A DNA stretch of 64,000 nt from an uncultured Planctomycetota bacterium (GTDB taxonomy: Bacteria > Planctomycetota > Planctomycetia > Gemmatales > Gemmataceae): NCBI GenBank assembly GCA_963849325.1, contig CAWKHF010000012.1, forward strand, positions 576,001 to 640,000, in the 5' to 3' direction. A program made the translations under genes and the position numbers. Of the stretch, positions 1 to 64,000 are shown one piece after another (the stretch's first letter is position 1; the number at the start of each line of letters is the position of its first letter). Below the pieces are notes generated by a model. That model saw only the letters and a program-made list of their open reading frames with translations. It was not told the DNA's origin and ran no database searches.

Positions 1-1128
1 TGATCCAGCAGGGTGTTGCCCGCCGCGTTGACGATCTCCATGTCCTCCAGGTTGGTCAGCAGGACCAGCCCCAGTTTCTTCCGAGGCACGAGGATGACGC
101 GCGCTCGGAAGCCCTCCACCGCGCCGCCGTGCTCATGGACGGCATGACCGCGATACTCGCTGATGTGCCAGCCCAGACCGTAGCTGGCCTGCGTCGCCCC
201 GGCGGCGCGTTCGGCGGCGCTGAGCGGCACGATCGGGATTTGTCCGCGCGTGCGTCTCATGCAGCGCGTCGGCGGAGACCAGGCGTCGGCCATCGTGTAC
301 CCCTTCGGCCAGCTGGAAGCGCAGCCACCGACTGAGGTCGCGCACGCTCGCCTTGATCGACCCCGAAGCGCGGATCTGCCTGTCATCGTCGTACCAGGGA
401 ATGACCTCGACATTCCCGGAAGCATCGTGGCCGTGCGGGCTGGCGTGGTCCGGCGCTTTGCGGGCTTCGCCGCTGGTGAAGACGACGCCGTTCATGTGCA
501 GCGGTTGCAGGAGACGTTCGCGGACGAACTCGTGCCAGGGCTTTTTCGCCGCCGACGAGATGGCCAGGCCGGCCGCGAGGTAAGCGAGATTGTTGTACTC
601 GTACTTCGAGCGGAAGGAACTGCTGCGCGACAGGAAGGCCATGCGGCGGACGCTCTCTTCCACACTCCAGGGAGCGCGATACCAGAGCAGGTCGTGACGG
701 GCCAGGCCGATGCGGTGACAGAGCAGGTCGCGCAGCCGAACGTCGCGGTCGGCCAACGGATCGTCCAGGCGGAACCAGGGCAGGTGCTTGCGAACCGGAT
801 CGTCCCAGTCGGCCTTGCCCTCATCGACCAAAATAGCCAGCGCCGTGGCCGTGAACGCCTTGGTGCAGGAGCCAATGGCGAACAGCGTGTTCGGCGTCAC
901 GAGCTTGTCGCCGCCCCGCTCGCGCACGCCCCTGGCGAAGTAAACCGTCTTCCCCTCCCGGACGACGGCGACGGCGATGCCGGGAGCGTGCCAAGCCTTG
1001 AGCGTCTCGTCGAGGATGCCGTCGATGACTGTGGAATCCGGCGGTTCCGCCGCGTGGGCCGCCGGCAGATTCGCCGTCAGCGCGAACACAAGGAGGAGTA
1101 ATCGCAGGACGAAAATCCGTGATGCCAT
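1..1128 (-). CDS. Serine hydrolase, beta-lactamase/AmpC family, secreted; runs off window edge; frameshift near 245
   Basis: Signal peptide; FAIGSCTKAF (SxxK) and YEYNN (YxN) motifs; HGG motif in shifted frame near 125. Confidence 0.9.
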
Positions 1129-1152
1129 CCGTATGACCTCCAATCGCTCTCT

Positions 1153-1213
1153 TGCAAGCCCGGATCGCCAGCGTTGGGTTTTTGCAACCCGTCGCTGAGG
1201 CTCTCGGGCTTGC
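1153..1213. repeat. Imperfect palindrome between divergent genes
   Basis: tgcaagcccg...cgggcttgca arms with inner gggtt/aaccc stem. Confidence 0.6.
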
Positions 1214-1277
1214 ATGGAAACGTCCCCTTGCCTCGCCCTTGTAGAATGAAGACATGATACCGTATTCTACGATTGCC

Positions 1278-2648
1278 ATGACCGAACCGCGGGTGACATT
1301 CTGGGGGGCTGCGCAGTCCGTGACCGGCTCGATGCACCTGGTCGAGGTCGGATCGCAGCGTCTGCTGCTCGATTGCGGCCTGGTGCGCGGCCGGCGCGAC
1401 GAGGCCCGCCAACGCAACAGTCACTTCCCCTTCGATCCGGCGAGCCTCGACGCCGTGATCCTCAGCCACGCCCACGTCGATCACTGCGGCAATCTGCCCA
1501 ACCTGGTCCGTCACGGCTTTCGCGGCCCGATCTACTGTACGCCCGCCACCCGCGACCTGACCGCCGTCATGCTCGCCGACTCCGGCCGCGTCCAGGAAGA
1601 AGACGCGGTCGTCGCCGGCGTCGTCGGCCAGCGGCACATCGCCGAGACCGCGCTGTACACGCGCGACGACGCTCGGCGGACCATCGATCTCTGCATCCCC
1701 GTGCCCTACGATCACGACTTCGCCCTCGGCGCGGACGTGCAACTGCGTTTCGTGGACGCCGGCCACATCCTCGGCTCGGCCCTGACGGTGCTGACCTTGG
1801 CCTACGCCGGGCGGACGTACCGGCTCACCTTCACGGGCGACCTGGGGAGGCGCGGCCTGCCGTATCTGCATCCGCCGTCGCCGGTGCCGGCCGCGGACCT
1901 GATTCTCTGCGAGTGTACTTACGGCGGCCGCAAGCACGACACGCTGGAGGTCATGGCCGCCAAGATGAGCCAGGTGGTCCGCGGCGCCGTGGCTCGCGGC
2001 GGCAAGGTACTGATACCCGCCTTCAGTTTGGGCCGCACGCAGCTCGTGCTGTACTTTTTGCAGCGCTGGATGCGCGACGGCATCCTGCCGCGTCTGCCGA
2101 TCTTCGTCGATAGTCCGCTGGCCGCCGAGATCGCGCTGGTGTACCAGCGCTACGCCGACGCCTTCGAGTCGCTGCCGCCCGCCGGATTGCCGCCGGTCCA
2201 CTACTTCCGTTCGCCGGAGGAGGCCCGCGTCGTCAGCACGCAGCCAGAGTCGTGCGTCCTCGTCGCCTCCGGCGGCATGTGCGACGGCGGCCGCATCATC
2301 TCCCATCTCCGCCTGCACATCGACGACCCGCGCACCAGCATCGTCCTGGTCAGCTACCAGGCGCCGCAGACCCTTGGCGGCGCAGCTGCTCCAGTTGCGG
2401 CCGACCGTGCGCTTCCACGGCCGCAACTGGAACAAGTGGGCCGAGGTCGTTTCGATCAACGGCTTCTCCGGCCACGCCGACCACGACGACTTCCTGGCCC
2501 TGCTCGGTTCGGCGCGCGGCGAGACGGGCAAGGTCCGCCTCGTCCACGGCGAACCGCCGCAGGCCGAGGCGCTGGCCGCCGGCCTGCGCAACTGGGCTTC
2601 GCCGATGTGGCCGTGCCGCGCCGCGAGGAGCAGGTCATGGTTCCCTGA
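1278..2648 (+). CDS. MBL-fold metallo-hydrolase, beta-CASP family; frameshifts near 2375 and 2595
   Basis: LSHAHVDHCG, AGHILGS, FTGDLG, ECTYG, ASGGM; FSGHAD and LVHGE in shifted frame. Confidence 0.92.
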   Translation: MTEPRVTFWGAAQSVTGSMHLVEVGSQRLLLDCGLVRGRRDEARQRNSHFPFDPASLDAVILSHAHVDHCGNLPNLVRHGFRGPIYCTPATRDLTAVMLADSGRVQEEDAVVAGVVGQRHIAETALYTRDDARRTIDLCIPVPYDHDFALGADVQLRFVDAGHILGSALTVLTLAYAGRTYRLTFTGDLGRRGLPYLHPPSPVPAADLILCECTYGGRKHDTLEVMAAKMSQVVRGAVARGGKVLIPAFSLGRTQLVLYFLQRWMRDGILPRLPIFVDSPLAAEIALVYQRYADAFESLPPAGLPPVHYFRSPEEARVVSTQPESCVLVASGGMCDGGRIISHLRLHIDDPRTSIVLVSYQAPQTLGGAAAPVAADRALPRPQLEQVGRGRFDQRLLRPRRPRRLPGPARFGARRDGQGPPRPRRTAAGRGAGRRPAQLGFADVAVPRREEQVMVP

Positions 2649-2666
2649 CGGAGCCGCCGCAAGCAG

Positions 2667-3674
2667 TTATCCATCGGCGGTGTGGACGGCCTCGGAATGG
2701 ACGTGACCTTGCTCGAAAACGCGGGCGATGACCTGGTCCAGCGGCGGATCGGTCACGCTCATGTCCACGACGGTGTAGCGATCGAGGATGGCGGCCAGCA
2801 CGTCCGCCACGCGCGTGCGCTCGACCTTCAACTCGGCGACCGGCCCGATACTGGTGTATTCGCCGAAACGGCCGAAGTCGGCCGGCGTCTCCTCGCCGGC
2901 GAATTGCAGACGCACCAGCTTGGAACGGCCGAAACGCTCGGTGATGCCGGCCAGCGGTCCATCGTAGATAACGCGGCCGTGCGCGATGACCAGCACGCGC
3001 GGGCACAGCGCCTCGACGTTGCGCATGTAATGGCTGGTCAGCAGCATGGTGACGCCGCGCGTGGTGTTGTACTCCTTGAGGCAGCGCTGGATGGCGACCT
3101 GGGCGACAACGTCCAGTCCGATGGTCGGCTCGTCGAGCAGCAGCAGTTGCGGCTCGTGCAGCAGAGCGGCAATCAGCTCCATTTTCATGCGCTCGCCCAG
3201 CGACAGCTCGCGCACCGGCTGGCGCGTCAGCTCGCGGACGGCGAACAGATCCGTCAGTTCGCCGAGAGTGCGGTTGAAGGCGTCGGCCGGCAGCGAATAG
3301 ATTTCGCGGTGGAGTTGGAAGCTGTCGCCGGCCGGCAAGTCCCACCACAGTTGGTTCTTCTGGCCCATGACCAGGGCGAAGCGACGGCGGAAAGCATCGG
3401 GCCGCTCCCAGGGCGTGAAGCCGAGCACGGTGGCGCTGCCGGCGCTGGGATAGATCAAGCCAGACAGCATTTTGAGGGTGGTCGTCTTGCCGGCGCCGTT
3501 GGGGCCGAGGAAGGCGACCATCTCGCCGGGTTCGATGACGAAGCTGACGTCGGCGACGGCGTGGACTTCCTTGTAACGGCGGCGGACCAGGCTGCGCAGG
3601 GCGCCGGCGAGGCCGGGATCCTTTTGAAAGACTCGATAGGTCTTGCTCAGCCCCTTCGCCTCAATGATCGCCAT
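2667..3674 (-). CDS. ABC transporter ATP-binding protein; no permease gene adjacent
   Basis: Walker A GPNGAGKTT, signature LSLGERMK, Walker B LLLDEPT, TSH switch. Confidence 0.95.
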   Translation of the reverse strand: MAIIEAKGLSKTYRVFQKDPGLAGALRSLVRRRYKEVHAVADVSFVIEPGEMVAFLGPNGAGKTTTLKMLSGLIYPSAGSATVLGFTPWERPDAFRRRFALVMGQKNQLWWDLPAGDSFQLHREIYSLPADAFNRTLGELTDLFAVRELTRQPVRELSLGERMKMELIAALLHEPQLLLLDEPTIGLDVVAQVAIQRCLKEYNTTRGVTMLLTSHYMRNVEALCPRVLVIAHGRVIYDGPLAGITERFGRSKLVRLQFAGEETPADFGRFGEYTSIGPVAELKVERTRVADVLAAILDRYTVVDMSVTDPPLDQVIARVFEQGHVHSEAVHTADG

Positions 3675-4558
3675 TGTTCCGTTCTCTCCGATTGCTTTCC
3701 GAGCATTCTACGCTGCTCTCGAACGTTCCGAGAATACGAGCCGTGTTTAGCCGCGACGCGCAGCGGAGCGACGGCTCGGCGCTCCGCTGCTAGCAGGTAG
3801 CCGTAAGCGCGCAGCCAGCCGAACCAGGCGGGACACGGCACTCGGCCATCGGGGCGTAGACTAATGGGCCGCACTTCGAGCAGGCGGAAGCCAGCATCCG
3901 TCAGCAAGCGGCACGCCTCGCGGCGCGTGAACAGGTGCAGCGTCAGGCCGGCGATCCCCTGATGGACCGGCATGACGCGGTCCCCGGCCTCGGCGCCGGT
4001 CCACGAGTGCAGCCAGTCGCGCAGCAGCCAGGCCCGACCGGCCCGGTCGCGGACGTTGAACCAGCGGTTATGGACGTGCAGGATGAAGCGCCCGCCCGGC
4101 CGCAGCAGGCGAAAAGCGTGCTCCACCACGCGCCGCCGCTGCGCCGCGCCCCGCACCATGCCGAGCGTGCTGAACAGGCAGGCGGCGCCGTCGAAGCTGC
4201 CATCGGCCAGGCAATTCAACTCAGCGATATTGGCGCGCAGCAGGGCGATGGGCCGATTCGCGGACAGAGCTTTGTTGTTGGCGACGCAGAGCATCTCGGG
4301 CGACAGGTCCACACCGAGACCCCATCCGCCGCGCTGCGTCCAGGCCAGCAGCAAACGGCCGGTGCCGCAGCCGAGGTCGAGCAGCCGGCCCGGTCGCGGA
4401 CAGTGCCGCTCGACGAAGGCGCGGTCGATGTCGAACAACGGCGTGCCGGCCAAGCCGGCATCGTAACCGCGCGCGATGCCGGGGTCGTGGAGGTAGTCCC
4501 AAAGACCTCGGTTGACGCCGGGCGGCAGCTGCCAGTCGGCGGGAGGAGGTTTCGGCAT
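3647..4558 (-). CDS. Class I SAM-dependent methyltransferase; C-terminus extended by read-through of a repeat
   Basis: LLDLGCGTGR, GVDLSPEM, LLRPGGRFILHVHN. Confidence 0.9.
   Translation of the reverse strand: MPKPPPADWQLPPGVNRGLWDYLHDPGIARGYDAGLAGTPLFDIDRAFVERHCPRPGRLLDLGCGTGRLLLAWTQRGGWGLGVDLSPEMLCVANNKALSANRPIALLRANIAELNCLADGSFDGAACLFSTLGMVRGAAQRRRVVEHAFRLLRPGGRFILHVHNRWFNVRDRAGRAWLLRDWLHSWTGAEAGDRVMPVHQGIAGLTLHLFTRREACRLLTDAGFRLLEVRPISLRPDGRVPCPAWFGWLRAYGYLLAAERRAVAPLRVAAKHGSYSRNVREQRRMLGKQSERTEQWRSLRRRG
3745..3790. repeat. Palindromic repeat family A, right arm truncated
   Basis: gtttagccgcgacgcgcagcggagcg...cgctccgctgc; same family as 9718, 18623, 48026. Confidence 0.85.
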
Positions 4559-4758
4559 AATGGCGATTCTCGGTCCAACTGCGAGCGCCGCGTCGAGATT
4601 GACACGGATTCTGCTTGCACACCTTGTCGCCTCCGGCTACAGTCAACATACCTACCTGTATCCGCGGCGATTGCGGATCGCACGGACCCGCCCCGAAACG
4701 ACTGTTCGAGTCCCAACCTGCCATGCACGCTGTCAATCGACTCCAAGCTGGGATTGCC

Positions 4759-7073
4759 ATGAAGGCTCCGACGCTGCTCGCCGTGGTCGTCCTCCTCGTG
4801 TTTCCCGCGATGCGGCTGCGTGCCGATGGACCGGCCGACGTGGAATTCTTCGAGAAGAACGTGCGGCCCGTGCTGGCGACGCACTGCTTCAAGTGTCACG
4901 GCGACGGTAAGGCCAAGGGCGGGCTGAGCCTGGTCTCGCGCGACGGCATGTTCAAGGGCGGCGATTCGGGTCCGGCGATTGTGTCGGGACAACCAGCCAA
5001 GAGTCTGTTGATCGAGGCCATCCGCTACGAGGCCGAGACGCGGATGCCTCCCAAGAAGAAATTGTCCGACGGCGACATTGCCGCCCTCACCACTTGGGTC
5101 CAGCGCGGCGCGCCCTGGCCGGCCGCGCCCGCCAACGGCGAGACGATTCGTTCGTCGGGCGAGTCGATCCGTACCGCCGATCGCGCCTTCTGGTCGTTCC
5201 AGCCCATCGCCGATCCGCCGCTGCCGGCCGTCCGCGACCGGACCTGGCCGATCAAGCCGCTCGACCACTTCATCCTAGCGAAGCTGGAATCGCGCGGCCT
5301 GTATCCAGTACGCCGGGCCGACAAGCACGCCCTGCTGCGCCGCGTTACCTTCGACCTGATCGGCCTGCCGCCGACGCCGGAAGAGATCGACGCCTTTCTA
5401 GCGCGACGAGTCGCCGGACGCCTTCGCCAAGGTCGTCGATCGTCTGCTGGCTTCGCCGCACTACGGCGAACGCTGGGGCCGTCACTGGCTCGACATCGCT
5501 CGCTACGGCGAGGACCAGGCCCACACGTTCCAGGCCCGTCTTTTTCCCGGCGGCTATCGTTACCGCGATTGGGTCGTGCGGGCGCTCAACGACGACATGC
5601 CCTACGATCGCTTCATCGTCGAGCAGATCGCCGGCGATCTTTTGCCCGACGGCGACCGCGCCGAGCACCTGCCGGCGCTGGGCTTTTTCGCCCTGGGACC
5701 GCACTACTACCAGGACGGGGCGGCGCGGAAGTTCGTCGAGGCGACGGAGCTGGACGACCGCATCGACACGCTGACGCGCGGTTTTCTCGGCCTGACGGTC
5801 TCCTGCGCTCGCTGCCACGATCACAAGTTCGATCCGATCTCGCAGGCCGACTACTACGCGCTGGCCGGTGTCTTTCAGAGCACGAAATATCAGGAAGTGC
5901 CGATCGGTCCTCCGGCCGTGGTCGAGCATTATCAGAAGAGTCAGGCCAAGGTCCGCGAGCAGGAGGCGAAGATCAAGCAGTTTCTCAAGACGGAGGGCAA
6001 GGGCCAGGGGCAAAAGAAGCTGAGCGACGAGAGCAAGCGAAAACTAGCCGATTTGCGCCGCGAGCTGGAACAGCTCAAAAAGACGATGCCGCCGGCGCCG
6101 CCGCTGGTCCACACGCTCGCCGAGGGACAGCCGGTCAACATGCGCGATCTATCTCCGCGGCAATCCCGACCGGGAAGGCGACGTGGCCCCGCGTCGCTTC
6201 CTGCGCATCCTCGCCGGGGAGCAACCCAAGCCGTTCACACAGGGCAGCGGCCGGCTGGAACTGGCTCACGCTATTGCGGATCGTCATAATCCGCTGACGG
6301 CCCGCGTGCTGGTCAATCGCGTCTGGCAGCAGCACTTCGGCAAGGGTCTCGTCGGCACGCCCAGCAATTTCGGCAAGCTCGGCGATCGGCCGACACATCC
6401 CGAGTTGCTCGATCACCTGGCCACGCGCTTTCTCGCCTCCGGCTGGTCGATCAAGGCGCTGCACCGCGAAATCCTGCTGTCGGCCACCTACCAACTCGGC
6501 TGCGACCGCGAGGAAGGCAACGCCGCGGCCGATCCGGGCAACCAATGGTTGGGACACATGAATCGCCGCCGGCTGGACGTGGAGGCGTGGCGCGACGCCC
6601 TGCTCGCCGCCTCCGGCGAGCTGGACGCGCACGTCGGCGGTTCGCCGACGGAACTCGGCGACGCCGGCAACAAGCGGCGCACTCTCTATGGCAAGATCAG
6701 CCGGCACAACCTCGACAATCTGCTGCGCCTGTTCGACTTCCCCGACCCCAACATCACCAGCGCGCTCGCGGCCGGTGACGATTGTTCCCTTGCAGCAACT
6801 GTTCGTCCTCAACAGCGAGTTCATGATCGCCCGGGCGCGAGCCTTGGCGGCGCGGCTGGCGGCCGAGGACAAGGACGATGCCGCCCGCATCCGCAAGGCG
6901 TTCGTGCGCGTGTACGGCCGGCCCGCCGGCGAGCGCGACGTGCAACTGGGGCTGGCGTTCCTCCGCGCCCGGAAGAGTCCGTGCGGCCGGGCGAAGCAAA
7001 AGCCACCCTCAGCCGCTGGGAGCAGTATGCCCAGGTGCTACTCGGCGCCAACGAGTTCACCTTTATCGATTGA
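4759..7073 (+). CDS. PSD1/planctomycete cytochrome c domain protein (DUF1549/DUF1553); several frameshifts
   Basis: FFEKNVRPVLATHCFKCHG (CxxCH), LLRRVTFDLIGLPPT, CARCHDHKFDPI, NPLTARVLVNRVWQQHFG, PTHPELLDHLA. Confidence 0.93.
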
Positions 7074-7090
7074 CCACGGAGCATCGGCTC

Positions 7091-8495
7091 ATGTCCTCAT
7101 CCTGGCAACCTCGAATGAACCGCCGGCAAATGCTGTGTACCCTGGGCAACGGCTTCGGCGCGCTGGGTCTGGCGAGCGTGCTGGCCGGCGACGGACTGCT
7201 CGCCGCGCCGGCGCGAGCGGCGGGCGCCGGCAACCCGCTGGCGCCGAAAGTCGCCGCACTTTCCGCCGCGCGCCAAGCGCGTCATCTTCCTGTTCATGAA
7301 CGGCGGGCCGTCGCAGGTCGACACCTTCGATCCCAAGCCGGCCCTGGCGAAGTACGCCGGCCAGGACAAGGACGGCACCACGCGCGGCCAGGCGTCGGGC
7401 AAGCTGATGCCGTCGCCGTTTTCGTTTCGGAAATACGGCCAAAGCGGCATCGAGGTGAGCGAACTGTATCCGCACGTGGCCCGCCACATCGACGACATCT
7501 GCGTCCTTCGCTCGATGCACACCAACACGCCCAATCACGAGCCATCGCTGTTGATGATGAACTCCGGCGAAACGCAGCCGACGCGGCCGAGCATGGGATC
7601 GTGGCTGAGTTACGGCCTGGGCACCGAGAACCAGAACTTGCCCGGCTACGTCGTGCTCTGTCCGGGCAAGCCGGTGGTCGGCCCGCAATTGTGGAGCAAC
7701 AGCTTCCTGCCCGGCATCTACCAGGGCACGCACATCAACAACTCGCGCGTCGATCCCAAAAGCGTCATCCAGCACGTCGCCAACAGCCATCTGCCGCGCG
7801 CCGCCCAGCGCCGCCAGCTCGACCTGTTGCAGCAGATGAACGAGGAACACCTGCACCAGCGCGGCGGCGACGACCAGCTCGAGGCCCGCATCGCCTCGCT
7901 GGAGATGGCCTTCCGCATGCAGACCGAGGCGCAGGAGGCGTTCGACCTGACCCGCGAGCCGACGGCGACCCGACAGCGCTACGGCGACGGCGCCTTCGCC
8001 AACGCCTGCCTCGTCGCTCGCCGCCTGGCCGAGCGCGGTGTGCGCATGACGCAGATTTACTACGGCAACGGCCAGCCGTGGGACGATCACGGCGACATCC
8101 TCAATCACCGCAACCACGCCCGCCAGTCGGACCAACCCATCGCGGCGCTCTTGACCGACCTGAAGGCGCGCGGTCTGCTCGGCGAGACGCTGGTGATCTG
8201 GGGCGGCGAGTTCGGCCGGACGCCGGCGTCGCAGGGCGGCAAGGGCCGCGATCACAACAGCAAGGGCTTCTCCATGTGGCTGGCCGGCGGCGGCGTCAAG
8301 GGCGGCTACGTCCACGGCGCCACCGACGAGTTCGGCGGCACCGCCGTCGAGAAGAAAGTCCACGTCCACGACCTGCACGCCACCATCCTGTACCTGCTCG
8401 GCATCGACCACGAACGGCTGACCTTCCGCTACAGCGGCCGCGATTTCCGCCTGACCGACGTACACGGCGAAATCGTCCGCGACATTCTGGCATGA
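7091..8495 (+). CDS. DUF1501 domain protein with Tat-like N-terminus; frameshift near 7250
   Basis: MNRRQML, FMNGGPSQVDTFDPKP, WGGEFGRTP, GRDHN, HVHDLHATIL. Confidence 0.93.
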
Positions 8496-8536
8496 CGCCG
8501 CCGTCGGCGGCGACTTCCTGTTGTTGGAGATCAGAC

Positions 8537-9703
8537 ATGGCATTGTCATCTCGGCCGGTTATGTGGCTCTGTTTCCTCGCCGTCCTTTTGTTCGGGGTGC
8601 CGGCCAGGGGAGCGGAAGAGATGAACAAACTGTGGGTCTTCGTCGGCACCTACACCGGCGGCAAGAGCAAGGGCATCTATCGTTGCGAGTTCGATCCGTC
8701 CACCGGCAAGCTGAGCGAGCCGATTCTGGCTGCGGAGACGGCTAGCCCCTCGTTTCTCGCCATCGACCCGAGCCGGCGTTTCCTCTATGCCGTGGGCGAA
8801 ACCGGCGGTTTTCAGGGCAAGAAAAGCGGCTCCGTCAGCGCCTTCACCCTCGACGCCAAGACCGGCGAGCTGAAGCTGCTCAACCGGCAACCGTCCAGCG
8901 GCGAGGCCCCCTGTCATCTCGTCGTCGATCGCCAGGGCAAGCACGTTCTCGTGGCCAATTACACCGGAGGTAACGTGTCGGTCCTGCGCATCGAGAAGGA
9001 TGGCCGGCTCGGCGAACGGACGGCATTCGTGCAGCACAAGGGAAAGGGCAGCGACCCCGGTCGGCAGGAAGCGCCGCACGCCCATTCGATCAACCTCGAC
9101 GCCGCCAACCGCTTCGCCTTCGTCGCCGACCTCGGACTCGACCAGGTGTTCGTCTACCGCTTCGATCCCGACAAGGGGACACTGGAGAAAAACGATCCGC
9201 CCTCGGCGGCCGTCGCTCCGAAGTCCGGGCCGCGTCACTTCGCCTTTCATCCCGACGGCCGACACGCCTACGTCATCAACGAGATGGCCAACACTGTCAC
9301 GGCGATGGATTACGACGCCGAGCACGGCGTCCTCAAGCCGATCCAGACGGTTTCGACCTTGCCCGAAGGGTACAAGAAGCCGACGTGGACGGCGGAGGTG
9401 CAGGTCCATCCCTCGGGCAAGTTCCTGTACGGCTCCAACCGCGGTCACGACAGCATCGCCGTCTTCGCCATCGACGAGAAGACGGGGCAGCTGACGCCGG
9501 CCGGCCGCCAGGCGTCCGGCATCAAGGTGCCGCGCAACTTCGGCATCGACCCGACAGGCAAGTTCCTGCTGGTCGCCAATCAGGACGGCGACAGCCTCCT
9601 CGTCTTCCGCATCAATCCGAAAACCGGGGAGTTGCAAGCGACCGGCGACAAGGTGGAAGTGGGCAAGCCGGTGTGCGTCAAATTCGTGCCGAAGGCGTCC
9701 TGA
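8537..9703 (+). CDS. Lactonase family beta-propeller (6-phosphogluconolactonase-like), secreted
   Basis: FVGTYT, VANYTGG, PHAHSI, GPRHFAFHP, SNRGHDSIAVF, PRNFGIDP. Confidence 0.92.
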   Translation: MALSSRPVMWLCFLAVLLFGVPARGAEEMNKLWVFVGTYTGGKSKGIYRCEFDPSTGKLSEPILAAETASPSFLAIDPSRRFLYAVGETGGFQGKKSGSVSAFTLDAKTGELKLLNRQPSSGEAPCHLVVDRQGKHVLVANYTGGNVSVLRIEKDGRLGERTAFVQHKGKGSDPGRQEAPHAHSINLDAANRFAFVADLGLDQVFVYRFDPDKGTLEKNDPPSAAVAPKSGPRHFAFHPDGRHAYVINEMANTVTAMDYDAEHGVLKPIQTVSTLPEGYKKPTWTAEVQVHPSGKFLYGSNRGHDSIAVFAIDEKTGQLTPAGRQASGIKVPRNFGIDPTGKFLLVANQDGDSLLVFRINPKTGELQATGDKVEVGKPVCVKFVPKAS

Positions 9704-9717
9704 CACACGTATTCCGG

Positions 9718-9778
9718 TTAGCCGCGACGCGCAGCGGAGCGCGGGAGCCTCCCGCGCTCCGCTGCGCGTCGCGGCCAA
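9718..9778. repeat. Palindromic repeat family A between convergent genes
   Basis: gccgcgacgcgcagcggagcgcggg / cccgcgctccgctgcgcgtcgcggc perfect stem. Confidence 0.92.
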
Positions 9779-9779
9779 A

Positions 9780-10136
9780 CTACGGCGTGACGTGCGTGTG
9801 CGTGCTCGAGGTCGTCATCGGCCCATGCAAGCGCAGGTGCTCGTGATAGCGCCGGTGGTGGTGCAGCGCCAGACCGACGAAGGTGATGCCCAGGCCGACC
9901 AGCACCGCCAGCACCAGGATGGTCAGGCACAGCTTCATGGGATTGTCGAGATCGCGGATCCTGATTTGCGACTTCTCGAAGTCCGGCTCCGTCCGCAGGT
10001 TGGGCGCGGTGGTGCTGTCGCCGGAGGCGGACTTGTAAATGAGGAAGTTCTCGTAACGGTTGCCGATGCCCTGGGCGGTCAGTCCCAGGCCGATCAGGGC
10101 GGCGGCGGTGATGATGGCTCCGCTGAGTGCTCGCAT
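9780..10136 (-). CDS. Hypothetical 2-TM membrane protein with His-rich tail
   Basis: RBS ggagga upstream; two hydrophobic segments; HHHRRYHEHLRLH tail. Confidence 0.75.
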   Translation of the reverse strand: MRALSGAIITAAALIGLGLTAQGIGNRYENFLIYKSASGDSTTAPNLRTEPDFEKSQIRIRDLDNPMKLCLTILVLAVLVGLGITFVGLALHHHRRYHEHLRLHGPMTTSSTHTHVTP

Positions 10137-10172
10137 GGATGCTCCTCCCGATACGGGACAGGCTCGCCTCGA

Positions 10173-10331
10173 TTACTGGCCCAACATACGCAAACAACCG
10201 CCCATGACGAGCAGAATGCCCGCCAGGATGATGAAGACACTGCTGCAACCACAGCCGGCCCAGGGTCCGTATTGACCCCGCGGACTGTAGAAGCCGCCGC
10301 TGCCGAACAACGGACCGCCGCCCATGCTCAT
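10173..10331 (-). CDS. Small Gly-rich single-TM protein (52 aa)
   Basis: RBS ggaga; MSMGGGPLFGSGG...GCGCSSVFIILAGILLVMGGC. Confidence 0.65.
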   Translation of the reverse strand: MSMGGGPLFGSGGFYSPRGQYGPWAGCGCSSVFIILAGILLVMGGCLRMLGQ

Positions 10332-10372
10332 GACACATTCTCCGTGACAGGAAAGGATTCCGCGTCGCCGCC

Positions 10373-11200
10373 TCAACGGGAGGCGGCGATGCGGTGGTGA
10401 TCGTAGGCTACCTTGGCCGCCTTCGCCTGCGGCACCCAGGCTCGCAGTTGGCGGATACGGCGGGCGTCGCTGGGGTGATTGGAGAGGATCTCCGGAGGTT
10501 CGCCTCCGCGCTGCAACTGTTGCATCCGCTGCCAGAACACCAACGCCTCATCGGGGTCGTATCCGGCGAAGGTCATCAGGAACAGGCCGATGTGGTCGGC
10601 CTCGGACTCCTGCTGGCGGTCGTAGGCTTTGTCCATCAGCCAGCCGACGCGGCCCGACTCCTCGCGGGTGAGGCGTTCGTTGGAGTGATGGGCCAGGGCG
10701 TGGGCGATCTCGTGCGACAGCACCGTCGCCAACTGACTGTCGTTCTCGACGACGCGAAGCAGCATCGTATACACGGCCACCTTGCCGCCGGGCAGACAGA
10801 AGGCGTTGACCTCCTTGCTGCGGATGATGTTGAACTCCCAGTCGAAGGTATAGCCCTTCAAGTGCAAGTTGATTTCGCGCTGCAGCGGCTCGATGCGGAC
10901 GGCCTTGGCGATGCGGGCGCCGACCTCCCGCACGTGCTGTACGGTCCGACTGTTGGTGGGGAGTAAGGCGTCCTTTTCCCGCGCCTGGTCGAGGATCTGC
11001 TGATACGCCTGTACGCCCAGCTTGTATTCCTGCTCGGGACTCAGGCCGAGATACTGCTGACGACGGCCGGGACCGGAGCCTTCCTCCGGCGGAGCGCAGC
11101 CCGCACCGGCGAAGACAGTCCCGCAAACGACGACGAGCATGACCCCGACTCGGCGACTGCGTCTCGCGGGGCCATACCGATAAGGGTTGGCAGACGTCAT
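10373..11200 (-). CDS. M48 family metallopeptidase
   Basis: VNAFCLPGGKVAVY, HEIAH (HExxH), QESEADHIGL, LSNHPSD. Confidence 0.93.
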   Translation of the reverse strand: MTSANPYRYGPARRSRRVGVMLVVVCGTVFAGAGCAPPEEGSGPGRRQQYLGLSPEQEYKLGVQAYQQILDQAREKDALLPTNSRTVQHVREVGARIAKAVRIEPLQREINLHLKGYTFDWEFNIIRSKEVNAFCLPGGKVAVYTMLLRVVENDSQLATVLSHEIAHALAHHSNERLTREESGRVGWLMDKAYDRQQESEADHIGLFLMTFAGYDPDEALVFWQRMQQLQRGGEPPEILSNHPSDARRIRQLRAWVPQAKAAKVAYDHHRIAASR

Positions 11201-11299
11201 CGCATCTCCGTAACAAGGCCGAAAGGGACACGGGAGGAGCGGGGAGTTGATCGTCGCCTCGCCGCCTCCCGTGTTCGCGGTCTCATTCCCGCTCGTTCG

Positions 11300-11710
11300 C
11301 TACGGTTTCTCGACCTTCACCTTGACGGTCACGGTGGTGGCGTCGCCCTTGGGCGGTTTGCCCGTGACGTTGACCTTGTACTCGCCGGAAGCCGCCTCCT
11401 TGGTGGCCTTGATAACCAAGTTGGTCTTCTTGGGAGAGCCGGCCTTGATCGTCGTGGGATCCAGGGAGGCCGTGACTCCCTTGTCGGCCGGGTCCACCTC
11501 CGCCGTCAGGGCGACGTCTTCCTTGAAGTTCTTGTCTTCGTCGGCCGTGATTTCCACGGACTTGGTATCGCCTTGCTTGATGTCCTGCGTCGTGGCCGGA
11601 CCCTTGAGCTTGAACGTCCCTCCGCCCGGCGTGCCGCCGGTGGTGCTCGTGTTGCAACCAGCGATCACGGCCAAACCCGCTACCACCAAACTCGCATACA
11701 ACGTCTTCAT
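11300..11710 (-). CDS. Hypothetical lipoprotein, beta-rich (Ig-like)
   Basis: Lipobox VIAGC after hydrophobic signal; RBS aagga; strongly GC-biased third positions. Confidence 0.8.
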   Translation of the reverse strand: MKTLYASLVVAGLAVIAGCNTSTTGGTPGGGTFKLKGPATTQDIKQGDTKSVEITADEDKNFKEDVALTAEVDPADKGVTASLDPTTIKAGSPKKTNLVIKATKEAASGEYKVNVTGKPPKGDATTVTVKVKVEKP

Positions 11711-12066
11711 AAGGCTTCGTCCTTTCCTGAAAAAAGCCATCTGCGATGTCCGTCTATGTGAACGAGACATCCTCCCGAGGTGGCGGTCGCCACCTAATCA
11801 TTCTTCGTCTCCGTCGCCGACTGATTTACTCCCGGCAGACCACCAACGACAGCGTTTGAAGGTTTGCAACTACCGTGCCGAGTTGTCCTGGGATCGCGCC
11901 GCCCTCGTTCTCACGCGGAGCGCGGGAACGGGAAGCGGCAGCTTGAGTACCCCGCTGCGCATAGATCAGCAAGAGATTGCCCCGGAGCAGAAATCCACGC
12001 GGGATTATCTTGCCCATCTTGCCAAGCCGGTTGAGGGGGACATTCGCCAATTGCGATCCTTTTCTC

Positions 12067-12100
12067 TTGCACTTTCTCTCCTCCTACGGAATAATCCGTA
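12067..12100 (+). promoter_or_regulatory. Putative sigma70 promoter overlapped by an inverted repeat (candidate BlaI operator)
   Basis: TTGCAC-17bp-AATAAT; TACGGA-ataa-TCCGTA at 12085-12100. Confidence 0.55.
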
Positions 12101-12128
12101 TTAGAAGATCCATTTGCGGGAGAAGATC

Positions 12129-12545
12129 ATGGCGGGACGGAAGACCTTGGCGATGACGGATCGGCAGTTCACGATCTTGCAGGTGTTATGGCAGCAGGGG
12201 CCGCTAACGGTGCGGCAACTGATGGAACATTTGCCGGGCGGCGAGGGGCAGCCGTACACGACCGTTCTGGGCATGTTGCAAACGATGGAGAAGGCGGGCC
12301 TCGTCCGCCATGAGGAAGAGGGCGCGACCTACCGCTATGCGGCGGCGCTGTCACGGCAGGCGGCGCTGGGTACGCTGCTGCGCGACTTCGTCGCGCGCTT
12401 CTTTCGCGGCTCGGCCGAGGACTTGGTGCTGGGACTGGTCGATGTCAATGAGCTGTCGGCGAAAGACCTGCGCGACATCGAAGCGCGGTTGAAGTCGTCG
12501 CCCGAGGGCCGTGGCGCCGGCAAACCGGGGAGGCGAAAGTCATGA
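12129..12545 (+). CDS. BlaI/MecI/CopY family transcriptional repressor
   Basis: ILQVLWQQGPLTVRQL, YTTVLGMLQTMEKAGLV, FFRGSAEDLVLGLV; ATGA overlap with M56 gene. Confidence 0.92.
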   Translation: MAGRKTLAMTDRQFTILQVLWQQGPLTVRQLMEHLPGGEGQPYTTVLGMLQTMEKAGLVRHEEEGATYRYAAALSRQAALGTLLRDFVARFFRGSAEDLVLGLVDVNELSAKDLRDIEARLKSSPEGRGAGKPGRRKS

Positions 12546-14737
12546 GACACTTCCTCGATACGGTTGCGGAGCCGGGGCTGTGGTTCCTGGCGGACTGGTC
12601 GCTGCGCTGGGCGGCGCTAATCGGCGTGACGGTCCTGGCGATGCGGCTCTGGAGGCCGCGCCGCGCGGCCCTGCGTCAATTGATGTGCGGGGTGGCATTG
12701 CTCGGTGGTCTCTTTTCGCCGGTCCTACCGCGCTGGGGCAGTGGATGGCGCCTCGCGCCGAAGGAAACGGCGGCGGCCCCGCAAGCGGAACAGAACACCT
12801 CGTTCCCAAGCTCTGCTTGGGAACGCACGTCGGGAAGCTCTGCTTCCCGTCCGATCAGGGACAAGGCGCGAAGCGGAGCTTCGCGGCCGGCGTTCCCAAG
12901 CGGAGCTTGGGAACGAGAGGGAGGAGGGAGAGTTGCGGCGTCTCCGCCGAGCGAAGCGCTGGGCAATCGACGCCTTGCCGTTCTCGGCCTCGCTCTGTGC
13001 TGGGGGCTTGGCGTATTGATCTTGCTCATTCGCTGGCTGGGTGGCGAGTGGTTCTTGTGGCGACTGCGGCGCGAGGCCGTGGACGTGCAAGGGTCGGCGA
13101 TGGAGATGTTCGCGGCTTGCCGTGGCGAGCTGGACGTGCGCGGCCGGGTGCGATTGGCGGCGCATCCGCGCGTTCGCTCGCCGGTCCTGCTCGGCCTATT
13201 TCGGCTTCTGATTCTCGTGCCGCCGGACTGGCCGCAATTGCCCGTGGACGTGCAGCGTGCCGCGCTGTTGCACGAACTGGCTCACGTGCGCCGGCGCGAT
13301 CACTGGCTGGTACCGCTATTGGAGATGATTCGAGTAGCTTTTTTCTTTCACCCGTTGGTCCGCTGGCTCCTCGCCCGGCTGGAGTACGAACGGGAACTGC
13401 TTTGCGACGAGATGGTCGTCCGTCGCGGCGTCGATCGACACGATTACGCGCGCCTGTTGTTGAACTTCGCCCGAGCGTCGGGCCGTCTGACGCTGCTCCG
13501 CTGGTCTGGCGGGAGCTATCTGCCGATGGGCCGGCGCCGGACGGTCAAGGCGCGGATTCACCATTTACTGGAGGAAAACATGGAACGTTGGATGGGACCG
13601 CTATCCGCCCGCTGGACTGTCGTGTTGGGAGCGAGCCTGTTGGCGCTGATGCTGGGCCTGGCGAGTTATCGCGTCCGGGCCGTGGAAGTCGAGAAAGCGA
13701 GTGCCCCCGCCGAGAAGGAGAAGCCGGCGCTCGCTCCGAAAGCGGAGGACAACGGCGCCGGAGCGGCGAAATCCTCGGCGACGCGGCTGAAGCGCGAAGA
13801 GCTGCGCTACGGCGGCAAGGACTTCAACGAGTGGCGCACGGGCTTACTGACGGAACTCAAGGGATCGATCCGCGTCGATGGCATGAAAGCGTTCGCCGCC
13901 TTCGGGGCCAACGGCTACGGTTCGGAGGCCACGCAAGCCATCCTCGAAATGATGCGCGGTTATGACACGACGAACGAGGAGCAGAAAGACGATGACGGCG
14001 CCGTGGTGGTAGCGGGCTACCGGGCCATCCAAAAAATTGGAGCGGCGGCCGTGCCGGCGCTCACCAAGGCCGTGAAAGAGGAGAATCGCAATGTTCGGCG
14101 CTTCGCGATTCAATCGTTGGGAAACTTGGAAACGGATGCTCGCTCCGCCCTGCCCGCACTTCTGCAAGCGGTAAAGAGCAATGATGCGGTAACGCACCGC
14201 TTCGCGATGGAGGCGGCGTATCGAGTTGACCCGCACTCCAAGGAAGTTCTCGCGGTCCTGATCGAGACGGTCAAGAATGAAGAAGGAGGCTACCGATACC
14301 GAGCCATCCTGTTAATCAGGGGGATCGGCAAAAAGGCTCATTCAGCTATCCCCGCTCTCCTCAAAGCGCTCGGCGATAAGGATTGGGATACTCGGCAGCT
14401 CGCGGTACGGACTTTGACGGACGTCGGTGCCGGAAAAGAAGCCGTCCCGACCGTCAGTCGTCTGCTTCGAGATGAGGACCAGAATGTTAGGTCGTCGGCC
14501 TACCAATTCTTGCAAGCGCTGGGACCGGATGCCGAGGAAGCTGTTCCCGCGCTTGTCGCCGTGGTGAAGGAGACCGATGGCGGCTTCCGGAGTAGGGCCT
14601 TCGTCACCTTGAGGAAGATTGGACCCGCCGCTAAGGCCGCGGTGCCCGTGCTGGACGAGTTGCTGAAAAGCGAAAACAATGAGGTGCGAAGCGAAGCCAG
14701 GGAGACACTCAAAGTGATTCGTCCCGGACGAGAGTGA
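12542..14737 (+). CDS. BlaR1-like M56 metallopeptidase with C-terminal HEAT repeats
   Basis: LLHELAHVRRRD, FFFHPLV, ERELLCDE; repeated AVPAL/AIPAL HEAT motifs. Confidence 0.92.
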   Translation: MRHFLDTVAEPGLWFLADWSLRWAALIGVTVLAMRLWRPRRAALRQLMCGVALLGGLFSPVLPRWGSGWRLAPKETAAAPQAEQNTSFPSSAWERTSGSSASRPIRDKARSGASRPAFPSGAWEREGGGRVAASPPSEALGNRRLAVLGLALCWGLGVLILLIRWLGGEWFLWRLRREAVDVQGSAMEMFAACRGELDVRGRVRLAAHPRVRSPVLLGLFRLLILVPPDWPQLPVDVQRAALLHELAHVRRRDHWLVPLLEMIRVAFFFHPLVRWLLARLEYERELLCDEMVVRRGVDRHDYARLLLNFARASGRLTLLRWSGGSYLPMGRRRTVKARIHHLLEENMERWMGPLSARWTVVLGASLLALMLGLASYRVRAVEVEKASAPAEKEKPALAPKAEDNGAGAAKSSATRLKREELRYGGKDFNEWRTGLLTELKGSIRVDGMKAFAAFGANGYGSEATQAILEMMRGYDTTNEEQKDDDGAVVVAGYRAIQKIGAAAVPALTKAVKEENRNVRRFAIQSLGNLETDARSALPALLQAVKSNDAVTHRFAMEAAYRVDPHSKEVLAVLIETVKNEEGGYRYRAILLIRGIGKKAHSAIPALLKALGDKDWDTRQLAVRTLTDVGAGKEAVPTVSRLLRDEDQNVRSSAYQFLQALGPDAEEAVPALVAVVKETDGGFRSRAFVTLRKIGPAAKAAVPVLDELLKSENNEVRSEARETLKVIRPGRE
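12799..12917. repeat. Four-hairpin palindromic element inside the M56 CDS (in frame)
   Basis: ctcgttcccaagctctgcttgggaacg ... cgttcccaagcggagcttgggaacgag terminal inverted arms. Confidence 0.85.
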
Positions 14738-14741
14738 ATGA

Positions 14742-14792
14742 CCCCTGTCCCCAGCTTGCCGGGGCATCGTCCCCGGCAAGCTGGGCGATAGG
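14742..14792. terminator. Hairpin between convergent genes (repeat or bidirectional terminator)
   Basis: cccagcttgccgggg / ccccggcaagctggg. Confidence 0.6.
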
Positions 14793-14807
14793 GGAGGATG
14801 TCCACGC

Positions 14808-15071
14808 TCATCGATTCACGCCGTCTGTGGCTGGGGAAACAGGGATTGGCTCCAGGCGGACGATATGGATCAAGGACACGACCTCGTAGCGATCAAAATA
14901 GGGATCGGTTTCCGGAACGCGCAGTCCGATGAGGACGACTCGCTTGCCGATCCAAAGGAGAGGTCGGTCCTTCTCGGTAACATCGTAAGTCTTGCCGTTG
15001 GTTGTGACGATGCGGAACGGCTGGAAGGGTTCTTTCTTCAACTCAGATTCCAGATCCTGGGGAGCCATCAT
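14808..15071 (-). CDS. Small hypothetical protein (PFQPFRI...GKTYDV type, common in planctomycetes)
   Basis: RBS aaaggag; 87 aa ORF; visibly lower GC than neighbours. Confidence 0.75.
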   Translation of the reverse strand: MMAPQDLESELKKEPFQPFRIVTTNGKTYDVTEKDRPLLWIGKRVVLIGLRVPETDPYFDRYEVVSLIHIVRLEPIPVSPATDGVNR

Positions 15072-15096
15072 AATTGCCGCTCCTTTGCTGCATAGC

Positions 15097-16294
<1,198 letters not shown>

Positions 16295-16315
16295 GACGTC
16301 CCTCCAAATGACGAT

Positions 16316-16410
16316 TTCACCACAGAGACACGAACACAGACGAAGCACAGAGAAAGACAATCGAATTTGCTCTTGTCTCTTTCGTGTCTTCTGTGTCTTC
16401 TGTGGCTGAA
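16316..16410. repeat. Long-loop inverted repeat family E (degenerate)
   Basis: ttcaccacagagacac... / ...tctgtgtcttctgtggctgaa between gap and pgk. Confidence 0.7.
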
Positions 16411-16418
16411 TTCTGCTT

Positions 16419-17510
<1,092 letters not shown>

Positions 17511-17626
17511 TCAGCCGCGACCACGCCGCGTCGATAGCCGTCGTTCCTCGCGGTTCCTACGGTTATAACGTATGGCTGAATCGGCCGACCGTCGAGGGTC
17601 GGCCAGCCTGGCAGCGGAGGGCGATC

Positions 17627-18618
17627 ATGGCGGAGACGATTCGCGTGGCGGTGACGGGGGCGGCGGGACAGGTGGCCTATGCGATGCTGGCCCGGCTCGC
17701 CTCCGGCGAGGTGTTCGGCCCGGACACGCAAGGTCATCCTGCAACTGCTGGAGATCCCGCAGGCCCTGCCGGCGCTGGAAGGCGTGGCGATGGAGCTGGA
17801 CGATTGCTCCTTCCCGACCCTGCAAGAGGTGATCTGCACCGACGACCCGAACAAGGCGTTCAAGGACTGCAACTGGGCGCTGCTGGTCGGCTCGTTCCCG
17901 CGCAAGCAGGGCATGGAGCGCAAGGAACTGCTCGGCATCAACGGCAAGATCTTCGTCGGCCAGGGCAAGGCGCTGGCGGCCAACGCGGCCAAGGACGTGC
18001 GCATCCTCGTCGTCGGCAACCCGTGCAACACGAACTGCCTGGTCGGCTACAACAACGGCAAGGACATCCCCGCCGAGCAGCTGGACGGCCATGACGCGGC
18101 TCGACCACAACCGCGCCCGCACCGCCCTGGCCAAGAAGGCCGGCGTCGCCAACGAGGACGTGACGCAGATGACCATCTGGGGCAACCACAGCAACACGCA
18201 GTACCCCGACTTCACCAACGCCAAGATCAAGGGCCGGCCGGCCACCGGAAGTCATCACCGATCGCGGCTGGCTGGAGAACACGTTCGTGCCGATGATCCA
18301 GAAGCGCGGGGCGGCGGTCATCAAGGCGCGCGGCTCCAGCTCGGCGATGTCGGCGGCCAACGGCGCGCATCGACCACGTCAAGAGCCTGCTGACGCCGAC
18401 GCCGGCCGGCGACTGGGTCAGCGCGGCCGTCGTCTCGAAGGGCGAATACGGCGTGCCGGCGGGGCTGGTCTTCGGCTACCCCTGCCGCAGCGACGGCAAG
18501 GGCAACCTCACGCGTCGTCGAGGGCGTGAAGCTCGACGCCTTCGGCAAGCAGAAGTTCCAGGCGACGCTGCAAGAATTGCTGGAGGAAAAGGCGGCCGTG
18601 CAGGAATTGGTGAAGTGA
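17627..18618 (+). CDS. mdh: Malate dehydrogenase; frameshifts
   Basis: [57 protein letters not shown]. Confidence 0.96.
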
Positions 18619-18622
18619 TGTA

Positions 18623-18695
18623 TTTCGTTTCGCCGCGACGCGCAGCGGAGCGCGGGACAGATCCGCGCTCCGCTGCGCGTCGCGGCGAAACGAAA
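18623..18695. repeat. Palindromic repeat family A between convergent genes
   Basis: ttcgtttcgccgcgacgcgcagcggagcgcgg / ccgcgctccgctgcgcgtcgcggcgaaacgaa. Confidence 0.92.
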
Positions 18696-18699
18696 AACA

Positions 18700-19545
18700 T
18701 CAATGATCGCCGACGTATTGCTCGGTGTAACTGCTCTGGAAGTGCGTACTGCCTCGCCTCCATCCTTCGCTTCTTTGTCGATGCTGCAATATAGCCTTGT
18801 TGCAGCCGGCCTGCCTGCACGTCGAAGACGATCTCGCCTTCCGGCTGCATCTGCCACAGCGGCACCTGATCTTCCTGCGCGGCCGGCGTGCTCTTCACTT
18901 CCGTCGCCAGCGTCACCGTCGCCAGATTGTCGGCGACGCTCTTGCAGACGAAGCGCTGCACGGCCGGGTATTTCTCGCCGGTGCCCTGCGGCGGCTCCAG
19001 CGTGATCTGATAGGACCGCTCCCAGCCTTGACCCGTCTTCAACGCCTCGGCCGGCAGCAGCAGCTTGAACGGCGGATCGCTCTCGTACTTGGCCGCCGAG
19101 GCGTACCCGAACTTCGTCTCCTTGACCTCGACCACCTTGCCTTGCGCGTCGATGCGAAGGACGAACAAGCGGCTGGCCGACGAACGGGGCGAACTGCTTG
19201 CGCATCGGCTCGCGTGCTCTTCTCGGGATGCGCCGAATCGAACGCCAGTATTCTCGCCATCGGGCGTCACGCGTCTCGTACTTCAGAGCAGGTCAGCGAC
19301 AACTGCAGCGTCGCCACGCCGGCCGCGTCCACGTCGAGCACTTGCCAGCGCTTGAGGACCGACGAGGTTCGTGAGCGTTTCGCTTTTGCGTGTCGCCCAT
19401 CGTGTAGGCGGCGAGCGTGCAGTGGTCGGCGCGGTAGACGAGCACTTGGCCCGTTTGCCAGTGGAAGCGCGGATGGCGCCTGCGCCGAGGCGAGCGACGC
19501 CATCACGAGCACGGCGGCCAAGGCCGCGATTGGTCTGCGGATCAT
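18700..19545 (-). CDS. Hypothetical secreted protein; heavily frameshifted
   Basis: Signal peptide MIRRPIAALAAVLVMASLASA; coding-like segments KRWQVLDVD, WERSYQITLEPP; ends HFQSSYTEQYVGDH*. Confidence 0.7.
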
Positions 19546-19625
19546 CAGGCCCCTCCCTGTTCCTATGCCCACGTCCGGACTCCGAAGCGCGCGGCCTATA
19601 ACCAAACGGCGGGGAGGAGGCCAGA

Positions 19626-20545
19626 TCAATTCGCCGGCCGCTCGCATTCGGCGAGGAAGTCGCGCAGGGCCGGATAAAACTCGCGGGTCGGTAAATCGTT
19701 GTGCCGGTAGTTGGGCATGGGGAAGAAGCGTTTCGGCTCGGCGGCGGCGGCGAAGAGACGCTCGGCCTGCGCGAAGGGGATGAGGCCATCCTGCGGGGAG
19801 TGGGCGATGAACACGGGACCGCGGCAATCGGCGATCTTGCTCAGGTTGTCGAAGCGATTGTGAACGAGCCAGCGGCCGGGCAGCCAGGGGAAGCGCAGTC
19901 TGGGCCATGTCGGGGAACGAGGTGAAGCTGGCGACGAGGACCAGGGCGCGATGCGGCCGGCGGCTGGGCCAAGTCGACGGCGATGCCGCCGCCCAGCGAG
20001 CCGCCGTAGAGGAGGATGCGCTCGGCCGGCACATTTTGCACATCGCACAGCCAATCGTAGGCGGCATCGCCGGCGGCGTAGCAGCCGGCCTCGCTCGGCA
20101 CGCCGCTGCTGCGGCCGTAGCCGGGATAGTCGAACAACAGGACGGCCAGGCCCATCTCCTCGAGCCAGTGCGGCAGGGCGCGGCCGCGATGTCCCAGGTT
20201 GCCGCCGTTGCCGTGACAGAACAGGACCGCACCCTGTTCGGGCCGCCAGTCTTTCGGCGCAGTCCACCAGGCATGGATGCGGTCGCCCCGCCGGCTCGTC
20301 ATCTCGACGTTTTCGACCTCGACGCCGGCCGGAGCGTGGTCCACTTCCGCATGGCGAGGACCGTAGAGGAACTGGTCCTCCAGCAGCAGCAGGGCGACGA
20401 GGATGGCGACGTAAACCACGGCGAGATAGATCGTCAGACGGGCCGAGCGATGCTTCCAGGAGCGCTCCCAGAACGGGGGCCGTCGCAAGGTCAGCACGCC
20501 GAAGACGTGGCGGCAACGTTGACCGAAGGATGAGGCGTTCATCAC
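19626..20545 (-). CDS. Alpha/beta hydrolase; frameshifts
   Basis: LFCHGNGGN, FDYPGYGRSSG, YGGSLGG nucleophile, FIAHSPQD, HND. Confidence 0.9.
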
Positions 20546-20604
20546 GAAGCAATTTCCCGCTTTTCCCCGATGAGCGACCTCGTGATCGGGGCCGCGCAGA
20601 GTCG

Positions 20605-20829
20605 TTACGCACTCGTGACTACCACATATCCCTCAGCCCACTGATCCTGATCGACACGGTATTCATCGACGTGAAACCCGTCCGGGGCGTCGGAGAAACC
20701 GGGTAGACAGCTCAGGCGGGCCACGGCCGCGTCAGCCTTCTCCCGTGAGGAGTATACGCCAATGAACTTGACGTCCTCGGCGCCGTCTTCCCGCGAATGG
20801 ACGTGCTGCAGCACGAAAACGCTCGCCAT
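20605..20829 (-). CDS. Small acidic protein, putative immunity protein of the upstream toxin tip
   Basis: RBS ggagg; VFVLQHVH...KFIGVYSS.EKA..AV.RL...PGF...P.GF.VDEY..D...W.EGY pattern; 17 bp after toxin-like ORF. Confidence 0.75.
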   Translation of the reverse strand: MASVFVLQHVHSREDGAEDVKFIGVYSSREKADAAVARLSCLPGFSDAPDGFHVDEYRVDQDQWAEGYVVVTSA

Positions 20830-20846
20830 TGTCGGCCTCCCGCTTG

Positions 20847-21059
20847 TCACTCGAACGCGCGGTCGCCCCACTTCTTAATCTTGTTGAACTCGCTGCCTGG
20901 CCCAGTCGGGTAGTTCCCGACACCGTACTTCTCGTCGAGCAACCGTTTGGCGAAGTCACGCCTGCTCTCGGTCGTCAAGGGCCGTTCTCCCTGCGCCCAA
21001 CTCGGCACGTCATCCGCCGCTTCTTGGCCGCTCAGTCCCGACTTCTTCTTCTTGTGCAT
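20847..21059 (-). CDS. Stand-alone RHS/polymorphic-toxin C-terminal-like domain (70 aa)
   Basis: SGLSGQEAADDVPSWAQGERP...FAKRLLDEKYGVGNYPTGPGSEFNKIKKWGDRAFE, recalled as resembling RHS protein C-termini; in-frame stop 16 codons upstream. Confidence 0.65.
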   Translation of the reverse strand: MHKKKKSGLSGQEAADDVPSWAQGERPLTTESRRDFAKRLLDEKYGVGNYPTGPGSEFNKIKKWGDRAFE

Positions 21060-21124
21060 CGTGTACGCCCGGTCACAGCATCCGTGAGCCAGTGACAGCG
21101 GTATTTATCCTACCAGACTGCACC

Positions 21125-22937
21125 TCAGGTCGCCCTCCTTACAGTCCGGCGCAGCATGGCGAACACGAACCCCACTGCGATCAATCCCCAGCACAACCAC
21201 GGAAGCCAATCGCCCCAGCGGGCGTAGAGACTGACGCGGTCGTCGAGCGGGATGACGGCCAGCAGAACCCCCGGCACTTTCTTGAAATCGCGCCACGCGG
21301 ACACGGGCAACTCCGTCGTCCCGCCGCGCTGCATCGGCACCGTCCAAACACGATCGTTGGGGTCCGCCTTGGCCTCGGGGTGTGGCAGGGGCTGCGGCCG
21401 GAGGACGCGGCCGTTGCTGTCGATGACGGCGGAGATGCCCATGTTGACGCTGCGGGCCACACTGCGGCGGCACTCGATGGCGCGGAAGCGGCAGATGGCC
21501 AGGTGCTCGTCGTGCTCGCTGGTGCCGTCGAACCAGCCGTCGTTGGAGATGTTGAGCAGGAAATCCGCGGCCGGCTGGCCGTCGCCGCCGCCATAGGGGC
21601 GGGCGATGTCCGGATCGGTGTCCTCGTAGCAGATGAGGACGCCGAAGGTGAAACGTCGTCCCAAGGCGGCATCGGACAGGGCGAAACGCGTGGATTCCTG
21701 CCCCGGCCAGACGCTGTAATCGAAATCGTAGGGGGCGAAGGTATTCATCCACGGCAGCCAATCGCGCAGCGGCACGTACTCGCCGAAGGGCACGCGATGG
21801 ATCTTGTCGTAGCGGCCGCCCGCCCGGCCGTCGCGCCCGATCAGGATCGGCCGAGTTGTAACGGTGCGGCCGGCCATCCTCGTCAAGGTTGACGGCGTTG
21901 ATGCCGACCAGGACGTTCGTCCGCCAGCGCGAGGCCATGCTGCGAGCGGTCTCGCGGCTGTGTTCGCTGGCCGTGCCGTCGGCCTCTTGCACCCAGTCCT
22001 GAGGATAACTCGTCTCCGGCCAGACGATCAGGTCGGGGCGATAGCGAGCGGCGAGGTCGGACAACTCGATGAAGTGGTTGGCGACACGGCGGGCGGCGTC
22101 CTCGGCGACGGCGCTGGCGTTGCGGATGCGCTGGTCGAGATTGCCCTGGACCAGGGCCAGGCGCGGCCCCGGCGTCAGTCGGTCCTGCCCCAGGCGCCAG
22201 AAGCCGTAAGCCGTCGTGCCGACGAGCGCGGCGAGGACGGCGACTCCCTGCGCGAGCAGGCCGATCCGGCCCCAGCGCGGCGGTACGTCCTGTCCACACA
22301 GCCACGTCCGGAAGCCGACCCGACTCCACAGCACCTCGAACAGCAGGGCGTTGACGGCGGCGACGAGGAAGGTGACGCCATAGGCGCCGGTCAGGTCGGC
22401 GATCTGGATCAGCGGCAGGAAGTCGTGCTGCGTGTGGCCGAGCAGATACCACGAGAAGCCGGTGCCGAAGGACGAACGAAAAAACTCCAGGGCCGTCCAC
22501 ACGACCGGCACGGTGAGGACCAGCGGCGCGGGCGTGTGGCGGTCGAGGAAGCGAATCAGATACACGGCCAGGGGGAAATAGAGCGAGCAGTACCCTGCCA
22601 GGAAGAGCCAGGTGAAGTACATACGTGGGTCGGCCACGCGCATCCACTGCATCGCCGGCACATAGAAGAGCAGTCCGCCAGCCCAGGCGCTGAGATAAAT
22701 CACCCGGCGGCGGGCCGGGCTGCGCACCAGGGCGAGCAGCGGTACCAGGGCCAGCCAGGCGAGCCAGCCGCAAGCGGCCGGGAAATAGCACAGCCACAGC
22801 AGGCCGCCCGCCGTCATCGCCGGAAGCAGGGTGCGCGGGCCGATCCGCGATCGCGGCGGGGAGGACGACTCGAATGGCGGCTGAGGCCGGGCGCGCGTGA
22901 TTTCCTGTCGGGCCGCGAGGATTTCCGGGGTCGGCAT
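21125..22937 (-). CDS. lnt: Apolipoprotein N-acyltransferase; frameshift near 21850
   Basis: Multiple TMs, VQGN, IVWPET, YDKIHRVPFGEYVP, LICYED, NISNDGWF. Confidence 0.96.
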
Positions 22938-22956
22938 GCGATTCTCTCTCCCTGCT

Positions 22957-23016
22957 GCCGAGCCGGGAGCGTCAGCGACCGGAGGCATCTCCGGTCGCTG
23001 ACGCTCCCGGCTCGGC
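22957..23016. repeat. Perfect palindromic repeat between moeA and lnt
   Basis: gccgagccgggagcgtcagcgaccgga / tccggtcgctgacgctcccggctcggc. Confidence 0.9.
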
Positions 23017-24280
23017 TACTCCAAACTCAGCACGTCGAACGACTGTCCCGCCCGGTGCCGGTGATCGCCGGGCGGCAACAGCATCAGGGCGTTGGCCTGC
23101 GTCAAGGCACGGAGGTCGGCCGAGCCGAACCACGGCACCGGACGCACACTCCACCCATCCGCGCACGCCGTCAGACGAGCCGGATGATACGTCGGTCGAT
23201 CCGTGCGGTAGGGGAAGTCTTCGCCCAGGACGGCGGCGACGAAGTGCGGGCCGGGATCGGCATGGCCACACAGCCGGCGCAGGGCCGGACGGACGAACAG
23301 CTCGAAACAGGCGAGCACACTGACGGGATTGCCGGGCAGACCGAACACCAGCGTCGGCGCACCGCCGCCCAGGCGCGGAGCGGTGCCGAAGAACACCGGC
23401 TTGCCCGGCTTCATCTCGACCTTGTGGAAGTGGGCGGCGACGCCGGCCTCGCGCAGGACACCGGGCACTAGGTCGAGCTTGCCGGCCGAGACGCCGCCGG
23501 ACAGCAACAGCACGTTCGCCTTGAGTCCGTCGCAGACGAGCGGCTTCAGGAGGGCGACGTCGTCGCCGCCGATGCCGAGGTAGCGCGGCACGCCGCCGGC
23601 CCGGCAGACCTGGGCGACGAGCATGGGACCGTTGCTGTTGCGGATCTGTCCCGCCTCCGGCGCCTGGGCCGGCTCGACCAACTCATCGCCGGTGGCCAGA
23701 ACGGCGACGCGCGGCGGCGGATGCACGGACACGGTCGTCCGGCCGACGGTAGCGAGCACACCGAACTCCTGCGGCCGCAGCACGGCGCCGGCCGGCAACA
23801 CGATGTCGCCGCGGCGCATCTCGGCGCCGCGCGGCAGAATGTTCTGGCCGGGATACGGCGGGCGGTCGTCGATCTCGACGTGGCCGTCGCCGAGCAGCGC
23901 GTGTCCGCTCGACCATGACCACGGCGTCGGCGCCCGGCGGCACCGGCGCTCCGGTCATGATGCGGCTGGCCTGTCCCGCTCCGAGGGTGTGGCACGGCAC
24001 ACGGCCGGCGGTGATCTCCTCGACGACGTCGAGCGTTCTCCGCCCCTGCGCAGATCGGCGCAGCGCACGGCGTAGCCGTCCATCATGGCCTTGTCGTAAG
24101 GCGGCATGTCCAGATCGCTGCGCACGTCGGCGGCCAGCACCAGTCCCAGCGCGGCCGACGACAGAGTCATCGGCTCGGGCGGCACCGGCCGAACGTGCTG
24201 CCGAACGATTGCCTGGGCGTCGGCGACGCTGAGAGTTTGGCGCTCTGCGCGGGAACGGCATCGGACACGGCCACCTCGAC
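23016..24280 (-). CDS. moeA: Molybdopterin molybdotransferase MoeA; start approximate, frameshifts
   Basis: PPYDKAMMDGYAV, IMTGAPVPPGADAVVMVE, TGDEL, IRNSN, SGGVSAG, MKPGKP, GLPGNPVS. Confidence 0.95.
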
Positions 24281-24464
24281 ACGAATGCCTTCACGGACCC
24301 TCCGCGTTGAGATTGTACCATCCGCGGCCGGAATCGAACTAGGCAGACTGGTCGAGATCCGTCTTGCGGTTGGCGGTCGGCCATCCAGGGGATAGACTAG
24401 AAGTGCCTACCTCCCGCGCTTCCAAAGCGCGGCGTCCATCCCCGCACGACCCGGAGCCGCTGCC

Positions 24465-25794
24465 ATGCTCACCCTGTTCGGACCTCGCCATCGGTACTGC
24501 GACGGCCTGACACGACGTTCCTTCCTGCAAGTCGGCGGCCTCGCCCTCGGTGGTCTGACGCTGCCGAACCTGCTCCGCGCTGAAGGACGGGCCGGCGCCG
24601 GCAAGTCCGAGCGCTCCGTCATCATGGTGTACCTGTCCGGCGGACTGGCTCATCAAGACACCTTTGACCTCAAGCCGGCACGCGCCGAAGGAAGTGCGCG
24701 GCGAGTTCAAGCCCATCCCCACGCGCGTACCCGGCATCCAGGTCGGCGAACTGCTGCCGCGTCTGGCGGCGAGCATGGACAAGTTCATCCTGCTGCGCTC
24801 GCTGGTCGGTCTGCGCGACGAGCACAGCAGCTTCCAGAGCACGACCGGCTTCACGATGAACGAGACCAAGCGCGAGAGCAAGCCGCACTTCGGCTCGGTC
24901 ATCGCCAAGGTGCAGGGGCCGCGCGACCCGCTGGTGCCGCCTTTTCTCGATCTGTTTCCGACCATGCAGCACAAGCCGTACAACAGTCCCGGCGCTGGTT
25001 TCCTCGGTCGTGCCGCCAGCCCCGTCAAGCTCGACGGGCAGGATCTGGCGGCCATGAAGTTGCAAGCCCTCACGCTCGATCAACTCGGGGACCGCCGCCG
25101 CCTGCTCGACCAGGTCGATCGCTGGAAGCGCAGCGGCGACGGACTCGACCGCACCGGCATGGACACCTATTACGAGCGAGCCTTCGACGTGCTGACCTCG
25201 CGCAAGTTGGTCGATGCCCTGGACGTGACCCGCGAACCCGCGGCGGTGCGCGAGCGCTACGGCCGCGGTTCGCCGCGTCACCTCGGCGACGGTGCGCCGA
25301 TGTGGAACGATCAACTCCTGATGGCCCGTCGCCTGGTCGAAGCCGGGGCGCACTGCGTGACCGTGGCGTATGGCTTCTGGGACACACACGGCCAAAACTT
25401 CCGGCACCTTAAGCGGCACTTGCCGCTGTTCGACCAGGGCATCTCGGCGCTGGTCGAGGACATCTACGCGCGCGGATTGGATCGCAGCGTGACGCTGGTG
25501 GTCTGGGGCGAGTTCGGGCGAACGCCGAAGATCAACAAGGACGCCGGCCGCGATCACTGGTCGCGCGTCAACGGCGCGCTGTTGTCCGGCGGCGGCATGC
25601 GCACCGGCCAGGTCATCGGCTCGACCGACGCCACGGCGGCGGAGGCGAAAGACCAGCCCATCCCCTACCGCGACGTTCTGGCGACGGTCTATCACAACCT
25701 CGGCATCGATCCGGGCGGCATGGTCTACGACGTGTCCGGCCGGCCGACGCCGATCCTACCCAGCGACAATCGGCCCATCGAGCGCGTCTATTGA
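24465..25794 (+). CDS. DUF1501 domain protein; frameshift near 24680
   Basis: TRRSFLQVG Tat-like motif, YLSGGLAHQDTFDLKP, WDTH, WGEFGRTPKIN, GRDHW. Confidence 0.93.
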
Positions 25795-25807
25795 CGCCTC
25801 ACACGTC

Positions 25808-25831
25808 CGCTCCCTTACGGTCGCGGCTCGG
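25808..25831. repeat. Single arm of repeat family B; supplies the stop codon of the minus-strand gene
   Basis: cgctcccttacggtcgcggctcgg. Confidence 0.7.
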
Positions 25832-27441
25832 TTTTCCTTAAGCCCGCCGCCCAGTGGACGGCATTACTCAGTAGGCGGTTGAAGGCCAGCTCCTTGAAGT
25901 CGTCGGGATGACCCAGCGACGTGTACACGACCCGTCCGCCGACCTTCGTGGTGTTCGTCCACAGGACCGGCTCGGCCGGTTTCTCCGGGATCGAGCCGAT
26001 CAGCAGCGGCGTCGCGGATTTCGCCAGGGGGCTGACCTTGTACAGCGAGCCGTGACCGCGTAAGTCGGCGAGGTTGACGCCCTCCAGGATCGGATGGCCG
26101 GCTGTCTCCACTGTCGCACGCACCGTCACCTGCGCCTCCGCGCCGTGGTGGCCGCTGTAGTTGCCGCCGAAGACGTCTCGGTCGAACTCTTCCCAGACGG
26201 CACATCCCTCGGGCGGCTTGCGGCCGTTCAGAGAGAAGGCATGACTGGCCGTGCGGATGCCGACGACCGGCTTGCCGCCGGCCACGAATTTATGGATAAT
26301 GTCTATCTGTTTATTCGGTAATGCCCTCCGGCGAACGCTGAACAAGGCCACGTCCGCCTCCTCAAGTGCCTCGATGCCGGGCAGGTCGTTGGCGTTGGTC
26401 TCGCTGCCGAAGACGGTGCTGACGCGGAAGTCCTTGCCCAGGTGCTTGAGGGCGAACTCCGGCAGCGTGCGCGGCGTCTGGTACTCCGGCTCGGCCAGGA
26501 CGAGGACCAGGTGCGGCCGCTTGTCGCCGGCGAAGCGGAACGGCTTGCCGCCGAGCACCTGATCGCTGGTGATGGTCGGACAAACCCACTTCTCGATGTG
26601 TTCGACGATCAGGTCCGTGCCGGTGAAATGGCTGACGAACGGAGCGCGGGCGGGGTCGTACATGGTATCGGTCAGATCGCGCACCAGCACGACGTTCTTG
26701 CCGTTCTTGGCCATCTGCCGCAGACCGAACGGCCGGCCGAGCACGCACATGTTGGTGTGAACGCCGAGAAGGATGACGTTGTCGATGCCGCGCTGTTCGA
26801 GCACGCTCCAGATCTCCTCGCCGTTGTCGCTGATGACATCACGGTCCTCGATCTTGAGGACGTCGGTCTGCGTCTTCCACGGGGCGCGGGGATTTCGGCC
26901 CATTTTCTGGAGTTTCTCGGCCCAGGCGCGGTGTTCGGCGGGGTCGTCGTCCTCGCCGCCCTGCGTCTGATCGATGGGATAAACGCCCTTCTCCTCGGCG
27001 GGGATGCGGTAGCACCAACGGCCAATGTCCTTGGGCAAGTTTTTCGACCGCGGCGTCCGCAGTGCGCTGAGGCGGGCCGGGTGGTCCTTGTAGGAGTCCA
27101 TGCAACCGCTGGGCGCGTGGATGATGAGAGTGCCGCGGTTGCGCGCCTCCGTCAGAAACTGGTTCATCCGCGGCGCCATTTCGCCGACGCGGCGGACGGC
27201 GTTGAGGCAGTGGTGCGAGTCCCACATGTCGCAAACGATGATCGCCGTCTGGCGAGCGTCCCAGCGGGCGGGCTGAACGACCGTGTGAAACCGTCCGCTG
27301 CCCGGCCGTGTCTCGGTGTGCTTGCAGCTGGAGGGAGAGCATCGCGGGGTCGGATTTCGCCGTGTCGGCGGCCAGGATGGAAGGCACGGCCAGGACGGTC
27401 AGCAGGACGAGCGCGGAATTGGTGAGGCGGGATCGCTTCAT
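25815..27441 (-). CDS. Secreted isochorismatase-like cysteine hydrolase fused to a ThuA/GATase1-like domain; frameshifts near 27270-27325
   Basis: Signal peptide; IVCDMWD, IHAPS, GVHTNMCVLGRPFG; ThuA part GIRTASHAF, GGNYSGHH, YTSLGHPDDF. Confidence 0.88.
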
Positions 27442-27504
27442 GTTCAGACCTCGGGAGGCGACAAGTCACGTCGGTTCGGATCATCGAGACGGTAGATAGA
27501 TACC

Positions 27505-28818
27505 TTATTGCAAGGATCGCTTCGCAGCCACTCCTCCGGTTGCCGGCAAACCGAACAACGCGGCACCCCATTGTAAGCCGGCACCGACGGCGGTCCAGAT
27601 GATGGGGCCGTGAACTGACTGAGGGTGGAGCGCGAAGGCGACGGGGAGGGAAGCGGAGCCGAGATTGCCCAGGCGTGTCGTCTCGCTCCAGACGTGCGGG
27701 ACCGGCAGAAGCAGCCGCCGGGCGAGCAAGTCCGACATGCGGCCATTGCCGCCGTGGGCGACGACGGCGCCGAGCTGGTCCACGGCAAGCCCGTGCCGCG
27801 CAGCCAAGTGCCGGACGGACTCGGCCATGCTTCGGACGGCCCGATGGGCCAGGGGTACGCCGTCCATGTGCAGCGTCGCGCCGTGGGCCGGATCATGCCG
27901 TACCTGCAGAAGCGAGCTGGCTGCGCCATCGGTGCCGAGGAGGATGTCGCACAGAGGAATTCCGCCGGCGTTCATCGGCTGCGCGGTCAGTAAGCAAGCC
28001 GCCGTGGCATCGCCGAAGAGGGCGGCCGTCTCTCCGGCGGGGCCGGGTTGCAGCGTCAGCCAGCGCGACGGCGCTTCGACCGCCACGACCAGCACGGCGG
28101 CGGTATCGACCAGCAGACGCAAGGCGGTCCACATCGCGGCGAGGAAGCCGGTGCAGGCGCCGCCGATTTCCAGAGCGACGACGCCAGCGGACAATCCCAG
28201 ACGCTGATGCAGCGCCGCCGCCAGTCCCGTCAGGACAGGCGGCGCTTCCGCCGTCACCAGTAGCGCGCCAAGACCATCGAGAGACAGGCCGGCCCGAGAG
28301 AGGCAAGCCGCGGCGTTCTCCGCGGCCGCGTCGAGAACGTCTTCGTCCGCCCACAAGCCGCGGCCGTGGATGGCTGCATGATCTTCCAGCCAACCCGGCG
28401 GACGTTCCAGCAGACGATTGATCTCCACGGCCGGCTGAATTCGGCTCGGCAAGCGAACCGTGGACGCCGCCAACCACGCCTTCCAAGCCGAGCCGCGACC
28501 GTCCGGGAGCGATTCGTTCTCCGCTCCCGGACGCTCGCGGCTCGGTTCGCTTCCTCGCGGCCGCAGCGCGGCGGCTTCCAGGGCCGCCGCCAATTCGCCA
28601 ACGGTGCCGTAGCGGCGCCCCGACGCCTGCTCAATCGCCTCGACGGGCACGCCGCAGTCGTCGGCCACCAGGGCGAGGAACTCAACAAAGCCCATCGAAT
28701 CGATCGCGTCGGCGAAGCGGACGGCCGCGTCTTCCGGGGCTTCCGGCAAACCGAGAAGGTCGCACACCTGACGCAGGTGAGCGAGTAAAGGAGCGACGAG
28801 GTCGGCGCGTGGCGACAT
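27505..28818 (-). CDS. ACP-like domain fused to 3-oxoacyl-ACP synthase III (FabH-like)
   Basis: N-term AIDSMGFVEFL...TVGELAAAL; GGACTGF, ALFGDA, VVAHGGN, LGNLGSAS, GAGLQWGA. Confidence 0.85.
   Translation of the reverse strand: MSPRADLVAPLLAHLRQVCDLLGLPEAPEDAAVRFADAIDSMGFVEFLALVADDCGVPVEAIEQASGRRYGTVGELAAALEAAALRPRGSEPSRERPGAENESLPDGRGSAWKAWLAASTVRLPSRIQPAVEINRLLERPPGWLEDHAAIHGRGLWADEDVLDAAAENAAACLSRAGLSLDGLGALLVTAEAPPVLTGLAAALHQRLGLSAGVVALEIGGACTGFLAAMWTALRLLVDTAAVLVVAVEAPSRWLTLQPGPAGETAALFGDATAACLLTAQPMNAGGIPLCDILLGTDGAASSLLQVRHDPAHGATLHMDGVPLAHRAVRSMAESVRHLAARHGLAVDQLGAVVAHGGNGRMSDLLARRLLLPVPHVWSETTRLGNLGSASLPVAFALHPQSVHGPIIWTAVGAGLQWGAALFGLPATGGVAAKRSLQ
28488..28545. repeat. Repeat family B hairpin in frame in the ACP-KASIII linker
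   Basis: ccgagccgcgaccgtccgggagcg / cgctcccggacgctcgcggctcgg. Confidence 0.85.
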
Positions 28819-28822
28819 ATAA

Positions 28823-29561
28823 TTAACATTGCGGGTCGTTGAAGGAGAAAAAGCCGTCAGCCATGAGCCAGCAGAGGCATTCGCTTCGGGCGGGCGCGGC
28901 CTGGAAGCCGCGCGACAGGCCCAGCCGAACCGCGATCGGTTCGACCATTTGCCCCACCGCGAGAGTCAGCGCCCGAATGCGTCCCTCCACGCCGTCGGAG
29001 GCGATCTCGGCGCGCTGCAACAAAAAATGGTCCTTGACCGGCAGCGAGCGGCCTTCCAGTCCGGGGACATCGAGCGCGACGCGGTAATCCGGCTCCGGGG
29101 TGCCGTCGCGCCAGGAGGCGGTGAAGTGGATGCCGTGTCGCGGAACCAGCACGCCGGCCAGGCTGCGGTCGCCCGTGCCGGGAGTGAGGTAAGCGGCCGA
29201 GCGCGTGAGCGTGAGCGCGTCGCCGAACCAGGGTTTCTCCGGCGGCGCCAGCGTCGCTTGCAAAATGGCGCGGCGCAGGGCGGGACTGGCCAGCGTGCCG
29301 CAGGGTCGCAACGTCCGCACCCAGAACGTCTTCGCGGTGCGGCGGACGCGGCTCGGCCGGCTGAGGACCGACCAGCTCGAACATTTCCCAGCGCGAATGG
29401 CCGTCCATCAGAAAGGACGACCAACCGACGTTGCGAACCGGGGCATCGCGGTAACGCCCCTGCAAGGGGCGGACGACGCGGAGCTGGCCGTCCTGCCGGA
29501 CCACGCCGGCCAGGCAATACGACCTGCCCATTCGCGTCCAGTCGAGAAGGACCATGTCCAC
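28823..29561 (-). CDS. Dual OB-fold domain protein; frameshift near 29325
   Basis: SYCLAG...VVRPL, PPHRED, RSLAGV, SLPVKDH, VRLGLSRGF...CWLMADGFF pattern. Confidence 0.7.
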
Positions 29562-29570
29562 GGCGTCACC

Positions 29571-30533
29571 TCACGGCGAAGGCGTCTGCTGGCTCCGTCT
29601 CCGGGAGACGCGCACGAAAAACCAAACCGCTCCGATGATCGCGCCGCCTCCCAGCGTGGCGGCGATCAGCCACGTGTCCCAGCGGGTGGGCCTTTCGGCG
29701 TTCGGCTCGGCCGGCCCCTCCCTAGCGGTCTCGGTACCCCGCTCCGGCGGTTTGTCCGCGAGCGCGCCTTGTGGGGCGTGGGTAGCTTCCGGTTTGGCGA
29801 AGACACGGGCGTCCAGTTTGTCGAGAAACTCGACGGAAGAAATTCGGATATTCAGGATCGAGGAATCGCGGTTGGAGGACCGCAAGTGCATGGGGTACTG
29901 GACGCCGCCGACCTCTCGATAATCCTCGTAAACGGTTTCGCCGATCATCTCCCCGCCGGCCAAAAGGTTCGGCATCGGCCGCCGCGCTCGCGCCAGCAGG
30001 CCGGTGGACTTGTCGAAGTAAAGGTTCGCCTTCCCCTGCGCCCCGGACACCTGAATGCCGACAAGCGAACGGCCCCCTTGCTGTTCTTCGCCCAGGAGGG
30101 TAAAGCGGTTGTCCTTGTTCCGCAGCAGCAGGAGCTGCGCCAGAACGGCATGCCAGTGCTGCTCGATGGCGAGAGGATCTGTCACCGCGAACGGTTGCGG
30201 AGCGGCCTGTCCCTGCCGGAACCATCCTTTCGGCCCATTGACGGTGATTTCACGGTGGAACGTCTGTCCGCCGAACTCGCCGTCGATGGTCCGCTTGTAG
30301 CGCCGCGGCAGATCGAAGACTTCTTCCCATGTAACCTTGAAAGTCCCGCTGCCCACGGAGGCACCATCCACTTTCGCCGTGAGGCGGCCGATCTTTGTCT
30401 TACTCAGCCGCTCCTCGCCGCCGTGCGCCTGAATGGCCCGGTCGAGAAGGCGGCGTGCCTCGTCCGCCGCCGCACGGCCGCCCAGAAGCAGAAGGAGACA
30501 CCCGAGCACAATCTTGGTTTGGACAGATGGCAT
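29571..30533 (-). CDS. Hypothetical secreted protein with C-terminal TM anchor
   Basis: Signal peptide; LLDRAIQAHGG, LYFDKSTGLL, YEDYREVGGVQYP, F.KP; C-terminal TM then RVSRRR. Confidence 0.8.
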   Translation of the reverse strand: MPSVQTKIVLGCLLLLLGGRAAADEARRLLDRAIQAHGGEERLSKTKIGRLTAKVDGASVGSGTFKVTWEEVFDLPRRYKRTIDGEFGGQTFHREITVNGPKGWFRQGQAAPQPFAVTDPLAIEQHWHAVLAQLLLLRNKDNRFTLLGEEQQGGRSLVGIQVSGAQGKANLYFDKSTGLLARARRPMPNLLAGGEMIGETVYEDYREVGGVQYPMHLRSSNRDSSILNIRISSVEFLDKLDARVFAKPEATHAPQGALADKPPERGTETAREGPAEPNAERPTRWDTWLIAATLGGGAIIGAVWFFVRVSRRRSQQTPSP

Positions 30534-30598
30534 GGTCCCGGCCCGCCGCCGCGGTCCTGATAGTTCGCGGAAGGACGACCTGCTATGATGCCGTCATT

Positions 30599-31289
30599 AT
30601 GGACGCACACCCGACCGGAACGCAATTACGAAGTCCCGTCGAATCCGTCCCGGCCCCGACCGGCGCCGTCGTCCGCCTCTTCAGCGTCGGCCATTCCAAT
30701 CACGACGAAGCGTCGTTCACGGCGCTGTTGCAGCGTGCGGGCGTTACCGTGCTGGCCGATGTGCGCTCCAGCCCGTACAGCGGGCGTCATCCCCACTTCA
30801 ACAAGGGACCGCTGGAGGACCGGCTGCGCGAGCAGGGCATCGCCTACGTGTTTCTCGGCGACGTGCTCGGCGGCCGGCCGAGTTCGCCGACACTGTACGA
30901 CGACGAAGGGCGCCTGGATTACGAGCGCGTGCGGCAAACCGAGGCATTCCAGCGCGGCCTCGAACAGCTGACGCACGGCCGGCTCGGCTTGTCGGTTGCC
31001 TTCATGTGCAGCGAGGAAGACCCCCTCGATTGTCATCGCGGCTTGATGATAACGCCGGCCCTCCGCCGCGCGGCTTCACGCCGTACCATCTGCGCAAAGA
31101 TGGCTCCATCGAGACGAACGAGGAGATGGAAGCGCGGCTCTTGCACAAACCGGCGTCGGCGCCGGACTCCTCGACGGCCTGTTCGCGGCGCTGCTGAGCG
31201 ACGATGACCGCTGCGCCCTGCTGACCGAGGCGTATCAGCGGATGGCCCGACGCAAAGCGTACCGGCTGCCGGAGGACGACGAGGAATGA
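30599..31289 (+). CDS. DUF488 family protein; frameshifts near 31070 and 31160
   Basis: LFSVGHSN, LADVRSSPYS, LGGRP, FMCSEEDPLDCHR. Confidence 0.9.
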
Positions 31290-31299
31290 CCGGTCGCCG

Positions 31300-32223
31300 T
31301 CAGTTCGTCAGATTGTCCGTGAGCACCTCGCCCCCCGCTATCGTGCCCATCGCCCGGAGGATCGCGCTGTCCGCCGAGCCGGACGCGATGTTGCGAAGGA
31401 AGTGAACCGAGCCATCGGCATAAAGGAAGTTGGAGCCAGCCGTGTGCCTGCTGGAGGCGTCGTCCAGGTTGCGCCCCGTGGGATTGTTGTTCGTGCCGGC
31501 GTGTACCAGGACAAGGTCCGCCGCTCCCTGGCCGAGTTTCCCCGGCACGGCGTCGGGGTTGTATTGGCCCTGGTTGCAGTAACCTCCAGGGACGGCACCC
31601 ATCCAGGTGCCCTGGACGTTGGCGAAGGCCCGTTCCTCAAGAGAGATGGTGTTACTGGTCCCATCCATGATGTCCGTCAGGCGCGTCTGGCTGTTGCGAT
31701 AGAAGACGCCGTTGCCGGTCGCGGCCATCGTGCTGACGCCCCCTCCGCAGCAGGCAGCGTAGCTGGACGGCGGGACCATGCACACGGTCCCCCAGGAACT
31801 GCCGGTGACCGAGAAGGCCGTGAAGGGGGTTATGTCGGATGGGCAGAGGTACGTCTTCACCACCGTTTGAACCGCCGGCGAGTTCTGCACGGACATGCTG
31901 AGGTTGAGCTGGTTGTAGAGATTGCCCTGTTCCAGGTAGGACAGGAGGTACGCCCCCCAGGCCCAGCCGGGAGACGTGTCCGTCGTCCCGTCCACGTAGG
32001 GACCGGCGGCGGAGTATCCAGGGGGGAGAGATTGGTTGGCGTCGTGATAGCCGTGCAGGGCGAATCCCATCTGCTTGAGATTGTTCTGGCAGCTCATCCG
32101 GTTGGCCGACTCGCGCACTTTCTGCACGGCCGGCAGCAGCAGACCAACGAGGATGGCGATGAGGGCGATCACCACCAACAACTCGATCAGCGTGAACGCG
32201 GTTCGGATGCTTCGCGCGCGCAT
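31300..32223 (-). CDS. DUF1559 protein with prepilin-type N-terminus and H-X9-DG motif
   Basis: AFTLIELLVVIA, LLLPAVQKVRESANRMSCQNNLKQ, DGTSNT, SRHTAGSNFLYADG. Confidence 0.95.
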   Translation of the reverse strand: MRARSIRTAFTLIELLVVIALIAILVGLLLPAVQKVRESANRMSCQNNLKQMGFALHGYHDANQSLPPGYSAAGPYVDGTTDTSPGWAWGAYLLSYLEQGNLYNQLNLSMSVQNSPAVQTVVKTYLCPSDITPFTAFSVTGSSWGTVCMVPPSSYAACCGGGVSTMAATGNGVFYRNSQTRLTDIMDGTSNTISLEERAFANVQGTWMGAVPGGYCNQGQYNPDAVPGKLGQGAADLVLVHAGTNNNPTGRNLDDASSRHTAGSNFLYADGSVHFLRNIASGSADSAILRAMGTIAGGEVLTDNLTN

Positions 32224-32336
32224 GGCAACGCACTCCTTTCGACAAAAAGAAGAGGTTGAGGTGCGTTGCGAACGGATGCGGGCGGTGCCCACTGCGGTGG
32301 CGAAGCAGCCTCGGCAGGAAAAAAAGATCCAACTTC

Positions 32337-32399
32337 TTGATACTGAGTCTCAGTAGCAATATCCTGCCCCTATCCTACCGTCCCGCCAGAGGACGTCAA
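32337..32399. promoter_or_regulatory. Fur-box-like operator with two opposed sigma70-like promoters
   Basis: TACTGAG-T-CTCAGTA perfect 7-1-7; 13/19 match to GATAATGATAATCATTATC; plus strand TTGATA-17-TATCCT, minus strand TTGACG-16-TAGGAT. Confidence 0.7.
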
Positions 32400-32435
32400 G
32401 GGCTACCTCAACAAAGAATCCCGAGAGGAAGAGCG

Positions 32436-32615
32436 ATGTCTGAACTCGAAGACGGCAAGGAGACCAGCGCCCGGCAACAGGCGGATGGACCGAGGATGCC
32501 GGTCGTGCATACGGAGGAGTTGTTTCGGGGAGAGCAGGAGATTTGGATTGAGCACGACGGCGTGCGCTACCGTCTGCGCATCACGCGGCGGAACAAGCTC
32601 ATCCTGCAAAAGTGA
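32436..32615 (+). CDS. hemP: Hemin uptake protein HemP
   Basis: ELFRGEQEIWIEHDGVRYRLRITRRNKLILQK matches the HemP/HmuP pattern. Confidence 0.9.
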   Translation: MSELEDGKETSARQQADGPRMPVVHTEELFRGEQEIWIEHDGVRYRLRITRRNKLILQK

Positions 32616-32629
32616 TCGTCTGCGGCGAA

Positions 32630-32686
32630 CCGAGCCGCGACCGTAGGGGAGAGAAGTACCCCTGCTCCCTTACGGTCGCGGCTTGG
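32630..32686. repeat. Repeat family B hairpin between convergent genes
   Basis: cgagccgcgaccgtagggggag / ctcccttacggtcgcggctt. Confidence 0.85.
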
Positions 32687-32687
32687 A

Positions 32688-34414
32688 TTATTTGCTCTGA
32701 TGGACGAGCTTGCCGTTGACGTAGGTGCGAAGGACGCGGACCTCCTTGATATCGTCTACCGGACACGTCAGCAAGTCCCGGTCGAGGACGATGAGGTCGG
32801 CCAACTTGCCCGCTTCGAGTGAGCCAACGCGATCTTCCAGAAAGAGGATATAGGCGTTATTGCTCGTGTAGAAGCGAATGGCCTGTTCGCGGCTGAGGGA
32901 TTCTTCGGGGTGCAGTCGGCCGTCGTACCATTTCGCCCGGCGTGTGATGGTCGTCCATATGCCGAGGAAGGGGTTGTACGGATTGACCGAGCGCAGCGAG
33001 CCGATTTTTTGCATGTGGTCGGAGCCGCCGCCGGCGATGGCGCCGGCGTCAAACAAGCTCTTCAAGGGCTGGAAATAGCGAAGGCGGTCGTATCCGAACT
33101 GGGCCGTCAGCGTGCGCGTGTCGAGGTACAGCCAGGCCGGTTGAATGTCGGCCACCACGCCCAGCTCGGCCAGCTTGCGAACCGCTTCCGCGCTCATGAA
33201 GTTGCAGTGCGTGATGCACGGCCGCGTCCGCCGAATCGGCAGCGAGCGCGACAGCTCTTCGTAAACGTCCAGCAGCGTGTGGACCGCGCCGTCGCCGACC
33301 GAGTGCGCCGTGAACTGCAAGCCGGATTCGATCGTCGTTTGCACGATCGGCAGCAGGCGCTCCTTGGGAATGAACAGTACACCGCGATAATCCGGGTCTT
33401 TGATGGAGTAAATTTTGCTCACGCCCCACGGCCGGCGCATGTAGGCGCTGCCGGTGAGCATGCCGCCGTCGAGATAGGTCTTGATGCCGACGATGCGCAG
33501 GCGGGCGTCGCCCTTGACGAGCGGGTCTTCGGCCACGCGGCGAATGTTTTTCTGGATCTTGTCGATGGCCCCGATGGTGTCGATGTGGTGCGAAACGGCT
33601 ATGCGCACGCTGAGGCGGTCCTGCGCCAGCAGTCGGCGATAGCGGTCGATGGCCGATGGGCTGGCATCGCGGTCGCCGATGGTCGTCAGGCCGACCGCGT
33701 TGTAATCCTTGAACAACTGCAACAACCGTTCGCTGCGATCCAGTTCCGTCGGCCTGCGCCCGAGGGTTGGCTCTTGACGTAGCGCGTGCAGCTGCGCAGG
33801 ATGCCGGTCGGCTCGCCGGTCTTGGCGTCCTTTTCGGCGTAGCCCGGCCCGCCGTCGGTGACTTTGAAATCCTTATCGATGCCGCTGAGCTTCAAGGCGA
33901 GCGTGTTCAGCGAAGCGTCCGGCCCGGTCGAGAAGACGACTGGGTTGTCCGGGGCCGTCTCGTCGAGTTCTTGCCGCGTCGGATAGCGCTGCTCGCGGAG
34001 GCGAGTGATGAAGACCTGGCGCACTTGAATCCATTCGCCCTTGGCCAGCACCTTCGCTCGCCCCTTGATGTAGGCCAGGACGTCGGCGATGGTCTCCATC
34101 ACGGGGATGGGGTGGTCGAACTCCACCATGCAGGCGGCGGTCGGATGCACGTGCGAATCGATCAGGCCCGGCAGGACGGACTTGCCGGCGAGGTCGAGGA
34201 CTTGCGTGTGCGGCCCCTTGGTCTTCAGCACCTCCGCGTTGCTGCCGACGCGCAGGATGCGACCGCCGCCGACGGCGAGCGCCTGGTGGATCGAGAACTT
34301 TTTGTCCGCGGTGACGATCTTGCCGTTGTGCAAGATCAGGTCCGCGTCCGCGGCGGCTTCCGCGCGGGAGCCGGAGGCGAGCATCACCACGGTGACAAGG
34401 AGACGACATCGCAT
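32688..34414 (-). CDS. Amidohydrolase (YtcJ-like), secreted; frameshift near 33745
   Basis: ADLILHNGKIVT, VLPGLIDSHVH, GEPTGIL, HSVGDGA, GGSD, GSLEAGKLADL. Confidence 0.92.
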
Positions 34415-34437
34415 GAGGAATACTCCAAGGAAGGCGC

Positions 34438-35562
34438 TCAGCCGCGCTCGGCGAGCGGCTTGACCATCCGCGCCGCTGGCCCGGTGTAGCGTCCGCGCGG
34501 ACGGATCAGTCGATTGTGTTCCTGTTGCTCCATGAAGTGGGCGCTCCAGCCCGTCACGCGCGACATGACGAAGATGGGCGTATACAGCGGTACTTCCAGG
34601 CCGAGGGCGTGGTAGAGTCGGCCGGCCGGCCAATCGAGGTTGGGGAACAGGTGTTTTTCGGCGCCCAGGACGCGCTCGATGATCTCGGCCGTCTCCTCCC
34701 ACGCCAGCGAGCCGGTCGCCGTCGCCGCCTGCCGGGCATACGGCTTGAGGATGCCGGCACGCACGTCGCCGGCCTTGTAGACGCGGTGGCCAAAGCCCAT
34801 GATGCGCTCCTTGCGCGCCAGCGCTTCGCGCAGCCATTTCTCGGCGTTGGCCGGGCCGCCCGTCTTCTGCAGCAACTCCATCACCTTCTCGTTGGCCCCG
34901 CCGTGCAGCCGGCCCTTCAAGGCGCCGATGGCGGCGACGATGGCGGAGTGCAGGTCCGATTCGGTCGAGCAGACCACGCGGGCGGTGAAGGTCGAGGCAT
35001 TGAATTCGTGCTCGGCGTACAGGATCAGCGACACGTCCAGGGCGCGCGTGTCGGCGGCGCTCGGCTCCTGGCCACGCAGCATGTACAGAAAGTTAGCCGC
35101 GTGGCCGAGGTCCGGCCGTGCCGCAACGGGTTGCTGTCCGTTGCTGACGCGATGGTACACGGCGACGGCTACCGGCACCTGTCCCAGCAGACGCTCGGCC
35201 TTGCGCAGGTTGGCGTCGCGTGAGGAGTCGGCCGTGTCGGGGTCGAAGTGGGCCAGGATGCTGACGGCGCTGCGCAGCACGTCCATCGACGACGAGCCGC
35301 GCGGCACGGACCCCAGCAAGTTGATCAAAGGCCCAGGCAGGCAACGCGCCGACGCCACGCGCTTCTGGAAGTCGGCCAGCTGGGCTACGGTCGGCAGCTC
35401 GCCGTGCAGCAGCAGGTACGCAACCTCGTCGAATGTGGCCTTTTCGGCCAAGTCCATCACCGGGTAGCCGCGGTAACGCAGGCCGTCGGCCACGGTGGAG
35501 ATGGCCGTCTCACCGGCGATCACGCCTTCCAGGCCCGGCGAATAAATCTCACTCTCCGCCAT
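34438..35562 (-). CDS. prpC: Citrate / 2-methylcitrate synthase
   Basis: GLEGV, YAEHEFNASTF, LHGGAN, MGFGHRVY, FPNLD; adjacent to prpB. Confidence 0.88.
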   Translation of the reverse strand: MAESEIYSPGLEGVIAGETAISTVADGLRYRGYPVMDLAEKATFDEVAYLLLHGELPTVAQLADFQKRVASARCLPGPLINLLGSVPRGSSSMDVLRSAVSILAHFDPDTADSSRDANLRKAERLLGQVPVAVAVYHRVSNGQQPVAARPDLGHAANFLYMLRGQEPSAADTRALDVSLILYAEHEFNASTFTARVVCSTESDLHSAIVAAIGALKGRLHGGANEKVMELLQKTGGPANAEKWLREALARKERIMGFGHRVYKAGDVRAGILKPYARQAATATGSLAWEETAEIIERVLGAEKHLFPNLDWPAGRLYHALGLEVPLYTPIFVMSRVTGWSAHFMEQQEHNRLIRPRGRYTGPAARMVKPLAERG

Positions 35563-35585
35563 CGCTTGCCCTCTCGAAAAAAGAT

Positions 35586-35741
35586 TTCACCACGGAAAAC
35601 ACGGAAAACACGGAAAAAGACAAAAAAAGAGGACCGTCAACGTGGCGAGAATAGCAACTGCGAACCCATTAACGCGGCTCCTAGCTTATTTCACTCTTTT
35701 TTGTATTTTTTTCCGTGTCTTCCGTGTTTTCCGTGGTGAAT
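35586..35741. repeat. Long-loop inverted repeat family E with 9-nt internal tandem units
   Basis: ttcaccacggaaaacacggaaaacacggaa / ttccgtgtcttccgtgttttccgtggtgaa. Confidence 0.9.
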
Positions 35742-35747
35742 TTGTTT

Positions 35748-36630
35748 TCAACTGAAATAGGATCGGTCGCGTTCCTCGTAGCCGGCATAGTCCAGCAAGT
35801 CGTACAACTCGGCGCGCGTCAGCATCCGGTCGAGCTGATCGCGCTGGTGCCCCTTGTGCAAGATGTCCGTCAGTGCCGCCTGCGCAGCGGAGGGCCGCAC
35901 GCAAGGCCGTCACCGGATAGAGGACCATGCGGTAGCCCATCTCGGCCAACTCGGCGAAGTCCAGGTTGGGACTGCGGCCGAACTCGGTCATGTTCGCCAG
36001 CAGAGGCATCGGAGCCAGCGCCCGAGCGAAGGCGGCGAACTCGTCCCTGCTCTCCAGCGCTTCGGGGAAAATGGCGTCGGCGCCGGCGGCGACGTAGAGA
36101 CGAGCGCGGCGGACGGACTCCTCGAAGCCGGCGACGCCGCGGGAGTCGGTGCGAGCGATGAGGACGAAATCCGGATCGCGGCGAGCGGCGACCGCCGCCC
36201 GTATCTTGGCCGCCATGACCTCGGCGTCCACCAACTGTTTGCCCGACAGGTGGCCGCAGCGCTTGGGCAACTGCTGGTCTTCGAGATGAATCCCGGCCGC
36301 GCCGGCGTCCTCGAACAGGCGCACCGTTCGCTCCACGTTGAGCGCCTCGCCGAATCCGGTGTCGGCGTCGCACAACAGCGGCAACCGCGTCGCCGACGCG
36401 ATTGTTCGCGCCGCTTCGACGAACTCCGTCAACGTCAGCAGACCGACATCCGGCAGCGCCGTCGAGGCGGACAGCGCGGCGCCAGAGAGGTAGACGGCCC
36501 GGAAGCCGAGTTGTGCGGCCATGCGTCCTACGAGGGCGTTGAAGACGCCGGGCAGAGCCAGAGGCGCCGCCGTCCAGGCGTCGCGCAGACGGCGGCCGGG
36601 CGAGGCCATGCCTTCTCGCGGGTCGCTCAT
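35748..36630 (-). CDS. prpB: Methylisocitrate lyase; frameshift near 35880
   Basis: YLSGAA, LPDVGL, DADTGFG, EDQQLPKRCGHL, ARTD, LANMTEFG. Confidence 0.93.
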
Positions 36631-36748
36631 GCGCTCCCTTTCCTCCTGAGGCCGTTGTTGATGCTCCGAGGGCAGCATAGCGGATGACAGGGGAGCGGGC
36701 AACGCCCGCCCCGTACCGCGCCCCTGCTCGATGAATAGTGTTTTTTCC

Positions 36749-36791
36749 TTGACGGCGGCCATGCCCCCTGTGTAATGTGACAGTGTTACAC
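36749..36791 (+). promoter_or_regulatory. Putative promoter with overlapping inverted repeat
   Basis: TTGACG-16-TGTAAT; GTGTAA-N10-TTACAC at 36770-36791. Confidence 0.45.
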
Positions 36792-36849
36792 TTCGGCGGA
36801 ACGAGACTGCCGAGAACTCTTCCGTTGTTCCTCCAAAGGAGTCTCCATC

Positions 36850-38486
36850 ATGGCGATGGCAAGTGGGAATCGATGGCGTCGTAGCGGTGTGGCGGGTTTG
36901 TTGCTGGGTGTGCTGCTTTTGACATTGCTCCGGGTCGAAAACTCCTTGCCGGCCCGTGACAAGGCGAAGGTGCCGGCCCTGCCCTCGGACCTGGTGAAGG
37001 TGCCCAGCGATAGCGCCTTTCTGCTCTCCGTGAGGGTCGCCGATCTGTGGGGCAGCGATCTGGTCCAGCCCATCCGCCGGAAGTTGGCCAAGGACATCGG
37101 CGAGGCGAGTGGAGCCTTCGAGAAAAACTTCGGTCTACCGCTGCAACAGGTCGAGCGCTGGACGATGGTCAGCGTTTCCCCTCCGGCCGGCCCCGCGGAG
37201 CCGTTAATGTTCGTGCATACGACCCAGGCGTATGACCGGGCCAAGGTGCTCGCCGCCCACAAGAACGTACAGGAAGAGAAGTACAAGGGCCAAACCTTCT
37301 ACTCCGCCGACAAGAAATGGGCGGTCTATCCGCTCGATGAGCGTTCGCTGGTATACGGATCGCCCAATGAACTTCGCGGCTTGATCGACCATCCCGCGCC
37401 GAAGACCGAGGGCAACCTGGCCGGCGCCCTACGCCTGGCTGCGGGCAAGCATACGCTGACGGCGGCGGCGAACGTGAAAGCCATTAACAACGCCGTCGGC
37501 GGCCAACTGCCGGGTGAAGCGGAGCCGTTCAAACCGTTGCTGCAAGCTCTGTCCGGCACGCTGACCGTGGACGTCGGCGCGGAGTCCCCTGTCCAAGCGA
37601 AACTGATCTTCCCGACCGAGGCCGACGCGAAAGCCGCCGTCAAGCCCGCCAACACCGGCGTGGATCTCGCCGCGCATCGCCCTCGCCCGTGGGATGGCGG
37701 CGTTGGCGAAGCAGAAAGATGCAAACAAGATCGTCGAATTGCTCAAAGAGGTCCAAACGGCCTTGAGGGACGCCCGCATCGAACAGGAGGGCAAGACGCT
37801 GCAAGCCTCGGCCGCGCTCAAGGTCAACGTCGCCTCGGCCGGCGTCTCATTGATGGCGGCGATCCAGCAGGTCCGCGACGCGGCCTCCCGCGCAGAGCAG
37901 CAACAACCTCAAGCAGATTGCCCTCGCCATGCACAATTCCCACGATACCTACGGCCAACTCCCGGCACGAGCTACCTTCGACAAGAACGGCAAGCCGATG
38001 CTGAGCTGGCGCGTGATGATCCTGCCCTTCATCGAGCAGCAGGCGCTTTACGTCCAGTTTCACCTGGATGAGCCGTGGGACAGCGAGCACAACAAGAAAT
38101 TGCTGGTCATGATGCCGCGGACCTACGCCTCGCCCCATGACGAGAAGACCATCCAGGAGCACACGACGTACTACCAGGCGTTCGTCGGCGAGGGCACTGT
38201 CCTGGGAGGCAAAAAAGGCATCACTTTCAGGGACATCACGGACGGCCTCTCGAACACGATCCTGATCGCCGAGGCATCGAAGGCCGTGCCGTGGACCAAG
38301 CCGGAAGACATTCCCTACGACGCCGACAAGCCGCTGCCGAAGCTCGGCCTGCCCGGCGCCAGCGGCTTCCAGGCGGTGTTCTGCGATGGCTCGGTGCGCG
38401 TCATTGCCAACACGGTCAAGCCGAAGGTGCTCCACGCCCTCATCACCTACAACGACGGCATCGACATCAAGGGCGACGATTTCTAA
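36850..38486 (+). CDS. DUF1559-domain protein with long N-terminal extension and no prepilin motif; frameshifts
   Basis: NNLKQIALAMHN, LSWRVMILPFIEQ, DEPWDSEHN, DGLSNTI, VPWTKPED, FCDGSV. Confidence 0.88.
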
Positions 38487-38491
38487 TTGCT

Positions 38492-38524
38492 GTTTCGCGG
38501 CGGCTCTCCGAGCCGCCGCGAAAC
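38492..38524. repeat. Short palindrome / hairpin
   Basis: gtttcgcggcggctc / gagccgccgcgaaac. Confidence 0.75.
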
Positions 38525-38544
38525 CTGAAAGGGGAGAGTCGATC

Positions 38545-40205
38545 ATGCGATCGGGCTTCGTTGTCTTTGTCCTCATCGTGCTCCTCGCCGGCCTGGCTGT
38601 CTCCGCCGAGAAGCCGGCTGTCGTGCCCGGCGACGCCCAGGATCTGTTGCTGTTTCTGGACGCGCGCCCCTATCGGATTCGTCTGCATCTGCAGGTCCGG
38701 GGCCGCTCCTTCCGAACGCACTGGGACGATACGGCGAGCCGCCTGTTCGGCTATCTGGACGTGGACGGCGATGGTTCGCTCAGCAAGAAGGAGGCAGCGC
38801 TGGCCCCCAGCAACACGCAATGGGTACAGATGATGAACGGCACTCCGATCGAACCGGATGCCGCCCCCGACTTCACCGCCCTGGCCGGCGCCGCCGCGAC
38901 GACCGTGACACGCGACGCCTTCCTCCGCTACTATCGCGGTTCCGGGGCCGGGGCGCTCCAGGTCGAATGGGGCTGGCGTCCGCCGGCGGCGGATCGGCTG
39001 ACCGACGCCTTGTTTCGCTACCTCGACACGAACAAGGACGGCGCTCTGTCCCGCGAGGAGTTGTCCGCCGCGGAGACCGCCCTGCATCTGCTCGACCTAG
39101 ACGGCGATGAGATGATCCGGCCCACCGAGCTGGACGCCGCCGGTGTCTACCCCGTCTTTACTTTCCGCTCCTCGACCGAGACGCAGGCCGTGCCGGCTAA
39201 CTTTCCCTTCGCGGTCCTCCAGCCCGACACGCCCGCCAACGTCGTGACCGGCCGGCTGTTTGCTTTTTACGACAAGAACAAGGACCGCAAGCTGAGCCGG
39301 ACGGAATTACCGCTGGACCGGCCGGCCTTCGATCGATTGGACCGCAACCGCGATGGCCAACTCGATTCGGCCGAGTTGGCCGCCTGGCGGAAACTGCCGC
39401 CCGAACTGGAGCTGATCGTACCGTTGGAGAGGAAGGCGCGGCAAGACATCCTCGTCATGCCGGCTGCGGATGGCAAACCGAACCACCTGGCCGCGCGACT
39501 GTCGCCCCGCGACGGCGCTCTGCGCCTGCCGATCGACGAGAAGCAGCTCGAATTGGTTAGCGGCGGCGCCGGGTCGACGGTTCGGCAAACCCTGCTGAAA
39601 CAGTTCGACGACAAGGCCGGCGACAAAGGCGTCCTCGGGGAGAAGGCGATCTACCAACCGCCGTTCACGTTCGTGGCCCTCCTGCGCCTGGCCGATCGGG
39701 ATGGTGACAATCAGTTGTCACGCAAGGAGCTGGCGGATTTCCTGGACATGCAGGAGAAGTTTTTCTTCCGCGCGTCGTACCTGACCGTGGTGGACCGTGG
39801 ACCGTCACTGTTCGAGTTTCTGGACAGCGACCACGATGGCCGCCTGAGTCCGCGCGAGTTGCGTTCGGCGTGGACGCGGTTGTCCCCGTGGGACCGCGAT
39901 AACACCGGGCGCATCGCCGCCGGCAGGTGCCGCGCCAGTTTCAGCTCGTTCTCAGTCATGGCCAGCCGCGCGCCAACCTCCCCGCCGGAGGAGGGACAGG
40001 TTTCGCCGACCTGCCGCTGTTCCGCGACCGCTCGCCCGGCCCGTTGTGGTTCCGCAAGATGGACCGCAACGGCGACGGCAACGTCTCGCCGACCGAGTTC
40101 CTCGGCACGAGCGAGCAGTTTCGCCGTCTCGACGCCGACGGCGATGGTCTGATCAACGTCACGGAGGCCGAGCGCGCCGACAAGGACATGCGCAAGCGTC
40201 GCTGA
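38545..40205 (+). CDS. Secreted multi-EF-hand protein; frameshift near 39925
   Basis: Repeated DxDxDGxLSxxE loops (DVDGDG, DTNKDG, DLDGDE, DRNRDG, DRDGDN, DSDHDG, DRNGDG, DADGDG). Confidence 0.9.
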
Positions 40206-40217
40206 GGCCCACCCGCG

Positions 40218-41153
40218 TTATGGTTGCTTCATCGGCGGTGCGGTGATCAGGTCCAGACCGTTCGCTCCGAGGTGATGGTCGAGCAGGTCGATCTGACCGT
40301 TTTGTTTGAGGCGAGCGAAGAGCTTGCCGCGCTCCTCTTCCCAGATTTGCCGCAGGTAATGCGGGTTCTCCTTCCGGCCGACCTCATACTCCTGGAGCCG
40401 CTTGAGGAAGCGCTCAGCGTCGCGGTGGGCGAGCAGCTTCCGTGCGTGGACGTAAGCGGCCGTCTCCTGTTCGAGTTGATACTTCTCCGCCTCGGCCAGT
40501 TGGAGATTGCGGGCCACGCTCTGCTCCGCCTCGTTTCGCAGGGTGGTGGTGCGCGTCTGGGCCAGGGCGACGCTATCGAAGGCCGGCTTCACGTCGTCCG
40601 GCGGCGCGATCAGCGCCACGCGCGCATCCAGGATCTGCACGCCCAGGCGGTACGGCTCGATCCATTCCTGCGCCTGGCCGACCAGCACGGAACGCATCTC
40701 GTTCTTGCCGTTGAGCAGCACGTCATCGACATTACGGCCGGCGACCCAGCGGGCCATGACGGCTTCCACCGCTCGGCTCAGCAGGGCGTCCACGCGGTCG
40801 GCTTGCAGTACGTAGTCGGCTTCCTCGTCGCGGCGCACCTTGTAGGTGAGCACGGCCTGGACGTTGACCAGGTTGTGATCGCCGGTCAGGAGTTGGCCGG
40901 ACGGCATCGTCTCGCCGGAGGAATCGTCTTCCTGGTAGCCGATGGTGACGCTCTGCACGCGATCGACGGCGACGCGATCGACGCGATCCATGCCCCACGG
41001 CAGCTGCACCGACAGGCCCGGTTCCAACCGGGACGGCAGCAATCGGCCGAAGCGGCGCACGACGCCGCGCTCGCCGGGCCGAACTTGCACCACGCCGGTC
41101 AGAGCGTAACCCGCCATGAGCAGCCCAGCCGCCAGCAACCAGCGCAGTCGCAT
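40218..41153 (-). CDS. hflK: HflK-like SPFH protein
   Basis: VQVRPGERGVVRRFG, LPWGMDRV, LLTGDHNLV, LGVQI, PPDDVKPAFDSV. Confidence 0.88.
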   Translation of the reverse strand: MRLRWLLAAGLLMAGYALTGVVQVRPGERGVVRRFGRLLPSRLEPGLSVQLPWGMDRVDRVAVDRVQSVTIGYQEDDSSGETMPSGQLLTGDHNLVNVQAVLTYKVRRDEEADYVLQADRVDALLSRAVEAVMARWVAGRNVDDVLLNGKNEMRSVLVGQAQEWIEPYRLGVQILDARVALIAPPDDVKPAFDSVALAQTRTTTLRNEAEQSVARNLQLAEAEKYQLEQETAAYVHARKLLAHRDAERFLKRLQEYEVGRKENPHYLRQIWEEERGKLFARLKQNGQIDLLDHHLGANGLDLITAPPMKQP

Positions 41154-41174
41154 GATTCAGCTCCCAAGAGAAAA

Positions 41175-41295
41175 ACCACGAATCACACGAATTACACGAA
41201 TAATAGATAAGAAGAGTAAATAGTTCGGTTATCTACGTCCGATTTCGGGTGTCTTTGATTGCATTTTTTCGTGTGATTCGTGTGATTCGTGGTTT
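41175..41295. repeat. Long-loop inverted repeat (family E variant) overlapping the hflC 3' end
   Basis: aaccacgaatcacacgaattacacgaa / ttcgtgtgattcgtgtgattcgtggtt. Confidence 0.85.
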
Positions 41296-42257
41296 TTCTC
41301 TTTGCCCGGATTGGGCGGGTTGAGCAGGGTGTCGAACATTTCGCGGTGTGTCGAGAGCAGCAGCGTACTCTTGTTATCGCCGAGAATGCGCTGATAGTCC
41401 TCCAGCTTCTTGAGGAAGGTGTAGAACGCGGGATCCTGCTGCGAGGCAGCGTTGCGGATGCGGTCGGCGTCGGCGTCGGCCTGGCCGCGCAGCTGGATGG
41501 ACTGGGCTTCGGCCTCCGCCTTCATCTCGGCCACGCGCCGCGCCCCGGCACTCTCGATGTCCTGCTTGCGCCGTTGACCCTCACTCTCGTAGTCGGCGGC
41601 CTTCTTCCGCCGCTCGCTGCGGATGCGATCGAAGATGGCCTCGCGCACCGCGGCCGGATGGTTGGAGCGACGCAGGCGAATGTCCACCACCTGGATGCCG
41701 TACTCCGATTGGGCCACGGACTCCAGTGACGGGCTGCCCGTGCCGCTGCCCCGCAGCAGCCGATCGCGGAGTTCACTCCGCTTGTCATCCACCTTTTTCG
41801 GGTCCTCGCTGATGAGGTCGTCGAGTTCCATCCGGCCGATGGCGGCGCCCAACTCGCTGTTGATGCGCTGGCCGAGGATCGCCTGTGCCCCCGCCGGCGT
41901 GCCCACGCTGCGGATGAACGTGTCCACCCCCTTGGCATCGGCGATGCGCCAGCACACGTAGGCATCGATGGTTAGCGTGCGATCGATGGTGTTGCGCTTC
42001 GGATCGCGCGTCAGCAATTCCGCCCCCGGCAGGTCGAAATACTGCAAGCGGCGGTCGAGGCGCTGCACCGACTGGATGGGCCAGGGCCATTTGAAGTGCA
42101 GGCCAGCTTGCTCGCCGTTGGCACCGTCGTAGGTGGCCAACGGCCGGCCGAACTGCGTCAGGTAGACGAACTCGGTACGGTCCACGGTGAAGGCACACAG
42201 CGGAGCGACGACGGCCGCCCCGACAAGCCCAAGGATCGCGAGAAGTTTCCAACGCAT
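41229..42257 (-). CDS. hflC: HflC-like SPFH protein
   Basis: TQFGRP, GLHFKWPWP, LTRD, WRIAD, YGIQVVDIRL, IFDRIRSER, RGQADA, DPAFYTFLKKL. Confidence 0.9.
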   Translation of the reverse strand: MRWKLLAILGLVGAAVVAPLCAFTVDRTEFVYLTQFGRPLATYDGANGEQAGLHFKWPWPIQSVQRLDRRLQYFDLPGAELLTRDPKRNTIDRTLTIDAYVCWRIADAKGVDTFIRSVGTPAGAQAILGQRINSELGAAIGRMELDDLISEDPKKVDDKRSELRDRLLRGSGTGSPSLESVAQSEYGIQVVDIRLRRSNHPAAVREAIFDRIRSERRKKAADYESEGQRRKQDIESAGARRVAEMKAEAEAQSIQLRGQADADADRIRNAASQQDPAFYTFLKKLEDYQRILGDNKSTLLLSTHREMFDTLLNPPNPGKEKNHESHESHEKMQSKTPEIGRR

Positions 42258-42298
42258 AACAGCCTCAACTTACCGGCCGGCTCACGCCGGCCATTCGC

Positions 42299-45200
42299 CT
42301 ACGGTTCGCCGCGCATCTCGCTCGGTTGAGTGCGCGGGGGCGCCATCAAGCCGGGCAGGGGCAGACCGAATGGGCCAGGAGGGATCAGCCAGAGGTTGCG
42401 CCGGCCGGGCACGCGGTCGGCGTCGATGAGGATCTTGTCGCGGTTACTCAGGGCGGCCGACAGGGAGTCCCAGTACAGGCGGAAATCGGTCAACGCCGCT
42501 TGCCGGACCAGCGCCTCGTCGCGGCGGCGCAGGTACTCCTCGCCCACCTCGGCGGCCGGCCGGCCCTTGCCCATCTCCCGCCAGGCGTCGCGGAACAGAC
42601 GCCATTCCTCGGCCAGGTCCAGACGTACTCGCGTTCGGTATCGTGCCTGGAACGCCGACAGGTTCGGCCTGGGCGAGGAGGACTTTATTCCGGGAGTCGG
42701 ACTGCGCCTCGCGGACCTGTTTCAGTCCGTCGGCCTGCTGCCGCCGTTCATCGCGCAGCACTTTTTCCTCGCCCTGGTTGACCAACTGGTCGCGTTTCTC
42801 CATCGCGCGGGTGACGTCGTGGTAAGCCGCCACCACGTCCTGCGGCGGATGCAGGTCGTGCAGGTCCAGACCCTTCAGGGCGATGCCCATGCCCTTGCCG
42901 CCATACTCCCCGCAACGCTCCCGCAAACGTTCCAGGGCCATGTCCTGAAACCGGCCGCGATCGCTGGTCAGCAACTCGGCGAATTTCCGGCCGGCGACCG
43001 TCTCGCGCAGCACGGACTCGGCGGCACTGCGCAAGAGAGCGTCGGGTTCGGCGATCTCGAACAGGTAGACGTGCGGGTCGGCGATGGTGTAGCGAAGGGT
43101 GCCTTGCAGCTCGATCAGGTTGCCGTCGCCGGTAATCATGACGGCTTCCTCGGGGATGCGGCGAACGCCGTCGTTGGCGTGCAGGCTCGACCAGGCCCGG
43201 CCGCCGGCCACGGCCTTACTGCCGGGCAGAGTACGGAAGCCGATCTCGACCGTGTGAACGCGGGCCGGTTGCAGGCGCGTGACGGTATCAATCGGCCACG
43301 GCCAGCACCAGTACAGACCGGGACCGAGATCGTCCGGCAGAGGCCGGCCGAAGCGGCGCACCACGGCCGACCTCGTCGGGACCGATCGCGTTCAGCCCAC
43401 TCAAGCCCCAGACGGCCGCGGCCAGCAGCACGAGGACGGCGAGGATCGGTTTCCATTGATGCGACAGCCGTGCAACGCCTCGTCGAGGTCGAGGCGGTGT
43501 TCGAGCCAGTCGTTGAACCGGCGCAGGCCGCCGTACAGGCGCTGGAACAGCGGGCTGGTCGAGGTGCGCTCAAACCACAGCAGCCGCATGGCGTTGAGCA
43601 GGACGGCCAGCGAGCCGAGCTGGTGATAGACGACGGCGGCGACGGGCGATTGCTCGTACCACTGCGGCGGGGCCAGCAGCGGCCACAGCCAGGCCGTCGT
43701 CACGATGCCGACAGCGTTGACGCCGAAGGCGAAGATGAGGATGTTCTGGCGGATGATGCGCACCGTCTCGCGCGACAGCCGGAGTAGCAGCGGCAGCGGA
43801 CGTAGCGGATCGCCCATGAAGACGACATCGCCGGCCTCGGCGGCGATGTCGGCGCCCGTACCGCCGATGGCCAGGCCGACGTCGGCGCGGGCCAGGGCCG
43901 GGGCGTCGTTGATGCCGTCGCCGACCATGGCAACGCGCCGGCCGGTCTGCTGCCAGGCGGCGACGAACTCCGCCTTCTGCTGCGGCAACAGCTCGGCGTG
44001 GACCTCGCTCACTCCCAACGCGGCGGCGACGACTCTGGGCCACCGCCGCGCGATCGCCGGTCAGCATGGCGATGTGCGTGATGCCCAGCGCCCGTAGGTC
44101 GGCCAGCACCTCCGCCGCCTCGACGCGAGGACGATCGCGGACGCCGATCATGCCAAGCAGTTTGCCGTCGCGGACGACAAGCAGCGCCGTTTGACCGTTG
44201 GCGTCGAGGGCGTCGAGCATCGGCTGGGCTTGCGGCGGCAGGCCGACGCCCTGTTCTTCCAGCAGCCGACGATTGCCGACGATGATCCGGCCGGCGGATG
44301 CGCGGGCCGAGACGCCGGTGCCAGGATGGGCCCGGAAGTCCTCGACCGGCTCGGGAGCGATCCCTCGTCGGCTCGCCTCCTGCGACGATGAGCCGGGCGA
44401 TGAGGTGCTCGCTGGGCTGCTCCGCACTGGCGGCGATCCGCAACAATTCTTCACGCCGTGGACGCCCTCGTCGAGCCGGAGGAGTCGCCCAGCTCCAGAC
44501 GGCCCTCGGTGAGGGTGCCGGTTTTGTCGAAAGCGAAGGCGTCGACCGGGCCAGACGTTCCAGGGCCGAGCCGCCCTTGATGAGGATGCCGGTTCCGGCC
44601 AGGCGCCCAGCGCCGCGATGATCGCCGCCGGCGTCGCCAGGATCAGCGCGCACGGACAGGCCACGACCAGCACGGACAGGGCCGGCAGCGTCACCAGCTG
44701 CCGAAAACTCAGGTTCGTCTCGGGCGGACGCATCCAGCCGGTGCCGTAGCCGACGAGGCAGACCAGGAAGGTCAGCGCGGCCAGGGCCAGGACGGCCGGC
44801 AGGAAGTAGCGGGCCAGGCGGTCGGCGGTGCGTTCCAGCGGCGCCTTGTCCTTCAGGGCGCGGGCGGTCATCTCGATGACCCGACCGACGACCGTGTGCT
44901 CGGCGACGCGGCGGGCCTCGAAGGTCAGGGCGCCGAACTGGTTGAGCGAGCCGGCCAGCACTTCGTCGCCCGGCCCTTTGTCCACCGGCAGACTCTCGCC
45001 GGTCAAGGCGCTAACGTCCACGGCCGAGCGCCCTTCGAGGACGACGCCGTCGGCCGGCACGCGGCCGCCCGGCTTGACGACGACACGATCGCCGACCTGC
45101 AAGTCTGCCGCGAGCACGCGCTCCTCACGGCCGTCGCGCAGCCGCCAGCAGCGGCGCGGACAGACCTCGACGATGCGACGAATGGCCCGCTGCGTCCGCT

Positions 45201-45582
45201 CGAAGGTGACGCTCTCCAGGCATTCGCCGAGCATGCCGATGAAGACGATCTCGGCGGCGACGAGCGGCTCCTGCACGAGGATGGCGGCGACGGAGGCGAT
45301 GGCCACCGCCAGGTCGGCGCCAATTCGTCCCTCAAACAGCGAATTGAGCGAACCGTACAGGGTGCGCGCTCCGCCGAGGATCGCGGCCAGCAGGGCGATG
45401 CGGTAGCCGAAAGGCTCGTTGGACCAGGTAGGCAGGGACGGCCCTCCGGCGGCGATCCAGCGGGCCGCGATCGGCCAGACGTCGGCGCCGATCAACACGC
45501 CGAGCAGGCCCGTCAGCAGGTAGAGGCCGAGCCGGCCCTCCTGTCCGAAGGCGTCGTCGGCGTGGGAGATCTCGCGGTGCAT
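42299..45582 (-). CDS. P1B-type heavy-metal ATPase apparently fused to a C-terminal HflK/SPFH domain; several frameshifts
   Basis: LTGESLP, VACPCALILATP, FDKTGTLT (44510-44533), MLTGD, GDGINDAPALA; then TM and GPDEV.VVRRFGR, WPWPID, MITGDGNL, HPPQDVVAAY. Confidence 0.87.
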
Positions 45583-45775
45583 CGGCGCGGCTCCGGGGTG
45601 CGCGGGCATCAGGTGGGTGTTCAGATTTGTTCAGGCTACGGTGGCCGGAGAACGTCGTCAAGCGTGTCTACGGCCCTCGCGGGGCAGCGCCGGAAAAAAA
45701 GTGAACGAAAATCCTTCGAGGGCGCCACTATTATGGGAAGAGATATCACTGCCTGACCGCGAAGGAGAAACCGCC

Positions 45776-48010
45776 GTGCGCCTGACCCTGCGAACCTTGC
45801 TGGCTTACCTGGACGACACGCTGGAGCCGATGGAAATCAAGAAGATCGGCCAGAAGGTCAGCGAGAGCGAAGCCGCCCAGGAACTGATCGCGCGCATCAA
45901 GCAAGTCACCCGCCGCCGTCGCATCACCACGCCGCCGGCCACCGGACCCAACGCCTTCGACCCGAACACGGTCGCGGACTACCTCGACAACGAGCTGTCC
46001 TCCGAGGAGATCGCCGAGCTGGAAAAGATCTGCCTGGAATCGGACGTACACCTCGCCGAGATCGCCACCTGTCATCAGATCCTGACGCTGGTACTGGGCG
46101 AGCCGGCCCTGGTGCCGCCGACCGCCAAGGAACGCATGTACGGCCTGGTGCAGGGCCGCGAAGCCATCCCCTTCCGTAAGGCGGCCACGCCCGGAGTCCA
46201 TGCGCCGTCGCCCAGCGCCGCGGACATTGACGCCGACGAGATGTTTCTGCTCGGCTTGCCGTTTTACCGTCGCGGCAGCTGGCTGCGCTGGGCCTTGCCC
46301 GTGGCCGGCGTCGTCCTGCTCGCGGTGGTGGCCGTCGCCCTGTGGCAATCCATCTCCAGCCTCAACCAGGCCACGCAGCCGGCGCCGGTTAAGCAGGTCG
46401 CCGACGCGAGCAATCCCGACAAGCCGGACAACACCAAACCCGATAACACCAAGCCGGACAACACCAAACCCGATAACACCAAGCCGGACAACACCAAACC
46501 CGATAACACCAAGCCGGACAACACCAAACCCGACAATACGGACAGCAAAAAACCTGAGAATACGGACAGCAAGAAACCCGACAACACGGACAACACCAAG
46601 CCCGACAACACGGAATCGAAGAGGCCGGCGAGCAACCCCGTCACCCGTAAAGCCAAGCCGAGCACCGAGCGAGCGGAGGTAGGCGGTTACTACTTCGACG
46701 CCAAAAGCCCGCCGAGCATCTTGGTACAGCGCAAGAACGAGGAGGACGGCTGGCACCGGCTTAAACCAGGCACGCGGGTATCCAGCAAGGACCAGTTGAT
46801 GAGCCTGCCCGGCTATGCCAGCGAGCTGCGCCTGGACAACGGCGCCCATCTGCTGCTGCGCGGCCACGTCCGCGAGTTCTCGCTTCCCCTGTATCCCCAC
46901 ATGGATTATCTGCAGGAAAGCGCGGTCGTGCTGCACAAGAACAAGGACGTCGATGTCGATGTGACGCTTCAGCGCGGCCGGCTCTACCTCTCCAACCACA
47001 AGGACAAAGGCCCGCTCGTGGCCCGGCTGCGCTTTGAGACGGAGGTTTGGGATCTGACCCTGGAGGAGCCTGGCTCGGAAGTCGGGATGGAGTTGCTCAA
47101 GTATTACGACCGCAACAGCGATTACTCGCGCGGCGAGGAACCGGTGGCCATCCTGTACCTGCTCGTGCTTCAGGGACGAGCGAGCCTGGCCGTGGAATAC
47201 AACCAGTATCCCAACCTGTCGCGGACGGGCGCGGGCTTTTTCCAGTGGGACAACAAGGGACCCGGCGCTCAGGGGCCGCAGCGCGTGGACGACCAGGTAC
47301 GCGGCGCCTTCGCCAAGGTGCCGCCGTCCAATCGCGGCGCCGAGGGCATGGATTTGGCCCTGAACCAGATCAGCCGCCGCATGCTCCCCGACAAGTTCCC
47401 GTCCGTCGCCCTCGATGAAGCGCTGCTGAGCAGCAACCAGCCAATGGAACACATGCTGGCCATCTACTGCCTCGGCGCGCTGGACGAGGTCAAGAAACTG
47501 ATTGGCGTTCTCGGCGACAACGATCCGGTCCACGCTCCGAACCGCGACACGGCCATCTTCACCCTGCGGCGCTGGCTCGCGCGCGATGCGTCGCAGGGTC
47601 TGAAACTCTACGATCCCAAGAACAAGACCGGCCTGTTGCAGGTAGATCGGGAGTACAAAGAAAGTGAGGCGGATACCGTCTTCCTGTTGCTGCACGACTT
47701 CAATGAGGAGGACCGGGCCAAGCCGGAGACGTACGATTTGCTGGCGACCTGCCTCCTGAGCGAGAAAGTGGCCATCGCGGAGTTGGCCCGCTGGCACCTG
47801 TATCGGCTGTCCAGCACGTTGGGTGTCAAGCTCTCCGCCCTGGACAAGTTCAACGCCGCCTTGCCACGCCCGGAACGCGAAGCGGCGGCTCGGGAAGTAC
47901 GAGACAAGATTAACGAAGGCAAGTTGCCGCCGCGTACCACCGGCAGGCCCACCGGACCCGCCCCGGTCACACCCCCACGCAACGGCTCGGGGACGAAACC
48001 CAAGAGTTAG
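45776..48010 (+). CDS. Planctomycete-type single-TM hypothetical protein with PDNTK linker repeats
   Basis: RBS aggag then GTG; RLTLRTLLAYLDDTLEP...DPNTVADYLDNEL...LAEIATCHQIL; TM; large C-terminal region. Confidence 0.85.
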   Translation: MRLTLRTLLAYLDDTLEPMEIKKIGQKVSESEAAQELIARIKQVTRRRRITTPPATGPNAFDPNTVADYLDNELSSEEIAELEKICLESDVHLAEIATCHQILTLVLGEPALVPPTAKERMYGLVQGREAIPFRKAATPGVHAPSPSAADIDADEMFLLGLPFYRRGSWLRWALPVAGVVLLAVVAVALWQSISSLNQATQPAPVKQVADASNPDKPDNTKPDNTKPDNTKPDNTKPDNTKPDNTKPDNTKPDNTDSKKPENTDSKKPDNTDNTKPDNTESKRPASNPVTRKAKPSTERAEVGGYYFDAKSPPSILVQRKNEEDGWHRLKPGTRVSSKDQLMSLPGYASELRLDNGAHLLLRGHVREFSLPLYPHMDYLQESAVVLHKNKDVDVDVTLQRGRLYLSNHKDKGPLVARLRFETEVWDLTLEEPGSEVGMELLKYYDRNSDYSRGEEPVAILYLLVLQGRASLAVEYNQYPNLSRTGAGFFQWDNKGPGAQGPQRVDDQVRGAFAKVPPSNRGAEGMDLALNQISRRMLPDKFPSVALDEALLSSNQPMEHMLAIYCLGALDEVKKLIGVLGDNDPVHAPNRDTAIFTLRRWLARDASQGLKLYDPKNKTGLLQVDREYKESEADTVFLLLHDFNEEDRAKPETYDLLATCLLSEKVAIAELARWHLYRLSSTLGVKLSALDKFNAALPRPEREAAAREVRDKINEGKLPPRTTGRPTGPAPVTPPRNGSGTKPKS
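46421..46610 (+). repeat. Coding tandem repeat: 15-nt units forming a 30-nt higher-order unit
   Basis: aagccggacaacaccaaacccgataacacc perfect x3 (46421-46510) plus degenerate copies. Confidence 0.95.
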
Positions 48011-48025
48011 CGGGAAGTTCCTCGA

Positions 48026-48090
48026 CGTTTCGCCGCGACGCGCAGCGGAGCGCGGCAGCCCCGCGCTCCGCTGCGCGTCGCGGCGAAACG
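48026..48090. repeat. Palindromic repeat family A between convergent genes
   Basis: cgtttcgccgcgacgcgcagcggagcgcgg / ccgcgctccgctgcgcgtcgcggcgaaacg. Confidence 0.92.
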
Positions 48091-48112
48091 AAAGGAATGG
48101 TTGGAAGCGCCC

Positions 48113-48925
48113 TTAACGCTTCAACGCCTCGCGCGTGAAGGTGTCGGCCGGGAAGTTCGGGTTGAGCTTGATGTCGCGGAAGAAATACTCGCCGATCAGC
48201 TGGCCCTCGCTTCCCTTGATGATGGAGCCGACCTGCAGCCACGTCTGTTTCTCAACGTAGATCGTCAACTCGGCGATGCCGTCTTCCTCCGCCTTTTGGT
48301 AGCCGGTTCGCCGGAGCACCCAGCACGGCCGATCGCCGGCTTCCTTGATTCGTTTGACGCCGAGATATTCGATGTGCAGGGTCTTCGCCTTGCGGGCCGC
48401 CTCCCAGGAGGCCAAGGTACGCTGCATGCCGATCTTGATGCCGAACTCCGTGAGCGGATAACGTCCTCCCTTCTTGGCATCGCTGCCGTTGGGGTCGCGC
48501 TGGACGATGCCGGCCACGGACAGGACGCCGGCCGGCCGCACCAGAATCTGGTCCTTGTTCTGGCCCTTCACGTACAGCGTGGCCGCCGCCCGACGCGCTC
48601 CCTCTTTCCACTTCATCCGCACGCTGAAAGGGTCTTCGCGGAAGGCCACGTCGATCACTTCACTTCGCTCCAGCCGGCCATCGATGCGTTCCTGTTTGCG
48701 CAGCGTACACGTGTACCCCTTGACCTCGCGGTCGTAGCGGCGAATGCAGGTTTCCAGAAAGGCGAGCGGATCGGTCTTGGCCAGCCGCTCCACGGCGGCC
48801 TCGCTCGGCAGCGGGTCGCCGTTGTCCGTTACGTCTCGGAACGTCGTCACCGTCGGGGCTTCCTTGCTCGACAGTCCCGAGATGAATACCAGGCACAGCG
48901 GCAAACACGGCAGCAAACGGCGCAT
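48113..48925 (-). CDS. DUF1571 domain protein
   Basis: YTCTLRKQERIDGRL, PFSVRMKW, LYVKGQN, RYPLTEFG, LIGEYFFRDIKLNP. Confidence 0.85.
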   Translation of the reverse strand: MRRLLPCLPLCLVFISGLSSKEAPTVTTFRDVTDNGDPLPSEAAVERLAKTDPLAFLETCIRRYDREVKGYTCTLRKQERIDGRLERSEVIDVAFREDPFSVRMKWKEGARRAAATLYVKGQNKDQILVRPAGVLSVAGIVQRDPNGSDAKKGGRYPLTEFGIKIGMQRTLASWEAARKAKTLHIEYLGVKRIKEAGDRPCWVLRRTGYQKAEEDGIAELTIYVEKQTWLQVGSIIKGSEGQLIGEYFFRDIKLNPNFPADTFTREALKR

Positions 48926-48950
48926 GGTCATCCTCCCTCGGGCCGAAAAT

Positions 48951-48976
48951 GGCGAACGGCCGGCGTCAGCCGGCTG
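48951..48976. repeat. Single arm of repeat family D (another arm at 42272-42299)
   Basis: ggcgaacggccggcgtcagccggctg; compare 58143. Confidence 0.65.
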
Positions 48977-49325
48977 ATAGCTGACCCTATTTCTATTTTA
49001 AGCATTGGGGCAACTCTGCCAATCAAAAGTTAGGCAAGAAGAGAGGAATAGGGAAAAAGGAAGGTCTGCACGGGAGGATCGGAACGGTAAAAGGATGCGA
49101 TCTTTGTGCGAGAACCGATCTGTAGGGAAGGAGGGGATGGCTGCCACGGAATTTCCGGGCGTACTCGGTTCAATTGTGCCTCCCGCAACGACCGAAAGCG
49201 CAGAATAGAGCACACGCCGCCGCTCGCCGTCTCGCCGGAATGCCGGGAGGCCTCGATCCGACGTCGAGAGGATGTAGCGGGTGGCGCAGGATAAACGTCT
49301 GTCCTGCCGGAGGGATTCCGCCGTG

Positions 49326-50120
49326 ATGCGAGGGACCCCCCTTCGTTGGCCCCTGGCCGTTTTGCTCTGGCTCTTGAGTTGTGCCGTACCGTGTCCGCAA
49401 GCCCGGGCCATTGGGCCATTCCGCGCCCCCCGCGGAATCGTCTATGCCATTGATGGGGCCGGCGGATTCGGGGTCTGTTCGCAGACGATCCGGGAGAGTG
49501 CTGCCGCCGACAACCTGCCGCTGGAGGTGCGCACCTTCGACTGGTCCCACGGTTACTGCCGAGTCCTTGCGGACCAGATCCACGCGGCGCACATGCGCCA
49601 ACAAGGCCGAAAACTGGCGGCACTGGTGCTTCGCTGCCGGCAGGAGTGGCCCGGCCGTCCGGTCTATCTGCTCGGTCACAGTGCCGGCTGCGGCGTGGTT
49701 CTCAACGCCGCCGAGAACCTTCCTCCCCACAGTGTCGAACGCATCATCCTGCTGGCACCGGCCGTGTCGGTCAACTATGACCTACGGCCGGCCCTGGCCA
49801 GCGCTTGCCGGGGCGTGGACGTGTTTTACAGCGAACACGACTGGGCCTGTTTGGGTATCGGCGTTCTGCTGGCCGGTACGACGGATCGCCATCGGACGCT
49901 GGCGGCGGCCGGCAAGATCGGCTTTCGGCCGGTGCTCACCCGTCCGGGCGACGCGGCCCTCTATGCCAAGCTGCGCCAGTATCCCTGGGATCCGAGTTTG
50001 TCGTGGACGGGACACAAGGGCGGCCACTACGGCGCTCACCAGCCCGGCTTCCTGCACACGTTTGTCCTGCCGCTGCTCGATCCCGCGGCGGCGGTTGCGC
50101 GGGATGGAGTTTGGAAATGA
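49326..50120 (+). CDS. Secreted alpha/beta hydrolase
   Basis: Signal peptide; IDGAGG, LLGHSAGCGV (GxSxG), ILLAPAVS, GGHYG. Confidence 0.85.
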   Translation: MRGTPLRWPLAVLLWLLSCAVPCPQARAIGPFRAPRGIVYAIDGAGGFGVCSQTIRESAAADNLPLEVRTFDWSHGYCRVLADQIHAAHMRQQGRKLAALVLRCRQEWPGRPVYLLGHSAGCGVVLNAAENLPPHSVERIILLAPAVSVNYDLRPALASACRGVDVFYSEHDWACLGIGVLLAGTTDRHRTLAAAGKIGFRPVLTRPGDAALYAKLRQYPWDPSLSWTGHKGGHYGAHQPGFLHTFVLPLLDPAAAVARDGVWK

Positions 50121-50141
50121 GAAGGCCGGTGCGGCGCCGGC

Positions 50142-51780
<1,639 letters not shown>

Positions 51781-52008
51781 GATCGTCCTCCGTGCGAATG
51801 ACCTGCGGTTCGTCTGCCGAGAGCGAAAACATGCGACTGGGGCCGCATCGTCGGACGCGAAGCAACGCTGGTCCGCGAACTTCGTCATCCCTCCGGGACG
51901 ACGATTGGTTATTGTAAATCTTTCCGCGCTGGGACGCCAGATGTCGGCTGGGGTTGAGCGACGCGCCCTCCTTACGGAACGGAATCGCGCAGGGCGACAG
52001 TGCTCTCC

Positions 52009-52031
52009 CCGCTCCCTAACGGTCGCGGCTC
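52009..52031. repeat. Single arm of repeat family B
   Basis: cgctccctaacggtcgcggctc. Confidence 0.65.
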
Positions 52032-52132
52032 CGACGTGCCCGGTCGCTCTTCTCAGCGAAGGGCCGTCTTGCTACATTGACTATTTCGACATGGCCCGGC
52101 ACGGGTCGGGCCGTCAGCAAATGGAGGGACGT

Positions 52133-52702
52133 GTGGCCTCGATCAATTACAGCCAGGTGCGCAAGGGCATGGTCATTGTCGGCGAGGACGGCCAGCTCTA
52201 CGCCGTGGTGGACCGCGACCTGAACACGCCGGGGAACTGGCGCGCCATTCTCAACTTGAAGCTCAAGAACCTCAAGACCGGCGCCGTCACGCCAAAGCGC
52301 TTCCGTCCGGACGACAAGGTCGAATTGGCCTACCTGGACAAGCGGCCGATGCAATACCTCTACAAGGAGGGCGATGGCTTCGTCTTCATGGACAAGGAGA
52401 CGTACGACCAGATCACGCTCAGCGAAGAACTGGCCGGCGAAATGATTCTCTATCTCAAGGAGAATGAGGACGCCCTGGTCACGTTCTACGAAAGCAAGCC
52501 GCTCAGTCTGGAGCTGCCGGCCACGGTCGAGTTGAAGGTGGTCGAGACGGAGCCGTCGGTCAAGGGCGCCACGGCGGCGGCGCAGTTCAAGCCGGCGACG
52601 CTGGAAACCGGCCTGAAGGTGACGGTGCCGCCCTTCATCGCTATCGGCGAGTTGATCCAGGTCGATACCCGCACCGGCGAATACCTCAGCCGCGCCAAGT
52701 AA
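52133..52702 (+). CDS. efp: Elongation factor P
   Basis: RKGMVI, TPGNWRA loop, QYLY, FMDKETYDQ, KPATLETG, VPPFI, VDTRTGEYLSR. Confidence 0.96.
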   Translation: MASINYSQVRKGMVIVGEDGQLYAVVDRDLNTPGNWRAILNLKLKNLKTGAVTPKRFRPDDKVELAYLDKRPMQYLYKEGDGFVFMDKETYDQITLSEELAGEMILYLKENEDALVTFYESKPLSLELPATVELKVVETEPSVKGATAAAQFKPATLETGLKVTVPPFIAIGELIQVDTRTGEYLSRAK

Positions 52703-52711
52703 GAAAAGCCA

Positions 52712-52848
52712 TTCACCACGGAAACCACGGAACACACGGAAGAAAAAGACAACCAAGAAAGCCCGGCGCCGATCGGCGCGGCCTTGTCTTGAATAAATTC
52801 GTATCTATTTTGTCTTTTTTCCGTGTGTTCCGTGTTTTCCGTGGTGAG
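52712..52848. repeat. Long-loop inverted repeat family E
   Basis: caccacggaaaccacggaacacacggaa / ttccgtgtgttccgtgttttccgtggtg. Confidence 0.9.
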
Positions 52849-52863
52849 GAATTCTTCTCTTCC

Positions 52864-53825
52864 TCATTTCGGCTGTGCCGGGGCGCTGTGACAGGGGGAA
52901 GAGGTGGAAGTGCTGGCTGCCTCCGTCGTCGTTTCCGGCCCCATCGTCGCTATTCCCCATGCCAGGGCGGAGCTACCCAGCAACAGCAGTAAGACCAGGA
53001 TCGCCAGGTAGCGCAGCCGGCCCCAGCGCATCTCGTCGGCCGTCTCGGCCATCAGCTCGAAGACCGAATCGGAAACCGTGGCCCCCATCGCTTTGCCGAG
53101 GGCCGTCAGTACCGCCGTTTGCACCGTGGCGTTGACGAGTACCGGCGACACCGCCGACAGAGACGAGCCGTGCTGTTCGAGCAGGTGAATCAGCGACGTG
53201 GACGACGGCGTCCAGCCGCGCAGGGTCAGCCGGGCGCGCAACCGCTCGCGCGCCCGTCCGACACGCGATTGCACCGTCCCGCGTGGACAACCCAGGTGCT
53301 CGGCCGCCTCCTCGCACGTCTTCCCTTCCAGGTGGCAGAGAATGAAGGCCGTGCGATACTTCTCGGGAAGGTGCCGCAGCTCCACGTCGAGCATCCGCCG
53401 CAACTCGTTCCAGGCGGTCAGGTCGGCCGGGTCGCCGCACTTCTCATCGATGGGCAGTTCGTCCAGAGGTTTCTCCATGACCCCTCGGCGGGCCGCCCGC
53501 GCCTGCGCGCGCAGGGCGATGCGGTAAGCGACGGTGTACAGCCAGCCGCTGAGCGACGTCGCGTTTGCCGATGGAGCCGGCCTTGCGCCAGCATCAGGAA
53601 GGCGGCCTGGAAGGCATCCTCGGCGTCCTGGGTGTGGTGCAGCACGCGCCGGCAGACGCCGAAGACCATCGGTCCATGCCGCCACATCAACAGCTCGAAC
53701 GCCGCCTCATCGCGGTCCTGGAGAAAACGCTCCAGCAGATGCGCATCGGTGACGACTCCCGACAGCGACGGCCGCAGGCGTCGTTGCACGTGTTCGAGAA
53801 TGGCCGGCAAGGATCGGGTCATCAT
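52864..53825 (-). CDS. ECF sigma-70 factor, planctomycete type, with C-terminal TM; frameshifts near 53570-53585
   Basis: [55 protein letters not shown]. Confidence 0.92.
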
Positions 53826-54030
53826 GTCTGCTTCTCCGTGGGGGACCTTCTGACGGTATAGAGGCAGCGGGCGTCTGTCCGCATCCCATTTTTTCGGTCG
53901 CGACGGAGTTCCTTGCAATCGCCCACGGACGCCCCTAGAATGCAAAAGGTTTGATGGATGGCCGAACCTCTTCTCCACAGGTGCTCGTCTTCCGCCGTCA
54001 TTTCTCCGACCGCCGCAGGGAGCGAGACTC

Positions 54031-64000: not shown

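Follow-up and report, generated by a model that had tools for sequence, protein, structure and literature searches.

Fusion of a P1B-type metal ATPase with an HflK-type SPFH protein in a three-gene cluster of Gemmataceae: a candidate scaffold-tethered efflux pump

Three adjacent genes in the window (the whole stretch of 64,000 nucleotides that was analysed) raise the question of whether a heavy-metal pump can be built, as a single polypeptide, into a membrane scaffold of the HflK/C type, and what such a scaffold would do for it. The reading that we favour, and hold to be probable, is that the three genes form an operon for a metal-efflux pump held by a tether to a membrane scaffold of the HflK/C type. 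The initial annotation had described three closely packed minus-strand genes, and these were confirmed as one tight co-directional cluster (Table 1). The first gene is here called K1 and the third, a second HflK-type gene, K2; the K1 stop is separated from the start of the hflC-type gene by 41 bases, and the stop of the latter from the K2 start by 75 bases. Pfam analysis detected E1-E2_ATPase (8e-52) and Hydrolase domains in the K1 gene and Band_7 in all three genes. A promoter scan of positions 39800-46200 returned zero promoter-like sites, and 6 terminator-like sites were found over the same interval, every one on the strand opposite to the trio. When the window was compared with a genome of the same genus (G107), synteny was limited to the three-gene cluster and the flanks differed.

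Table 1. Features of the three-gene cluster, in positions of the window.
Feature	Position	Strand	Basis or remarks
K1 gene (P1B-type metal ATPase + HflK-type SPFH)	42299-45582	minus	Frameshift-aware alignment to intact homologue P0023
K1, ATPase part, MHREISH to ..LNAMRLLWFER	43566-45582	minus	Pfam; TGES, CPC, DKTGT and GDGIND present
K1, predicted cytoplasmic linker (..TSTSPLFQRLYGGLRRFNDWLEHRLDLDEALH.LSHQWK)	43450-43565	minus	About 35-40 residues, partly helical
K1, predicted ninth membrane helix (PILAVLVLLAAAVWGLSGL)	43393-43449	minus	Counterpart of the single N-terminal helix of HflK
K1, HflK-type outer part	42299-43392	minus	SPFH, long coiled-coil helices, short C-terminal strands
K1, frame break at the junction	43460-43475	minus	One base missing near 43469
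K1, frame break just upstream of VVRRFG	43360-43370	minus	One extra base near 43365
hflC-type gene	41229-42257	minus	Intact; 342 residues, with a single membrane helix at the N-terminus
K2 gene, second HflK-type	40218-41153	minus	311 residues, intact, without transporter part

In the window as assembled the K1 frame is broken. A frameshift-aware alignment of positions 45582-42302 with an intact homologue of 1101 residues (P0023) gave 898 identical columns out of 1104 (81%) with no in-frame stop; the K1 product comes to about 1090-1092 residues when the frame is restored at nine single-base breaks (5 bases missing and 4 extra, near 44610, 44548, 44483, 44454, 44380, 44031, 43469, 43365 and 42662). 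Two indels had initially been placed near 43470 and 43368; both are real, but the count was wrong, there being seven further breaks. The breaks are unevenly spread, with nine in the 3.3 kb of K1, whereas the hflC-type and K2 genes, 2 kb together, are free of them although about 5 would be expected there at an equal rate. Such a distribution favours a reading in which the breaks are real, K1 is a dead pseudogene in this organism and function is left to the hflC-type and K2 genes alone. GC content is higher over the ATPase region. However, genes that are essential are split just as K1 is in the same assembly (rpoB lies in four or more pieces in different frames, rpoC in three or more), as are a second ftsH and the other P-type ATPase loci; the read-through frame stays free of stops and close to the intact homologue over its whole length; and each of the two orthologues from the same genus reads as one uninterrupted frame of 1109 residues. 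Given the broken rpoB and rpoC and the intact orthologues of the same genus, the nine breaks are very probably errors of the assembly (14 contigs, 84.7% complete), and we regard the pseudogene reading as highly improbable.

The ATPase frame of the raw window does reach a stop near 43401, which would suit a two-gene arrangement in which translation stops and starts anew at the junction, the fusion then being created by frame correction. Against this, the frame that bears the membrane helix, followed back from the helix to the stop upstream of it, contains no ATG, GTG or TTG, and more than 100 intact homologues run uninterrupted through the same junction. The junction as first annotated, ..LHWLSHQWKPILAVLVLL..GPDEV.VVRRFGR without stop or obvious ATG, is exactly that seen in the intact homologues. 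We give the two-gene arrangement next to no credence here, and for the family it is refuted by the continuity of the intact homologues. On this comparative evidence the ATPase-HflK fusion is genuine and not a product of frame correction.

The family was sampled as 120 other genomes, apparently Gemmataceae. A K1 match was present in 119 of the 120, and at least 52 of the 120 contained, among the matches listed, a stop-free match from residue 1 to at least residue 1076; fused orthologues were also found in other Planctomycetota families. A search for proteins with both E1-E2 ATPase and Band_7 domains had been proposed in the initial annotation, and many such proteins exist: when the SPFH part was used as query, 103 of the best 120 database matches were about 1090-1140 residues long and had all three of PF00122, PF00702 and PF01145. 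Of 29 family loci that were informative, 20 have the hflC-type gene directly downstream of K1, and in the remaining 9 the link is broken. Five of these nine unlinked genomes were tested and all five had an hflC-type gene elsewhere in the genome, with K2 adjoining that gene in each of four informative loci. Other Planctomycetota families contributed 20 loci, 16 of which have the K1-HflC-K2 order; one out-of-family fused gene (L057) had neither an HflC nor a K2 gene within 3.8 kb downstream.

The part of K1 that follows the ATPase was examined by sequence and by structure prediction. Band_7 spans 42663-43367 (1e-19), and the only matches of the outer part among PDB sequences were E. coli HflK chains (E 1e-23). 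An AlphaFold2 model of the C-terminal 402 residues (pLDDT 84) has the build of HflK, in which an N-terminal membrane helix is followed by the SPFH domain, the long helices of the coiled coils and strands at the C-terminus. Helices were predicted in the linker at model residues 2-17, and this stretch could be aligned to the stretch preceding the helix in other K1 proteins; the ninth helix itself corresponds to model residues 19-36, which are helical and match the helix region of E. coli HflK by alignment. Foldseek searches with the model returned E. coli HflK chains as top matches, the best being 7vhq_E (E 1e-18). The claim that a complete HflK-type SPFH domain follows the ATPase is therefore borne out by Pfam, PDB sequence matches and Foldseek alike, and the outer part of K1, as modelled, has an HflK-like fold. 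The SPFH parts encoded in the window show no obvious metal-binding tract. His-rich tracts occurred in only 4 of 68 module proteins, none of them from the window's family, and the idea that the SPFH parts of the window carry such tracts was dropped.

The ATPase part has the complete set of P1B motifs that had been claimed for it (TGES, CPC, DKTGT and GDGIND), though in the window they are spread over different reading frames, and the motifs are kept in 34-35 of 35 fused orthologues. The intact homologue P0023 scored 545 bits on the NCBIfam model TIGR01525 (cut-off 346.25); the window's own broken ATPase pieces fall under this cut-off, as expected of fragments. No HMA metal-binding domain was detected in the ATPase part by Pfam. 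In Cu(I) pumps of the P1B-1 group helix 5 carries YN and helix 6 MxxSS; in Zn/Cd pumps of the P1B-2 group helix 5 carries Lys and helix 6 Asp. The ATPase part can be aligned to LpCopA up to its residue 731, and relative to LpCopA the helix-5 YN is replaced by VN and the helix-6 MALSS by HQLGS. Helix 6 therefore has His-Gln and no Asp, and we take its histidine to be like that of Co/Zn-type pumps. The score on the Cu model TIGR01511 (IB1_Cu) was 385 bits, under the cut-off of 397 for the Cu(I)/CopA type, and that on the Cd model TIGR01512 (IB2_Cd) was 409 bits, over the cut-off of 313.5. Judged by these motifs and model scores, the substrate is probably a divalent metal of the Zn/Co/Cd kind and not Cu(I); the assignment stays tentative because the top whole-sequence scores among solved ATPases belong to CopA types (349 and 340 bits, with 315 for 7qbz and 302 for ZntA).

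The HflK/HflC cage of E. coli is made of 12 + 12 subunits and encloses FtsH. The trio might accordingly be the ordinary HflK/C modulator of FtsH in this lineage, with a ring that mainly controls FtsH and a fusion that either lets FtsH survey and degrade the pump or matters little. The identity of the subunits lends this some weight, since the hflC-type protein is an HflC equivalog by TIGR01932 (139.5 bits, cut-off 134.4) and groups with E. coli HflC in a quick tree (support 99), and the HflK chains nearest in fold to K1 were taken from FtsH complexes. So does the genome as a whole, in which ftsH occurs at three places, none linked to the module, and a Band_7 search gave four matches, namely the trio and, on contig 9, an SPFH protein with a single helix that is unrelated to it. 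Canonical hflKC genes were not found elsewhere in this 84.7% complete assembly; the HflK/C/K set had been annotated as paralogous to canonical hflKC, which is unsupported because no second HflK/C-type gene was found in the 85%-complete genome. On the other hand, K1 and K2 fall under the HflK equivalog cut-off of TIGR01933 (123.9 and 132.2 bits, cut-off 159.4). Both fall with HflK and not with HflC in the quick tree, in which the deep K1/K2 branching is without resolution and bears on neither a single nor a multiple origin of the ATPase fusion. The absence of ftsH from the window, already noted in the initial annotation, also holds for 68 related loci, the 456 kb searched containing zero ftsH homologues beside the module. 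The K1 position is moreover joined to several kinds of exporter, and the trio often stands beside a P1B ATPase. We consider it unlikely that control of FtsH is the main role of the trio; such a role is compatible with a tethered pump, and the two can coexist.

The partners found at the K1 position bear on the favoured reading, that of a pump tethered to a scaffold. K1-type parts were fused to a P1B ATPase in 5 open reading frames and to a CDF domain in 3. With a CDF-K1 fusion as query, PF01545 and PF01145 occurred together in all of the best 120 of 2305 matches. The third K1 partner is a divergent six-helix domain that resembles CDF (hhalign 92.9%, E 3.7e-7) and has ZnT and YiiP as its top fold matches; in Protein Atlas its top scores were 0.80, which is chance level. 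A survey of unfused ATPase genes beside hflK, hflC and hflK had also been suggested at the outset; of the 15 loci whose K1 lacks a fused ATPase, 10 proved to have a separate P1B ATPase gene beside the trio. In gene content the SPFH trio is recurrently linked to metal exporters, and it is from the K1 fusions to two exporter classes and a CDF-like domain, taken with the nearby P1B ATPase genes, that a dedicated metal-efflux link is indicated.

A module of this kind could work as follows. The first gene would supply a P1B ATPase predicted to be of the working type, whose cytoplasmic C-terminus would lead through the short linker into the ninth membrane helix, and past this helix the HflK-type SPFH and coiled-coil part would stand at the membrane's outer face. 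K1, HflC and K2 would co-assemble as an HflK/C-like ring with the pump on some of the HflK positions, and K2 would occupy the remaining HflK positions, so that crowding is limited. Held by its short tether, the pump would stay at the ring wall, and efflux would take place within a membrane patch delimited by the scaffold. The ring might serve the pump by stabilising it, by gating its turnover or by confining the exported metal. Co-assembly of the three proteins into a ring is what we infer from gene order and homology as most likely, and the stoichiometry of the ring and its service to the pump are proposed on the same footing. A further proposal, which we find decidedly doubtful, is that K1, HflC and K2 form a closed outward chamber over a ring of tethered exporters and that metal is released into this confined space and not into the open periplasm. 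If so, the chamber would be an FtsH-independent, client-specific nanocompartment, reused with P1B ATPase, CDF and CDF-like exporters across phyla, and a defined task of an SPFH cage would be the enclosing of a transporter outlet.

What SPFH cages (HflK/C, prohibitin, stomatin, flotillin) do for the proteins enclosed in them or adjacent to them is a standing question, and their clients have been elusive. In the fusions described here evolution appears to have welded a client to the scaffold, repeatedly and with different metal exporters. Because the client is covalently joined, it is named, its topology is fixed and a simple experimental handle is provided. Thousands of database entries named 'Cu+-exporting ATPase' or 'FtsH protease activity modulator HflK' would then be two-part machines. 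No paper on a transporter-HflK fusion was found in the literature searched. In a word search of the text of Hinderhofer et al. 2009 (PMC2636767), 'ATPase', 'fused' and 'transporter' are absent and the sole 'fusion' has to do with the NfeD gene and a protease. A scaffold with a covalently attached client thus seems to be undescribed.

Among solved pumps, CopA (3J08, 3RFU), the sCoaT-type ATPase (7QBZ) and ZntA (4UMV) share with K1 the full catalytic core and the membrane CPC motif; unlike them, K1 runs on at its C-terminus into HflK and has no HMA domain detected. The E. coli HflK/HflC-FtsH system (7VHP, 7VHQ, 7WI3, 9CZ1/2, 9PAW) has the same kinds of subunit with the same build, and the gene order is E. 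coli-like in that the HflK-type gene precedes the HflC-type gene. The present cluster differs in having a whole P1B ATPase on the N-terminus of the HflK-type protein, a pump-free second HflK-type gene after hflC, no linked ftsH, and K1 and K2 scores under the HflK cut-off. Similar in plan are the CDF-HflK fusions, whose source names include Hydrogenedentota, Eisenbacteria, Desulfobacteraceae and Planctomycetota. These have the same K1-type SPFH part, the same K1-HflC-K2 order and a metal exporter on the N-terminus, but in place of an ATPase they carry as exporter a CDF membrane domain some 250 residues long; at NCBI they are labelled 'FtsH protease activity modulator HflK', the fusion being absent from public names. 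Eukaryotic stomatin cages resemble the proposed module as SPFH cages associated with membrane transport proteins: the abstract of a preprint (bioRxiv 10.1101/2025.08.30.673307) gives SLC transporters among stomatin-associated cargo, and the title of PDB entry 9ZD2 is of aquaporin 1 bound to stomatin. In these stomatin cages the client is non-covalent and the scaffold is a homo-oligomer on the cytosolic face, whereas in the module considered here, known from its genes, the client is fused and the scaffold would face outward.

Gene calling placed three tightly spaced genes on the minus strand, as described in the initial annotation, with intergenic gaps of 41 bases and then 75 bases. The first joins a heavy-metal P-type (P1B) ATPase to an HflK-type SPFH part (K1), the second is HflC-type and the third encodes a pump-free HflK-type protein (K2). 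Pfam found E1-E2_ATPase (8e-52) and Hydrolase on the first gene and Band_7 (PF01145) on all three, and detected no HMA metal-binding domain in the first gene. Since both neighbours, an EF-hand repeat protein and a 797-residue protein, are encoded on the opposite strand, the trio forms a self-contained cluster.

Positions of the three genes and of the frame breaks in the window, with NCBIfam scores
Feature	Position in window	NCBIfam model	Score (bits)	Cut-off (bits)	Basis
First gene, P1B ATPase + HflK-type	45582 (MHREISH...) to stop at 42299				gene calling
Frame breaks in first gene	near 44610, 44548, 44483, 44454, 44380, 44031, 43469, 43365, 42662				frameshift-aware alignment
K1, fused HflK part		TIGR01933 HflK	123.9	159.4 (below)	NCBIfam
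Second gene, HflC-type, 342 residues	42257-41229	TIGR01932 HflC	139.5	134.4 (above)	gene calling; NCBIfam
Third gene, K2, 311 residues	41153-40218	TIGR01933 HflK	132.2	159.4 (below)	gene calling; NCBIfam
Orthologue of first gene		TIGR01525 (heavy-metal ATPase)	545	346.25 (above)
Orthologue of first gene		TIGR01512 (IB2_Cd)	409	313.5 (above)
Orthologue of first gene		TIGR01511 (IB1_Cu)	385	397 (below)

The 797-residue protein (ORF 45617-48010, plus strand), divergent from the pump gene, had no Pfam match, and within its frame perfect or near-perfect tandem repeats of period 15/30 at 46420-46614 encode (PDNTK)n. The convergent gene (38386-40205, plus strand) encodes a protein that looks secreted and has numerous EF-hand motifs; the end of this protein appears moved to another frame (ORF 39927-40205), probably by another assembly frame break.

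The first gene is not a single open frame in the window. Frameshift-aware alignment to P0023, an intact 1101-residue fused homologue, was used to locate the frame breaks and gave 898 identities in 1104 columns without an in-frame stop; both indels previously placed at the junction were real, but the gene has nine breaks of one base each, not two: at five a base is missing and at four there is an extra one. We read all nine as assembly errors, because rpoB and rpoC, both essential, are split in the same assembly (at least four and at least three frame pieces, contig 1, G000:C1:334967-343005), as are a further ftsH and every P-type ATPase locus besides this one, because the genome comprises 14 contigs yet is only 84.7% complete, and because both same-genus genomes encode the gene in one frame of 1109 residues without a stop, with identities to P0023 of 81% and 74%. 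This reading does not explain why the breaks are uneven, with nine in 3.3 kb and zero in the following 2 kb, for which an equal rate predicts about five; GC over the ATPase was 0.70-0.72 against 0.58-0.67. With single-base frame breaks throughout the assembly, gene calls in this genome need frameshift-aware reading.

Intact homologues continue through the junction, so the proposed fusion is real, and they carry the pattern that had been reconstructed there (...LDxDE..HWLSHQWKP, a membrane helix, then ...GPDE.GVVRRFG). A database search with the SPFH part returned 693 longer matches, of which the best 120 were examined: 103 carried PF00122, PF00702 and PF01145 together, at lengths of approximately 1090-1140 residues, which bears out the expectation of proteins with both E1-E2 ATPase and Band_7 domains. 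Seven others carried PF00702 with PF01145 and ten PF01145 alone, and many of these 17 sit on contigs of a few kilobases. Some matches are named 'cation-translocating P-type ATPase family protein [Gemmataceae bacterium]' at NCBI, and the JGI name is 'Cu+-exporting ATPase'. The fused gene is conserved in the family (apparently Gemmataceae), with a match in 119 of 120 other genomes sampled; among the matches listed, at least 52 of the 120 genomes matched continuously and without a stop from residue 1 to at least 1076, and most other family matches were alignments split within frames exceeding 1000 residues, or were cut at contig ends.

The P1B motifs TGES, CPC, DKTGT and GDGIND, all recognized earlier in the ATPase part, are intact, being kept in 34-35 of 35 fused orthologues, and the alignment of this part to solved P1B pumps extends to where the last membrane helix of those pumps ends. 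After ..LNAMRLLWFER the chain passes through a linker of approximately 35-40 residues and a ninth membrane helix into the HflK-type part. The C-terminus of P1B pumps is cytoplasmic, and HflK has a cytoplasmic N-terminus, one helix and a body facing outward; given these topologies the orientations of the two fused parts agree. The C-terminal 402 residues of a same-genus orthologue were modelled with AlphaFold2 (42-sequence alignment, pLDDT 84), and the model contained the membrane helix, an SPFH domain, helices at residues 223-294, 298-313 and 318-352, and two short C-terminal strands. The outer fold is HflK-like: the top Foldseek matches were E. coli HflK chains, with 7vhq_E first (E 1e-18) and 9cz2, 9paw and 7wi3 after it; stomatin, erlin, prohibitin and QmcA ranked next, and PDB sequence matches of the C-terminal part were E. 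coli HflK chains only (E 1e-23).

The metal was considered from family models and membrane residues. Compared with LpCopA, helix 5 has VN in place of YN and helix 6 has HQLGS in place of MALSS, the CopA residues being Cu(I) ligands; the helix-6 His, which all 35 orthologues share, is reminiscent of Co/Zn-type pumps. On the family-model scores and these residues we lean towards a divalent metal as the substrate, though only tentatively, because by whole-sequence score CopA chains lead (349 and 340 bits, versus 315 for 7qbz and 302 for ZntA).

In a quick tree built from 67 SPFH regions, without resolution of the deeper order, the HflC-type proteins and E. coli HflC formed one group (support 99), whereas every K1 and K2 fell on the side of E. 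coli HflK. The whole genome gave four Band_7 matches, the trio and a 617-residue protein on contig 9 (G000:C9:406272-408122; L070:773-2623) of other build, with one N-terminal helix and a long insert preceding Band_7 at residues 350-551, and BLAST found no similarity of this protein to any K1, K2 or HflC-type protein. The trio is therefore not established as a paralogue of canonical hflKC, and this part of the earlier interpretation was not supported, unlike the covalent fusion and the link to a metal exporter; in a genome 84.7% complete the trio may be the sole HflK/C of the organism. FtsH domains occur at three places in the genome, and none was found in the window, as previously stated, or in 68 related loci totalling 456 kb. 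The main job of the ring could still be FtsH control, with the pump as substrate or passenger, a role that might overlap with scaffolding. We consider this account unlikely, and favor as probable a scaffold-tethered metal-efflux module.

Of 29 informative family loci, 20 have the hflC-type gene immediately 3' of the fused one (one further locus lacked flank). In five of the remaining nine genomes the hflC-type gene was searched for and found each time, 1.7 kb further downstream in one and on another contig in four; K2 adjoins the displaced gene in all four informative loci, the fifth ending at a contig end. At L014/L032 (G111:C20) approximately 1.7 kb with a 436-residue ORF interrupts the operon between the fused and hflC-type genes.

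Outside the family, a 220-residue query across the junction matched 77 of 400 other Planctomycetota genomes. Nine matching frames were analyzed by Pfam: five had E1-E2_ATPase, Hydrolase and Band_7, three had Cation_efflux (CDF, PF01545) with Band_7, and one, truncated, had Band_7 alone. The synteny anticipated for the trio was conserved, with K1-HflC-K2 order in 16 of 20 fetched loci, the others being one contig-end cut after hflC, two without a K2 match and one lone fused gene. Across these 20 loci K1 was joined at its N-terminus to a P1B ATPase (5), a CDF domain (4) or a six-helix domain (10); in the last locus it lies in a 1037-residue frame where Pfam sees Band_7 only. Where K1 was not ATPase-fused, a separate P1B ATPase gene adjoined the trio in 10 of 15 loci (L051-L054, L062-L067), with the membrane motif CPC in four and CPS/CPT in three of the seven within fetched DNA. 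CDF-K1 fusions, sampled at loci L048-L051, L038, L039 and L046, are numerous: PF01545 and PF01145 were both present on all of the best 120 of 2305 matches to a CDF-K1 protein (P0121-P0240), with sources including Hydrogenedentota, Eisenbacteria and Desulfobacteraceae and public names of 'FtsH protease activity modulator HflK' or 'membrane protease subunit HflK'. Through these fusions and neighbouring P1B ATPases, one HflK-type subunit of the conserved trio is repeatedly joined to metal exporters.

The six-helix domain (L052-L054, L060-L065, L067), approximately 300 residues without a Pfam match, keeps the motifs ..YRPR.., ..DSR.. and ..DYQFGF..W.Y. Profile comparison with CDF parts (hhalign probability 92.9%, E 3.7e-7, 191 columns) and weak fold matches of an AlphaFold2 model (pLDDT 83, pTM 0.81) to ZnT7, SLC30A10, ZnT1, ZnT3/4 and YiiP (E 5e-3 to 0.1, TM-score 0.37-0.53) suggest that it resembles CDF exporters. 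As the His/Asp positions kept in CDF parts are not kept in its alignment, it may be a transporter relic serving as an anchor. All 105 database matches to the domain, mostly Phycisphaerales, carried PF01145 alone under the names 'SPFH domain-containing protein' or 'hypothetical protein'. A few module proteins from other families carry His-rich tracts, such as (HSHG)n within the outward-facing SPFH part (L053 K1 385-427, L054 K1 366-395) or (HD/HG)n at the K2 N-terminus (L062 K2 17-71), whereas the window's three proteins have none.

In the module we propose, the three SPFH proteins would co-assemble like E. coli HflK and HflC, some HflK positions of the ring carrying the pump and the pump-free K2 occupying the remainder; in a ring as large as that of E. 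coli, pumps on all HflK subunits would crowd one another. The short linker would hold each pump at the ring wall, and the ring could stabilise, organise or gate turnover of the pump, or confine exported metal. Such scaffolds of HflK/C type, to which a metal-efflux client is covalently joined, are widespread but concealed by single-domain names. Full-text searches, confined to main articles, found no literature on a transporter-HflK or transporter-SPFH fusion, and a word search of a 2009 survey of prokaryotic SPFH proteins (PMC2636767) found no occurrence of ATPase, fused or transporter. In E. coli, HflK/C is reported to influence respiration by way of protein stability (PMC12005517). Context for SPFH-transporter pairing comes from stomatin cages, which associate with SLC transporters among other cargo, according to a preprint (bioRxiv 10.1101/2025.08.30.673307), and with aquaporin 1, as PDB entry 9zd2 is titled aquaporin 1 bound to stomatin.
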